64,000 nucleotides of DNA from Candidatus Eiseniibacteriota bacterium (GTDB lineage Bacteria; Eisenbacteria; RBG-16-71-46; CAZAMP01): contig OZ245046.1 of assembly GCA_965224245.1 (NCBI GenBank), forward strand, positions 800,001-864,000, in the 5' to 3' direction. This document shows positions 1 through 64,000 of the stretch, one piece after another. Below the pieces are notes generated by a model, which made no database searches, had not been told where the DNA came from, and saw nothing but the letters and a program-made list of their open reading frames with translations. A program made the translations under genes and the position numbers. Every line of letters starts with the position of its first letter. Position 1 is the stretch's first letter.

Positions 1-1357
1 GCTAAATACTCTCCGACGACCGATAGCGAACCAGTACCGTGAGGGAAAGGTGAAAAGCACCCCTGGAGGGGAGTGAAAAGTATCTGAAACCGTTTGCCTA
101 CAAGCGGTCGGAGCACTTCGGTGTGACGGCGTGCCTTTTGCATAATGAGCCGGCGAGTTACTCGAGGCTAGCGAGGTTAAGTGGCTAAGCCACGGAGCCG
201 TAGCGAAAGCGAGTCCTAACTGGGCGTTTAGTTAGTTTCGGTAGACCCGAAGCCAAGTGATCTAGCCATGGCCAGGTTGAAGCGTATGTAACAATACGTG
301 GAGGACCGAACCAGACAGAGTTGAAAATCTGCTGGATGAGCTGTGGTTAGGGGTGAAAGGCCAATCAAACTTGGAGATAGCTGGTTCTCCCCGAAATGGA
401 TTGAGGTCCAGCCTTGCGGAATTGTGTGGCGGAGGTAGAGCACTGAATGGGTTAGGGGCCCCACCAGGTTACCGACCCCAATCAAACTCCGAATTCCGTT
501 CACATGTATCGCAGGAGTGAGGTCACGAGGGATAAGCTTCGTGCCCGAGAGGGAAACAACCCAGACCGCCAGTTAAGGCCCCCAAGTACAAGCTAAGTGG
601 CTTTAAGGATGTGGGACTACACAGACAGCTAGGATGTTGGCTTAGAAGCAGCAACCATTTAAAGAGTGCGTAATAGCTCACTAGTCAAGTGGTCCTGCGC
701 CGATAATACACGGGACTCAAGCTTGTCGCCGAAACTGCGGACTGTCGAGGCCTTCGGGCTCCGACTTTGGTAGGGGAGCGTTCTGTTGTAGGTTGAAGGT
801 GTCTCGACGAGAGGCGCTGGACGAAACAGAAGTGATGATGCCGGCACGAGTAGCGATAAAGCAGGTGAGAAACCTGCTCACCGAAAACCCAAGGTTTCCT
901 GAGCAAGGTTAATCCGCTCAGGGTTAGTCGGCCCCTTAGCCGAGGCCGAAAGGCGTAGGTGATGGGAAACGGGTCAACATTCCCGTACCACCTGACAACG
1001 TTTGACCGATGGGGTGACGCAGAAGTGAAAGGCCAGCCGGTTATTGGATTCCGGTCTAAGGGTGTAGGAAGGTGCTTTAGGTAAATCCGGAGCATCAATT
1101 CCGAGACCTGAATGGGAAACGAGCCTTCGGGCGAGCCAACTGGCCCTAAGCATGCTGCCGAGAAATAGCCTCTAGGGAGTTCGTCAGGTGACCGTACCGT
1201 AAACGGACACACGTAGGTGGGGTGAGTAACCTAAGGTGCTCGAGTGAATTCTAGCCAAGGAACTCGGCAAAATGTCCCCGTAACTTCGGGAGAAGGGGAA
1301 CCTTCTGAGGATAGTCCCTCGCGGACGAAAGTAGGAAGGTCGCAGAGAATCGGCCCA

Positions 1358-1389
<32 letters not shown>

Positions 1390-1485
1390 TAAGTCGACGA
1401 GACGACGTATAGGGTCTGACACCTGCCCGGTGCCGGAAAGTTAAGAGGAGGGGTTAGCCTTCGGGCGAAGCTCTGAATTGAAGCT

Positions 1486-1523
<38 letters not shown>

Positions 1524-2169
1524 TAAGTAACGCTAGCCTTAGTAAAACTGGACCATATGCGGGAAACTCCTCAAAAGCCGTCCGGTACTCGCCGGTGGTC
1601 TCGATCACCCAGATCGAGCGCCCGGCAGTAACAATCCGGCGGACATGTGGACAATCCGCAGGGAAGGCCCGCGTCTGCCGCGGGAACCCTCAGAGACTTG
1701 ACGTCCAGGACTGGTCGATGAAGCTTGACGCACAGTGGATCACAGGATTCGTGGACGGTGAAGGGTGCTTCTACGTCGGCGTGAACTCACAGCCGTCGAT
1801 GAGCACCGGAGTTCAGGTTCTACCTGAATTCACCGTCGTGCAGCACGAACGTGATGTGCAGCTGCTGCAGGCCCTCAAGACGCACTTCGGTTGTGGCGTC
1901 GTTCGCAAGAACAACGGCGACCGAATGGCGTTTCGGGTTCGCAGTCTCCGGCACCATCTGGAGCGCATCATTCCATTCTTCGTCAAGCACCCGTTGAAGT
2001 CGAAGAAGCGCGCTGATTTCGAGAAGTATCGGCGTGTATGTCTTCTGATGGAACGTGGTGATCATCTGACTCCGGAAGGAGTGGAGGAGATCCGTCGGAT
2101 CGCCTCCCAGATGAACCGAGGCCAGTCAAGGTAAAGTCCGTCCCGCTTGGAAACAGGTGGGAGCAAACG
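1524..2169 (+). mobile_element. Group I self-splicing intron in 23S rRNA at E. coli position 1931 equivalent, carrying a homing endonuclease gene
   Basis: Conserved CCTAAGGT^AGCGAAAT is split by 646 nt. The 5' exon ends in U and the intron ends in G. IGS GCCTTAG pairs with exon CTAAGGT (P1, with U-G pair) and CGCT pairs with 3' exon AGCG (P10). Core-like elements TGCGGGAAA, AATCCGCAGGGAAG, CAGAGACTT and AAAGTCC (P7). Confidence 0.95.
1718..2134 (+). CDS. Single-motif LAGLIDADG homing endonuclease
   Basis: MKLDAQWITGFVDGEGCF motif, 138 aa, with FGCG, IIPFF..HPL..KK..DF and HLT.EG segments; lies within the intron. Confidence 0.95.
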   Translation: MKLDAQWITGFVDGEGCFYVGVNSQPSMSTGVQVLPEFTVVQHERDVQLLQALKTHFGCGVVRKNNGDRMAFRVRSLRHHLERIIPFFVKHPLKSKKRADFEKYRRVCLLMERGDHLTPEGVEEIRRIASQMNRGQSR

Positions 2170-2219
<50 letters not shown>

Positions 2220-2467
2220 TCTGGGCACTGTCTCGGCTAGAAGCTCGGCGAAACTGTAGTAGCGGTGAAGATGCCGCTTACCCGCGTCTGGACAGAAAGA
2301 CCCCATGGACCTTTACTGCAACTTGATATTGGGTTTCGACCTTGCATGTGTAGGATAGGTGGGAGGCGTTGAGACGGGGGCGCTAGCTTCCGTGGAGCCG
2401 ACCTTGAAATACCACCCTTGTGACGTTGGAATTCTAACCTGGCTCCGTGAATCCGGGTCAGGAACAG

Positions 2468-2503
<36 letters not shown>

Positions 2504-2713
2504 AAAAAGGTAACGGAGGCGCACAAAGGTTCCCTCAGCGTGGTCGGCAATCACGCGAAGAGTGTAAAGGCAAAAGGGAGCTTGACTGCGAGACCGACAG
2601 GTCGAGCAGGTGGGAAACCAGGTCTTAGTGACCCGGTGGCGCCGAGTGGAAGGGCCATCGATCAACGGATAAAAGGTACCCTGGGGATAACAGGCTTATC
2701 TCCCCCGAGAGTC

Positions 2714-2771
<58 letters not shown>

Positions 2772-2825
2772 GCGGTCCCAAGGGTTTGGCTGTTCGCCAA
2801 TTAAAGTGGTACGTGAGCTGGGTTT

Positions 2826-2857
<32 letters not shown>

Positions 2858-2974
2858 ACGTGGGCGCAGGAGGTTTGAGGAGATCTGACTATAGTACGAG
2901 AGGACCTAGTTGGACGCACCTCTAGTGCACCTGTTGTCGCGCCAGCGGCATGGCAGGGTAGCTACGTGCGGGAT

Positions 2975-3007
<33 letters not shown>

Positions 3008-3324
3008 AACTCCAAGATGAGACCTCCCTGACTTCGGTCCTGAAGGCCCCTTCGAGACTAGGAGGTTGATAGGCTGGAGGTGTAAGCGTGGTAACACGCT
3101 CAGCCGACCAGTACTAATAGGCCGTGCGGCTTGGCCTTTTCGAGAGCCTCGTCGCAACTGTTTGCGTCAGGGATGCGTAGCACTTTCGAGTGATGCGGAT
3201 CTGCCGACGCGCCGCAAAACCGCTATCCAACGTGGATTTGTCCAGGATTATCCCCGCCGAGGCCTTGATCTAGGCTGCCGCTTGACTGGCAGTTCCTGTC
3301 AGGCGCTTTGGCGGTGGAGTTTTT

Positions 3325-3440
3325 TCCGGTGGCAATGGCGGAGGGGCCACACCCGTTCCCATTCCGAACACGGTCGTTAAGCCCTCCAGCGCCGATGGTA
3401 CTGCCCGGGTGACTAGGTGGGAGAGTAGGACGTCGCCGGA
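3325..3440 (+). rRNA. rrf: 5S rRNA
   Basis: TCCGGTGGC...GTCGCCGGA terminal helix; CCCATTCCGAACAC, GCCGATGGTACT and GGGAGAGTAGG motifs; 116 nt long. Confidence 0.98.
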
Positions 3441-3450
3441 TTTTTCTTCG

Positions 3451-3483
3451 AGCCCTCGTCACGTTGCGTGGCGAGGGCTTTTT
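3451..3483 (+). terminator. Rho-independent terminator of rRNA operon
   Basis: Stem AGCCCTCGTCACG-ttg-CGTGGCGAGGGCT followed by a T run. Confidence 0.85.
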
Positions 3484-3562
3484 CGTATGCGCCGCCGCGT
3501 AGACGCGCAGTGCGAGCGACCGGAGACGCCGGGAGGCGCCCGCCGGTCCGGAGTGACTCGAG

Positions 3563-4057
3563 ATGTTCAGCGTGCTCTGTGACACGCGCGAGACGACGCG
3601 AAGGGTCGCGGAGGCCCTCGCGTGCCGACTCGGCGCGCGTGATCTGGTCGTGCTGTCCGGCGAGATCGGCGCGGGCAAGACGACGTTCGTCCAGGCGCTG
3701 GCCCCGGCGATGGGTCTCACCGGCGACGTGACGAGCCCCACCTTCACGCTGGCGCACCGATACGACGGCGACGTCGCCCTGAACCATCTCGACCTGTACC
3801 GTCTCGAGCGAGCGGACGAGCTCCTCGACCTGGACCTGCCCGACATGCTGGCCGAGCGCACGGTCACCGTCATCGAGTGGGGCGAGCGGTTCCTGTCCGC
3901 CCTGCCTCCCGACTACCTCCGGATTCACATCCTCTTCGTGCAGCCGGACGCCGGTGAGTCGTCCGAGGCGCGGGAGCTGCGGTTCGAGGCGGTGGGCGAG
4001 AGCTGGGCGTCACGCGTGAGCGACCTCGAGGCCGCGATCCAGGGAGCCATGCCGTGA
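3563..4057 (+). CDS. tsaE: tRNA t6A biosynthesis ATPase TsaE
   Basis: LSGEIGAGKTTF Walker A, VTSPTFTL, HLDLYRL, IEWG. Confidence 0.96.
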   Translation: MFSVLCDTRETTRRVAEALACRLGARDLVVLSGEIGAGKTTFVQALAPAMGLTGDVTSPTFTLAHRYDGDVALNHLDLYRLERADELLDLDLPDMLAERTVTVIEWGERFLSALPPDYLRIHILFVQPDAGESSEARELRFEAVGESWASRVSDLEAAIQGAMP

Positions 4058-4770
4058 TCGTGCTGGGCATCGAGACCGCCACCTCGGAGGCGGGGGTCGC
4101 GCTCGGTGGGGAAGACGGCGTGCTGGCGTCGTTCCGCCTCGGCCGATCCCGTCGCCACATCGAGAGCATGGCCCCCGCGATCACGTTCGTGTGCGAGTCG
4201 AGCGGCGTCGACCTGGACGACGTGGAGCTCGTGGCGGTCGACGTCGGTCCGGGCGGATACACGGGGATACGAGTCGGACTGGCGACCGCGCGGGCGATTG
4301 CATACGGGATCGACGTCCCGCTGGTCGGCGTGCCGTCGCTGGACCTCCTGGCGTTCCGGGTGCGGGCGTCGGACCGGCGGATCGTCTCGGTGATCGACGC
4401 GCGTCGGGGCGAGGTCTACTGGGCCAGCTACCGGGGCGGGGCCTCGGGACTCACGCGGCTCGACGAGCCCGCGGTCGCGAGCCCGGAAGCGCTGGCCGGC
4501 CGCCTGGCCGACCTGGGCGAGCCGCTGCTCGTGGTGGGGACCGGCGCCACGGTGTATCGGGATGCCCTGGCGAGCGTCCCCGAGCTTCGACATGCCGGTT
4601 CCGAGCTGGACTGCCCGAGCGCCGCGTCGCTCGTCGAGCTCGTTCGCCTCGACCCCGCGGTCGCGGCCACGGCGGGCCCGAGCGCTCCCGATCTGCTCTA
4701 CCTTCGCGCGCCAGACGCCTCGACCCCCGAGGAGAGAGCGGCGCGGCGCCCACCTCGCGACGGGGACTGA
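4054..4770 (+). CDS. tsaB: tRNA t6A biosynthesis protein TsaB
   Basis: LGIETAT, GPGGYTGIRVG, IDARRGEVY; GTGA overlap with tsaE stop. Confidence 0.96.
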   Translation: MIVLGIETATSEAGVALGGEDGVLASFRLGRSRRHIESMAPAITFVCESSGVDLDDVELVAVDVGPGGYTGIRVGLATARAIAYGIDVPLVGVPSLDLLAFRVRASDRRIVSVIDARRGEVYWASYRGGASGLTRLDEPAVASPEALAGRLADLGEPLLVVGTGATVYRDALASVPELRHAGSELDCPSAASLVELVRLDPAVAATAGPSAPDLLYLRAPDASTPEERAARRPPRDGD

Positions 4771-4798
4771 CGCCTCGCCGGCTCGGGCTGGCCGCGGA

Positions 4799-5815
4799 TC
4801 AGTGCGCGGTCACGTCGGCGGCCTCGGGAAGCCCCTGCCGCGGGGCCACGCCGAAGTCCAGCCGATCGCCTCCGTCGTGCGCGAGACGATCCCAGGCCGC
4901 GGCGGCGATCATCGCGCCGTTGTCGGTGGCCAGCCGGAGGGGGGGCAGACACACGCGAACGCCGTGCGTCGCGCCGAGCGTGGCCAGACGCGCCCGGAGC
5001 GGCGGGCTCGCGGCGACGCCGCCGACGACGGCGACCGACGCGTAGGCGTGCTCGGTCAGGGCCAGTCCGAGCTTCTCCATGAGCACGTCCACCACGGCGG
5101 CGGCGAAGGACGCGGCGACGTCCTCGGGCGTCCAGCCGTCGGGCTCGCGAAGGCGGTTGGCGACGGCGGTCTTCAGTCCCGAGAACGAGAAGTCCAGACC
5201 CCGGCCGGCCATGGGACGCGGGAACCCGAGCACGTCCCGGCCCGCCGCCGCGAGCCGGTCGATCGCGGGACCGCCCGGGTAGGGCAGCCCCAGCATGCGC
5301 GCGACCTTGTCGTATGCCTCGCCGGCGGAATCGTCTCGCGTGCGGCCGAGCACGACGGACCGGCCGGGCCCGTGCACGCGCGCCAGCAGCGTGTGGCCTC
5401 CGCTGACCAGGAGCACCAGTGCCGGATACTCGACCGGCGCCTCTCCGAGCGACGCGGAGGCCAGATGGCCCTCGAGGTGATTGATGCTCAACAGGGGCTT
5501 CTTCCAGGCCAGGGCCAGTCCCTTGGCCGCCGCCATGCCGACCAGGAGCGATCCGACCAGGCCCGGCCCGCTGGTAACCGCGATCGCGGTCAGGTCCCGA
5601 CCGCGAACGCCGGCCCCGTCGAGGGCCTGCGAGATCACGGGGATGACCTCCGCCACGTGAACGCGCCCTGCGATCTCGGGGACCACACCGCCGTAGCGAG
5701 CGTGTGCGTCGAGCTGTCGCGAGACCACGTTGGAGAGGATCTCGAGGCGATCGGTCACGACGGCGGCCGCCGTGTCGTCACACGACGTCTCGATCCCGAG
5801 CATCAGGCGGCTCAC
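4799..5815 (-). CDS. tsaD: tRNA N6-adenosine threonylcarbamoyltransferase TsaD
   Basis: LGIETSCDDT, HLEGH metal motif, LLVSGGHT, DDSAGEAYDK, TDNGAMIA; GTG start overlaps the tsaC stop. Confidence 0.97.
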   Translation of the reverse strand: MSRLMLGIETSCDDTAAAVVTDRLEILSNVVSRQLDAHARYGGVVPEIAGRVHVAEVIPVISQALDGAGVRGRDLTAIAVTSGPGLVGSLLVGMAAAKGLALAWKKPLLSINHLEGHLASASLGEAPVEYPALVLLVSGGHTLLARVHGPGRSVVLGRTRDDSAGEAYDKVARMLGLPYPGGPAIDRLAAAGRDVLGFPRPMAGRGLDFSFSGLKTAVANRLREPDGWTPEDVAASFAAAVVDVLMEKLGLALTEHAYASVAVVGGVAASPPLRARLATLGATHGVRVCLPPLRLATDNGAMIAAAAWDRLAHDGGDRLDFGVAPRQGLPEAADVTAH

Positions 5816-6447
5816 CGCGGATCCCTCGTTTCGAGACGACCCGCGTCGAGCGCGGCCTCGAGGCGGTCGGGCGAGATCGCGCCGACACGCTCGATGCACG
5901 GGGGCGAAGCCCGGAGGTTCAGGATCGTCGAGGGGACCGGGGACAGCGCGCCGGCATCCACGACCATCTCGACCCGTCCCATGAGGCTCCGCGCGGCGGC
6001 GAGCGCCCGGATCGCCGAGGGCTCGCCGTGCCGGTTGGCGCTCGTCATCAGATAGGGACCGCCGGCGATGGCGATCTCGCGGAGCAGGCTCGGCTCCGGA
6101 AAGCGGACGGCCACCTCGTCCCGGCCGTCGAGCCAGGCCGGTCGCCGGCCACCGGCTCGAAAGCCGAGGATCAGCGTCAGCGGCCCCGGCCAGAATTGAT
6201 CCGCGAGCCGTCTCACCCGATCGTTCGCGCCCAGGCCGAGCTTCTCGACCTGATCCACCGAGCCCACGACGACCGGGAGGTTCATCTCCCGGGGACGCCC
6301 CTTGAGCGCGTAGGCGCGCCCGAGGGCCGAGGCGTGGCCGGCCGCGATGGCGAGACCGTAGACCGTCTCGGTGGGGAGCACGACGGCGCCGCCCCCGGCC
6401 ATGACGGCGGCGATCTCCTCGGCCGACGCCTCGGCCGCGGGCACCAT
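5812..6447 (-). CDS. tsaC: Threonylcarbamoyl-AMP synthase TsaC (YrdC domain only; start uncertain)
   Basis: PTETVYGL, KGRP, FWPGPLTLIL, TSAN, PSTI motifs. Confidence 0.93.
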   Translation of the reverse strand: MVPAAEASAEEIAAVMAGGGAVVLPTETVYGLAIAAGHASALGRAYALKGRPREMNLPVVVGSVDQVEKLGLGANDRVRRLADQFWPGPLTLILGFRAGGRRPAWLDGRDEVAVRFPEPSLLREIAIAGGPYLMTSANRHGEPSAIRALAAARSLMGRVEMVVDAGALSPVPSTILNLRASPPCIERVGAISPDRLEAALDAGRLETRDPR

Positions 6448-6786
6448 GCGCGGCGGCCCCGAGGCGTGCGCGTCGGGGATCGGATCGGCCGATGTCACGT
6501 CGTCCACGGTCAACCTCGTGTCGGTCCGGAGGAGCCGGCTCCGCGGGACGCTCCCGCGGCCGGCGTCCTGCCGGGTCGTCTCGAACGATCGTATCGTCAC
6601 CGCGGCATGCCGCGCAATTCCCCGCCTCGACGTCAGAACTCGTAGGCCGCGGCCGTACTCCGATCCAAGACGACGTCCGGTTCGCCGGAACGGACGGCTC
6701 GGCTCCGCGGATCTCGCGAGAGGTCACGCCCGGGCCCTCCCGCCACACATCGAAACGAGTTTCGGCTCGAGGGAAAGGGAAGTCAG

Positions 6787-7428
6787 ATGGCCTGGTTCTC
6801 ACGCTTCACGCGCTTCGGCGACATGCATCTCGTGTACGGACAGGAAGCCAACATGTCGTGCGGCATCGCCAGCGTCATGATGTGCGTCTTCAAGCTCAAC
6901 AAGCTGAAGCCGGGGCGGACCGCGGTGACGATCGAGAAGGAGATCTACAAGAAGTACGAGGCGGCGCTGGGCGCGACCTACAAGCCGGAGACGACCGGGA
7001 CCTACCCGCAGCACCTGGCCACGATCCTCGGCGGCTTCACCAAGCCCACGTGGAAGTGGCGGCAGGTGCCCGTGAACGACGTGGCGAAGGTCCTCACCGA
7101 CGCGGTCGGGGTGACGTCCGGTATCGGGCCGACCCTCTCCGTCGATCCGGTCATACTCGGCGTCGACTGGGACCTCGGCGGCGCGCACTGGGTGGTCGTG
7201 GACACGATCCGAAGCGTCGGCGGCTCGACCTACGCGACCATCTGCGATCCCTGGGACGCCAACGTCCACATCCAGAAGTTCGCGGCCGGCAGCCCCTTCG
7301 TGTACGACGCGGCGAACGGCGGCTTCTCGATCGATCTCGGTGGGACCCACAAGGGGCAGAAGCAGCCTTACCAGGGAAACGCCGCGAAGGGGATGGTCAA
7401 GACCTGGGGGATCATCGCTCCGGCGTGA
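6787..7428 (+). CDS. Papain-fold (C39-like) cysteine peptidase/transferase-like protein
   Basis: Q-x5-CGIAS, HWVVVD and ICDPW give a Q/C/H/D arrangement typical of C39-like folds; RBS-like GGGAAAGGGA upstream; no signal peptide. Confidence 0.65.
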   Translation: MAWFSRFTRFGDMHLVYGQEANMSCGIASVMMCVFKLNKLKPGRTAVTIEKEIYKKYEAALGATYKPETTGTYPQHLATILGGFTKPTWKWRQVPVNDVAKVLTDAVGVTSGIGPTLSVDPVILGVDWDLGGAHWVVVDTIRSVGGSTYATICDPWDANVHIQKFAAGSPFVYDAANGGFSIDLGGTHKGQKQPYQGNAAKGMVKTWGIIAPA

Positions 7429-7509
7429 CGCCCACGATCCCCTCGAGGACGAGGATCGGCGGTGCGCGCGTAGGCGGCGGCGCACCGCCGATCCCCGGAG
7501 GTCAGACCG

Positions 7510-10500
7510 TCAACGGCTCATGACCATGATCTTCGTCGCGACCCGCTGGCGCCCGCCGCGCAGGAGCGCGACGTATTCGCCGGCGGGCAGCCGGCTGCCT
7601 CGACCGTCGGTGGCGTCCCAGCGGATGTCGTACCGACCCTCCGCCAGCACCTCCCCGGCGATGGGCCGGGCGACCCGCCGTCCCGACACGTCGAAGATCT
7701 CGAGCGTCACCGGGACGCCGGTCAGCGAGCGCGGAATGACCACGCGGAGACGTGTCGCGTCCACGAGCGGATTCGGGGACGCCGGCAGCATGATCGCCCC
7801 CTGGGCCGACAGCGTACCCGATGGGAGGACCGTCAGGCGCCCGAGCTCCTGCCGCTCGCCGTGCGCGTCGATCCCCACGATCCGATACGTGAGCCGGGCC
7901 GCGTCGACGTCGACCACGTCCGACCACGTGCAGAGCCCGGTCTCGTCCGCCAGCTCGCTCGCGAGAAGCGGCGTCGGCGTCCGGGACTCGAAGCTCCCGG
8001 CGTCGCCGGCGCGCTCGATCTCGAACATCGGGATCCGGGCCGGCGCACGCCAGCTGAGCGACACCGTGCTCTCGGACCAGCTTCCGGCCAGCGATTCCAG
8101 GAGAACGGGCGTCTCGCGGACGCCGACCGTGAAGTGCACCGGCCAGAATCCCCCGGTGAGGAGCTGCGTGTCGTCCCCGGCACCGGTGAGGCCGTCGGCC
8201 GCCAGCGAGACGAACCAGATGCTGCTGCCACCCCCGTTGGTGAACTCGTAGTAGATGCCGGCATCGTCGCCCGCGAACGTCGGACGTCCCAGCGACGAGA
8301 AGTTGTTCGTGACGATCCCCGATTCACCGGTCACGACGTCGACCGCCACGACGTAGATGTTGCCGTCGCCGGCCAGGTAATCGAACGCGAGCGTGTTGTC
8401 GCTGTTCTGCGCGAACGTGGGGTTCCCGACGCTCTCGTTGGACGGCAGCGGCTGGAGCACCCGGAACGACAGCCCGTCGGTGAGACGCAGGAAGTTGATG
8501 TCCCAGTACTGCGCGTCGGCGCCGTCGATCGACACGTTGTGCAGCGCGTCGTACACGAGGAAGTCCCCGCCGACCGCGAACTCCAGCACGTCGGCGTAGA
8601 GGATGTTGTCCGATCCGCTCTCGCCCGACGTCTGCGTGGCCAGCTCGAACGCCGCCGAGTTTCCGGGCTCGATCAGGTCGAACACGAAGATCGTGTTGTC
8701 CTCCACGAACGGTGTCGCGGCGAGGAAGCGTCCCCCGGCGCTGAGCGCGACGCTCCACCACTCGGGATCGGCGGAGATCTGGAAGATGGAGCCCTCGGCG
8801 GCCAGGTACACGTGCTGGTCGCTTCCCACGAATGCCATCGCGGAGCCGTCGTCCGCGAACGACGGTCGACCGCCGTCGGCGATCGAGAGGCCCCCCGAGA
8901 TCGCGTCGATCGTCGAGCCCTCTCCGACCGGCACCGACACGGCCACGATCTCGCCGCTGCCGGCGTCGATGACCGAGAGGAAGTCGACCCCCTCGTTGTC
9001 CGGCAGGTCGACCGGGTCGTCGGTGTCCTCCTCGGCGGTCATGCCGACCGCGTCCAGGGCCGCCGTGACGGCGTCTTGCTCGAGCGACCCCGCACCGTGG
9101 AGGTCCGCCGCCGCCTGCCGGATCCCGAGGCGGAAGTCGGCGAACTGCGAGTTCCGATTCAGGTACATCGACAGCGTGCGGTACCAGATCTCCTCGGCCT
9201 TCGCCACGGTCATCCCGCCGGTCGTGGCCGCCAGGAAGTACGCCCGGTTGGGGATGCCACTGTTGATGTGAACCCCGCCGTTGTCCTGATCGATCGGGAG
9301 ATCCTGGAACTGATCCATGTGCGCGGGCTGCTGTCCGCCGAAGGCGACGTCGGCTCCGTCGGGGTGCTCCATGTTGCGCAGGCAGTCTCCGGCGATCGCC
9401 GGTGTCGTCACGTCCTCTCCGAGGAGCCAGTTGGCCTCCGCGCCGTTGTGATGGAAGTCGGTCGAGACGCCGAACACGTCGGCGAAGTGCTCGTTCAGCG
9501 CGCCAGACTGGAATTCGTACACGAGGTTGGCCGTGTGCTCGATGACGCCGTGGCTCATCTCGTGTGCGGTCACGTCGAGAGTCCCGGCGAGGTCGGAGAA
9601 CGACGTACCGTCACCATTTCCGAACACCATGAACGTCCCGTTCCAGAATGCGTTGTTGAAGCCGTTCTGGAAGTTCACGATCAGGTTCATGTTCATGCCC
9701 GCGGCGTCGATGCTCACGCGATCGTGTGCCGACCGGAAGTAGTCGTACACGAGGTCGGCGAAGAACGCGGCGCTGACGGCGTTCTCGAAGCCGGTCCAGC
9801 TGGTCGCGCTTGGAGATGTGACGAAGAAGAGCTGCGACCCGTCGCCGTTGCGCGCGTCCAGGAGGTTGATCACTCCCTTGCCCTCCTGGGGAAGCGTGCC
9901 GCTGGCATCGAACATGTCCTTGGTCGTGTTGATCATGAACACCGTGCCGCCGTCCTCGTAGAGCTCGAGCGATCGCGTCGTGCCCGAGAGATCGACGCCC
10001 GATCCCGTGATCGCACCGCCGCCGTGCGGAACCAGCGTCTCGCGACCGAGGATCAGGCCGTTCTCGGCATCGACGAAGACGTCGTCACGGTGCGCGAGCC
10101 CGGCGCTCGCACGCACCCGCCACGCGAGCGAGACCGCGTCGCGTCCGTAGAAGACGAGCTCGGTCTCCTCCACGGTCGCGGTCACTCCGGTGGCCGGCAT
10201 CGACGCCAGCGCCGTCGTTCGTGCGGCCGATTCCGACACCGTCGGCTCGATCGAGATCCCGACCGGGCTCGGAACGGTCCGGGCGCTCACGCCGGTCACG
10301 CGTCCGGAGTCGTCCACGCGCACGATCAGATCGCGTCCCCAGACCCGGAGCCCGCGGTAGGCCTGGGCGTGCCGGATCGCGACGGTTCCGTCGCGACCGG
10401 CGAGGCTCTGATACGCCAGGAGCTCGGCCGACGCGTCCTCCAGGCGCAGGAGCGGCGCGATCTCGTCGAGGAGTCGCGCCGCGGCCTCCTCGGGATGCGC

Positions 10501-11043
10501 CGGCGCCGGAATCGAGGGATCGTCGAGCACGACCCCCTGGATGAAGCGCGGCGTTCCCGTGTGCGAGTCGAAGACCAGCCGGAGCGCGTCTCCGTTCCGC
10601 CGCATCAGACGATCCCAGGTCCGGACCGCGTCCGGGGACGCGAGATGGCGCCGCGCCGAGGGGGCCACGCCGAGCTCGCTGGAGAGCACGAGCGCCTCGA
10701 GCTTCGCGACGCCGTCCGCGAGCAGCCGATCGCGGTCGTAGTGCCGGGCGGAGGTTGGCGCGGCGGTCCGTCCGGACTTCAGTGCGGAGGCGGTGGCGGC
10801 GCCCGACTTGGTCGCCGGCGGCGGGGTGCTCGTGTCGATCGCGAGCGGTACCGGGAGCGTGTCCAGGTCGATCGCGCTCGCGAGGCTCGGCACGGTGGCC
10901 GTGAGACAGAGCGTGAATAGCGCCGACACCACCGGGGACATCGCTCGCGCCGCGCGCGGCGTGGGCCGCCACGGGCTCGAGCCGGCCGGAGCGAGAAGCG
11001 ATGTCGTCGAGTGTGACGCGCGGTCGGGCGTCGTGCTTGTCAT
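7510..11043 (-). CDS. Secreted M4 (thermolysin-family) metalloprotease with propeptide, C-terminal propeller-like region and FlgD-Ig domain
   Basis: NAFWNG, AHEMSH, GALNEHFAD, GGVHINSGIPN; FTP/PepSY-like propeptide; C-terminal PNP...IFDVSGRRV...WDATDGRGSRLPAGEY; GGAG RBS before ATG 11043. Confidence 0.93.
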   Translation of the reverse strand: MTSTTPDRASHSTTSLLAPAGSSPWRPTPRAARAMSPVVSALFTLCLTATVPSLASAIDLDTLPVPLAIDTSTPPPATKSGAATASALKSGRTAAPTSARHYDRDRLLADGVAKLEALVLSSELGVAPSARRHLASPDAVRTWDRLMRRNGDALRLVFDSHTGTPRFIQGVVLDDPSIPAPAHPEEAAARLLDEIAPLLRLEDASAELLAYQSLAGRDGTVAIRHAQAYRGLRVWGRDLIVRVDDSGRVTGVSARTVPSPVGISIEPTVSESAARTTALASMPATGVTATVEETELVFYGRDAVSLAWRVRASAGLAHRDDVFVDAENGLILGRETLVPHGGGAITGSGVDLSGTTRSLELYEDGGTVFMINTTKDMFDASGTLPQEGKGVINLLDARNGDGSQLFFVTSPSATSWTGFENAVSAAFFADLVYDYFRSAHDRVSIDAAGMNMNLIVNFQNGFNNAFWNGTFMVFGNGDGTSFSDLAGTLDVTAHEMSHGVIEHTANLVYEFQSGALNEHFADVFGVSTDFHHNGAEANWLLGEDVTTPAIAGDCLRNMEHPDGADVAFGGQQPAHMDQFQDLPIDQDNGGVHINSGIPNRAYFLAATTGGMTVAKAEEIWYRTLSMYLNRNSQFADFRLGIRQAAADLHGAGSLEQDAVTAALDAVGMTAEEDTDDPVDLPDNEGVDFLSVIDAGSGEIVAVSVPVGEGSTIDAISGGLSIADGGRPSFADDGSAMAFVGSDQHVYLAAEGSIFQISADPEWWSVALSAGGRFLAATPFVEDNTIFVFDLIEPGNSAAFELATQTSGESGSDNILYADVLEFAVGGDFLVYDALHNVSIDGADAQYWDINFLRLTDGLSFRVLQPLPSNESVGNPTFAQNSDNTLAFDYLAGDGNIYVVAVDVVTGESGIVTNNFSSLGRPTFAGDDAGIYYEFTNGGGSSIWFVSLAADGLTGAGDDTQLLTGGFWPVHFTVGVRETPVLLESLAGSWSESTVSLSWRAPARIPMFEIERAGDAGSFESRTPTPLLASELADETGLCTWSDVVDVDAARLTYRIVGIDAHGERQELGRLTVLPSGTLSAQGAIMLPASPNPLVDATRLRVVIPRSLTGVPVTLEIFDVSGRRVARPIAGEVLAEGRYDIRWDATDGRGSRLPAGEYVALLRGGRQRVATKIMVMSR

Positions 11044-11075
11044 GATCGTGATCTCCAGCAACGGGGTGGTGTCGT

Positions 11076-11528
11076 TCACGTCTCGGAAGAGGCCGTGGCC
11101 AGCATCTCGCGGCAGGCCTCGAACAGGTCGTTCAGCGTGGCGGCGTCGTCGTCGCCGAGCGCCCACCGCACCGAGTGGGTGCGACCCTCGGCGGTGACCT
11201 CGATCACGCGTGTCATGTTGCCCGGCGGTCGCGAGTCGAGCTCGAAAAACCCCGCGTCCTCGACGGACTTCCACAGCATCGCGCAGCTCTTCGCGTCGAT
11301 CTTGCCGGCGGCCTCGTCCTCGGCCTTCTCCGAGCGACCCTGCCAGGATGCGACCGTCCCGTCGGCGTGAACGGTGCTGCCCTGCCAGAGTCCGGTGACC
11401 CCGCCGCCCTCACCGAAACGCATACGGAAGTCGTCGGGCACCGACTCCGTCCGGTCTCCGGTGGACTTTGCGCAGCTCAGCGTCGCGACGACGAGCAGCG
11501 CCGCGATCCATCGCCAGGCACCTGTCAT
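11076..11528 (-). CDS. Lipoprotein, possibly emfourin-like protease inhibitor
   Basis: GGAGGT RBS; signal with TLSC lipobox; GGG(V)TG, GFFEL and VIEV...HSVRW segments. Confidence 0.65.
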   Translation of the reverse strand: MTGAWRWIAALLVVATLSCAKSTGDRTESVPDDFRMRFGEGGGVTGLWQGSTVHADGTVASWQGRSEKAEDEAAGKIDAKSCAMLWKSVEDAGFFELDSRPPGNMTRVIEVTAEGRTHSVRWALGDDDAATLNDLFEACREMLATASSET

Positions 11529-11633
11529 GTTGGGAACCTCCAGCGTGTGTTGCGAACGTCTCACGCCAACTCCGCGCGATGGTACGTGACGGGAGCCCGG
11601 TTCCCAAGGCGAGCGCCGGGTCCGCGCCGCCGA

Positions 11634-13340
11634 TCACGTCCCGGACCGGACCCGATGCCAGCGGCGAAGCTCGTCGCGGGGGCCGTGACGTCCCACCACG
11701 GTCTCGATCGGGACGACCTCGCCGTCGGCGAGCTGGACACCCGCCGCGACCCCGGGCAGGCCGACCTGGGGCGGGGTGACGAACACGACCGTGCCGATCG
11801 GCGACCCGTTGCGATCGAGCGTGCCCTCGGCGTGCCAGTAGCCGGGATCGCCGATCGACCCGTTGGTCGTCTCCCGGCGCACGTACACGCCGGCGTACTT
11901 GAACGTGGCGCCGCCGAAGCTCGCTTGCGTCTCGTTCCAGAGGTGAGAGTTCGTGACGAAGTTGTCCACGTAGATCGACTTGTATCGATAAGCCTCCGCC
12001 ACCTGAAACGTCACCAGCGGTGACTGAACCGTGCCCAGCGCGGTCTGGTACGTGTCGTACGTCGCGCTGGAGCCGCTGACCTCCGAGTCGATCTCGCTCT
12101 CGAACGTGAGGTCGAGCTGGTGCGGCTCGCCCTGGTACTCGATCGTGCCCCGGAAGGTCCGACCGTACTGCGTGAGCGTGCGTCGCACGGCGTGGGCGTC
12201 GTGCCGTCCGATCGACTGTTTCCGCGGACCCGGCCCGGCCCAGACGCTGCGGATCGCCACGTCGACGACCGACCCCAGCTTCACGTCGAAGTCGAGGTCG
12301 TCGTGGTAGTCCCGGAACGACTCCCACGTGCTCGAGATGTCGCCGATGAACGTCCGCACGACGAACTCCAGCGGAACGCTCAGCCCCGAGAGCACGACGA
12401 CGAGCCGGTCGGTCGGTGTGGGGTCGTAGGTGAACGTCTCGGAGTCCGGTCCACCGATCTGGGTCAGCGTGCCCACGAGCGTGCCCTCGGGATCGCCGCT
12501 CAGCTCGGAGGCGAGGAACACGGCCTGTGCCACGAGGTCGATCGACTCCGACAGGAACTCCGACGCGTCCTCCCCGGCCCCGAACATCGACGAGGCGACC
12601 CGTCGCTCGTTCGTGGTCATTCCGGACTCGGTCAGGTCGATCGTGACCGAGCCCGAGACCGACGGCGCGGCCACGCTCGTGGCGCGAACGGTCGCGGTCG
12701 GTGGATCGGGAAGCGATCCCGGCGCCGTGAACACGCCGCTCGCGGAGACGGTGCCACGGCCGCTCTCGACGACGCTCCAGGTCACGTCGGTGGCGTCGGT
12801 CCCGACCACCGTCGCGGTCAGGGTCAGGCTCTCGCCGAGCCGCACGATGGCGTCCGAGGGTGCGACCGACACGGCGATCGCGACGCCGTCGTTGTCCACC
12901 GTGACGTCGACTGCGTCGTCGTCGGTCCCCGCGTCGTTCGTGGCGCGGGCCGCGATCCGGTGCGTGCCGTCGCTCACCGAGCCCGACGCCCAGGTCGTCG
13001 AGAACGGCGCCTCCTCGTCGGTGGCGACGTCGATGCCGTCGACCGAGAACGTGACCCGGGTGGCGCGTTCGGCGGTGGCCGTGATCGTGACGTCGCCGGA
13101 GATCGTGGCCGCGTCGGACGGCGAGGCGATCCTGACCACCGGAGCGTCCGGGTTGCCCTCGTCGGGTGTGGTGCCACCATCTCCGGAATCCGAGCCGCAT
13201 CCGAGCGGGGCGAGCATGGCGATCCCGATGGAGACCGACACCACCGTGCGGATCGAGCGGGATCCGATCGGTCGGCCCGGGACGGGCGCGGACCGATCAC
13301 GGGACGACGTGAGCGGACGAGGCTGAGTTCGCGGAGACAT
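11634..13340 (-). CDS. Lipoprotein with bacterial Ig-like domains and unknown C-terminal domain
   Basis: LAPLGC lipobox; P.V.I.SP....ISG...DG.H.I.A.A (Big_7-like) and VSVAPS...VTWSV...G.F.AP (Big_2-like) patterns. Confidence 0.8.
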   Translation of the reverse strand: MSPRTQPRPLTSSRDRSAPVPGRPIGSRSIRTVVSVSIGIAMLAPLGCGSDSGDGGTTPDEGNPDAPVVRIASPSDAATISGDVTITATAERATRVTFSVDGIDVATDEEAPFSTTWASGSVSDGTHRIAARATNDAGTDDDAVDVTVDNDGVAIAVSVAPSDAIVRLGESLTLTATVVGTDATDVTWSVVESGRGTVSASGVFTAPGSLPDPPTATVRATSVAAPSVSGSVTIDLTESGMTTNERRVASSMFGAGEDASEFLSESIDLVAQAVFLASELSGDPEGTLVGTLTQIGGPDSETFTYDPTPTDRLVVVLSGLSVPLEFVVRTFIGDISSTWESFRDYHDDLDFDVKLGSVVDVAIRSVWAGPGPRKQSIGRHDAHAVRRTLTQYGRTFRGTIEYQGEPHQLDLTFESEIDSEVSGSSATYDTYQTALGTVQSPLVTFQVAEAYRYKSIYVDNFVTNSHLWNETQASFGGATFKYAGVYVRRETTNGSIGDPGYWHAEGTLDRNGSPIGTVVFVTPPQVGLPGVAAGVQLADGEVVPIETVVGRHGPRDELRRWHRVRSGT

Positions 13341-13490
13341 GAGCCGAGAATCCTTCTTCACGTGGGGACGGTTTTCGAGCGCCGCCTCGGCGGCCGCGGC
13401 GGCGACACCGGGGCGTGTCGACGGTGCACACACATACCCGTTCACGACGCGTCTCACGAGACCCAAAACCGCCAGTGGATCTGGCCTCCA

Positions 13491-13519
13491 GTTAAGACGT
13501 TGATTTTAAAGACGATACG
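13491..13519. promoter_or_regulatory. IHF-like site within a 29-bp quasi-palindromic motif
   Basis: TAAGACGTTGATT (13493-13505) matches the IHF consensus WATCAANNNNTTR on the minus strand; AT-rich island between divergent genes. Confidence 0.5.
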
Positions 13520-13678
13520 CGAAAGCGGCATTCGGGCCCCGGCTCGCCGACGGTGCGTGTGAAACAATACGTACAATCCACGGCCCGCCTAGAGATGTTC
13601 CGTATTGGACGCGGGGTGTAGCGGCGGCCACAATCGTCCGACATCTTCGGTGAAGCCGGCCACCTCGGGAGGGAATTG

Positions 13679-14941
13679 ATGGAGCGCGACGTCCGCCGGA
13701 ACCCGGGTCTCTTGAAGCTCGACCTCTACTGCAAGGGTCTCCGCCTGGACGACTCGTTCTTCCAGGATCGCGACGGCCGCCAGATCATGCGCACGCGCGC
13801 CGGTCTCGGGAGTGGCCTGGAGCTGGTTCTCCCGGATGGGCTGTGGACCAACGTCCCGGTCACCGAGCCGTTTGCGAAGGACTCGCCGTACATTCTGTTC
13901 CGCGAGAACGGCGCGCTCCGGATCCGCCGGGACGGCGATCGCGAGCGAGTGGCGGACGTCATGCTGTCCCCGAAGCCACCGTGGTACGAGCGGCACACGA
14001 CCAGCGGGAAGCCGATGACGCGCGTCGGATCGCTGCAGGGCACGTACCTCGGCATCTACCCGGCGAAGGTCTGCGAGTACTGGCTCGAGAAGCCCGAGAA
14101 GTCCAACTGCAAGTTCTGCTCGGTGGGGCTGAACCTCGGGGTCGACGACGCCGACGAGAAGTCGGTCGAGGAGGTCCTGGAGGTCGTGGTGGCCGCGCGC
14201 GAGGAGAGCGACGTCACCTACGTCGACTTCAACACCGGGCACTACCAGGGCGACACGTACCTCGACATCCTCGAGCCGTACATCCGCCGCGTCAAGCAAG
14301 AGACCGGCGTCCTGATCGGCGTGCAGACTCCGCCCCATCACGACCTCTCGCGCTACGACGCGCTCAAGAAGATGGGCGTCAATCGGGTCTCGTTCTGCTT
14401 CGAGATCTACGATCGCGAGCGGTTCCAGGAGGTCTGTCCCGGCAAGCACCGGGAGTACGGCCTGGACCGCTATCTGGAGGCGGTCCGTTACTGTGCCGCG
14501 CTCGGCGGCAACCGATCGTTCCGCAAGGTCGAGCCGTGGGTCTCGAACGGCGAGATCATCGCGGGGCTCGAGCCGCCCGAATCCTCGATGGCCGCCATCG
14601 ACTGGATCACGTCGGCGGGAGCGATCCCCACCGTGTGTGTGTTCCGACCGCTGGCCGGCACCGACTATCGCGACGTGCCGCCACCCCAGACCGAGGATCT
14701 GATCCCGGTGTTCGCACGTCTCTACGAGAGCTGCATGGATCGCGGTCTCCCGATCGGGATGGCGCCGAACGTCCACGTCAGCCTCGTGCTCCTGCCCGAG
14801 GAGGGACGGTACTTCGTGGACCGGCCCGAGCGGTACCGCCTCAAGGAGATGCGCCGCCGCGCCATGAAGGCCGTGTTCAGCCGCCGGTTCCGAAAGGAGC
14901 TGGAGAAGGCCGACGCGACGAGGCGTGCCCACGCCTCGTGA
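13679..14941 (+). CDS. Radical SAM protein (non-canonical Cx11Cx2C motif)
   Basis: CEYWLEKPEKSNCKFC; CPGK and IIAGLE segments; GGAGGG RBS. Confidence 0.85.
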   Translation: MERDVRRNPGLLKLDLYCKGLRLDDSFFQDRDGRQIMRTRAGLGSGLELVLPDGLWTNVPVTEPFAKDSPYILFRENGALRIRRDGDRERVADVMLSPKPPWYERHTTSGKPMTRVGSLQGTYLGIYPAKVCEYWLEKPEKSNCKFCSVGLNLGVDDADEKSVEEVLEVVVAAREESDVTYVDFNTGHYQGDTYLDILEPYIRRVKQETGVLIGVQTPPHHDLSRYDALKKMGVNRVSFCFEIYDRERFQEVCPGKHREYGLDRYLEAVRYCAALGGNRSFRKVEPWVSNGEIIAGLEPPESSMAAIDWITSAGAIPTVCVFRPLAGTDYRDVPPPQTEDLIPVFARLYESCMDRGLPIGMAPNVHVSLVLLPEEGRYFVDRPERYRLKEMRRRAMKAVFSRRFRKELEKADATRRAHAS

Positions 14942-14971
14942 CGGCCGGCCTTCAAGGGACGTACCGGCCGC

Positions 14972-16648
14972 TCAGCCCTTCGCCGACAGATTCTCGAGCG
15001 TGTAGGACTGGATCTCGGCCGCGAGCGCGCGTGCGCGAGCCAGCGCGGTCTCGGCTCGCCGGGTCGTCTCGGCGAGAAACTCCGCGTCGGGCTCCCCGTT
15101 CAGGTTGATCAGCACGTTGTAGTACGCCCCCTCGGCGCAGGCCAGGCCGGTGAGCCCCGCGACGCCGGCGTCGCTGAGGGAGGCGGGGTTGCCCCGCTCG
15201 GCGATCTCGCGCGCGACCTCGAGCGTGGGCACCGTGTGCTCGAGCACGGACAGCGGCACGCGCGTGGCCTCGTGGTTCGCCTCCAGGATGGCCGCCTCGC
15301 GCGCAGCGATCTCCGCATCGGTCTTCCTCGGGAGACGCCGGGCGGCGATCACGCCATCGAAGGCATCGGTGTCCCGATCGATCGCTCCCACGAAGAAGGC
15401 GCGCTCGGCCTCGCCGCGGATCGCGATGTCGTCCAGCACCGGCCGCGCCTCCTGGAACCCCTTCTTCGCGTAGGACAGGTGCGCGACCATCGTCGACAGC
15501 GACGCGGACAGCGCCCCACAGAGCGCGGCCACGCTGCCTCCTCCGGGAGCGGGGGAGTCCGATGCGAGCTCGACCGAGAACTCCCGCACCGTCATCGAGG
15601 CCAGCCGTCCCTTCGGGCGGATCCGGTACTCGATGATCTTCTCATCGGGATCGAACGGGGTCAGGTCGTCCAGTCCCAGCGACTGCACGGCGACGGACAC
15701 CAGCCGCTCCTCGGGCACGCCGGTCGACTCACCCTGCTTCGCGAGGTAGTGCTTCCCGGCGGCCAGCATCGCGTCCAGCGGGATGAGACCGACGATCTCG
15801 CTGCCGGTCACGCGGAGCCCCCGCGCGTGCGCGCCGCGCTCGATCTCGTCGAAGACCTCGTGCACCGGGCTCACGTGGTGGTTCGTCAGGTTCATCGAGA
15901 CCTGGGCGCGCTGGTACTCGTCGATGTACCAGCCGACACCCTTGACGTTCTTGAACGTGCCGGGCTTGCGGAGCGCCTTGCCATCCTCGTCCCGCGCGAT
16001 CACACCGTCGTCGGTCCGCGCGAAGCGCCCCTGCTCGCGCACGTCGAGCGCGATGTCGTGTGCGAGCGCCTTGTTGCGCGTGTTCAGGTTCACGTTGTAC
16101 GCGATCAGGAACTCGCGCGCGCCGATCGCGGTCGCGCCCGAGCGCGCGTTGAACGTGGACGGACCGAAGTCGGGCTTCCAGTTCGGATCGGACAGCTTGG
16201 CCGAGAGACCCTCGTACTCGCCCTTGCGGACGTCGGCGAGGTTTTGCCGGTCTTCGCAGGACGCGGCGTGCTCGTAGAGGTAGACCGGGATCCCGAGCTC
16301 GTCACCCACGCGCGCAGCCAGGCGGCGCGCGATCTCGACGCACTCGTCCATCGTGACGCCGGCCACCGGGACGAACGGGCACACGTCTGTCGCGCCCATG
16401 CGAGCGTGCTCTCCGGTGTGCTTGGACATGTCGATCAGCTGTGCGGCGCGCGCGATGGCCTGGAAGGCGGCCTCCTCGACCGCGTCGGGCGGGCCCACGA
16501 TCGTGAAGACCGTCCGGTTCGTGGCCTTTCCCGGGTCCACGTCCAGAAGCGAGGCACCCTCGACACTCCGGATCGCGTCGGAGATGGCGTCCAGCACACG
16601 CCGATCCCGCCCCTCGCTGAAGTTCGGAACACACTCCACGATCTTCAC
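14972..16648 (-). CDS. ftcD: Bifunctional glutamate formiminotransferase / formiminotetrahydrofolate cyclodeaminase
   Basis: VECVPNFSEGR, HARMGATDVCPF, GAREFLIAYN; C-terminal SPAPGGGSVAA and NVLINL cyclodeaminase motifs. Confidence 0.95.
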   Translation of the reverse strand: MKIVECVPNFSEGRDRRVLDAISDAIRSVEGASLLDVDPGKATNRTVFTIVGPPDAVEEAAFQAIARAAQLIDMSKHTGEHARMGATDVCPFVPVAGVTMDECVEIARRLAARVGDELGIPVYLYEHAASCEDRQNLADVRKGEYEGLSAKLSDPNWKPDFGPSTFNARSGATAIGAREFLIAYNVNLNTRNKALAHDIALDVREQGRFARTDDGVIARDEDGKALRKPGTFKNVKGVGWYIDEYQRAQVSMNLTNHHVSPVHEVFDEIERGAHARGLRVTGSEIVGLIPLDAMLAAGKHYLAKQGESTGVPEERLVSVAVQSLGLDDLTPFDPDEKIIEYRIRPKGRLASMTVREFSVELASDSPAPGGGSVAALCGALSASLSTMVAHLSYAKKGFQEARPVLDDIAIRGEAERAFFVGAIDRDTDAFDGVIAARRLPRKTDAEIAAREAAILEANHEATRVPLSVLEHTVPTLEVAREIAERGNPASLSDAGVAGLTGLACAEGAYYNVLINLNGEPDAEFLAETTRRAETALARARALAAEIQSYTLENLSAKG

Positions 16649-16843
16649 GGCACTCTTCTCCCACGCCGCCAAACGCCGGCGTAACTGACATCCACGGAGT
16701 AACTTGAAGGTCGATGACGCTATCACGCGGCAGGACGGACGGTCAATCCGGCGCGCGCCCCCGTCACACGCATTCGCGACGCGCGCTGCGCCGCGTGATC
16801 CCGACGCGCCCCCGCGGTGCGCGATCGCGCGCCGGGGCCTTGC

Positions 16844-16873
16844 TTGACCTGCGATTCGAGACCGTGATAGCCT
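16844..16873 (+). promoter_or_regulatory. Putative sigma70 promoter for yebC-ruvC-ruvA
   Basis: TTGACC-N18-TAGCCT with TG extended -10. Confidence 0.5.
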
Positions 16874-16938
16874 CCGCCGAAACACGATCCGTCCTTTCAA
16901 CTGACCGCCAGACAAAGAGTTGGGGAGTTTCAAGGGGT

Positions 16939-17691
16939 ATGGCTGGCCATTCAAAATGGGCGAACATCAAGCACCGCAAGGGGCGTCAGGACGCCGCGCG
17001 CGGGAAGCTGTTCGGAAAGCTCATTCGGGAGATCACCGTCGCCGCGAAGATGGGTGGGGGTGACATCGACGCGAATCCGCGTCTGCGCCTGGCGGTCGAC
17101 AAGGCTCGCAAGCAGTCGATGCCGAAGGACACCATCGAGCGCGCGGTCGCCAAGGGCGCGGGTGCGGGCGAGGGCGGCGAGTCCCTCGAGGAGATCACGT
17201 ACGAGGGATACGGGGCCAAGGGCGTGGCCATCATGCTCGAGGTGATCACCGACAACAAGAACCGCACGACGCCCGAGATCCGGCACCTGTTCTCGAAGTA
17301 CGGCGGCAACCTCGGCACCGACGGGTGCGTGGCCTGGATCTTCGAGACGCGCGGTGTGATTCAGATCGCCAGGTCGGACACCGACGAGGATCGCCTCATG
17401 GAGCTGGCGCTCGAGGCCGGCGCCGAGGACGTCGTCACCGAGGACGAGCACTACGAGGTGCGCACGAGCTTCGAGGGCTTCGAGACCGTGCGCCAGGCGC
17501 TCGAGGCCGCGGGGCTCACGCTCCAGAACGCCGAGGTCACCAAGGTGCCGCAGAACGAGATCACGCTGGACGAGGACGACGCGAAGTCGGTGCTGAAGCT
17601 CCTCGAGATGCTCGAGGACCACGACGACGTCCAGCAGGTCCACTCCAACTTCGACGTCTCGGAAGAGGTGCTCGCCAAGCTCAGTGAGTGA
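16939..17691 (+). CDS. yebC: YebC/PmpR family protein
   Basis: MAGHSKWANIKHRK, NPRLR, YEGYG, DDVQ.V.SN. Confidence 0.98.
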   Translation: MAGHSKWANIKHRKGRQDAARGKLFGKLIREITVAAKMGGGDIDANPRLRLAVDKARKQSMPKDTIERAVAKGAGAGEGGESLEEITYEGYGAKGVAIMLEVITDNKNRTTPEIRHLFSKYGGNLGTDGCVAWIFETRGVIQIARSDTDEDRLMELALEAGAEDVVTEDEHYEVRTSFEGFETVRQALEAAGLTLQNAEVTKVPQNEITLDEDDAKSVLKLLEMLEDHDDVQQVHSNFDVSEEVLAKLSE

Positions 17692-18208
17692 GGAGACGCC
17701 CGTGCTCGTGTTGGGTATCGATCCCGGAACCCGTGCCACCGGCTACGGGGCCGTGGCGCGCGAGGCCGATCGGTTCGTGTGTGCCGAGCGTGGCGTCATC
17801 CGACCGCGGAGCACCGATCCCCTGGCCAGACGCTTGCTGACGCTCCACGACGCGCTCGACGCGCTGGTCGTCCGCGTCCGCCCCGACGTGATCGCGGTCG
17901 AGGACTGCTTCCAGTCGCGGAACGCGCGCTCCACGCTCAAGCTCGGCCACGTGAAGGGACTGGCGCTGGTGGTGGCGGCCCGGCACGGGATCGAGGTTCA
18001 CGAGTACGCGCCGCGCCGCGTGAAGCAGGCGGTGGTCGGGCGCGGTGGCGCCACCAAGGAGCAGGTGCAGTTCATGGTCACGCGGATGATCGCCGGCCTG
18101 CTGAGCGACACCGACGGGCCCGGCGCCCTGCCCCTGGACCTGACCGACGCACTGGCGGTGGCGGTCTGTCACCATCACGTGGGGCGTCTGGCGGCGTCCC
18201 ATGTCTGA
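17684..18208 (+). CDS. ruvC: Holliday junction resolvase RuvC
   Basis: LGIDPG, AVED, VKQAVVG.G.A.K.QV, DALAVA. Confidence 0.97.
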   Translation: MSEETPVLVLGIDPGTRATGYGAVAREADRFVCAERGVIRPRSTDPLARRLLTLHDALDALVVRVRPDVIAVEDCFQSRNARSTLKLGHVKGLALVVAARHGIEVHEYAPRRVKQAVVGRGGATKEQVQFMVTRMIAGLLSDTDGPGALPLDLTDALAVAVCHHHVGRLAASHV

Positions 18209-18226
18209 GCAGGTGGGCGGGCGACG

Positions 18227-18832
18227 ATGATCACGCTCCTGCGCGGGCGCGTCCTCGACCGGGGACCGGCGTCCCTCGTCGTCGACGTGGGGGGCGTCGG
18301 GCTTCTGGTCGCCGTTCCCGAGCGAACCGCCGGCTCGCTGCCCGACGACGGGCACGAGATCCTCCTCCACACGCATCTCAACGTGCGCGAGACCGCGCTC
18401 GAGCTGTACGGCTTCGCGACCATGGACGATCGGGCGATGTTCCAGGCGCTCATCGGCGTCTCGGGCATCGGGCCGCGCACCGCGCTCGCGGTGCTGTCCC
18501 GGATGTCGGCCGACGCGATCGCGCGCGCGCTCCAGACCCGTGACGTGGATGCGTTCTGCCGTGCGCCGGGCGTCGGCAAGAAGACCGCGCAGCGCGTCGT
18601 GCTCGAGCTCTCCGAGCGGTTCGACATGCACGAGGAGACGGTGGTGGCCACGGGGGCCGGCGTGGCGGCGGTGCAGGACGCGATCCGTGCCCTGATCGCG
18701 CTCGGCTACGGGGATACCCAGGCGCGCAAGGCGGTCTCGTCGGCGCGCCCGGGCCTCGACGACGACGTGACCGCGAGCGCGCTCATTCGCGAGGCGCTGG
18801 TGGGTCTCGGCGCCTCACCGGCCGGTCGCTGA
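18227..18832 (+). CDS. ruvA: Holliday junction branch migration protein RuvA
   Basis: DVGGVG, LYGF, VSGIGP, PGVGKKTA.R, AL.ALGY. Confidence 0.97.
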   Translation: MITLLRGRVLDRGPASLVVDVGGVGLLVAVPERTAGSLPDDGHEILLHTHLNVRETALELYGFATMDDRAMFQALIGVSGIGPRTALAVLSRMSADAIARALQTRDVDAFCRAPGVGKKTAQRVVLELSERFDMHEETVVATGAGVAAVQDAIRALIALGYGDTQARKAVSSARPGLDDDVTASALIREALVGLGASPAGR

Positions 18833-19158
18833 CGTCCGACGACGAGCGACGCCGCGTGGCGGCCGTCACCTCTCGCACGCTGGGGTGCGTGCCACGCCGG
18901 GTCCGAGCCGATGACGCCGCCCGGGGGTGCCACGAGCGCCCATGTGGGCGATCGCGACCGGCGCACCGGCCGCCCACGATCGCCAGCGCCCGGACCGGAC
19001 TCCACGTCGTGCGACGAGGCGGGGTTTGGGCGGTGTATTTCATTTCATGACAAGAAGTTACGTCGACATCGAGCTGGCGTGACCGCGGGTCGTTCGGGTA
19101 TGCTCGGCGCGTCTCGAACGTGATTCGATCGACTCGGTCCCTTCGGTGGAGGTGTCCC

Positions 19159-20076
19159 ATGTGGATCGCGCGGCTCACGGCGCCCGCCCCGGTCATCGTC
19201 TCGTCTGCACTCCCGCTCCTCGTCTCGCCGGCGTTCGCCGAGACGATCAACGTCGACTTCGGCACGGCGGACGTGCCGGCGAGCAGCTACGCGGCCGCCG
19301 GCGAGAGCGGCGTCTGGAACGCCGTCGACGTGCTGCCCTCCGCCGAGCGCGCGCCCCTGGTCGACGTCGACGGGAACCCGGCCGGGCAGATCTACATGAT
19401 CGGGGGAACCGATCTTCTCGTCTCCGACGACACGTCCACCTCGGGTGACGACGCCTCGCTCATCGACGACATGCTCATCGGCTTCAACGATCCGGTCGAC
19501 GTGTGCATCTGGATCGAGAACATCGAGAACGGCCGGTACGAGGTGCTCACGTACGCGCTCACGCCGAGCGCGCCCGAGGCCACGAACCGCGTCCGCGTCG
19601 ACTTCGCGGACGAGGGCCCCATCGTGATCGGTGGCGCCTGGGGGGGCGCGCACGTCGAGGGTGTCAGCTACGCGCGCCACACGGTGGACGTGACCGACGG
19701 CGTCCTGGCTCTGCACTCGGGCGAGTGGGGAGCCGAGATCCAGTCCGGGATCAACGGGATCCAGATCGCGCCGGCCGGCACCGTGTCGGCGCCCGACCTC
19801 GCGACCGCCGTGACGATCAAGCACGTCCGGCCCAACCCGGCGCGCTCGTCGCAGGTACTCCTGCTCCGGGGTGCGATCCCGCCCGGAGAGACCCGGGTCG
19901 AGATCTTCGGCGTGACCGGCCGTCGCGTGCGGGCGCTGTCCGCATCCGCCGCCGGCGGCATGCTCCGGCTCGTCTGGGACGGCCGGGACGCGGCCGGCCG
20001 GTCGGTCCCGGCCGGACGGTACTGGGCGCGCGTGGGGGGGATGCCGCTCACGACGTCGCTGGTGCGCGTCGACTAG
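19159..20076 (+). CDS. Secreted protein with C-terminal FlgD-Ig domain
   Basis: GGAGGT RBS; signal ending AFA; INVDFG...WN domain; C-terminal PNP...IFGVTGRRVR...WDGRDAAGRSVPAGRY. Confidence 0.8.
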   Translation: MWIARLTAPAPVIVSSALPLLVSPAFAETINVDFGTADVPASSYAAAGESGVWNAVDVLPSAERAPLVDVDGNPAGQIYMIGGTDLLVSDDTSTSGDDASLIDDMLIGFNDPVDVCIWIENIENGRYEVLTYALTPSAPEATNRVRVDFADEGPIVIGGAWGGAHVEGVSYARHTVDVTDGVLALHSGEWGAEIQSGINGIQIAPAGTVSAPDLATAVTIKHVRPNPARSSQVLLLRGAIPPGETRVEIFGVTGRRVRALSASAAGGMLRLVWDGRDAAGRSVPAGRYWARVGGMPLTTSLVRVD

Positions 20077-20128
20077 TCCGCGTCAGGGCGCCCTCTGCTC
20101 GCCTCCGGCCGGGCGCGATCGGAGTGGG

Positions 20129-21085
20129 TCAGCCCCCGGCGTGCTCGCTCGCCGGGTGGTCGACCGGCTCGTGCGCGTGCTCGGGCTCGATCAGCCCGAT
20201 GGCGATGGACGCGGCCAGCCCCAGCGCGAGCGCCACGCTCAGCGGCAGCCGGTCGTGCGCGTGAAAGCGGACCTCCGGCAGGAGATCCGACAGCGACAGG
20301 CACACGAAGACGCCCGCCGCGAACGCCAGCGCCACGCCGGTGAACGCGTGCGGGTCGGTGGTGAGCGCCCCCGCGCCGACGTAGATCGCGGCCGCGCCGA
20401 TCGGGCACAGGAGCGCGAATCCGACGTTGACGGCCGTCCGGACGCGGGCCGTCCAGCCGGCGGCGCACATTACCGACGTGACGGCCAGCGCGTCGAGCGG
20501 CTTGTGCAGGAAGATCGCCAGGAACGTCCCCATCGCCACCAGGCCCGCGTCGCCGTGCTCGGACGCGAGCCTGATTCCGGCGCCCAGCGCCACGCCATCG
20601 ATCAGCGAGTGCAGCCCCATACCGAGCGCGACCCCGACCCACGCGAACCGGCCGACGCCGGATCCCGGTGCGGGTGACCTACCAGCGTGCGGCGTTCGAC
20701 CGTGGGGGTGCGCGTGTTCGTGTGCGTGCTCGTGCGCGCGGGCGTGCTCGTGCGGAGCGCCGTGCCCATGAACGTGACCGGGATCGCCCGGCCCCATCGC
20801 ACCCTCCATGGCCTCGGGCTCGGCGTGAAACGCGCGGATGAGAACGAAGGTGACGAGCATGCCGGCCAGGCACCACGACGCGACCGTGTCGACGTGTCCG
20901 ATCTCGGCCATCGCGTGGGGGAGGAGATGCAGGACGCCGACACCGAGCATGAAGCCGGCCACGAAGCTCATCATCAGCTGGACGCGGACGTGGCTCAGCC
21001 GGACGAGGTTGGGAACGAAGCCGCCGCCGAGGGAGGCCAGCACGACGAGTGCGGAGTACAGCGCCAGCACGAGCCCGTCGGTCAT
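20129..21085 (-). CDS. ZIP family metal transporter with His-rich loop
   Basis: Multiple TM helices; HLLPHA, HSLIDG, HKPLD, DLLPE; HEHAHEHAHPH loop. Confidence 0.92.
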   Translation of the reverse strand: MTDGLVLALYSALVVLASLGGGFVPNLVRLSHVRVQLMMSFVAGFMLGVGVLHLLPHAMAEIGHVDTVASWCLAGMLVTFVLIRAFHAEPEAMEGAMGPGDPGHVHGHGAPHEHARAHEHAHEHAHPHGRTPHAGRSPAPGSGVGRFAWVGVALGMGLHSLIDGVALGAGIRLASEHGDAGLVAMGTFLAIFLHKPLDALAVTSVMCAAGWTARVRTAVNVGFALLCPIGAAAIYVGAGALTTDPHAFTGVALAFAAGVFVCLSLSDLLPEVRFHAHDRLPLSVALALGLAASIAIGLIEPEHAHEPVDHPASEHAGG

Positions 21086-22470
21086 CGGCCTGTCGGTCCT
21101 TCCCTGGGCGCGGTCCCGCCGTTGTCCCTGAGGTGGCGCGCCAGCACGAACGACAGCTCGAGCGCCTGGCCATAGTTCAGGCGGGGATCCACCCGGCTGC
21201 GGTACGCGCGTCCGAGCTCGGTCTCGCTGAGACCGCCCGCGCCGCCCACGCACTCGGTCACGTCCTCGCCGGTGAGCTCGATGTGCACGCCGCCGAGATG
21301 CGTCCCGTGCGCCGCGTGTACCTCGAACGCGGCCTCGACCTCCTCCAGGATCCGATCGAAGCGTCGTGTCTTGACGCCCCCCGGCGTGGTCTCGGTGTTG
21401 CCATGCATCGGATCACAGCACCAGAGCACGTGCTTGCCGGTGCGCTCGACGGCGTCGATCAACGGGGGAAGCGAGGTCCGGATCTCATCGGCGCCGAACC
21501 GGTGGATCAGCGTCAGCCGTCCCGGCTCGTCGTGGGGGTGGAGCGCATCGACGAGGCCGGTCAGCCACTCGGGCGTCATCGCGGGTCCGATCTTGATGCC
21601 GATCGGATTGCACAGACCCCGGAAGAACTCCACGTGGGCGCCGTCCAGCGCGGCGGTGCGCATGCCGATCCAGGGGAAGTGCGTCGAGAGGTCGTACCAG
21701 CCCTCCCGGTGGGGGACGCGCCGCGTCTGGGCCTGCTCGTAGAGGAGGGCCAGACCCTCGTGGCTGGTGTAGAAGTCCACGCGCGACAGCTCGGCCAGCG
21801 ACACGCCGGCGAACGTCTCCACGAACTCGATCGAGCTCCGCAGCCGCTCGACGATCGCGTGATACTCGCTCAGCAGCCTCGGGTCCTTCACGAAGGACAG
21901 ATCCCAGTACTCGGGATGGCGGAGGTCGGCGAACCCGCCGTCCACCAGCGCACGGATGAAGTTCAGCGTCAGCGCGGCGCGCTCGTAGCCCCGGAGCATC
22001 AGCGTCGGATCGGGCTCGCGGTCCTCCTCGGTGAAGGTGGATCGGTTGACGAGATCGCCCCGGTAGCTGGGGAGCGCGGTCTCGCCACGCGTCTCCACGT
22101 CGGCCGATCGGGGCTTCGCGTACTGGCCGGCGATGCGCCCCACCCGCACCACGCGCCGGCCGGTGCCCTGGACCAGGACGAGGCTCATCTGCAGGAGGAT
22201 CTTCAGCTTGGCGGCGATGGCCCCGCTGTCGCAGTCCTCGAAGCTCTCGGCGCAGTCGCCGCCCTGCAGCAGAAACAGCTCACCGCGAGCGCACGCGCCG
22301 AGCTGTGCCTTCAGGCTCTCGACCTCCCAGGACGTCACGAGTGGCGGCAGCGCGGCCATCTCGTCCACCACGCGGGTTAGCGCCTCGGCGTCCCGGTACG
22401 TCGGCTGCTGGGTGGCGGGTCTGGACTGCCAGCTCGTGGGAGACCACGCTGGTGATGATGGGGCTGCCAC
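21082..22470 (-). CDS. Class II 3-deoxy-7-phosphoheptulonate (DAHP) synthase
   Basis: LQGGDCAESF, RIAGQYAKPRS, WIG.RT, DPMHGNT, DPRLN. Confidence 0.97.
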   Translation of the reverse strand: MAAPSSPAWSPTSWQSRPATQQPTYRDAEALTRVVDEMAALPPLVTSWEVESLKAQLGACARGELFLLQGGDCAESFEDCDSGAIAAKLKILLQMSLVLVQGTGRRVVRVGRIAGQYAKPRSADVETRGETALPSYRGDLVNRSTFTEEDREPDPTLMLRGYERAALTLNFIRALVDGGFADLRHPEYWDLSFVKDPRLLSEYHAIVERLRSSIEFVETFAGVSLAELSRVDFYTSHEGLALLYEQAQTRRVPHREGWYDLSTHFPWIGMRTAALDGAHVEFFRGLCNPIGIKIGPAMTPEWLTGLVDALHPHDEPGRLTLIHRFGADEIRTSLPPLIDAVERTGKHVLWCCDPMHGNTETTPGGVKTRRFDRILEEVEAAFEVHAAHGTHLGGVHIELTGEDVTECVGGAGGLSETELGRAYRSRVDPRLNYGQALELSFVLARHLRDNGGTAPREGPTGR

Positions 22471-22589
22471 GTCGGCACTCCTTGGAGACGAGCGGTGTCA
22501 CGACGGCGCGCGCCCGTACGCGCGCCGGGAGTGTAGCGACCGCCGGGGCGATGGCAAAGCGCCGTCACGTCCCGTCGGCGGGCGGGAGC

Positions 22590-24152
22590 TCAGGGAGTCT
22601 GGTCGACCTCGATCTGTGCCTGCTCGGCGGCGTCGGGGTCGTAGAGGCGCTCGGAGTGGGTCTCGCCGTCGTAGCGCAGCATCACCGTCCGGCCGTTGAC
22701 GATCGTCCGGAGCGCGACCGGCCGCTGCCAGACCGACTGGATGTTCTCGAGCGTCGGGCACGCGTAGTCGAGCTTGAGGTCCTGACCCAGGTGCTCGTGC
22801 TTGAGTAGCAGCTCGCCCCGGTTCTCGAAGTTCCCGTCCTCCACCCAGATGAACGGTCGCCCGGCGTTCGTGAGGCTCAACAGGAGGTTCTCCTTCACGC
22901 GCTCGTAGGCCCGGGTGTCGACCTCGATGCGACCGGTCTGCTCGTTGCGGCGGTACAGGAAGAGCTTCTGCTCCTCCACGAACACGTCGTCCAGGAAGGC
23001 GTCGATGAACCCGATGTCGTTGTAGATCCGGCGCACCTCGAAGATCTTCTCGTCACCCATCTTGGCCCCGGTGTCCCAGGAGGCCTTGCGCCGGTAGTCG
23101 TCACAGGACTCGTACTCGGGTCCGAAGCGGCCGCGGTCCCATCGCTCGTGGATGTGACGGAACATGTCCAGGCCGAGCTTGTAGGGGTTCAGCCGACCCG
23201 GCTGCTGCATGACGGTGCCGGAGTGATGATCGGCGAAGTCGATCACCTCGGCGTCGTTCAGGATGTCCTGTGTCATCATGCGCGAGTGCCAGAACGTGGC
23301 CCATCCCTCGTTCATGATCTTGGTCTGCGCCTGGGGCACGAAGTAGAGCTGCTCCTCGCGCACGATCGACAGGATGTCGGCCTGCCATCGCGTGAGCGGC
23401 GCGTGCTGGATCAGGAACTCCAGCACGTCGCGGGTGGGTTGCTCGGGAAACCGGCGCCGCTTGGCGGCGATGGCCTCGATCCGCTTGCGCTGCTCGTCGA
23501 GGTACTCCTTGGGGTTGACGAAGTCCTCCATGTAGCGCTTGTGAGCGCGGAGGCGCGGCACCGCGAAGTCACGCCCGCCGATCTCGGCCGACGCGCTCTC
23601 GCGGGCGCTGTCCATCGCCCGAAACGGGGACTGCGGGTCCACGAGATCCTCGATCGAGAGGCATACGTCGAGGAAGGACTCGACGGTCTCCAGGCCGAAC
23701 TTGTCGATGTAGCGCTGCACGCGCCCGCGATGGTTGGCCATCTCGTCGAGCATCTTGCGGTCGGTCCGCGCGAACCAGGTGTTGTTCTTGAAGAAGTCGC
23801 AGTGCGCGTAGACATGGGCGATGACGAGCTTCTGGTCCATCAGCGTGTTGCCGCGCAGGAGATACGCGTAGCAGGGGTCGGTGTTGATGACCATCTCGTA
23901 GATCTTGTGGAGCCCGTACTGGTAGCTCTTCTGGAGTCGCTCGTACTCCATCCCGAACTTCCAGTGCGGATAACGCACCGGGAAGCCGGTGAGAGCCGCC
24001 ACCTGGTTCATCTCCTCGTAGTCCACCATCTCGAAGATGGTCTCGAAGAAGTCCAGGCCGTAGCCGCGTGCGATCTCCGCGATGCGCGGGATCCACTCGG
24101 CGATGTCGTCGGGAACCTGACCGAAGCGGTTGCCCGGTGCGTAGCGCCTCAT
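22590..24152 (-). CDS. spoVR: SpoVR family protein
   Basis: [42 protein letters not shown]. Confidence 0.96.
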
Positions 24153-25246
24153 CGTCCCTGCCCCAGGAAGTCCTTGATGGAGTCGTAGATCTTGTCCTTG
24201 GACGTGATGTTGCTGGTCACCACGCGATCGTCCTCACCGAAGTGCTCGGTCAGGTCCTTCAGGAACTGCCCCGACCCGTACGGGCTCTCCACCTGCCCGT
24301 AGCAGAACTGATTCGACACCGGTATCAGGTACGAGCGGAGAAGGTCCACGCAGCGCTCGGTGTCGCCCGAGCCCCAGTTGTCGCCGTCGGAGAAGTGGAA
24401 CGGGTAGATGTTCCACATGCCGGGGTCGTACTCCTCGCGGATGAGCCGGGCCAGGAGCTCGTAGGCCGACGAGATCTTCGTCCCGCCCGACTCCTTCAGA
24501 CGGAAGAAGGTCTCCTGGTCCACCTCGCGCGCCGCGGCGTCGTGCACGATGTAGCGCGACTGAACGCTGGGGTAGTGGCGGCGGAGCCAGGTGTCGATCC
24601 AGAACGCCTCGGTCCGGACGATCTCCTTCTGCTCGTCACCCATCGAGCCCGACACGTCCATCAGGTAGAAGATCACCGCGTTCGCCTGCGGGACGTGCTT
24701 GGGGTTGCCGCCCCGGTACACGCGATCCTCGCGAACGGGCACGATGATGGGGCGCGCGGGGTCGTAGAGGCCGGTCATCATCTGGCGCCGGAGCGCGCGC
24801 CGGTACGTTCGCTTGAAGTGCAGGAGCGAGTCGGGGCCGGTGCGCCGGACCGTGGTGTAGCGGTGGCGCTTCTCGCTGACCTGACCGCCGCCCCGCGGCT
24901 CGATCTTGGGAAGCTCGAGCTCCTCGCCGAGGATGTCGGCCAGCTCCTCGAGCGTGATGTCCACCTCGAGCATGTGCTCGCCGGGCTGATCGCCGGCGTT
25001 CGTCGGGGCGCCGTCTCCCTCGGCGCCCTGGCCCTCGTCGCCGTCGCCCTGGCCGACTCCGGTCTCGTTCTCGCCGTAGCGAAAGGTCGGGATGTCGATG
25101 TGGGGGACGGGGATGCTGACGAGATCACGGCCCACACGGCCGATCATGTCGCTCTGGCTCATGTACTTGCGAAGACCCTGCTTGATCTTCCCGCGAACGA
25201 TCTGGCGGAAGCGATTCTGGTCTCGTTCGATCTTCAGGATCATCAC
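24149..25246 (-). CDS. yeaH: YeaH/YhbH (DUF444) VWA-domain protein
   Basis: [29 protein letters not shown]; lies between prkA and spoVR. Confidence 0.93.
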
Positions 25247-25402
25247 CGACCTCGGCGGCCGTCGGAGACGGCGGCGTCCCGTGCACCCCGCACGAGAAGC
25301 TGGGAGCGGTCGGTCGACGAGGGACCGGGGACCGCTACGTTTTCACCATGAGCACGCGTGACGCCGCTCGACCTCGGCCCGACGCCCCGCTCGAGGAGCC
25401 GA

Positions 25403-27442
<2,040 letters not shown>

Positions 27443-27853
27443 GCCGCTTCGCCTCCGCTGGGGCGGCCAGAGTTCCCGCCGGTTACGCCTTTGTCGACTA
27501 TCCGTATCGACGCCCGGCCGCGCATACTTGACGAGTTCGCGCGAGAAGGGGGACGCGCGTCGCGTGTGGGCGCGCGACGCTGAACTCCACATTGGAATAT
27601 AGCGGCCGCCATGTCCACAGGTTCCGTGAGGGCGCCCGGTCTCCGGTCGAGAACGCGCCGCGCGCGGCGGTAGTCGTTTGCGAGGACGGCACCTGTGACG
27701 GCGGCGGCTGAGGTGAACCGCGGGCCGGTGTTTGGGGCCCGTCGACGGTGTGATAGTCTGCGCCGACGCGCCCGCGCTCGCCGAGCGCGGAGCCGCGAGG
27801 CTCGCCGACCCGGCGAGGTGCAGCGCCGTCGTCCCCGTGGAGATCGCGATCCC

Positions 27854-28894
27854 GTGTCCAAGCCTGAGCGCCCGCCGGTCACCAATCCCGCCATCGCCGC
27901 GGACGAGCGCGACTTCGAGGGAAACGTCCGGCCCAAATCGCTGGCCGAGTTTCGCGGCCAACCCAAGCTCAAAGAACAGCTTCGCATCTTCGTCGAGGCG
28001 GCGCGCCAGCGGGGCGAGCCGCTGGACCACGTGCTCCTGGTCGGCCCCCCGGGGCTCGGCAAGACGACGCTCGCGGGCATCCTGGCCGCCGAGATGCAGG
28101 CGACCTTCTCGGGCACCAGCGGGCCGGTGCTGGACCGGCCGGGCGATCTCGTGGGGCTGCTCTCGGGCCTGATGCCCGGCGGGCTCCTGTTCATCGACGA
28201 GATCCACCGGCTGAGCCCTGCGGTCGAGGAGTACCTGTACTCGGCGATGGAGGACTTCTTCGTCGACATCGTGGTCGACCGGGGCCCCGGCGCGCGCAGC
28301 GTCCGACTGGATCTACCCCCGTTCACGCTGGTGGGGGCCACCACGCGGAGCGGCCTGTTGACCGCCCCCATGCGGGCGCGGTTCGGTCTGACGATGCGTC
28401 TGGGGTACTACACCACGGCCGAGCTGGTCGACGTGATCGAACGGTCGGCGGCGCTCCTCGACACGCGGATCGACGCCGAGGGCGCCGTCGAGATCGCGCG
28501 GCGCGCCCGGGGCACCCCGCGCATCGCCAACCGGCTGCTCCGGCGCGTGCGCGACGTGGCCCAGGTGCGGGGCGCCGGCGCGGTGACCCTCGCGATCGCG
28601 CGGGAGGCGCTCGACATGCTCGACGTCGACGACTGCGGCCTCGACGAGATGGACCGCAAGATGCTCAGTACGATCGTGGAGAAGTTCGGAGGCGGCCCGG
28701 TCGGCATCGGCACCATCGCCGCGGCGGTGGGCGAGGAGCCCGACACGCTCGAGGACGTCTACGAGCCGTACCTGGTCCAGGAGGGCTTCATCAGCCGCAC
28801 GCGCCGGGGGCGGGAGGCCACGCCCCGGGCGTGGAAGCACCTCGGCATCGTGCGCCCTCCCACCAGCATCCAGACGACGTTCCCGAGCGACTGA
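27854..28894 (+). CDS. ruvB: Holliday junction DNA helicase RuvB
   Basis: [44 protein letters not shown] start inferred. Confidence 0.98.
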
Positions 28895-28903
28895 TCACCC
28901 CGG

Positions 28904-29917
28904 ATGAAGCTCTCGGACTTCGACTTCACGCTGCCGCCCGAGCAGATCGCGCTCCATCCGTCCGCCCGTCGCGATCACTCGCGACTGTGCGTGCTGGATC
29001 GCCGGACCGGCGTTCGCGCGCACCGGCGGTTCGACGATCTCCCGACGTACCTGCGGGCCGGAGACGCGCTGGTGCTGAACGAGACGCGCGTGCGTCTGGG
29101 ACGCCTACGCGGGACGCGGGCCACCGGCGGGCGGGTCGAGCTCCTGATCACCGCGCCCCACCCCGATGGGGACTGGATCGCGATGGCAAAGCCGGGACGG
29201 CGACTGGCCGACGGCGAGCGCATCGCGCTCGAGCGGGGGACGGTGGAGATCCTGGCCACGATGCCCGACGGCCAGCGACGCATCCGTCTTCTCGATGCGC
29301 GTGGCGAGGTGGCCGATCCCGACGACGTGGGTGAGCCGGCGTTGCCGCCGTACATCCGGCGCGAGCCAGAGCCCGAGGATCGCCGGCGCTATCAGACCGT
29401 GTTCGCGCGCGAGACCGGCGCCGTCGCCGCGCCCACGGCCGGGCTGCACTTCACCGAACCGCTCCTGGACGCGATGTCGGACGCCGGCGTCCGGATCGTC
29501 CGGCTCGTCCTGCACGTGGGGGTGGGGACGTTCAAGCCGGTCACGGTCGACGACGTCGCCTCGCACGAGATGGACGCGGAGTTCTACCGGTATCCGGCGG
29601 CGGCGGCCGAGACGCTCGACGACGTGCGAGCGCGGGGCGGGCGGGTGATCGCCGTCGGCACCACCAGCGCGCGCGTCCTGGAGACGCTCGGCCCCGGCGC
29701 GCCGCCGGGCGAGGGCTGGACGAGCCTCTTCATCCACGATCCATACGCGTTTCGTGCCATCGACGGACTGGTCACGAACTTCCACCTCCCGCGCTCGACG
29801 CTGCTGATGCTGGTCTCCGCGCTCGCCGGGCGGGAGGCGGTCCTCGGCGCCTACCGCGAGGCCCGGGATCTGGGCTACCGGTTCTACTCGTACGGCGACG
29901 CGATGCTGATTCTCTGA
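28904..29917 (+). CDS. queA: S-adenosylmethionine:tRNA ribosyltransferase-isomerase
   Basis: LPPYI, YQTVF, AAPTAGLHF, TNFHLP.STL, YRFYSYGDAM. Confidence 0.98.
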   Translation: MKLSDFDFTLPPEQIALHPSARRDHSRLCVLDRRTGVRAHRRFDDLPTYLRAGDALVLNETRVRLGRLRGTRATGGRVELLITAPHPDGDWIAMAKPGRRLADGERIALERGTVEILATMPDGQRRIRLLDARGEVADPDDVGEPALPPYIRREPEPEDRRRYQTVFARETGAVAAPTAGLHFTEPLLDAMSDAGVRIVRLVLHVGVGTFKPVTVDDVASHEMDAEFYRYPAAAAETLDDVRARGGRVIAVGTTSARVLETLGPGAPPGEGWTSLFIHDPYAFRAIDGLVTNFHLPRSTLLMLVSALAGREAVLGAYREARDLGYRFYSYGDAMLIL

Positions 29918-30056
29918 CGTCGGGCAGGCTCGCCCCCAGCTCGCGTGGGCTCGACCCTGGCCTCGGTGGCGCCGGCTCGGTGGAACAGGACTCGCAGGCG
30001 CGCCGGGACGGGGGCTCTCGCCACGGGAGGCGGGCGGTCGAGGCGCCGGATCGGCG

Positions 30057-30815
30057 TCACGTCGTCTCGTGGGCGCGGGATGACGCCGTACGGATCGTGG
30101 CGGGGTCGTTGGTGATGATCCCGTCGCACCCGAGCGCGGCGAGCCGTTGCGCCTCGCGCGGAGCGTCGACCGTCCACGCGTGGACGCGAAGCCCCCGGGA
30201 CCGCACGAACGCGATCGCGCGCGCGTCGATCGAGGCATGGTGCAGGTTCAGCGCCCGCATGCCGTCCAGATGGGGCAGACCCAGCCGCCAGCGCGTGTCG
30301 CGGTAGGCGATCGGCGGCCGGAACGCACCGACCAGCTTGTGCAGCTCGAGGTCGGGTCGCCGATCGCGTGCCGCGGCGAGGATCCGGTCCGAGAACGACT
30401 GCACGACGACCGCGTCCCCCGGCGCATCGCCGATCGCCGCCACGAGTCGGTCGATCGAGGCCGCTCCGGGCCCGTGGATCGACTTGACCTCGATGAACAG
30501 TCTCGCACGACCGTCGACGAGCGCGACCACGTCCTCGAGTCGGGGAACCCGCTCGGTCGCGAACGCGGGACCGAACCACGCTCCGGCATCGAGTGCGGTC
30601 ACCTCCGCCGCGGTTCGCGCCGAGACCGGGCCGCGCCCATTCGTCGTGCGATCCAGCGTGTCGTCGTGGACGACGACATACCCGCCGTCGCGGGTCTCGT
30701 GCACGTCGATCTCGACCCCGTCCACGCCGATCTCCAGCGCGGCGCGCACCGCGGCCAGCGTGTTCTCGGGCGCGGCGAGCGAGGCGCCGCGATGGGCGAT
30801 GACGAGGGGACGCAT
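30057..30815 (-). CDS. Glycerophosphodiester phosphodiesterase family protein
   Basis: IAHRGAS..APENT, EIDV, VVHD, WTVD, GIITN.P. Confidence 0.95.
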   Translation of the reverse strand: MRPLVIAHRGASLAAPENTLAAVRAALEIGVDGVEIDVHETRDGGYVVVHDDTLDRTTNGRGPVSARTAAEVTALDAGAWFGPAFATERVPRLEDVVALVDGRARLFIEVKSIHGPGAASIDRLVAAIGDAPGDAVVVQSFSDRILAAARDRRPDLELHKLVGAFRPPIAYRDTRWRLGLPHLDGMRALNLHHASIDARAIAFVRSRGLRVHAWTVDAPREAQRLAALGCDGIITNDPATIRTASSRAHETT

Positions 30816-30951
30816 GAGGCGCGCATTGTAGGCGTGCCCCGGCTCCGGGGCGAGCGATCTCCAGTGGATCCCGTCATCCCGCGTGATCCGACGTGGGGAT
30901 GACCCTGCGTGCGGAGTTTGACGCTTGTTCGGTCACCGCGCCGCCTTCTAG

Positions 30952-32115
<1,164 letters not shown>

Positions 32116-32225
32116 TCCGGCGCCCGGTCGGGGACACAATAGGACGCTCTCGAAACTCACGCGGTGGTGGCCCGCCAACGGGCCGATCGGGTCACGCGAC
32201 GCGCTGGCCCCACAAGGAGTTCCCC

Positions 32226-32534
32226 ATGACCTGGCTTCTCGCCAGCCCTGCTCCCGGGTTCCGTGCGCTCGACTTCGCTCCGTTCCTCTTGATGATCGTC
32301 ATCTTCTGGCTGATCGTGCTCCGGCCGCAGCGGCGCCAGCAGGCGCAGCGCAAGGCGATGCTCCAAGCGCTCAAGAAGGGTGACGAGGTGGTGACCCAGA
32401 GCGGAATCCTGGGGCGCATCGTCGGCTTCAAGAACGACATAGTCGTCCTGAAGGTCGACGACTCGACGACGCTCCGGATGCAGCGATCCGCGGTCGCGGG
32501 CCTGGTGACCGAGCCGGTGAAAGAGAGCGCATGA
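32226..32534 (+). CDS. yajC: Preprotein translocase subunit YajC
   Basis: AAGGAG RBS; TM helix then RPQ...LKKGDEVVT.SGI.G. Confidence 0.93.
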   Translation: MTWLLASPAPGFRALDFAPFLLMIVIFWLIVLRPQRRQQAQRKAMLQALKKGDEVVTQSGILGRIVGFKNDIVVLKVDDSTTLRMQRSAVAGLVTEPVKESA

Positions 32535-33064
32535 GGGATCTGGTGCTGTACGGCGACCCGGTGCTCCGGAAGATCGCCGAGCCGGTCACGTCGTTCGACG
32601 ACGAGCTCCGCGAGCTCGTCGACGACATGTTCCAGATCATGTATGCCGAGGATGGGATCGGGCTCGCGGGACCGCAGGCCGGTGACTCCCGCCGCGTGTT
32701 CGTGATCGACATCCCGGCCGACGACGGCGAGGACGGCGTTCGCCTGGTGATGGTGAACCCGGAGATCGAGCACGTGGGCAGGAAGGTCACGGCCGAGGAA
32801 GGGTGCCTGTCGATTCCGGGGATCCGCGAGAACGTCGAGCGCCCCGAGGGCGTCCGTGTGCGGTTCCGGGACGCGGCCGGCGAGCCCCACGAGCTGGAGG
32901 CCAAGGGGCTCCTGTCACGCGCGATCCAGCACGAGAACGATCACCTCGATGGCGTGCTGTTCGTGGATCGCCTGCCCAGCATGCGGCGTGCGCTCCTCAA
33001 GCGCGCCCTGGCCGACATCGCCGCGGGCAAGGTGCCCCGGGAGAGCGAACGTTCCGACACATGA
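32531..33064 (+). CDS. def: Peptide deformylase
   Basis: GIGLAGPQ, EGCLS, QHENDHLDG. Confidence 0.98.
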   Translation: MRDLVLYGDPVLRKIAEPVTSFDDELRELVDDMFQIMYAEDGIGLAGPQAGDSRRVFVIDIPADDGEDGVRLVMVNPEIEHVGRKVTAEEGCLSIPGIRENVERPEGVRVRFRDAAGEPHELEAKGLLSRAIQHENDHLDGVLFVDRLPSMRRALLKRALADIAAGKVPRESERSDT

Positions 33065-34017
33065 ACCTCGTCTTCATGGGAAGTCCCGAGTTTGCGGTGC
33101 CGTCGCTGCGCGCGCTCGCCGCATCGCGACACCGTGTGCTCGAGGTCGTCACGCAGCCCGATCGCCCGCGCGGGCGTGGGCGGCGTCTGGCCGCCTCCCC
33201 GGTGGGGGCGCTGGCGCACGAGCTGGGTCTGCCGGTGCTGAAGCCGGAGCGCTTCGCCGATCCGGACGTCGTGGCGCATCTGGACGCGAGCGGGGCGGAC
33301 GTGTTCGCGGTCGTGGCCTATGGCGAGCTCCTTCGCAAGCGCCATCTGGCGATCCCGCCCCGGGGATGCGTGAACGTGCATCCGTCGCTGTTGCCGCGCC
33401 ACCGAGGTGCGGTCCCGATCCAGTCGGCGCTCCTGGCGGGTGACGACGTCACCGGAGTCACCACGATGTTCATGGCGCGCGGTCTCGACACGGGTGACAT
33501 GCTCCTGCAACGCGCCACCGAGGTGCGCCCCGGCGAGAACGCGGGGAGCCTCCACGACCGGCTGAGCGAGATGGGCGCCGAGCTCCTGGTCGAGACGCTG
33601 GACGGGCTGTCCGAGGATGCTCTCACGCCGATCCCCCAGGACGACGCACGCGCGACGCTCTGCCACAAGCTCACGAAGGCCGATGGCCGCATCGACTGGA
33701 CACGGGACGCGTTGGATCTGTACCGGCACGTTCGCGCGATGACCCCGTGGCCCGGCGCGGTGACCGGGCGGGGCGGTTCGCCGCTGACCGTGCTCGCGGC
33801 GGATCTGGTCGACGTGATCCGGCACGATGGCGAGCCGGGCCGCGTGGTCGGCGTGGCGCCGGGCCGGGGACCGGTGCTGGCGACCGGTCGGGGCCGCCTG
33901 TGCGTGACCTCGCTCAAGCCGGCCGGATCCCGGGCGATGGACGGCGCGTCGTTCGTCCGAGGGCATCGCGTCGAGGTCGGTGAGCGATGGCACGACGACG
34001 GGACGGCGGCCCGATGA
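33061..34017 (+). CDS. fmt: Methionyl-tRNA formyltransferase
   Basis: VFMGSPEFAV, TQPDRP.GRG, NVHPSLLP.HRG. Confidence 0.97.
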   Translation: MNLVFMGSPEFAVPSLRALAASRHRVLEVVTQPDRPRGRGRRLAASPVGALAHELGLPVLKPERFADPDVVAHLDASGADVFAVVAYGELLRKRHLAIPPRGCVNVHPSLLPRHRGAVPIQSALLAGDDVTGVTTMFMARGLDTGDMLLQRATEVRPGENAGSLHDRLSEMGAELLVETLDGLSEDALTPIPQDDARATLCHKLTKADGRIDWTRDALDLYRHVRAMTPWPGAVTGRGGSPLTVLAADLVDVIRHDGEPGRVVGVAPGRGPVLATGRGRLCVTSLKPAGSRAMDGASFVRGHRVEVGERWHDDGTAAR

Positions 34018-36017
34018 GCGGCGACGACGACACGCGCGAGCCCAGGGGACCGCGCAGCCCGAAGCGGCCGCGAGATCCACGAAAGGCCCGCCACCCACAG
34101 GGGCGCGGCCGTCGCCACGCAGACGATCGCTCCGGACGTGATCCCCGCGGAGCGCGGAGTCCTCGCGATGGAGAGTCTCCGCGCGAGGAGCGCGATCGCC
34201 GCCGCGACGGTCGCCGCCGCGACGAGCGAGGTCCACGTGACGCACGAGGTCCACGTGACACCCGAGGTCCACGTGACGCCCGAGGTCCGCGCGACGCCCG
34301 AGGTCCCCGCGACGCCCGAGGTCCCCGCGACGCCCGAGGTCCCCGCGACGCCCGAGGTCCCCGCGACGCGCGCGGCTCCGGCAACACACGAGACTCCCAC
34401 GACACACGCGGCCGCGGCGACGCACGCGGCCCCCGCGACCGCCGAGCGGGCCGCGATGGCGGCGGCTCCCGGGAGGCACGCGAACCGCGAGAGGGATGGG
34501 GTCGCCGAGAGAGGCACGGACCGCGGGAGGGCCGCGGGGCCCGGGAGGGCCACACACCCCGGGAGGGACACGGACCCCGCGTGAGACGCGGACCCGGAGA
34601 CGGACACGGACCCCGGGAGGGTCGCGGACCGGGCGCCGAGCGCGGCCGTGGCCGCGAGCGCCACGGGCGCCCGGCATCCGGCCCGCGCCGGCCTGACGAC
34701 CGTCGTGTCGTCCCGGCGCGCTGGGCCGCCCACCGCGCGCTCACCGACAGCGCCCGGGGTCGCGTGTTCGCCGAGCGCGTCCTGGCCCGGCTGTTCACCG
34801 AGGGGCGCTTCGTCCGGGCCGATCGCGCCCTGGCCACCGCGATCGTGCAGGAGACGCTCCGGCGGCGAGCCGCCCTCGACTACCGGCTCGACGCGATGCT
34901 CGCCGAGCGGCTGGACGAGCTGCCGCTCCCGGTCGTCAACGCGCTTCGCATCGGGCTGGTTCAGCTCCTGCACCTGGATCGCGTGCCGCCGCATGCGGCC
35001 GTGAACGACTCGGTGACCCTGTGCCGGATCACCGGCCACGTCGAGCAGGTGGGAGTGGTCAACGCGATCCTGCGACGCGCCGCCTCGGGCGACCTGCCGC
35101 CCCTGCCCGACGGGGACGACGACGAGTCGATCGCGGTCCGGCACTCGCTGCCCCTCTGGCTCGTGACCCGGTGGCGTCGTTACGGTGACCGGTTCTACGA
35201 GGTCGTGGCGGGCGCGAACCGGATCCCCGACCTCGTCCTCCGGGTGGACCGGCGACGCACGAGCGTGGAGGCCGTGCTGGCCGCGCTCGCGACGAAGGGT
35301 GTCGACGCGACCCCCGGTCATCTCTCGGCGGACTCGGTGCGCGTGCTCGGCCGGCTGACCCTCGAGGATCTCGGGCCGTTTCGAGAGGGGCTGGCCAGCG
35401 TGCAGGACGAGGCCGAATCCCTCGTGGTCGAGCTCGTGGACCCGCTGCCGACCCACCGCGTGCTGGATCTCTGCGCGGCGCCGGGGGGCAAGAGCCTCCA
35501 CGTGCTCGAGAGGACCGGCGGCGCGGTCGAGCTGATCGCGGTCGAGAAGGAGTTCACCCGGCTGTCCCGGCTGCGCGAGAACCGGTCCCGGCTGGGCATG
35601 GCATTCGACGTCGTCTGCGCGGACGGTCGCGAGCTGCCGTTCGACGTCGCGTTCGATCGGGTGCTCGTGGACGCGCCGTGCACGGGCACCGGCGTCCTGG
35701 CGCGCCGCGCCGACTCCCGGTGGCGACTCGGCGTTGACGATCCCCGCAAATCGCGCGATCTTCAGCTGGAGCTCCTGGCCAGCGGAGCCGACCGCGTGGC
35801 GCTGGGCGGACTGCTCGTCTATGCGGTGTGCAGCATCGAGCCCGAGGAAACCACCGACGTCGTCGAGCGGTTCACCGGACACAACCGGCGCTTCCGGGAG
35901 GAGCCGGCCGACACGCTGCCGGCCCCCGCGCGCGACGCCGAGGGCCGGCTGCACCTCCTGCCGGGCCAGTACGGGTCGGACGGGGTCTTCGCCGCTCGCT
36001 TTCGCCGGATCGAGTAG
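34014..36017 (+). CDS. rsmB: 16S rRNA m5C967 methyltransferase RsmB with long Arg/Gly/Asp-rich N-terminal extension
   Basis: NusB-like domain (PPHAAVN, VNAILR), QDEA, DLCAAPGGKS, DAPCTGTG, CSI; ATG overlaps the fmt stop (ATGA). Confidence 0.92.
   Translation: MSGDDDTREPRGPRSPKRPRDPRKARHPQGRGRRHADDRSGRDPRGARSPRDGESPREERDRRRDGRRRDERGPRDARGPRDTRGPRDARGPRDARGPRDARGPRDARGPRDARGPRDARGSGNTRDSHDTRGRGDARGPRDRRAGRDGGGSREAREPREGWGRRERHGPREGRGAREGHTPREGHGPRVRRGPGDGHGPREGRGPGAERGRGRERHGRPASGPRRPDDRRVVPARWAAHRALTDSARGRVFAERVLARLFTEGRFVRADRALATAIVQETLRRRAALDYRLDAMLAERLDELPLPVVNALRIGLVQLLHLDRVPPHAAVNDSVTLCRITGHVEQVGVVNAILRRAASGDLPPLPDGDDDESIAVRHSLPLWLVTRWRRYGDRFYEVVAGANRIPDLVLRVDRRRTSVEAVLAALATKGVDATPGHLSADSVRVLGRLTLEDLGPFREGLASVQDEAESLVVELVDPLPTHRVLDLCAAPGGKSLHVLERTGGAVELIAVEKEFTRLSRLRENRSRLGMAFDVVCADGRELPFDVAFDRVLVDAPCTGTGVLARRADSRWRLGVDDPRKSRDLQLELLASGADRVALGGLLVYAVCSIEPEETTDVVERFTGHNRRFREEPADTLPAPARDAEGRLHLLPGQYGSDGVFAARFRRIE
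34227..34370 (+). repeat. 8 x 18-bp tandem repeat encoding (RGPRDA)n
   Basis: Unit CGAGGTCC(A/C/G)CG(T/C)GAC(G/A)CN repeated 8 times in frame in rsmB. Confidence 0.95.
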
Positions 36018-36107
36018 GCATCTCGGGCCCGGCCGCGACCGGCGGACACACGACAGGACGGACGATCGACCGGAGGGGCGGTCCGGCCGCCAGGAAGAGG
36101 ACACGCG

Positions 36108-37025
36108 ATGACCCAGCCAGAGCTGGAGCCCAGCTCCGAGCCGGCGGCGGAGCCGGCGGCAAGGCCGATGACGGAGCCGGCCGCGAGGACGCCCCGATGG
36201 CGCCGCCTCTCCCGGCCCACGCGCCGGCAGATCGGGCGCGGTGCGCTGCATCTGGTCGCGATCGGCACCGGCGCCGTCGTGGCCGGGCTCCTGATCCACT
36301 TCGGGTTCATGCCGCTCGCGGTCGGACACGGGCGCGACATCGTCGTGCCGGACGTGTCCGGGCTGGATCGGGAAGACGCGATCCGGACGCTGGCGGACGA
36401 GGGTCTCGCGGCGAAGGTCGTCGCCGAGCGCGTGGATCTCCACAGCGCGCCGGGCACGATCCTCGACCAGGATCCACCGGCCGGCTTTCGGACCCGCGAG
36501 GGACGTGCGGTCGGTCTGACCGCGAGCCTGGGACGCGGCGAGGTTCTCGTGCCACCGGTCACCGGCGAGTCGCTTCGTCACACCGAGCTGATGCTCACGC
36601 GCGAAGGGCTGCCGATCGGGTTCGTCTCGCGCCGCTACGACTCGACCGACGAGGAGCTCGTGATCGCGACGTCCCCGCCGGCCAACGAGCCGGTGCAACG
36701 GGGGCGGCCGATCAACGTCCTGGTCTCCGCCGGTCAGCAGCCCGAGGCGTTCATGATGCCGGACTTCACCGGCGCCGACCCCAACACCGTCTCGCGCGCG
36801 CTCCGGCGCGCGGGCTTTCCGGCCGAGGTCGAGTATCCGGCGGACTCCCGCGCGGATGCCCGGGTCGTGGCACAGGAACCGGAGCCCGGTCACCGGATCG
36901 TGGCCGGCGACCGCATCAAGCTCATCGTAGGAGATCGGAATGACCGCCGAGCCGACGAGAAAGGCCGCGTTCTGGACGCCCCCCGGCGGCGACCCCGTGG
37001 TCGCTCCATCGATTCTGGCCGCTGA
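36108..37025 (+). CDS. PASTA domain-containing membrane protein
   Basis: One TM helix, then three repeats beginning VPDVSG, VPPVTG, MPDFTG with Q.P..G motifs. Confidence 0.9.
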   Translation: MTQPELEPSSEPAAEPAARPMTEPAARTPRWRRLSRPTRRQIGRGALHLVAIGTGAVVAGLLIHFGFMPLAVGHGRDIVVPDVSGLDREDAIRTLADEGLAAKVVAERVDLHSAPGTILDQDPPAGFRTREGRAVGLTASLGRGEVLVPPVTGESLRHTELMLTREGLPIGFVSRRYDSTDEELVIATSPPANEPVQRGRPINVLVSAGQQPEAFMMPDFTGADPNTVSRALRRAGFPAEVEYPADSRADARVVAQEPEPGHRIVAGDRIKLIVGDRNDRRADEKGRVLDAPRRRPRGRSIDSGR

Positions 37026-37656
37026 CTTCGCCGATCTGGCCGCCGCGATCACGGGGGTCGAGGACGCGGGGGTGACGGGACTTCACCTGGACGTGATGGA
37101 CGGGCACTTCGTGCCCAACATCACGTTCGGACCCGCGCTGGTGGCGGCCGTCGCCGGGCGCACGGACGCGTTCCTGGACTGTCACCTGATGATCGAGGAG
37201 CCGCTCCGATACGCCGGGGCGTTCGCCGACGCCGGCGCGGATCTGATCTCGATCCACGCCGAGCTGTTCGAGGATCCCCGGCCGGCGCTGGAGGCCGTCT
37301 CGGCCCTCGGGGTCCGGGTGGGCATCGCCATCAACCCCGACACGCCGCTCGAGCGCGTCGCCGGGTGCCTCGACGCGTGCGATCTCCTCGTGGTGATGAG
37401 CGTGTTTCCGGGGTTCGGCGGGCAGTCGTTCCGCCCCGAGTCGGTCCCCAAGATCGCCGAGGCCGCGGCCCTCCGGGCCCGCGAGGGGCTGGGGTTCGCG
37501 ATCGAGGTGGACGGCGGCATCGGGGTCGACAACGCCCGGCTCGTCGCCGACGCGGGCGCGGACGTGCTCGTGGCCGGGAGCGCCGTGTTCGGCGCCCCCG
37601 ACCCGACCGCGGCGGTGGTCGCGATCGCCGGAGCCGGGGCGGGCGTGACCGGCTGA
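36940..37656 (+). CDS. rpe: Ribulose-phosphate 3-epimerase
   Basis: APSILAADF, HLDVMDGHFVPNITFG, MSV.PGFGGQ, VDGGI, VAGSAVF. Confidence 0.97.
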   Translation: MTAEPTRKAAFWTPPGGDPVVAPSILAADFADLAAAITGVEDAGVTGLHLDVMDGHFVPNITFGPALVAAVAGRTDAFLDCHLMIEEPLRYAGAFADAGADLISIHAELFEDPRPALEAVSALGVRVGIAINPDTPLERVAGCLDACDLLVVMSVFPGFGGQSFRPESVPKIAEAAALRAREGLGFAIEVDGGIGVDNARLVADAGADVLVAGSAVFGAPDPTAAVVAIAGAGAGVTG

Positions 37657-37771
37657 GCCCCCCGGCGGCCCGTCCCGGATCGCCGAAAGCGCTTTACCCA
37701 GGCGCGGTTCGGGCTTACACTCGTCGCCCTTTGGCCCGGAGGGCCGATCCACGTCCAGTTCGCGAGGATCC

Positions 37772-39097
37772 ATGTTCGAGCAGCTGACCGAGAAACTCGA
37801 CGCCACGTTCCGCAAGCTGAGCGGCCGGGGGACCCTGTCGGAGTCCAACGTCAAGGAAGGGCTCCGGGACGTCCGGCGTGCGCTCCTCGAGGCCGACGTG
37901 CACTTCGGGGTGGCCAAGGCGTTCATCAAGCGCGTCGAGGAGAAGGCGATCGGTCAGGACGTCCTCAAGGGGATCAATCCGTCTCAGCAGGTCGTGAAGA
38001 TCGTGCACGACGAGCTCGTCACGCTGATGGGTGGCGAGCAGCGCCGGCTTCGCCGGGCCCCGACGCCGCCGTCGGTCGTGATGATCGTCGGTCTCCAGGG
38101 CTCCGGGAAGACGTCGTTCTGCGGCAAGCTCGCCGTCCATCTTCGCAAGTCCAAGCAGCGGGTCATGATGGCGGCGTGCGACGTCTATCGCCCCGCGGCC
38201 ATCGACCAGCTGGAGACGGTCGGGCGCGAGATCGACGTTCCGGTCTACGCCGATCGCGAGACCCCCGACGTGGTGGCCATCGCGAAGGCCGCGTTCGCCG
38301 CCGCGCGAGACAAGGCGGCCGACTATCTGATCCTCGACACCGCCGGTCGCCTCCACGTCGACGAGATGAAGATGGACGAGCTCGCGCGGCTCCGCGACGC
38401 GCTGACGCCGTCCGACACGCTCCTGGTCGTGGACGGCATGACCGGCCAGGACGCGGTGCGCATCGGCGAGTCGTTCCAGGAGAAGCTGGGCTTCGACGCG
38501 ATCGTGCTGACCAAGATGGACGGTGACGCCCGGGGCGGCGCGGCGCTCTCGGTGCGCGAGGTCACCGGCAAGCCCATCGTGTTCCTCGGCAACGGCGAGA
38601 AGCCCTCGGACATCCTCGAGTTCCATCCCGATCGGATGGCCTCGCGCATCCTGGGCATGGGCGACATTCTCGGTCTGGTCGAGAAGGCGCAGGAGCAGTT
38701 CGACGAGAAGGAGGCCGCGGCGCTGGAGCGGAAGATCCGCAAGAGCCAGTTCACGCTGCAGGACTTCCTGAGCCAGCTCCGCATGATCCAGAAGATGGGA
38801 CCGATCGAGGACCTCCTCAAGCACATCCCCGGCGTCGGGGCGCAGATCAAGGACCTGAAGATCGACCCGAAGGAGCTCAAGCGCATCGAGGCCATCATCC
38901 TGTCGATGACGCCCGGCGAGCGCGACAATCCCAAGGTCATCGACGCGTCGCGCCGCCGGCGGATCAGCGCCGGCAGCGGCACGAGCGTCCAGCAGGTCAA
39001 TCAGCTGCTCAAGCAGTTCAAAGAGATGAACAAGATGATGAAGCAAGTATCCAAACTCTCGAAAGGCCGCCGGCCGAGGATGCCGTTCGCGGTCTGA
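37772..39097 (+). CDS. ffh: Signal recognition particle protein Ffh
   Basis: GLQGSGKT, DTAGR, TKMDGDARGG, RILGMGD, M-domain. Confidence 0.99.
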   Translation: MFEQLTEKLDATFRKLSGRGTLSESNVKEGLRDVRRALLEADVHFGVAKAFIKRVEEKAIGQDVLKGINPSQQVVKIVHDELVTLMGGEQRRLRRAPTPPSVVMIVGLQGSGKTSFCGKLAVHLRKSKQRVMMAACDVYRPAAIDQLETVGREIDVPVYADRETPDVVAIAKAAFAAARDKAADYLILDTAGRLHVDEMKMDELARLRDALTPSDTLLVVDGMTGQDAVRIGESFQEKLGFDAIVLTKMDGDARGGAALSVREVTGKPIVFLGNGEKPSDILEFHPDRMASRILGMGDILGLVEKAQEQFDEKEAAALERKIRKSQFTLQDFLSQLRMIQKMGPIEDLLKHIPGVGAQIKDLKIDPKELKRIEAIILSMTPGERDNPKVIDASRRRRISAGSGTSVQQVNQLLKQFKEMNKMMKQVSKLSKGRRPRMPFAV

Positions 39098-39115
39098 TCA
39101 CCTAGGAGGTGAGGA

Positions 39116-39850
39116 TTGTCAGTCAAGATCCGGCTTCTGCGTTCGGGTCAGAAGCACCGCCCGTTCTACAAGGTCGTCGTCGCCGACTCGCGCGCGCCGC
39201 GTGACGGTCGGTTCATCGAGATGCTCGGGTACTACGACCCGGTACCGACGACGGGCCTGTTGAAGATCGACACCGAGCGGGTCAAGCACTGGGTCGATCG
39301 CGGTGCGACCGCCACCGACACCGTGCGCGCGTTGATCAAGAAGTCCGGGAGCTGGCCGACCGCCGACGACGTCGCGACGAAGGCACGTGAGAAGCGCTCG
39401 AAGGCGATCGAAGAGGCCAACCGTCTGGCGCCTCGCAAGCCCGAGGCTGCGCCGGCGAAGACCGAGGGCCCGAAGCCGGCCGGGAAGCCCGCCGGGAAGG
39501 CCGCGGCTCCCAAGGCGGACGCCCCGAAGGCCAAGGCGGCTGCCCCGAAGGCCGACGCTGCGCCGAAGGCCGACACCGCGCCGAAGCCCGCCGCCGCCCC
39601 GAAGGCCGACACCGCGCCGAAGGCCGCCGCCGCGCCGAAGGCCGACACCGCGCCGAAGGCCGACGCCGCGCCGAAGGCCGACGCCGCGCCGAAGGCCGAC
39701 GCCGCGCCGAAGGCCGACGCCGCGCCGAAGGCCGACGCCGCGCCGAAGGCCGACGCCGCGCCGAAGGCCGACGCCGCGCCGAAGGCCGACGCCGCGCCGA
39801 CGGCGGCCGACGCCGAGGCGAAGCCCGACGCCCCCGAGAAGAAGGACTAG
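39116..39850 (+). CDS. rpsP: 30S ribosomal protein S16 with long Ala/Lys/Pro/Asp repeat tail
   Basis: TTG start after AGGAGGT; VKIRL.R.G.K..PFY.VVVADSR.PRDGRFIE.LG.Y.P. Confidence 0.97.
   Translation: MSVKIRLLRSGQKHRPFYKVVVADSRAPRDGRFIEMLGYYDPVPTTGLLKIDTERVKHWVDRGATATDTVRALIKKSGSWPTADDVATKAREKRSKAIEEANRLAPRKPEAAPAKTEGPKPAGKPAGKAAAPKADAPKAKAAAPKADAAPKADTAPKPAAAPKADTAPKAAAAPKADTAPKADAAPKADAAPKADAAPKADAAPKADAAPKADAAPKADAAPKADAAPTAADAEAKPDAPEKKD
39545..39796 (+). repeat. 14 x 18-bp tandem repeat encoding (PKADAA)n
   Basis: Unit CCGAAGGCCGACGCCGCG with variants; the last 8 copies are identical. Confidence 0.95.
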
Positions 39851-39859
39851 CGCGAACCG

Positions 39860-40090
39860 ATGCGAGAGTTCATCGAGTACGTCGTTCGCTCGCTCGTCGA
39901 GCAGCCGGACGACGTCGCCGTCATCGAGAAGCCCGGCGATCGAGCCACGGTGTTCGAGCTGGCCGTGCACCCGGACGATCGTGGCCGCATCATCGGCAAG
40001 TCCGGGCAGACGATTCACGCGCTGCGCAGCCTCGTATCCGCCGCGGCCACGCTGAAGGGCGTGAACGCGACCGTCGACGTCGCCGAGTAG
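39860..40090 (+). CDS. khpA: KH-domain RNA-binding protein KhpA
   Basis: D.GRIIGKSGQTI.ALR; between rpsP and rimM. Confidence 0.95.
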   Translation: MREFIEYVVRSLVEQPDDVAVIEKPGDRATVFELAVHPDDRGRIIGKSGQTIHALRSLVSAAATLKGVNATVDVAE

Positions 40091-40103
40091 TCGTCGAACG
40101 ACC

Positions 40104-40625
40104 GTGGCTCCGGACGATCTCGTGGCCCTCGCGCGCGTCGGGCGCGCGAGAGGTCTCCGCGGTGACGTGATACTCCGGGGCGATCCCGACGCCCTGGCGC
40201 TCATCACCGACGGCGCCGAGCTGACGCTCGTCCGGGACGGCGAGCGGCGCGACGTCGTCGCGCAGCACTGTCGCGACGTCAAGGACGGCGTGTCCGTGCG
40301 CTTCGACGGCATCACCGACCGCACGGCGGCCGAGAGCCTGCGGGACATGCGGGTGGCCGTGGAGCGCGATCGGCTGCCCGAGCCCAGTGTCGACTGGTTC
40401 TTGTTCGAGCTGATCCAGGACTACGACGTGGTCACGACCGCGAACGAGCCGGTGGGCCGCGTGGCCGACCGGATCCGCACGCCGGCCCAGGACGTCCTCG
40501 TCGTACGCGCCGGTGATCGCGAGGTGCTCGTCCCGGCGGTGCCGGCGATCCTGGTGTCGATCGACGCGGACGCGCGGCGGCTCGTCATCGAGCCCGTACC
40601 GGGCCTCCTGGACCTCAACGCGTAA
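40104..40625 (+). CDS. rimM: Ribosome maturation factor RimM
   Basis: G.ARGLRG.V, DRTAAE.L, QDVLVV, LVP.V, PGLL; synteny. Confidence 0.93.
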   Translation: MAPDDLVALARVGRARGLRGDVILRGDPDALALITDGAELTLVRDGERRDVVAQHCRDVKDGVSVRFDGITDRTAAESLRDMRVAVERDRLPEPSVDWFLFELIQDYDVVTTANEPVGRVADRIRTPAQDVLVVRAGDREVLVPAVPAILVSIDADARRLVIEPVPGLLDLNA

Positions 40626-40637
40626 CGAGCGACGGCG

Positions 40638-41423
40638 ATGCACGTTTCCATCCTGACCGCGTTCCCAAGGATGTTCGAGGGCCCGTTCGCCGAGGGCATC
40701 ATCCGGATCGCGCGCGAGGGCGGACAGCTCACGGTGGAGACGATCGACTACCGGGAGTTCACGAGCGATCGACATCGGACGATCGACGACGCGCCGTTCG
40801 GCGGGGGGCCGGGCATGATCCTGAAGCCAGAGCCCATCGCGGCGGGCCTGGAGCGTGCCGATCACGCGAGCGGGGGCCGCGCGCATCGCATCCTGCTCGG
40901 CCCGAGCGGCGATCGATTCGATCAGGCCACCGCCCGCGAGCTCGCCGGCCTGGAGCGGATCGCGCTCGTCACCGGGCGCTACAAGGACGTGGACGACCGG
41001 GTCAGGGGGCTCGTCGACCGGGAGCTCTCGATCGGGGACTATGTCCTTTCAGGAGGCGAACTTCCGGCGATGGTCGTCGTGGATGCGGTGGCCCGTCTGT
41101 TGCCGGGGGTGGTCGGCGACGAGGCCTCGGTCGACTCCGATTCTTTTGAGTATGGCCGACTGGACGCGCCGTACTATACTCGCCCGTCCGAATTCGCCGG
41201 GCGCGACGTGCCCGGCGTCTTGCGCTCGGGACATCATGCCCGGGTCGCCGAGTGGCGACGCAAGGAAGCGCTCAGGCGCACGCTCGTGTGGCGGCCGGAT
41301 CTGTTCGACACGAATCCGATCACCGAGGACGAGCGACGTCTCCTGCGCGAGATCCAGCGCGAGCTGAACACGCGCATCGACGAGGTCGCCGGCTCCGGCG
41401 GCGCCGGAACCGACAGAGGGTAG
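40638..41423 (+). CDS. trmD: tRNA (guanine37-N1)-methyltransferase
   Basis: [29 protein letters not shown]. Confidence 0.98.
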
Positions 41424-41427
41424 AACG

Positions 41428-41775
41428 ATGGAGAACATTCGACGCATCGAGGCGCCCCACCTCAGAAGCGACCTGCCGAGCTTCCGATCCGGGGACACCG
41501 TGCGCGTTCACGTGAACGTGGTCGAGGGCGACAAGAAGCGCATCCAGGTCTTCCAGGGCGTGGTCATCGGCCGCCGCGGCGGCGGCGCCAGCGAGACGTT
41601 CATGGTTCGCAAGGTCACTGACGGCGTGGGTGTCGAGCGCATCTTCCCGTTGCACTCGCCCAGCATCGACAAGGTCGAGGTGGTTCAGCGCGGCAAGGTG
41701 CGGCGCGCGAAGCTCTTCTATCTCCGCGAGCGCACCGGCAAGCACGCCCGCATCAAGGCCCTCCGCGAGAAGTAG
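41428..41775 (+). CDS. rplS: 50S ribosomal protein L19
   Basis: [33 protein letters not shown]. Confidence 0.99.
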
Positions 41776-41794
41776 ACCCGCCCCCGGAGGCGCA

Positions 41795-42433
41795 GTGCCG
41801 CGAACGCGCCGACGAACGCGGGCCCCGGGGCGCCGCCGCGAACGCCTCTGGCGCGAGCGCGGCGCCCGGCGAGTGGCCGGCATCGACGAGGCCGGCCGGG
41901 GACCGCTCGCCGGTCCCGTGGTGGCCGCCGCCGTCGTGCTCCCCGAGGACGTCACCCTCCGCGGCGTCCGCGACTCGAAGCTTCTCCCCGACGACCGGCT
42001 CGAGACGCTCTTCGCGCGCGTCGTGGACCGCGCCGAGGCCGTGTCCTGGTGCGCGGCCGGGCCGAGCCTCATCGACCGGGTCAACATCCTGCGTGCGAGC
42101 CACGTGGCCATGCGCGTGGCCGTGGACGACCTCCCGGTGCGTCCCGACGTCGCGCTGATCGACGGTCACCTGACGCCCGACGTGGGGTGCCAGGCGGAGT
42201 GCGTCGTCAAGGGGGACATGACCGAGCTCGTGATCGCGTGCGCGTCGATCGTGGCCAAGGTGGTCCGCGATCGGATGATGGCCCTCTACGACGCGGTGTA
42301 CGCGGGATATGGCTTCGCGCGCCACCACGGGTACCCGACGCCCGAGCACCTCGCGGCGATCGACCGGCTGGGGGCGTGCCCGATCCATCGGTACTCGTTC
42401 GCCCCGGTGGCCCAGGCCAGGCTGATGCTGTGA
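41795..42433 (+). CDS. rnhB: Ribonuclease HII
   Basis: GIDEAGRGPLAGPVVAAA, DSK, ASIVAKV.RD, GY.T..H, HR.SF; GGAGG RBS before GTG. Confidence 0.97.
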   Translation: MPRTRRRTRAPGRRRERLWRERGARRVAGIDEAGRGPLAGPVVAAAVVLPEDVTLRGVRDSKLLPDDRLETLFARVVDRAEAVSWCAAGPSLIDRVNILRASHVAMRVAVDDLPVRPDVALIDGHLTPDVGCQAECVVKGDMTELVIACASIVAKVVRDRMMALYDAVYAGYGFARHHGYPTPEHLAAIDRLGACPIHRYSFAPVAQARLML

Positions 42434-42457
42434 GTCGCTCGGATCACTGGCGGCAAT

Positions 42458-42494
42458 ACCCGGGTACACTCGGTTGCACCCGGGTACACTCGGT
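42458..42494. repeat. Two direct copies of 17-bp ACCCGGGTACACTCGGT
   Basis: Copies at 42458-42474 and 42478-42494, period 20 bp. Confidence 0.85.
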
Positions 42495-42541
42495 GACAGC
42501 ACCGTTCGTCACGTGTGTCATGGAGCGGGGAGGAGCTGACC

Positions 42542-43241
42542 GTGCATCGTTGCGTCGACGTGACGCTGATCGTGGATCACCGACGCCCCTTTACCCGGGG
42601 CCTCATGGAGCTGGCGGAGATGCTGGTGCACGCGGCCCGCGATCTCGGCTTGGAGTCCGAGCTGCTGACGAACGCGTTCAGTCGACGAGGCCCGACGATC
42701 CTCCTCGGCTCCATCGGTTGGCCCGCTGGCCCATCATCCGGTCATCCGGTCATCCGGTCATCCGATCATCCGGTCATCCGGTCATCCGGTCATCTTGTAC
42801 CAGCTCGAGCAGCTCTCGGACCGCGAGGGTTGGCTTTCGCCTGCGCGTCTGGAACTCATGAAGCAAGCTGATCACGTCTGGGATTACTCCCCATTGAACT
42901 GCGCATTCCCGGAACAGACAGGCGTCTCGGCCGTGCACGTTCCGATCGGGTACTCGTCCGCGCTGGAGCGGTTGCCACACGATGTTGCCAAGGACATCGA
43001 CGTGCTCTTCTACGGATCGATCAACGCGCGACGATCGCGAATCCTGAGAGCGCTCTCGGAGCGCCACCGGGTGGAGACGCTGCCGTACCTCTCGCTGGTC
43101 GATCGGTGTCGGTACTTCCTGGAGCGCGACGACGAGCGCGATCAACTGGCCGAGGACAACTGGCGGACGTGTTCGCGAGAGTCCATGATCGCGAACGTCG
43201 AGCGAGGTCTGATGGCCAGCGGCATCCTGGATCACGGCTGA
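42542..43241 (+). pseudogene. Frameshifted glycosyltransferase-like gene (phase-variable or pseudogene)
   Basis: GGAGGAG RBS plus GTG 42542. The N-terminal frame (ELAEML..A.RDLG) switches at an octamer repeat to the frame encoding YQLEQL, VWDYS..N, VPIGY and DIDVLFYGS.N.RR. Confidence 0.75.
42734..42794 (+). repeat. Tandem octamer (TCATCCGG) x7 plus partial unit
   Basis: Seven units, the fourth being TCATCCGA, followed by TCATC. Confidence 0.97.
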
Positions 43242-43312
43242 GCTGGACAGATCGCACGAGCGAGCCCCTCGAGACTCCCCGCGACGACGCTCTCTCCCGG
43301 ATCGGACTCGCA

Positions 43313-43699
43313 TTGCTGGACACGACCACCAGCGGCCGTCTCGGCGAGACGATCGCCGCCACGTACCTGGAGCTCGCGGGGTATCGCATCCGGCGCCGGA
43401 ACGTGCGCTTCGGACCGCGGGAGATCGACCTCGTGGTGACGCGCGAGCGCGAGCTCGTGTTCGTCGAGGTCAAGCTCCGATCGAGCGATCGCTTCGGCGG
43501 CGCGATGGGCGCGCTGACCTGGCGCAAGCGCCGCGAGCTGTGGCGGGTCTTCGGGCCCCTCTTCGGCGAGCTGCGCCGCCGCGACTGGCACCCCCGGATC
43601 GACTTCATCGCGATCGAGCGACAGCGCGGCGGCGTGATGGGACTGACGCTCCGCCACTTCCCGAACGTCGTGGGATCGGGGGCCCGCATCGCCGGCTGA
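43313..43699 (+). CDS. yraN: YraN (UPF0102) family endonuclease-like protein; start uncertain
   Basis: G..GE..A..YL...GY.I...N, EIDLV, LVFVEVK.R; usual position after rnhB. Confidence 0.9.
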   Translation: MLDTTTSGRLGETIAATYLELAGYRIRRRNVRFGPREIDLVVTRERELVFVEVKLRSSDRFGGAMGALTWRKRRELWRVFGPLFGELRRRDWHPRIDFIAIERQRGGVMGLTLRHFPNVVGSGARIAG

Positions 43700-43746
43700 C
43701 GCCCGCGTCGTCGGGTCGGTGACCGCGCCCCGGGTCGCGCGCCCCT

Positions 43747-44940
43747 TCAGCGGTAGAGGGACTTGAGCCCCGTCCAGCTCTCCCGCGTCACCGGCGTGGA
43801 CTCGCAGAACCCGCCGGCGCCGATGTCGCCGCAGGGGAAGTCGTACGGGTGATGCCCCGCCGCGCACGGTGACCACGGCCACAGGTCCACCCGGCGTATG
43901 AACGTGTCGCACACCAGCGGATCCTCGGAGAAGTTGCCGAGGACGTCCAGGTACTCCTCGACGGTGGTCCAGTCGCCGCCCGCGTTGCCCCAGAAGTCCG
44001 AGCAGTAGATCTCGCCGATCTCGCCGCCGTCGACCACGATCGCCGATCCGGTGCCCTCGGTGATGAGCGTCCGGCTGATCGACGTCGTGCCGCCGAGCAG
44101 ATGGATCGCGGCCGCGTCGGCATCCTCGGCGACGCGGTAGAACGTGCAGTGCTGGATCATCACGTCGCCGCTCAGGACGGTGATCGTGGTCTGGTCGTTT
44201 TGCCGGAAGAAGCAGCCGTCGAACGTGACCGTGGAGCCGTCGATCTTGATCACGTCATCGAAGACGGCCCCATGGTGCGCGAAGTCGATGAAGTCGAACC
44301 GGGCCGTCGAGTCGTGGAGGTAGATCGCGTCGACGGCATTCTGGTAGATGCGCCCGTCCTCGACGTCGAGGATCGAGTTCGTGGCATAGATGGCCGAGCC
44401 GAAGCCGGTCGTCGGGAGAACGTTGTCACGGAGGATCACCCGCCGGAGCGTGCAGGCGGCGTTCTCGAAGTAGAAGGCCGAGCCGTATTGCGCGCGGCAG
44501 ATGGCGACCTCGACGTCCTCTAACGTGGGCGAGGAGTCCTTCACGTAGAACGCGCCCCCGCGTGCCGACGAGCCCGGCTGAGAGGCGCGTCTCACCCGGA
44601 TCCGCCGGATGAGTGTGTCGGGGCCTTCTCCCCGATCGATCACGAACGCGCGAGCGTCGGCGTCCGGATAGCCGCACAGAATGTCCGAGGGGCTGCCCTC
44701 GATCGTGATCGCCTTCCCGGAGAGATCGACGTCGCAGTTCCCCGGTCCTTCGAACGTTCCGCCTCCCAGCAGCACGACGTCGCCGTCCACCGCGGCGTTC
44801 ACCGCGGCCTGGATCGTGGGCTGGTCCCCGGTGCCGTCGGGCAGGACGAGGATCGTGGTCGCCGAAGCGTCGGAGGAGAAAAGTCCCGCGGTGAGCGTGA
44901 GTACGGCGACACGCCCGACCGGTGCGAGTGGCGAGTTCAT
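43747..44940 (-). CDS. Secreted right-handed beta-helix (pectin lyase-like) protein
   Basis: Signal peptide; PTIQAAV..A.DGD.V.L..GTF.G; GG/N-rich beta-helix repeats; DP..C...SPC...IGA; ends TPVTRESWTGLKSLYR. Confidence 0.85.
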   Translation of the reverse strand: MNSPLAPVGRVAVLTLTAGLFSSDASATTILVLPDGTGDQPTIQAAVNAAVDGDVVLLGGGTFEGPGNCDVDLSGKAITIEGSPSDILCGYPDADARAFVIDRGEGPDTLIRRIRVRRASQPGSSARGGAFYVKDSSPTLEDVEVAICRAQYGSAFYFENAACTLRRVILRDNVLPTTGFGSAIYATNSILDVEDGRIYQNAVDAIYLHDSTARFDFIDFAHHGAVFDDVIKIDGSTVTFDGCFFRQNDQTTITVLSGDVMIQHCTFYRVAEDADAAAIHLLGGTTSISRTLITEGTGSAIVVDGGEIGEIYCSDFWGNAGGDWTTVEEYLDVLGNFSEDPLVCDTFIRRVDLWPWSPCAAGHHPYDFPCGDIGAGGFCESTPVTRESWTGLKSLYR

Positions 44941-44981
44941 CGACGCCTCCTCGGCGTTACGAGCTCGCCCCCGCCCGCGAG

Positions 44982-47900
44982 CTACATGTTGCGTCGGTAC
45001 TGCCCGCCGACCTCGTACAGCGCGTTAGAGATCTGACCGAGCGACGCCACCTTCACCGCCTCCATCAACGATGCGAACAGATTCCCGCCCGTCACGGCGG
45101 CGCGCTGGAGCTCGGCCAGCGCCGCCGGTGCCCGGTCGGCGTTCCGCGCGTGGAACGCATCGCGGGATGCGATCGCATACTCCTTCTCCTCGGTCGTGGA
45201 GCGGATGATCTCCCCGGGGAGGATCGTCGGAGACCCCTTGGAGTCGAGAAACGTGTTCACGCCGATGATGGGCAGCTTGCCCGTGTGCTTGAGCTGCTCG
45301 TAATAGAGCGACTCGTCCTGGATCTTCCCGCGCTGGTACATGCGCTCCATCGCGCCGAGGACGCCGCCCCGCTCGGAGAGCGAGCGGAACTCCTTCAGCA
45401 CGGCCTCCTCGACGAGGTCGGTCAGCTCCTCGATGATGAACGAGCCCTGAAGCGGGTTCTCGTTCTTGTTGAGCCCGAGCTCCTTGTTGATGATGAGCTG
45501 GATGGCCATCGCCCGGCGGACGCTCTCCTCGGTGGGCGTCGTGATCGCCTCGTCGTAGGCGTTCGTGTGGAGCGAGTTGCAGTTGTCGTAGAGCGCGTAC
45601 AGCGCCTGGAGCGTGGTCCGGATGTCGTTGAACCCGATCTCCTGCGCGTGGAGGCTCCGGCCCGACGTCTGGACGTGGTACTTGAGCTTCTGCGAGCGCT
45701 CGTTCCCGCCGTACTTGCGCCTGATCGCCTTGGCCCAGATCCGGCGCGCCACGCGCCCGATCACCGAGTACTCGGGGTCGATGCCGTTGGAGAAGAAGAA
45801 CGACAGGTTGGGCGCGAAGTCGTCGATGTGCATGCCCCGCGACAGGTAGTACTCGACGTACGTGAACCCGTTGGCCAGCGTGAACGCGAGCTGGGTGATC
45901 GGGTTCGCTCCGGCCTCGGCGATGTGATAGCCCGAGATCGACACCGAGTAGAAGTTCCGCACGTCGTGCTCGATGAAGTACTCTTGGATGTCGCCCATCA
46001 TCCGCAGCGCGAACTCCGTGGAGAAGATGCACGTGTTCTGGGCCTGGTCCTCCTTCAGGATGTCGGCCTGCACGGTACCGCGCACGCGCGAGAGGGCGCG
46101 GGCGCGAAGCTCGGCGTAGACGTCGGCCGGCAGCACCTCGTCGCCCGAGACGCCGAGCAGCATCAGGCCCCGTCCGTCGTTGCCCTCGGGCAGATCGCCC
46201 TGGTAGGTCGGGCGTGCCACGCCGAGCTCGCGGTAGCGCGCGTCGATCTTCGCCTGGACGTCGGCCTCGAGACCGTTCTCGCGGATGTGGCGCTCGCACT
46301 GCTGATCGATGGCCGCGTTCATGAAGAACGCCAGCAACATCGGGGCCGGGCCGTTGATCGTCATCGAGACCGACGTCGTCGGATCGGCCAGGTCGAAGCC
46401 CGAGTAGAGCTTCTTCGCGTCGTCCACGGTGGCGATGCTGACGCCCGAGTTGCCCACCTTGCCGTAGATGTCCGGACGGTGGTCGGGATTCTCCCCGTAC
46501 AGCGTGACCGAATCGAACGCGGTGGAGAGCCGCTTGGCCGGCATGCCGGCCGAGACGTAGTGGAACCGCCGGTTGGTGCGCTCGGGGCCCCCCTCCCCGG
46601 CGAACATGCGCGCCGGATCCTCGCCCTGGCGCTTGAGCGGGAAGACGCCGGCCGCGTACGGGAAGTGCCCTGGCGCGTTCTCGGTCAGGATCCACCGGAG
46701 GACGTCGCCCCAGTCCTCGTAGCGGGGGAGCGCGACCTTCGGGATCCGGGTGTGAGAGAGCGACTCGGTGTAGAGGTCCTGCTCGATGACCTTGTCGCGC
46801 ACGCGGAACTGGTACGTGTCGGCGCGGTACCGGGCCAGCGTCTTCGGCCAGTCCGCCAGCGCCGTCCGGCAGTCGGGATCCAGGCGGGCCTCGATCTCGT
46901 GGTACAGCGTGACCAGGTCGCGGAGGTACTCCGGCTCCTCGGTGACGTGCTCCACCGCGCGGATGACGCCACCGCCCGATCGCTCCACGTCGCGATCGTC
47001 GACGGTCACGGCGCGGATGCCCGCGCGCTCGCGGAGCAGCGTGATCGTCCCGTGGAGCTGGTAGAGCTGCCGGGCCAGCGCGACCTGCTCGTCGACGAAC
47101 GCGTCGTAGGTGGCCGAGCTCTCGGCGATCTCGGCCAGGTAGCGCACGCGCTCGGGGGGCACGATGACGGCCTTGTCGTGAGGGTCGGTCGCGAGATCCA
47201 GCGTGCTCTCGAACGCGGCCCCGGTGGCGGCGTCCATCGCGGCCATGATCGCCTCGTAGAGCCGGTTCGTGCCCGGGTCGTTGAACTGCGAGGCGATCGT
47301 GCCGTGGATCGGGAGCGCCTCGTCGTCCACGTCGAAGCGGGCGTGATTGCGCTTGTACTGCTTGCGCACGTCCCGGAGCGCGTCCAGGGATCCGCGCTTG
47401 TCGAACTTGTTGATCGCGATCATGTCGGCGAAGTCGAGCATGTCGATCTTCTCGAGCTGGGTCGCCGCGCCGTACTCGGCCGTCATCACGTAGAGCGACA
47501 CGTCCGAGTGCTCTGTGATCGACGTGTCGGACTGGCCGATGCCCGACGTCTCGACGATCACGAGGTCGTACCCCGCGGCCTTGACGATGTCGATCGCGTC
47601 CTGCACGTGCGCCGAGAGGGCGAGGTTGGCCTGTCGCGTGGCCAGCGAGCGCATGTACACGCGTGGGTTCTGGATCGCGTTCATGCGGATGCGATCGCCG
47701 AGGAGGGCGCCTCCGGTACGGCGCTTGGAGGGATCGATCGAGATGATCGCGATCGTCTTGTCGGGAAAGTCGAGGAGATACCGCCGGACGAGCTCGTCAA
47801 CGAGCGACGACTTTCCCGAGCCGCCGGTACCGGTGATGCCGAGCACGGGCACGTCGCGCGCGGCGGCCAGCGCGCGGAGATCGCCGTGCACGGCCTTGGT

Positions 47901-48452
47901 CTCGTCGGGGTAGTTCTCGGCCACCGAGATGAGCTCGGCAATGGACTTGGGCTCCTCGACCGACAGGCCGCGCAGGTCCCCGTTGAGCGGTGGCGTCTTC
48001 GTGGGGAAGTCGCAGCGGGAGAGGAGGTCGTCGATCATGCCCTGGAGCCCCATCTCCCGTCCGTCGTCGGGGGAGTACAGGCGCTCGACACCGTATGCGT
48101 GAAGCTCCTCGATCTCGGACGGCAGGATCGTGCCCCCGCCGCCGCCGAAGACCTTGATGTCGGCGCCGCGCTCGCGCAGGAGATCGACCATGTACTTGAA
48201 GTACTCGACGTGGCCGCCCTGGTACGACGTGACGGCGATGCCCTGCGCATCCTCCTGGATCGCGCAGTCGACGATCTCGGCCACCGAGCGGTTGTGTCCC
48301 AGGTGGATGACCTCGGCGCCGGACGCCTGGATGATGCGCCGCATGATGTTGATCGCGGCGTCGTGGCCGTCGAAGAGGGACGCGGCGGTGACGATCCGGA
48401 CGTGATGTCGGAGCTTCGGCGCGGTCCTCGGCGTGGCCGGTGGTGCGGTCAT
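44982..48452 (-). CDS. icmF: Fused isobutyryl-CoA mutase / G-protein chaperone IcmF
   Basis: N-terminal B12 domain DGHD, MeaI GTPase ([13 protein letters not shown]), C-terminal mutase barrel with RMFAGEG (Phe at the specificity position). Confidence 0.97.
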
Positions 48453-48556
48453 TCGGCGATCCTCTCGCGGCACGAGCCTCGGGGGGCGTGCGGGGGGTCC
48501 GCAGTGCGACGCGGCGGCTTCCGCGGGCGGCGCATCGGCGGAGCGTCTCCGGATGG

Positions 48557-48586
48557 ACGCTACAGAAGGCGCCCCGATCGCGTCAA
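48557..48586 (-). promoter_or_regulatory. Putative sigma70 promoter for icmF
   Basis: TTGACG-N18-TAGCGT on the minus strand. Confidence 0.4.
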
Positions 48587-48878
48587 GTCATTGCCGCGCA
48601 CCGCGCTGTCAGCGTCCGCGCGGCGCGCGGTCCTGGCCCGCACATCGCGCGGTGGGTGCCCGGCCACCCCGCGGTCGGCTCCGGTGGAAATCGCCGGCCG
48701 GCCCGGGCGGCCCCGGGGTCGAGCGGCGGGTCGGCGGCGCTCACGGCGACCGGCCCGCCGCCGGTACCGCCGCGCGACGGTGCCCTTCGGGGTCGGGGAG
48801 GGGTCGCCCGTGCGCGGGCGGTCTGGGCCAGGGGCGTCGTAACCCCCTGTCTCAGAACGCGTTGCAATCTCGTTCGAT

Positions 48879-48907
48879 TTGACACCGGCCGGGTGCGGTG
48901 ATACTCT
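48879..48907 (+). promoter_or_regulatory. Putative sigma70 promoter for acyl-CoA operon
   Basis: TTGACA-N17-TACTCT with TG extended -10. Confidence 0.7.
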
Positions 48908-49048
48908 ACCCCGCTTGTGTCCGTGCCGCCGCTTCCGGCCGAGAGCGTGGCGTGGCCGCGAGCGTCGATGTCGAATCGGACCGAGCCGGCCCCCGACGCG
49001 AGAGCGGCCGCTCGTTCGCCCCAAACCCGACGTAACCGAGGTTCCAAC

Positions 49049-50203
49049 ATGCACCTGGCGCTCACCGAGCAGCACGCCATGATCAAGAGCATGGTCCGCG
49101 AGTTCTGCGAGAAGGAGATCGCGCCACGGGCCGCGGAGATCGACCGCGAGAGCCGCTTCCCGATCGAGAACTTCCGCGGCCTGGCGGAGCTGGGTCTGAT
49201 GGGTATTCCCTACCCCGAGGAGTACGGTGGCGGCGGGGCCGACACGCTCAGCTACATCGTGGCCGCCGAGGAGATTGCGCGGGTGTGCGGATCGACGTGC
49301 CTCAGCTACGTCGCGCACGTCTCGCTGGGCACCGCGCCCATCGTCAACGACGGGACCGACGAGCAGAAGCGGCGCTGGCTGCCCTCGCTGTGCTCGGGCG
49401 AGACGCTGGGGGCGTTCGCGCTCACCGAGCCCAACGCGGGATCGGACGCGTCGGGCACGCAGACGACCGCCCGCCTCGACGGCGATCACTACGTCGTCAA
49501 CGGCCAGAAGATCTACTGCACCAACGGCCAGATCGCGGGCACCGTGGTGTTCACCGCGCTCACCGACAAGACGGCCGGATACAAGGGGATCAGCGCGTTC
49601 GTGGTCGAGAAGGGGACGCCGGGCTTCACGTACGGCACCAACGAGGACAAGATCGGATGCCGCGGCTCGGAGACGGCCGTGCTGTTCTTCGAGAACTGCA
49701 GGATCCCGGTCGAGAACCGCGTCGGCGCCGAGGGTGACGGCTATCGGAACTTCCTCAAGACGCTCGACGGCGGCCGGATCTCGATCGGCGCGATGGCCCT
49801 CGGGCTGGCGCAGGGCGCGTTCGAGGCGGCCATCCGGTACTCGACTGAGCGCGTGCAGTTCGGCAAGCCGATCAACTCGTTCCAGCTCGTGCAGGCGCAC
49901 CTCGCGAACATGGGTACCGAGATCGAGGCCGCGCGCCACATGGTTTACGACGCCGCCGTCCGCAAGGACCGCGGCCTTCCGTTCAAGAAGGAGGGCGCGA
50001 TGGCCAAGCTGTTCGCGTCCGAGGTGTCCCAGCGGGTCTGCAACGCGGCGCTCCAGGTCTTCGGCGGCATGGGCTACACGAAGGACGCCCCGGTCGAGCG
50101 CTTCCTCCGCGACGCGAAGCTCACCGAGATCGGCGAGGGCACGTCCGAGATTCAACGGCTGGTGATCGCTCGCCAGCTCCTCAAGGAGTACGAACATGTC
50201 TGA
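49049..50203 (+). CDS. Acyl-CoA dehydrogenase
   Basis: [37 protein letters not shown]. Confidence 0.97.
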
Positions 50204-51383
50204 GAACGACGCGGTCATCCTGAGCGCGTGCCGGACGCCCATCGGCAAGATGATGGGTGGACTGGCCTCGTTCGAAGCCACCGAGCTCGGCGCCATGGTC
50301 ATCCGCGAGGCGGTCTCGCGCGCAGGCATCGACCCGAACGACGTCGACGAGTGCGTGATGGGACACGTGCTCCAGGGCGGCGCCGGACAGGCGCCGGCCA
50401 CCCAGGCCGCGCTCGGCGGCGGGCTCGGCGAGACGACGTCCTGCCTGACCGTCAACAAGGTCTGTGGCTCCAGCCTCATGGCGGCGATCCTGACCGCCCA
50501 GCACATCAAGCTGGGCGACGCGAGCCTGATGGTGGCGGGGGGCATGGAGTCCATGACGCGCGCGCCGTACTTCCTGTCGAAGGCCCGCGAGGGCTTTCGC
50601 ATGGGGCACGGCGAGATCAAGGACCTGATGATCCACGACGGCCTCTGGTGTCCCACCGAGGACTGGCACATGGGCAGCGCGGCCGAGCACATCGCCGAGA
50701 AGTTCGGCGTGACCCGCGCGATGCAGGACGAGTTCGCCGCCGGCAGTCACCAGAAGGCGCTGGCCGCCCAGGAGGCGGGCAAGTTCAAAGGCGAGATCGT
50801 TCCGGTGTCGGTCCCGCAGCGGAAGAAGGACCCGATCCTCTTCGACACCGACGAGGGCCCGCGTCCCGGCACCAGCGTGGAGTCGCTGTCCGGGCTGAAG
50901 CCGATCTTCAAGAAGGACGGCTCGGTGACCGCGGGCAACGCGCCCGGCATCAACGACGGTGCCAGCGCCCTCGTGATCGCGTCGCGCAAGAAGGCCGAGT
51001 CGATGGGCAAGAAGCCGATGGCGCGCATCGTCGGCTACGCCATGGCCGCCCTCGCGCCCAAGGAGCTCTTCTACACCCCGGTGGTGGCGGTGCGGAAGCT
51101 GAACGAGCGCATGAGCGTGGACATCGGACACTGGGACCTGATCGAGGCCAACGAGGCGTTCAGCGCCCAGGCGCTGGCCGACGGCAACGAGCTCGGATGG
51201 GACTGGGACCGCGTGAACGTGAACGGCGGCGCGGTGGCGCTGGGCCATCCGATCGGCGCGTCCGGCGCGCGCATCCTGACCACGCTGCTCTACGCGATGA
51301 AGGACCGTGGCGCGAAGACCGGCATGGCCACGATGTGCCTCGGCGGCGGCGGAGCGGTGGCCCTCGGCGTGGAGGCGGAGTAG
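50196..51383 (+). CDS. Acetyl-CoA C-acetyltransferase (thiolase)
   Basis: [25 protein letters not shown]. Confidence 0.98.
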
Positions 51384-51387
51384 GACC

Positions 51388-52245
51388 ATGGCACACGACA
51401 ACGTGATCGTCATCGGGGCGGGCACGATGGGCAACGGCATCGCGCAGGTGTGCGCGACGTCCGGACGCACCGTCACGCTCGTCGACACGTCCGAGGCGGC
51501 GCTGGAGCGCGCCATGGCGACGATCGACAAGAACCTCGGGCGCATGGTCAAGAAGGAGAAGATCAGCGAGGCCGACGCCAAGGCGGCGACGGCCCGCATC
51601 ACGACCGCGACCGACGCGGCCGCGGCCGGGTCGGCGTCCATCGCGATCGAGGCGATATTCGAGAACGCCGACATCAAGAAGAAGATCCACGCCGACCTGG
51701 ACGCCCGTCTGCCCGAGGACGCGATCCTGGCCAGCAACACGTCCTCGATCTCGATCACCGAGCTGGCGGCGGCCACGAACCGTCCCGACCGGTTCATCGG
51801 CATGCACTTCTTCAATCCGGTCCCGGTGATGAAGCTGGTGGAGGTGATTCGCGGGCTCTCCACGTCCGACGAGACGACCCGGGCGGTCATGAGCATGGCC
51901 ACCGATCTCGGCAAGACCCCGGTCGAGGTGAACGACTTCGCCGGGTTCGTGTCGAACCGGGTGCTGATGCCGATGATCAACGAGGCGATCTACGCGCTGA
52001 TGGAGGGCGTGGCCACCGCCGAGGCGATCGACACCGTCATGAAGCTCGGCATGGCGCATCCGATGGGCCCGTTGACCCTGGCCGACTTCATCGGCCTCGA
52101 TGTGTGCCTCGACATCATGAGCGTGCTCCATCGCGAGCTCGGCGATCCGAAGTACCGCCCGTGTCCGCTGCTTCGCAAGAAGGTGGCCGCCGGGCACCTC
52201 GGCCGGAAGAGCGGCGTCGGGTTCTACGACTACCGCGAGAGCTGA
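51388..52245 (+). CDS. hbd: 3-hydroxybutyryl-CoA dehydrogenase
   Basis: [35 protein letters not shown]. Confidence 0.96.
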
Positions 52246-52247
52246 GC

Positions 52248-53384
52248 ATGTTCGAGCTGACCGACGACCAGCGCATGCTCAAGGACATGATCCGCGAGTT
52301 CTGCGAGAAGGAGATTGCGCCCCACGCAAAGGCCTGGGACGAGGCCGAGGAGACGCCGACCGACGTGATCCACAAGCTCGCCGATCTCGGGCTGTGGGGC
52401 ATGCAGATCCCCGAGGAGTACGGCGGCGCGGGGCTGCCGTTCCCGTCGTTCATGATCGCCGTCGAGGAGCTCTCGCGCTGGTCGGCCTCGGTGGCGATCG
52501 CGGTCTGCGTGCACAACTCGGTCGGATCGGGACCGCTTCTCCTGTACGGATCGGACGAGCAGAAGGCGCGGTTCCTGCCCGAGCTGGCCACGTCGAAGCT
52601 CGCGTGCTTCTGCCTGACCGAGCCCAACGCGGGCTCCGACGCGGGCGCCCTGCTCTCGACGGCCGTGCTCGAGGGCGACACGTACGTCCTGAACGGCGTG
52701 AAGATCTACGTGACGAACGGCGACATCGCCGACTACTTCATGGTGTTCGCGAAGACCGACCCCGACGCGGGCAAGAAGGGCATCTCGGCGTTCATTCTCG
52801 ATCGCGACACGCCCGGGCTCAGCCTCGGCACCAAGGAGAAGAAGATGGGGCTCAAGGCGTCGGGCACGATGGAGGTGCTCCTGGAGGACGCCGAGGTCCC
52901 CGCCGATCGCCTCGTCGGGCCGGAAGGGCGGGGGTTCCGGGTCGCACTCAGCTCGCTGGACGGCGGACGGATCGGGGTCGGCGCGCAGGCGCACGGGGTC
53001 GCCCGGGCGGCCTACGAGGAGGCGCGGCGCTACGTCACCGAGCGTGAGGCGTTCGGCCGGACGCTGGCCCACTTCCAGGGAATCCAGTGGAAGCTGGCCG
53101 ACATGGCGCTCCAGATGGACGCGGCGTGGCTGTTGATCATGCGCGCGGCTCACCTGAAGGACGCCGGGCATCGCGTCACCAAGGAGGCGGCGATGGCCAA
53201 GCTCCATGCCAGCGAGATGGCCCAGCGCGTGGCGTCGGAAGCGCTTCAGATTCACGGCGGATACGGCTACATTCGCGACTATGCGGTCGAGCGCTACTAC
53301 CGCGATGCCCGGGTGATGGCGCTCTACGAGGGAACGAGCGAGATCCAGCGCCACGTCATCGCGCGAGAGCTCTTGCGCGACTGA
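52248..53384 (+). CDS. Acyl-CoA dehydrogenase (second paralog)
   Basis: [37 protein letters not shown]. Confidence 0.97.
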   Translation: MFELTDDQRMLKDMIREFCEKEIAPHAKAWDEAEETPTDVIHKLADLGLWGMQIPEEYGGAGLPFPSFMIAVEELSRWSASVAIAVCVHNSVGSGPLLLYGSDEQKARFLPELATSKLACFCLTEPNAGSDAGALLSTAVLEGDTYVLNGVKIYVTNGDIADYFMVFAKTDPDAGKKGISAFILDRDTPGLSLGTKEKKMGLKASGTMEVLLEDAEVPADRLVGPEGRGFRVALSSLDGGRIGVGAQAHGVARAAYEEARRYVTEREAFGRTLAHFQGIQWKLADMALQMDAAWLLIMRAAHLKDAGHRVTKEAAMAKLHASEMAQRVASEALQIHGGYGYIRDYAVERYYRDARVMALYEGTSEIQRHVIARELLRD

Positions 53385-53524
53385 GACGCCGCCGCCGCGC
53401 CGGCGACCGCCACGCCGGCGGGCACTGCGGACGGGCGAACCGCGGGGCGGGGTGTACCGCCCGACACCGACGTGGTCCTGGATGCGCGCACGGAAGCGTC
53501 ACCAACGGTGGGAGGTCAGGTGTG

Positions 53525-53965
53525 ATGAGGCTACGGACGGTCTCGCTATGGCTCGCCTTCGCGGTGCTCCCGCTGACCTCGGCGGTCGGCGAGGCGCGCT
53601 TCGGTCCCCGGGTGGGGCTCACGGTGGATCCGGATCAGGTCCACTTCGGGGCTCACGCCGTGGTCTCGCTGGCCGACGCGTCTCTGCGGTTCCATCCCAA
53701 CTTCGAGATCGGGCTCGGTGACGACGTGACGCTGATCTCGATGAACGCGAACCTCGCGTACCGGTTCTCGCCCTCGGCGTGGCGACCGTTCCTCGGCGGC
53801 GAGATCGGGATCATCCGCTACGAGGCCGACTTCTACGACGACACGGACATCGGCGTGAGCCTCGTCGGAGGGTTCGAGCGCTCGTCGGAAGCGCTGTTCT
53901 TCGAGGCCAGGGTGGGCCTCGCCGACGCCCCCGACGTGAAGGTCACGGTGGGCTGGGTGCTCTGA
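53525..53965 (+). CDS. Small outer-membrane beta-barrel protein
   Basis: Signal peptide, alternating beta-strand pattern, aromatic-containing C-terminus KVTVGWVL. Confidence 0.75.
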   Translation: MRLRTVSLWLAFAVLPLTSAVGEARFGPRVGLTVDPDQVHFGAHAVVSLADASLRFHPNFEIGLGDDVTLISMNANLAYRFSPSAWRPFLGGEIGIIRYEADFYDDTDIGVSLVGGFERSSEALFFEARVGLADAPDVKVTVGWVL

Positions 53966-54067
53966 TTCGCCGAGGCCGGCGCAGCGAGCGAGGATGTCGC
54001 GCCGACCGGTTGCGCCGCCGGCTCGGGCCGTCTCGCCGGCCCGCTCGGGGGACGCGTCCCCACGGAG

Positions 54068-55279
54068 TCATCTCAGTGCCCGGCGGAGATCGCCGGCCAG
54101 CGCGCCACGCCGACCGACTCGCACGTCTCCGAGCTCGAGCCACGCGGCGAACCGACGCAGCTCGGCGGCCAGCGTGCCGGCGACGCGCCCGCGATCCGGG
54201 TCCGCCTCGACGAACGCCCCGCGCACGAGAAGTGTCCCCGTCGCCCGGTCGGCCTTCAGGTCGACGCGGGCGACCAGCTCACCGTCGAGGAGGAACGGGA
54301 ACACGTAGTACCCGAACTTCCGCCTGGGCTCGGGGACGTAGATCTCGATGCGGTAGTGGAAGCCGAAGAGCCGCTCCGTTCGCGGGCGGCACCAGATCAA
54401 CGGATCGAACGGACACAGGAGCGTCCCGCCCCGGATCGTTCGGGGGCAGGTGGCCCCCGGATCGAGATACACCGGACCGGTCCAGCCGTCCACGTCGACC
54501 TCCTCGATCTCGCCGGCCGCCGCCAGCTCGGCGAGGATCGGGCGGGCCACCGGGGTCCGGATCCGGTAGTAGTCGGCCAGATCGGCGACGGTGCCGATGC
54601 CGTGGTGGCGCACCGCCAGTCGCAAGAGCTCGCGCTGAGCGTCCGCGGCGGGCACGGCCGACCCGTTCAGCAGTGGCGCCGGGATCACGCGGTCGGGCAC
54701 GTCGTAGAAGCGGGTGAAGTTCTCGCGCCGGGCCACCGTGACGTCACCCGTCATGAAGTGCCACTCCAGCGCGGCCTTGCCGCGGCTGTATCCCCACCAC
54801 GGTCCCGTGCGCCCACCGGGATCGGAGAGGCCCCCTGCGGTGAGTGGGCCCACGCGGCGCACCTCGTCCAGCACCGACTCGAGATAGCCCCGTCCCTCGG
54901 CCAGGAGCTGCCGGACGTGTCCCCACGGCCGGGCCGCGGCCATGCGGTGGCGGAAGAGCGGATAGCGCTCGATCGGAATCAACGATGCCTCGTGCCCCCA
55001 GTACTCGAAGAGCTCGCGGCGATCGTAGGCCAGGCGGTCGATCCCGTCGCGCGGGTACGGCCCCAGGCGCGAGTAGATCGGGACGTAGTGCGCGCGCGTG
55101 GCCACGTTCACCGAGTCGAGCTGGATCAGCCCCACCCGATCGAGGACGCGGCGCAGATGGCGGACGTCGACGCGTCCCCGCGGCCGCGGGTCGGCGAAGC
55201 CCTGGGCCGCGAGCGCGATCCGGCGGGCCTGGTGATCGGCGATGCGACGTCGCTTCATGCGGGCTCGATCTGGTGGCAT
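54068..55279 (-). CDS. YcaQ/AlkZ-like (HTH_42) crosslink-repair DNA glycosylase; start 55279 or 55258
   Basis: IQLDSVNV (QxD), FEYWGHEAS, LL.PFDPL.W.R, YRIEIY.P..R.FGYY. Confidence 0.92.
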   Translation of the reverse strand: MPPDRARMKRRRIADHQARRIALAAQGFADPRPRGRVDVRHLRRVLDRVGLIQLDSVNVATRAHYVPIYSRLGPYPRDGIDRLAYDRRELFEYWGHEASLIPIERYPLFRHRMAAARPWGHVRQLLAEGRGYLESVLDEVRRVGPLTAGGLSDPGGRTGPWWGYSRGKAALEWHFMTGDVTVARRENFTRFYDVPDRVIPAPLLNGSAVPAADAQRELLRLAVRHHGIGTVADLADYYRIRTPVARPILAELAAAGEIEEVDVDGWTGPVYLDPGATCPRTIRGGTLLCPFDPLIWCRPRTERLFGFHYRIEIYVPEPRRKFGYYVFPFLLDGELVARVDLKADRATGTLLVRGAFVEADPDRGRVAGTLAAELRRFAAWLELGDVRVGRRGALAGDLRRALR

Positions 55280-55330
55280 ACTCCGCACCGTTCGCGTGTG
55301 TTCGGCGACACCCACCCCGAGAGGTGCTCG

Positions 55331-56539
55331 ATGACGATTGGAACCTCCGACGCACGCGTGCGTCGCCTTCAGGGCTGGACCCGCGATGCCGGCGTGGACG
55401 GGTGGCTGCTCTACGACTTCCGGGGCACGAACCCGCTGGCCATGCAGGCGCTCGCGCTGGACCCGGGAGGGCATCGGTCGCGTCGCTGGTTCTACTGGAT
55501 CCCCGCCGACGGCGATCCGGTCGGCATCGTACACCGAATCGAGGCCGGATCGCTCGGTCCTCTGCCGGGTGCTCGGCGCCCGTATTCCGAGTACACCGAG
55601 CTGGTCGCGGCCGTGCACGACGTGCTCCGGGGCGCGCGGCGAATCGCGATGGAGTACGCGCCAGAGGGCCGCAACCCCTACGTCAGCACCGTGGACGCCG
55701 GCACGATCGAGCTGGTGCGCGGGGCCGGGGTCGAGGTCCTGAGCTCGGCCGATCTCGTGCAGCAGGCGGTGGCCGTGTGGCCCGAGCACGCGTACCCGCT
55801 GTACCGCCAGGCGGCCGAGGCGCTGATCACGATCAAGTCCCAGGCCTGGGACGAGGTGTCGTCGGCGTTCCGCGACGGGCGCACGATCACCGAGCAGGAC
55901 GTCGCCCGCTTCGTCATGTCGCGGATGGACGCGGCCGGCCTCGTGGTCGACACCCCGATCGTCGGGGTCGGGGCGCACGCGGCCAATCCGCACTACGACA
56001 CCCTGGCCGCTCCCGACACGCCGATCGTGCCCGGTACGTGCCTCCTGATCGATCTCTTCGCCAAGGTGGATGCCCCGGACGCGCCGGTGGCCGACTTCAC
56101 CTACATGGCGTGGACCGGTCCCGAGCCGAGCGAGACGTTTCGCGAGATCTGGTCGGTCGCCCGCGACGCGCGCGACGCGGCGCTCGTGCGGATCCGCTCC
56201 GCAGTCGCGGCGGGGGCCGACCTCGAGGGCTGGGAGGTGGACGACGCCGCGCGCCACGTGATCGACGAGGCCGGGTACGGGGAGCACTTCGTCCACCGGA
56301 CTGGACACAGCCTCGGCACCGAGGCGCACGGCCCGGGCGTCAACGCCGACGGCTACGAGATCCGCGACGAGCGACGTCTGATCCCGGGCATCGCATTGAC
56401 CGTCGAGCCGGGCATCTACCTCGACTCGATCGGGGTGCGGACCGAGGTGAACGTCCACGTCCACGCCGGCCGCGTGGAGGTGTTCGAGACCCCGCCGCAG
56501 CGCGAGCCGGCGATCATCACCGCCGAAGGGATTCGCTAG
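55331..56539 (+). CDS. M24 family metallopeptidase (Xaa-Pro aminopeptidase-like)
   Basis: PHY, LLIDL, ADFT, HRTGHSLG, TVEPGIY, GVRTE. Confidence 0.93.
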   Translation: MTIGTSDARVRRLQGWTRDAGVDGWLLYDFRGTNPLAMQALALDPGGHRSRRWFYWIPADGDPVGIVHRIEAGSLGPLPGARRPYSEYTELVAAVHDVLRGARRIAMEYAPEGRNPYVSTVDAGTIELVRGAGVEVLSSADLVQQAVAVWPEHAYPLYRQAAEALITIKSQAWDEVSSAFRDGRTITEQDVARFVMSRMDAAGLVVDTPIVGVGAHAANPHYDTLAAPDTPIVPGTCLLIDLFAKVDAPDAPVADFTYMAWTGPEPSETFREIWSVARDARDAALVRIRSAVAAGADLEGWEVDDAARHVIDEAGYGEHFVHRTGHSLGTEAHGPGVNADGYEIRDERRLIPGIALTVEPGIYLDSIGVRTEVNVHVHAGRVEVFETPPQREPAIITAEGIR

Positions 56540-58443
56540 CCGGCGCGCGACATCGCCGCGCGAAGTCGGGGCACCAGCAACCGGTGCAAGGGCTCGTAGA
56601 CCCGCAGCCAGTAGATGTTGCGGACGGCGCCGAACGCTCCCGGGAACTCCGCCATCGCCCGCGCGTAGGCGTCCCGGTCCGCGCGCATCACCGCCACGAA
56701 GGCCAGCTCGCGCCCGATGGCATTGCGCTCCGGCTCGGGCCGGGAGCTGTGTCGCTCGACGAACCGGTGCGCGTAGAGGGCGCGGTACGAGGTCGCCGAC
56801 GGTGTCGGCGCCGCGAAGACCGCGATCGACTCGCCGGGCACCGTCTCCAGCCGGGTGACCGGTACCAGGTGGGCGTAGGCGGAGCCCACCTCGTGTGCGT
56901 CCTCGGAGCGCACGATGACCACGTCGGCCAGCGCGATCGCGTCGGCGCGCGAGATCGTACGGACGTAGCGCCGCCAGCCGGTCCGCCGGTTGTAGCTGTT
57001 GAACCACGAGAGCAGGAAAAAGTCCTCGAACGTCTCGTACCCGGCGTCGATGCCGGGCCAGTCGGCGGGGTCGAGGCACGCGAGGTCCACGATCGCGGCC
57101 GGCCGGAGCTGCCACATGATCGCGACCGCCTCGTTCGGGCGAAAGCCGTCCAGCACGACGTTCTGGTTCATCGCCCAGTGCGTCGGGAGTCCCTCGGGGG
57201 GCGTGGCCGCGTAGCGCGGATCGGATGCCGCCCGCCGGAGGAGCGCCTCGCGCACCATCTCGACGCGCAGCGGACGGTCGAGGAAGTACGGCGCCTCCAC
57301 GACGTGCCCCGTCACGAGCACGTACTGCGCGACCGCGATCACGGCGAGGGCGGCGCGCGAGGCGACGACGCCGACCGTGCCGCGCACGCGATCCAGCGCC
57401 AGGCCGATCAGGAGCGCCAGGGGCACGATCGACGGCGCCACGTAGCGCGGCTCCTTCACCGGCTGCGCGATCAGGATCAGGAGGGGACCGAGCGCCCAGA
57501 GCCAGAGGTCGAGCGTACGCTGATCGGTCCGTGCGCGCCGCCACGTGACGACCACGGCCACGACGACGAGCGGCGACAGCACGAGCAGCTGCGAGCGCAC
57601 GACGTCCCGGAGGTAGTACGTGATCGAGTCCAGCGACAGGACGTCGTGCGGACCCACCAGCCGCATGATCGGAATGGCCGTGTTGCCGACGGTCAGCACG
57701 TACTCGAGCGCACGCGGGAACAGCGCGGCGGCGATGCCGGCGGCGATCGCGCCACCGCCCGCGAGCGCACCGAGGAGCAACACGGCGCGCCGGCGGGACC
57801 CCGGCGGCCGGTCGGGATCGCCGGCGTCCGGCTCGAGCGCGCGGCGCGGTCTCGTGCGTCCCCGCGCCGTGCGTACGAGCCCGGCCGCGATCGGCAGCGC
57901 CAGGTGAACGGGAAAGACGATCTTCAGCGAGATGCCCGCGGCGACGGCGGCCCCGAGCGCGATCGCATCCCGTGTGGCGCCCGAGTCGAGGGCGCGTCGC
58001 CAGAGCCAGTACGTCAGGGCCACCCACGCGGTGAGCGCGAGCTCGACGTACAGCGATCGGGAGAGCCCGATGATCACCGGCGCTCCGAACACCACGAGCG
58101 AAAGGAGCCAGAGCGGCGTGCGGATCCCGTGCTGCCGCCGGAGAAGCCCGAGGGCGAGCATCCCGAGCGCCATCCAGCCGAGCTCGGTCACGAGCGCCGC
58201 GGGGATCGTGGGGGCGATCGCCAGCGCCGGCAGGAGGAGAAACGGGTAGACCGTGGGCAGCCCAAACTCCCGGGGCGCGCGGGTGCCGTCGAGCACGCCG
58301 GTCGCGAAGCCGAAGTACTGGGAGGGATCCATCCACGTGAAGGCGTCGCGGGCCTGCACGTCCAGCACCAGGTCCACGGCGAGCAACGTCGCGACGACGG
58401 CGAGAAGGAGGGCGTTTGCGCGGGTCGACGGCCGACGCGCCAC
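56536..58443 (-). CDS. Multi-pass membrane protein, GT-C/ArnT-like glycosyltransferase candidate
   Basis: N-terminal TM then WMDPSQY acidic loop, many TM helices, K.PRY..P motif, soluble C-terminal domain. Confidence 0.6.
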   Translation of the reverse strand: MARRPSTRANALLLAVVATLLAVDLVLDVQARDAFTWMDPSQYFGFATGVLDGTRAPREFGLPTVYPFLLLPALAIAPTIPAALVTELGWMALGMLALGLLRRQHGIRTPLWLLSLVVFGAPVIIGLSRSLYVELALTAWVALTYWLWRRALDSGATRDAIALGAAVAAGISLKIVFPVHLALPIAAGLVRTARGRTRPRRALEPDAGDPDRPPGSRRRAVLLLGALAGGGAIAAGIAAALFPRALEYVLTVGNTAIPIMRLVGPHDVLSLDSITYYLRDVVRSQLLVLSPLVVVAVVVTWRRARTDQRTLDLWLWALGPLLILIAQPVKEPRYVAPSIVPLALLIGLALDRVRGTVGVVASRAALAVIAVAQYVLVTGHVVEAPYFLDRPLRVEMVREALLRRAASDPRYAATPPEGLPTHWAMNQNVVLDGFRPNEAVAIMWQLRPAAIVDLACLDPADWPGIDAGYETFEDFFLLSWFNSYNRRTGWRRYVRTISRADAIALADVVIVRSEDAHEVGSAYAHLVPVTRLETVPGESIAVFAAPTPSATSYRALYAHRFVERHSSRPEPERNAIGRELAFVAVMRADRDAYARAMAEFPGAFGAVRNIYWLRVYEPLHRLLVPRLRAAMSRAG

Positions 58444-58874
58444 TACGTCCCCTTTCCTGGGGCTTCGGAGTCGGAGTCCTCGGACAGCTCGACGAGGACG
58501 CCGCCGGTGGACTTCGGGTGAAGGAAGGCCACCCGCTTGCCCTGCGCGCCGGGCGACGCGCCGTCGCCCACGATCTGGATCCCGTGCTCGCGGCAGCGCT
58601 CGAGCATCTCGTCGAGGCCCTCGACGTCCAGGCACACGTGATGGATGCCCTCGCCGCGCCTGGCGATGTACGTGGCGATCGGGGTGTCGTCGGTCAGGCT
58701 CTGGATCAGCTCGACGTGCGCGTCGCCGGCGCGGGCGAAGATCGTCTGCAGGTGCCGGTCCTCGAGCACCTCGCGACCGTCGTCGTCGAGCCCGAGCACG
58801 TCGATGAACGTGCGGGCCGCCTTTTCGGCGTCGCGCACCGCGACCCCGATGTGCGCCAGGCGCTTCACCCTCAC
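58443..58874 (-). CDS. mce: Methylmalonyl-CoA epimerase
   Basis: HIGVAV, ELIQ, GEGIHHVCLDV, AFLHPKSTGGVLVEL. Confidence 0.95.
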   Translation of the reverse strand: MRVKRLAHIGVAVRDAEKAARTFIDVLGLDDDGREVLEDRHLQTIFARAGDAHVELIQSLTDDTPIATYIARRGEGIHHVCLDVEGLDEMLERCREHGIQIVGDGASPGAQGKRVAFLHPKSTGGVLVELSEDSDSEAPGKGT

Positions 58875-59413
58875 GACGTCGCCTCCGGCTCGCGCGAGAT
58901 CACGACGAGCGCCTGGTTGCGCTCGACGCTCTGGCCGGTCTCGACGAGGATCCTGGCCACCCGCCCCGCGGCCTTCGGGGCGAACTCGTTTCGCATCTTC
59001 ATGGCCTCCACGATGACGATGGCCTCGCCGGCGGCGACCTCGTCGCCCTCCTTCGCCTTGATGTCGACGACGACGCCGGGCATCGGCACCTTGATCGTCT
59101 CCTCGGTCGCCGCCGCGCCGCCGCCGTGGAGCCGCTTCAGCCCCGCGCGGAGCGCGTCCTCGACCTCGATGTCGAACGTCTCGCCGAGGATCGAGACCTG
59201 ATAGCCTGCGGGGGTGCGCGCGGGCCAGGCCTCGACCGAGAGGTTCCGGTGGCTCGTGATCAGCATCGAGAGCGCGCCGGCGCCGTTGGCGGGGTCGGTC
59301 ACGTCCACGACGTACTCCCGATCGTCGATCCACACGATGTAGTCGTGCTCCTCACGACTCACGCGGACGCGGTGCTCGGTGCCGCCCACGTCCATGACGA
59401 GCGTCATCTCCAT
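58871..59413 (-). CDS. Biotin carboxyl carrier protein
   Basis: PMPG.V and EAMKM biotinylation motif. Confidence 0.95.
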   Translation of the reverse strand: MEMTLVMDVGGTEHRVRVSREEHDYIVWIDDREYVVDVTDPANGAGALSMLITSHRNLSVEAWPARTPAGYQVSILGETFDIEVEDALRAGLKRLHGGGAAATEETIKVPMPGVVVDIKAKEGDEVAAGEAIVIVEAMKMRNEFAPKAAGRVARILVETGQSVERNQALVVISREPEATS

Positions 59414-60891
59414 CGTCCGCCCCCGAGCTTCCAGACCGACGGCACCTGACCCTCCTTGGGTTCGCGAACGCGCCGGCGGTCCTCGTAGGCCCGAACCGCG
59501 GCCGCGATGAGCGCGCCACGCAGGTGCGTCGGCTCGCTGACGAGGCTCTCCGGCGAGTAGTGGTCCTCGATGAACGACGTGGAGAAATCACCCGACACGA
59601 AGACCGGGTGCTCCAGCGCCCATGTGTGAAAGTCGGCGTTCGTGATCACGCCGGCCAGGCGGAACTCCTGGAGCGCCACGCGCAGCCGCGTGCGGGCCTC
59701 GTCGCGGGTGGTGCCCCAGGCGATGATTTTCCCGAGCATCGGATCGTAGTGGATCGGCACCTCGTTGCCCGGAAGCACGCCGAAGTCGGACCGCACGAAC
59801 GGTCCGCCGGGGAGCCGGAGGTCGGTCACCGTGCCGGTGCACGGCATGAAGCCGGTCGTGGGATCTTCGGCCGTGATGCGGCACTCCATCGCGGCGCCCC
59901 GCATCAGGACGTCCTCCTGCGCGTAGCCCAGCGGCTCGCCGGCCGCGACCCGGATCTGCTCGCGCACGAGATCCAGACCCGTGGCCCACTCGGTCACCGG
60001 ATGCTCGACCTGAAGACGCGCGTTGACCTCGAGGAAGTGGAACCGCCCCCCGGGCTCGAGCAGGAACTCGACCGTGCCCGCGCCCACGTAGCCGGCCTCG
60101 CGCGCGATGGCGACCGCGGCGGCCCCCATCTTCTGGCGCAGCTCGGCGTCGACGGCGGGGGAGGGGGTCTCCTCGATCAGCTTCTGATGACGGCGCTGGA
60201 CCGAGCAGTCGCGCTCGCCCAGCCAGACGCAGCTCCCGTGGGCGTCGGCCAGGATCTGGACCTCGACGTGCCGCGGGTGCTCGATGAACCGCTCGAGGTA
60301 CAGCGTCGGGTTCGAGAAGGCCGCCGAGGCCTCGCCGCGCGTCAGGTCGATCGCCGACGCGAGCTCGGCGCCGTCGCGCACGATGCGCATGCCCTTGCCG
60401 CCGCCCCCGCCGGCCGCCTTGAGCATGATCGGATACCCGAGCGCGTCGCCCATCGCCACGGCCTCGTCGCGCGTGTCCGCAAGCGGGCCGGCCCCCGGGA
60501 CGCACGGGGCCCCCGCGCGCGCCGCGGTCTCCCGGGCGACCAGCTTGTCGCCGAGCGCGGCGATGACCCGCGAGGGCGGGCCGATGAACGTGATCCCGGC
60601 CTTCTCGCACGCCGCGGCGAACCCGGCGTTCTCGGACAGGAAGCCGTAGCCGGGGTGGATGGCCCCCGCGCCGGCCCGGCGGGCCACGTCGATGATCGTG
60701 TCGATGCTGAGGTAGCTCTCGGAGCTGGGGGCGGGGCCGAGGCGATGCGCCTCGTTCGCGATCCGGACGTGGTGCGCCGCGCGGTCGGCGTCGGAGTACA
60801 CGGCGATCGGCGAGATGCCGCACTCGTGCAGGGTCCGCATCACGCGAACGGCGATCTCGCCTCGGTTCGCGACCAGTACCTTGTCGAACAT
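59404..60891 (-). CDS. accC: Biotin carboxylase subunit of acyl-CoA carboxylase
   Basis: ANRGEIA, HPGYGFLSEN, GGGGKGMR, RDCSVQRRHQK, RLQVEH. Confidence 0.95.
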   Translation of the reverse strand: MFDKVLVANRGEIAVRVMRTLHECGISPIAVYSDADRAAHHVRIANEAHRLGPAPSSESYLSIDTIIDVARRAGAGAIHPGYGFLSENAGFAAACEKAGITFIGPPSRVIAALGDKLVARETAARAGAPCVPGAGPLADTRDEAVAMGDALGYPIMLKAAGGGGGKGMRIVRDGAELASAIDLTRGEASAAFSNPTLYLERFIEHPRHVEVQILADAHGSCVWLGERDCSVQRRHQKLIEETPSPAVDAELRQKMGAAAVAIAREAGYVGAGTVEFLLEPGGRFHFLEVNARLQVEHPVTEWATGLDLVREQIRVAAGEPLGYAQEDVLMRGAAMECRITAEDPTTGFMPCTGTVTDLRLPGGPFVRSDFGVLPGNEVPIHYDPMLGKIIAWGTTRDEARTRLRVALQEFRLAGVITNADFHTWALEHPVFVSGDFSTSFIEDHYSPESLVSEPTHLRGALIAAAVRAYEDRRRVREPKEGQVPSVWKLGGGRWR

Positions 60892-60909
60892 GGTGTCCTG
60901 CCGATCGTG

Positions 60910-62457
60910 CTACAGCGGAATGTTGCCGTGCTTCTTGGGTGGCAACTCCTGGCGCTTGTTCCGCAAGAACTCCAGGGCCGCGATGAGCCTGGGACGGGTC
61001 TCGCTGGGCTCGATCACGTCGTCGAGATACCCGTGCTCGGCGGCCACGTACGGATTGGCGAACTTCTCGTTGTACTCGTCCACCAGCTCCTTCCGCTTGG
61101 CCACCGGGTCGTCGGCCTCCTCGAGCTCCTTGCGGAAGAGGATGTTGATGGCGCCCTCGGGCCCCATCACGGCGATCTCGGCGGTGGGCCACGCCACGTT
61201 GAAGTCGGCGCGGATGTGCTTGGAGCTCATGACGTCGTAGGCGCCGCCGTAGGCCTTGCGCGTGATGACGGTGAGCTTGGGCACGGTGGCCTCGCAGTAC
61301 GCGAAGAGGAGCTTGGCCCCGTTCGTGATGATCCCGTTCCACTCCTGGTTCGTGCCGGGGAGGAAGCCCGGCACGTCCTCGAACGTGATCAGGGGGATGT
61401 TGAACGCGTCGCAGAACCGCACGAACCGCCCGCCCTTCCGGGACGAGTCGATGTCCAGCACGCCGGCCAGGCTCGCCGGCTGGTTGCAGACGATGCCCAC
61501 CGGGTATCCGTCCAGGCGCGCGAAGCCGACCACGATGTTGGGCGCGTAGCTCTCGTGAACCTCGAAGAAGTCGCCGTCGTCGACGACGTGATGCACGACG
61601 TCGCGAATGTCGTAGGGCTTGTTCGGGTCGGAGGGGACGATCTCGTTCAGCGCCTCTTCCCGGCGGTTCGGAGAGTCGGCCGGGTCGATGCGCGGCGGCT
61701 CCTCCATGTTGTTCGAGGGCAGGAACCCCAGGAGGCGCTTGATCTGGAGCAGGCACTCGACGTCGCTGGGGGCGGTGAAGTGCGCGACGCCGCTCTTGGT
61801 GGCGTGCGTCTCCGCGCCGCCGAGCTCCTCGAACGTGACCTCCTCGCCGGTGACCGTCTTGATCACGTTGGGACCGGTCACGAACATGTGGCTCGTGCCC
61901 TCGACCATGAAGATGAAGTCGGTGATGGCCGGGGAGTAGACCGCGCCGCCGGCGCAGGGCCCCATGACGGCCGAGAGCTGCGGCACGACCCCCGACGCGA
62001 GGGTGTTCCGGAGGAAGATCTCGGCGTAGCCGCCGAGGCTCCGGACGCCCTCCTGGATCCGCGCGCCGCCCGAGTCGTTCAGGCCGATGACGGGCACGCC
62101 GTTCTCGACCGCCAGGTCCATCAGCCCGGTGATCTTGCGCGCGTTGGTCTCCGAGAGCGTGCCCCCGAACACGGTGAAGTCCTGGGCGAACACGGCCACG
62201 CGCCGGCCGTGGACCTGGGCCAGGCCGCAGACCACGCCGTCGCCGGTGATCTTGCGCTCGCCGATGCCGAAGTCGGTGCACTGGTGCGTGACGAAGACCC
62301 CCAGCTCCTGGAAGCTGCCGGGGTCGACCAGCAGGTTGATCCGCTCGCGCGCGGTCAGTCGGCCCGACGCGTGGATCTTCTCCACGCGCTTGGTTCCGCC
62401 GCCGGCCAGCGCCTCGATGCGGCGCCGGCGCAACGTGGTCATGCGATCGTCGCTCAT
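60910..62457 (-). CDS. pccB: Propionyl-CoA carboxylase carboxyltransferase (beta) subunit
   Basis: DSGGARIQEG, GPCAGGAVY, DVPGFLPG, RKAYGGAY, KKHGNIPL. Confidence 0.96.
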   Translation of the reverse strand: MSDDRMTTLRRRRIEALAGGGTKRVEKIHASGRLTARERINLLVDPGSFQELGVFVTHQCTDFGIGERKITGDGVVCGLAQVHGRRVAVFAQDFTVFGGTLSETNARKITGLMDLAVENGVPVIGLNDSGGARIQEGVRSLGGYAEIFLRNTLASGVVPQLSAVMGPCAGGAVYSPAITDFIFMVEGTSHMFVTGPNVIKTVTGEEVTFEELGGAETHATKSGVAHFTAPSDVECLLQIKRLLGFLPSNNMEEPPRIDPADSPNRREEALNEIVPSDPNKPYDIRDVVHHVVDDGDFFEVHESYAPNIVVGFARLDGYPVGIVCNQPASLAGVLDIDSSRKGGRFVRFCDAFNIPLITFEDVPGFLPGTNQEWNGIITNGAKLLFAYCEATVPKLTVITRKAYGGAYDVMSSKHIRADFNVAWPTAEIAVMGPEGAINILFRKELEEADDPVAKRKELVDEYNEKFANPYVAAEHGYLDDVIEPSETRPRLIAALEFLRNKRQELPPKKHGNIPL

Positions 62458-62632
62458 GTGACCTTCTCCGGCGCGGACGGGGCGGGAAGGACCCCGTCCT
62501 TCCGATCCGTCCGCCGTCGTGGGGAAGCGGCGACCCTTCGCACGAGCGAGATCGTGAACGGGACGGCCGGCGCGAACGGTCGGTCGGGAACGCGCGTCGT
62601 CGGCGCTCTCGGGAGATTTTGCCGCGCCGAGC

Positions 62633-62752
62633 AGTGTAGTGAGCCCCCGGGAGGCCGGTCAAACGCTTTTGGGGGTCGGACCGGGCGGCCTCGCGCCGGC
62701 CGCCCGCATCGCCGGGAGCCGGTTGACTCGGCCGACGGGGCCGCCGTAGGCT
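62633..62752. promoter_or_regulatory. Divergent putative sigma70 promoters for pccB (-) and enoyl-CoA hydratase (+)
   Basis: Minus: TTGACC(62662)-N18-TACACT(62633). Plus: TTGACT(62723)-N18-TAGGCT(62752). Confidence 0.5.
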
Positions 62753-62843
62753 GGCTGACCTCGTTCGGCGATGGGCGCCGCGGCGCCCGTCGCGCGCGGG
62801 GCGCTCGTGCCCCGACTGGCCGATCGCTGGGAGCGTCGCCGAC

Positions 62844-63626
62844 ATGACCTTCGAAACGCTGACCGTCGAGCGAGACGGGGCCATCGCCACCGTCTCCATC
62901 AACCGCCCCAAGGCGCTGAACGCGCTGAACGCGGCCGTCCTGGGGGAGCTCGACGCGCTCGTGAGTGCCCTCGCCGCCGACGAGTCGCTGCGGGCCGTCA
63001 TCCTGACCGGCGCCGGCGACCGGTCCTTCGTGGCCGGAGCCGACATCCCCGAAATGAAGGGCCTCGGGGGCCCCGAGGCGGCGGCCTTCTCGAGGCGGGG
63101 CCAGGCGGTCTTCTCCGCCATCGAGGCGCTCGAGGTGCCCGTGATCGCCGCGATCAACGGGTTCGCGCTGGGCGGCGGGCTCGAGCTGGCCCTCTGCGCC
63201 CACATCCGGGTGGCGGCGCGCACCGCCAAGCTGGGCCTTCCCGAGGTGACGCTGGGGCTCATCCCCGGCTACGGGGGCACCCAGCGCCTGCCCCGCCTGA
63301 TCGGCCGGGGCCCTGCGCTGGAGCTCATCCTGACCGGGGCGTTCGTGGACGCCGAGCGGGCCGCCGCGCTGGGCCTCGTGAACCGGGTCGTGGATCCCGA
63401 GCATCTGACCGCCGAGACCCGGGCGCTGGCCGATGCGATCGCGAAGGTCGGCCCCCGGGCGGTGTCGGCCGCGCTCGGCGCCGTGCGCCGGGGGCTGGAT
63501 CTACCGCTCAGCGAGGGGCTGGGGGCCGAGGCGGACGCCTTCGGCGCCCTCTTCGAGACCCGGGACGCCGCCGAGGGGATCGCCGCATTCATGGAGAAGC
63601 GCAAGCCGGCCTTCGACGGGCGGTGA
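62844..63626 (+). CDS. Enoyl-CoA hydratase (crotonase)
   Basis: NRPKALNALN, FVAGADI, GFALGGGLELAL, PE..LG.IPG.GGTQRL. Confidence 0.96.
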   Translation: MTFETLTVERDGAIATVSINRPKALNALNAAVLGELDALVSALAADESLRAVILTGAGDRSFVAGADIPEMKGLGGPEAAAFSRRGQAVFSAIEALEVPVIAAINGFALGGGLELALCAHIRVAARTAKLGLPEVTLGLIPGYGGTQRLPRLIGRGPALELILTGAFVDAERAAALGLVNRVVDPEHLTAETRALADAIAKVGPRAVSAALGAVRRGLDLPLSEGLGAEADAFGALFETRDAAEGIAAFMEKRKPAFDGR

Positions 63627-63699
63627 CGGCGGGGGGGGTGCGCCCGCGCGCCGGCGGTGATACTCTCTTCTGCGCCAAAACGGCATCACCGACGATCGC

Positions 63700-63781
<82 letters not shown>

Positions 63782-63841
63782 CACGCCGCCCGCGCGCCGC
63801 GTCGTCGTTCTCCGGCGTCCATCCGAGGAAGGAACTGGCCC

Positions 63842-64000
63842 GTGAAGGTCGAGGTCAAAGAAACCGGCGAGTGGAAGCGCGAGCTCTTCGTCGAGCTGAC
63901 GGACGAGGAAGTGCGCGCCGAGATGAAGCGCGTGGTCAGGGAGTTCCGCAAGAAGACGCAGCTCCCGGGCTTCCGCAAGGGCAAGGTGCCCGAGACGATC
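63842..64000 (+). CDS. tig: Trigger factor (5' part, runs off window)
   Basis: GTG start; VKVEVKETGEWKREL...LPGFRKGKVP ribosome-binding signature; follows tRNA-Leu. Confidence 0.95.
   Translation, partial: MKVEVKETGEWKRELFVELTDEEVRAEMKRVVREFRKKTQLPGFRKGKVPETI

Follow-up and report, generated by a model that had tools for sequence, protein, structure and literature searches.

A group I intron of the L1931 family, with a single-motif LAGLIDADG reading frame, in the sole assembled 23S rRNA gene of an Eisenbacteria genome

Results

An insert at position 1931 of the 23S rRNA gene

The window (the whole 64,000-nucleotide stretch that was analyzed) opens inside a 23S rRNA gene of an Eisenbacteria MAG of 6.94 Mb, in 27 contigs and 97.4% complete. 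The rrn operon sits 0.8 Mb inside a 6.45-Mb contig, and upstream of the window the same contig carries the initial 510 nt of the 23S gene, together with two tRNA genes and a 16S gene that has no interruption. The Rfam model LSU_rRNA_bacteria covers window positions 1 to 3138 (model positions 465 to 2925, 2353 bits) in an alignment that is broken once. Among titled loci, those closest to the host 3' exon are from two Candidatus Eisenbacteria MAGs (86.9% and 86.2%), and Gemmatimonadota come next. When the host genome was searched with a 1101-nt probe, 455 nt of it exon, a single 23S match was found. Hence the intron described here interrupts the sole assembled 23S gene of its host, and, there being one such gene in the genome, it would have to be removed. 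The features of the locus are collected in Table 1.

Table 1. Features of the rrn locus, the ribozyme and the reading frame (window coordinates unless stated otherwise)
Feature	Position	Strand	Basis
23S gene start, ~510 nt before the window	G000:C1:799491		Rfam LSU_rRNA_bacteria
23S rRNA 5' exon, part in window	1..1523	+	Rfam LSU_rRNA_bacteria; E. coli numbering
Group I intron, 646 nt, inserted after U1931	1524..2169	+	Sequence, Rfam Intron_gpI, covariation, relatives' junctions
P1 hairpin: exon end 1517-1523 with internal guide 1536-1542, U1523.G1536 wobble at splice site; loop holds the P10 guide	1517..1542	+	Alignment
P10 guide CGCU, pairs with first four 3' exon bases 2170-2173 (AGCG)	1531..1534	+	Alignment
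P3 5' strand, pairs with 3' strand 1703-1708	1548..1553	+	Alignment
P4	1558-63/1655-60	+	Alignment
P5, U.U mismatch at 1571/1648	1568-72/1647-51	+	Alignment
P5a	1578-85/1636-42	+	Compensatory changes in 7/7 pairs
P5b	1587-95/1622-29	+	Compensatory changes in 5/8 pairs
Extra hairpin within P5 region	1600-06/1612-18	+	Read from window sequence alone
P6	1661-63/1687-89	+	Alignment
P6a	1668-73/1679-84	+	Compensatory changes in 5/5 pairs
P7 5' strand, bulged A1694, pairs with 3' strand 2135-2139; pseudoknot with P3	1693..1698	+	Alignment
AGGA, possible Shine-Dalgarno, 7 nt before ATG, inside P3'/P8	1707..1710	+	Sequence; inference
P8 5' strand / 3' strand; ORF fills the loop, its last codons overlap the 3' strand	1709..1716 / 2120..2127	+	Alignment
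Homing endonuclease gene, 138 aa + TAA (2132-2134), stop between P8 and P7	1718..2134	+	ORF list, Pfam, homologs
LAGLIDADG motif ITGFVDGEG, residues 8-16	1739..1765	+	Homolog alignment
P9 hairpin, GAAA tetraloop	2142-49/2154-61	+	Compensatory changes in 7/8 pairs
Terminal guanosine (omega G), 3' splice site	2169	+	G also terminal in 83/83 related loci
23S rRNA 3' exon	2170..3138	+	Rfam LSU_rRNA_bacteria
5S gene	3325-3441		Rfam scan

A preliminary description of this DNA had reported a 646-nt insertion at the 1931-equivalent site, and the junctions prove to be exact. At the 5' junction ...CCTAAGGT, which ends at 1523, is followed by TAAGTAAC..., and at the 3' junction CAAACG, which ends at 2169, is followed by AGCGAAATTCC...; the exon ends read ...GGTCCTAAGGT (up to 1523) and AGCGAAATTCCTTGTC (from 2170). 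The bases that flank each junction are unlike, which leaves the borders no room to slide and fixes the insert at 1524-2169 without ambiguity. The T that precedes the junction corresponds to nucleotide 1931 of the 2904-nt rrlH of E. coli K-12; the same T counts as 1930 in the 2903-nt O157:H7 copy. This site belongs to a universally conserved stretch in domain IV of the 23S rRNA. Comparison with other rrn copies and with relatives, which the preliminary description had proposed, found no second 23S copy in the genome; an insert is present at the identical junction in 83 of 83 related loci (the best 80 of 175, with 66 to 79% identity, plus three relatives from the host's class), with lengths of 616 to 841 nt and in every case a G at the end.

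The exons adjoining the site are identical across bacteria, and rRNA contigs are often misbinned, so that the 23S intron of another organism might have been joined to this genome through its universal flanking exons. We find such an assembly or binning artefact scarcely credible, however, given how deep the operon lies inside its contig, the absence of a second 23S copy from the genome, and the agreement in depth between the intron and organism-specific 23S segments in three runs. The whole intron is found with no differences in DNA-type contigs of runs X1 and X4. Depth was 12.8 for intron contigs versus 11.4 to 13 for organism-specific 23S pieces in X1, 4.5 to 6 versus 5.6 to 8.5 in X2, and 2 versus 2.04 in X4; these three runs may be source samples of the host. 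The short-read contigs cannot by themselves tie the intron to the genome, because they reach into the exons by only 27 to 28 nt.

Metatranscriptome X5, from a mixed community, yielded 12 contigs that join 1523 to 2170. We rejected these as spliced product: on either side they extend no further than 39 nt, all in universally conserved exon, which points to ordinary intron-less 23S of any bacterium. Run X5, from which the host organism may be absent, gave no cover over the intron. The other RNA runs contained less than 0.35 of the sampled words.

Ribozyme structure and group I identity

A search with covariance models had been named earlier as a check on the group I assignment, and the lack of any hit as its refutation; the intron came through this check by a narrow margin. 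In a local scan of 1480-2220, Rfam Intron_gpI (RF00028) matched over its full length (model positions 1-253) with an E value of 3.9e-11, and the score, 48.3 bits, is below the curated gathering cut-off of 50 bits. A default gathering-mode Rfam scan of the whole window called rRNA and no intron, and a related Eisenbacteria intron (L011) was likewise without a gathering-level call. In the alignment, P1 of the model was placed on rRNA helix 69 and its P2 on the true P1, and the ~400 nt of ORF in P8 had to be jumped, which accounts for the shortfall. A gathering threshold is a setting of a single general model rather than a feature of structure.

We derived the helices by hand from the window sequence and then tested them against 84 introns aligned with MAFFT. 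In this alignment the structure has standard pairs in 96.3% of 5951 cells, and compensatory changes, on both sides of the pair, occur in 42 of its 72 pairs. In a shuffle control 84.2% of cells were paired, and none of 500 shuffles reached any of five measures. When the 3' partners were moved by 1 to 3 columns, 26 to 48% of cells were paired; this slid control is somewhat flattering because the structure was derived from one of the aligned sequences, and the compensatory counts are unaffected. Covariation is carried by P3, P5a, P5b, P6a, P8 and P9, while P1, P4 and P7 hardly vary, so their pairs are uninformative either way. We regard this covariation, a property of the aligned sequences, as stronger evidence for group I identity than the Rfam score. 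These results confirm that the insert at 1524-2169 is a group I intron of the L1931 family of LSU rRNA.

The P1, P10 and P7 pairings and the terminal G that the preliminary description had noted are all present, and they are retained across the 84-intron alignment. The seven P1 pairs are intact in every one of the 83 distinct sequences, as is the U.G at the splice site. The 4 bp of P10 are paired in 84 to 95% of cells, with little covariation because the 3' exon side is invariant. P3 pairs in 100% of cells, with compensatory changes in five of its six pairs, and P8 shows such changes in all eight. P7, the expected guanosine-binding helix, pairs in 99.5% of cells and is nearly invariant. There is no P2, P1 and P3 being separated by just 5 nt. 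In P5, 79 of 83 sequences have U.G at the position of the U.U mismatch of the window.

The structure bears directly on splicing. P1, P10 and the terminal G are kept by selection and have no role except splicing, which argues that the intron splices, as does the consideration that an unspliced 646-nt insert would sit in every ribosome, in a universally conserved stretch. The opposite outcome has a reported precedent in the L1931 intron of Simkania, to go by the title that Everett et al. (1999) gave their paper, "An unspliced group I intron in 23S rRNA...". An insert of this kind could be retained in mature 23S rRNA, or it could be excised without ligation to leave a fragmented 23S. We consider either fate highly unlikely at this locus. 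The elements that serve splicing only (P1 with its U.G, P10, omega G and the P3-P9 core) are maintained with compensatory changes; moreover, the site in domain IV is universally conserved, 27 nt being identical in the 52 intron-less genomes of the class described below, and the gene is the only one for 23S.

The homing endonuclease reading frame

The uninterrupted, single-motif LAGLIDADG frame of 138 codons reported earlier holds up on closer inspection: it is open from its ATG to its TAA and has one Pfam LAGLIDADG_1 domain (PF00961) in a single stretch (84.8 bits; cut-off 23.1). No NCBIfam model matches the 138-aa protein, and its gene is the one LAGLIDADG gene of the host genome. A longer open frame, 1595-2134, begins at a GTG and runs through the ribozyme core; we set GTG 1595 aside as a start, since in 65 of 84 relatives an ATG aligns with position 1718. 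The 16S 3' end, to be read beside the possible Shine-Dalgarno sequence in Table 1, is CACCTCCTTTCT.

Residues G10 to G16 of the motif (including D13, G14, E15 and G16) are invariant in 54 homologs, E15 being the catalytic acidic position, and GFVDGEG occurs in 83 of 84 frames. All 84 homologous frames are open from a conserved W to a stop 131 to 144 codons on, a count of intactness that is biased upward because the related loci were collected via a protein search. At codon positions 1, 2 and 3 the majority base has a conservation of 0.83, 0.89 and 0.57. This pattern in the aligned codons is the signature of selection on a protein and indicates an intact ORF under purifying selection; from it, and from the retained acidic residue of the motif, we infer that the element is probably still mobile, as the preliminary description had proposed.

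The closest solved relatives of the protein are DNA-cutting enzymes. PDB entry 5gkk_A, a "putative homing endonuclease" of 170 aa, aligned over residues 2-136 (E 4e-51); a literature search for the code 5GKK found no paper. With I-OnuI, I-SmaMI, I-PanMI and I-AabMI, each half of the enzyme aligns to the whole protein (two stretches each, E 1e-31 to 1e-48). Prediction of two copies together gave a homodimer score of 0.77, the best of three controls scoring 0.00, with at least 88% contact agreement between runs and pLDDT of at least 90. Of proteins solved as one-chain pairs, 20 of 30 reach the mark of 0.77, as does 1 of 23 with a single-chain structure, counts that hold only roughly because the analysis' own alignment was used; the score may also reflect likeness to similar homodimers already solved. 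The predicted interface comprises residues 3-15, in the motif helix, together with 42-49 and 94-96. On the intron-less target, symmetry was sought around centres up to 10 bp from the site in both directions, and none gave more than 5 of 11 symmetric matches.

Distribution in the host class and across phyla

In a class sample of 201 genomes, host included, the intron-less junction was found (at most one mismatch) in 52, with a 27-nt stretch identical in all of them. A close ortholog of the endonuclease, 61 to 100% identical and without stops, occurs in 7 of the 201 and in none of the 52. Of the six relatives with an ortholog, five were checked (all but G062), and each has the L1931 junction. 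One further class relative, G110, has at the same junction a 232-nt insert that lacks the ORF and retains the guide, P4 and P7 motifs; because its core motifs are kept, the RNA has no need for an encoded protein, in that lineage at least. The L1931 intron is thereby present in 8 of the 60 class genomes with the site assembled, one of the eight being ORF-less. For the other 141 genomes, which showed neither form, the most likely explanation is that their rRNA is unassembled. A search for the ribozyme-core pattern at two mismatches gave 8 extra hits in the class versus 5 in a reversed control; the six that were checked had no L1931 junction, and we attribute these hits to chance.

Relatives of the protein are abundant beyond the class. 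Among 3,630 candidates in clustered metagenome data, 3,626 matched at E <=0.001, and the best 120 (own protein P0001 aside) are 72 to 83% identical and mostly exactly 138 aa long; none of the 8 clusters looked up had a name in any source. In species-representative genomes (genome_contigs, 185,579 species), 175 of 401 pattern-matched stretches encode a relative, for at least 175 loci. By their titles, the best 80 of these come from at least 14 named phyla (Pseudomonadota, Chloroflexota, Acidobacteriota, Actinomycetota, Myxococcota, Gemmatimonadota, Eisenbacteria, Latescibacterota, Thermodesulfobacteriota, Bacteroidota, Planctomycetota, Nitrospirota, Deinococcota and Chlamydiota), plus a Patescibacteria MAG. 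The preliminary description had suggested that such introns may be undocumented in this lineage. As to print, this still stands, for a literature search on Eisenbacteria and intron found no report of one; as to public genomes it does not, since these hold the element in at least 175 species representatives, other Eisenbacteria included.

Descent, transfer and the function of the protein

In a tree of the endonuclease (84 rows, none left out, quick method) phylum labels are clustered, with 32 changes against a minimum of 16 and a shuffled mean of 54. This clustering points to much vertical descent with some switching, which MAG binning errors could mimic. The window stands apart from the five other Eisenbacteria-class rows, and no starred branch holds it; an AU test did not reject the six class rows as one clade (p 0.388), a group that was named after the tree had been seen. 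Intron identity and exon identity are correlated (Spearman 0.53 over 2926 pairs). The introns nearest to that of the window, from Actinomycetota, are 78% identical to it, versus 74 to 75% for the Eisenbacteria nearest by exon, a difference too small to call horizontal transfer into the host lineage. The top outliers in the comparison of intron with exon identity were caused by extra introns in the flanks, and we discarded them as meaningless.

Persistence of the frame raises the question of whether the intron might splice while its protein no longer works as a homing endonuclease, having become a maturase or entered early decay. LAGLIDADG maturases are known, and the intron-less target is without clear two-fold symmetry. 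Moreover, ORFs are still intact in clades with the look of vertical inheritance, such as the clustered 16 Chloroflexota and 21 Pseudomonadota rows, and this is unexpected because the homing-cycle model, as set out by Haugen et al. (2007; PMC1995217), predicts decay after fixation. That the endonuclease has been lost is nevertheless improbable in our view. The motif and its acidic residue are invariant, the closest solved relatives cut DNA, and the sampling of intact ORFs is itself biased by the protein-based search; a maturase is further opposed by the ORF-less L1931 intron with an intact core in the same class, where the protein is dispensable.

Discussion

Proposed working of the element

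We think it probable that the locus holds a self-splicing L1931 group I intron with a homodimeric LAGLIDADG homing endonuclease, its splicing, translation, cleavage and homing being read from the anatomy of the element and from established group I chemistry. The intron would be transcribed within a 16S-tRNA-tRNA-23S-5S precursor. Its guide at 1536-1542 would pair with the exon end, putting U1931 in the U.G wobble of P1, and an external guanosine held in P7 would attack after U1523. P10 (1531-34/2170-73) and the terminal G2169 would align the 3' exon, and the freed 3'-OH of U1931 would ligate the exons to give ...CCUAAGGU-AGCGAAAU...; the expected ligated junction is CCUAAGGUAGCGAAAU. The endonuclease is presumably translated from the precursor or from the excised intron, because no promoter-like site of its own was found in 1400-2300. 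The homodimeric enzyme should cut intron-less 23S rDNA around position 1931, and the intron would enter as the break is repaired on an intron-bearing template. Because the genome has one rrn copy, homing could matter only when DNA passes between cells, in either direction. For the host, this is a selfish element in its one rrn operon, and the making of ribosomes would hinge on RNA self-splicing.

A wider reading sees in the locus a copy of one pan-bacterial homing element that is still active and is made up of the L1931 ribozyme and an almost fixed 138-aa endonuclease. We offer this tentatively, rating it somewhat short of an even chance. Within the class, occupancy is about one in eight assembled 23S sites. 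In non-CPR bacteria the element is largely unreported in print; the general Rfam model falls just below threshold, and ORFs in rRNA genes go unnamed in the sources. The introduction of Tsurumaki et al. (2024; PMC11270868) states that outside CPR bacterial rRNA introns are limited to a few species. If there is such a pan-bacterial element, rRNA introns would instead be common in ordinary free-living bacteria, not "limited to a few species", and the family would amount to a natural enzyme library aimed at one universal 23S site. The wider interest lies solely in how common and how uniform the 138-aa form is outside CPR, where standard annotation misses it. L1931-type inserts also break PCR- and length-based rRNA surveys.

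Comparison with known systems

The precedents at position 1931 named in the preliminary description (Thermotoga, Simkania, cyanobacteria and organelles) are to be found in Table 1 of Haugen et al. (2007; PMC1995217). There, L1931 introns are listed for Simkania negevensis (654 nt, HE of 143 aa), Thermotoga spp. (698-700 nt, HE of 162 aa), Synechococcus lividus C1 (675 nt, HE of 162 aa) and Synechococcus sp. C9 (666 nt, HE of 167 aa), and also for organelles. The same paper describes L1917 and L1931 introns as having no P2, a complex P5 and an ORF that extends into the core, and calls them "similar to IC1"; the IB4 model, on the other hand, was hit by the LSU/1931 introns of archaea (Nawrocki et al., 2018; PMC6125680). 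Compared by description, the intron of the window shares with the L1931 introns of Haugen et al. the site, the missing P2, the complex P5, a single-motif LAGLIDADG frame that runs into the core, and a similar size. It differs from those of Simkania, Thermotoga and Synechococcus in its shorter ORF (138 aa) and in its host, an uncultured member of the Eisenbacteria. The nearest proxy for these named members among our loci, a Chlamydiales MAG (L077), has 68% protein identity.

Among enzymes, two-domain proteins of the I-OnuI type are monomers with two motifs, whereas a homodimer is predicted for the single-motif protein of the window. I-CreI and I-CeuI, homodimeric one-motif LAGLIDADG enzymes of chloroplast 23S introns, resemble it in having one motif, and their homodimeric form and 23S rDNA target match what is predicted for it; their insertion sites differ. 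Neither is among the 60 PDB matches listed, so both are more distant in sequence.

From CPR, Tsurumaki et al. (2024; PMC11270868) describe I-ShaI, encoded at rRNA site 23IS7 in a 691-nt insertion, as cleaving insertion-site DNA and cross-linking as a dimer; the same source states that single-motif LHEs act as homodimers and that I-ShaI is 42% identical to I-CeuI. The order of a list in that paper suggests that 23IS7 is position 1931. The 23IS7 insertions of CPR/Patescibacteria and the window have in common, compared by description, a group-I-like insertion in the same part of the 23S and a single-domain LAGLIDADG_1 protein, and the Patescibacteria MAG among our loci (L019) has the 138-aa type at L1931. 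By analogy, I-ShaI provides the best experimental guide to the expected action of the protein of the window. On the descriptions given in these sources, the Eisenbacteria intron belongs to the L1931 kind known from Simkania, Thermotoga, Synechococcus, organelles and CPR.

Introns at sites neighbouring L1931

Twenty of the 83 related loci with an insertion at the L1931 junction carry a second insertion upstream of the L1931 intron, directly after 23S position 1917, which leaves an exon of 14 nt between the two (L004, L010, L019, L024, L027-L029, L033, L038, L040, L042-L044, L048, L052, L054, L059, L062, L064, and L071). Most of these insertions (15/20) are short, at 256-329 nt, and lack a long open reading frame; the other five, 546-796 nt in length, contain open frames of 136-212 aa. 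The insertion at 1917 in L028 is recognized as Rfam Intron_gpI (72.9 bits). The window has no insertion after 23S position 1917.

Distant LAGLIDADG genes (37-40% identity) were found in six genomes of the window organism's class (G003, G005, G063, G110, G123, and G138). In four of them, G003, G005, G123, and G138, 170-260 nt separate the gene from an L1931 junction that lacks an intron; this spacing points to introns at neighbouring sites: the upstream genes suggest an intron at L1917, and the downstream genes one at about L1951. G110 also has an ORF-less intron, L098, at the same L1931 junction (see the table). Within its 232 nt, L098 retains the P4 and P7 motifs and the guide, the internal strand that pairs with the end of the 5' exon in P1, and it is 73% identical to the window ribozyme over the aligned part. 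The distant LAGLIDADG gene about 400 nt downstream of it (37% identity) is probably inside another intron.

Annotation and local features

The Rfam general group I model scores 48.3 bits within window positions 1480-2220 vs a gathering score of 50, and at the gathering score it does not report the intron of the related locus L011. NCBIfam has no model for the L1931 endonuclease, and all of the endonuclease homolog clusters looked up (8/8) lack a name. Together, these results indicate that public data contain the L1931 family but leave it unannotated.

The 5S gene is immediately followed by the TsaE and TsaD-family genes, which overlap by 4 nt.

Coordinates of features in the window and in locus L098
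Feature	Position	Strand	Description
Predicted P5b tip hairpin	window 1600-1618		7 bp
TsaE	window 3563-4057		PF02367, E 6e-35
TsaD-family protein	window 4054-4770		TsaB size; PF00814, E 1e-26
tRNA	window 63700-63781		82 nt, long variable arm; Rfam tRNA, 57.6 bits
ORF-less intron, L098 (G110:C144)	locus 1318-1549	minus	232 nt

In the window's own L1931 ribozyme, the predicted hairpin at the tip of helix P5b makes for a longer arm. Among the alignment blocks listed, most relatives have a shorter P5b arm at this position, which in a few is instead occupied by different, longer inserts.
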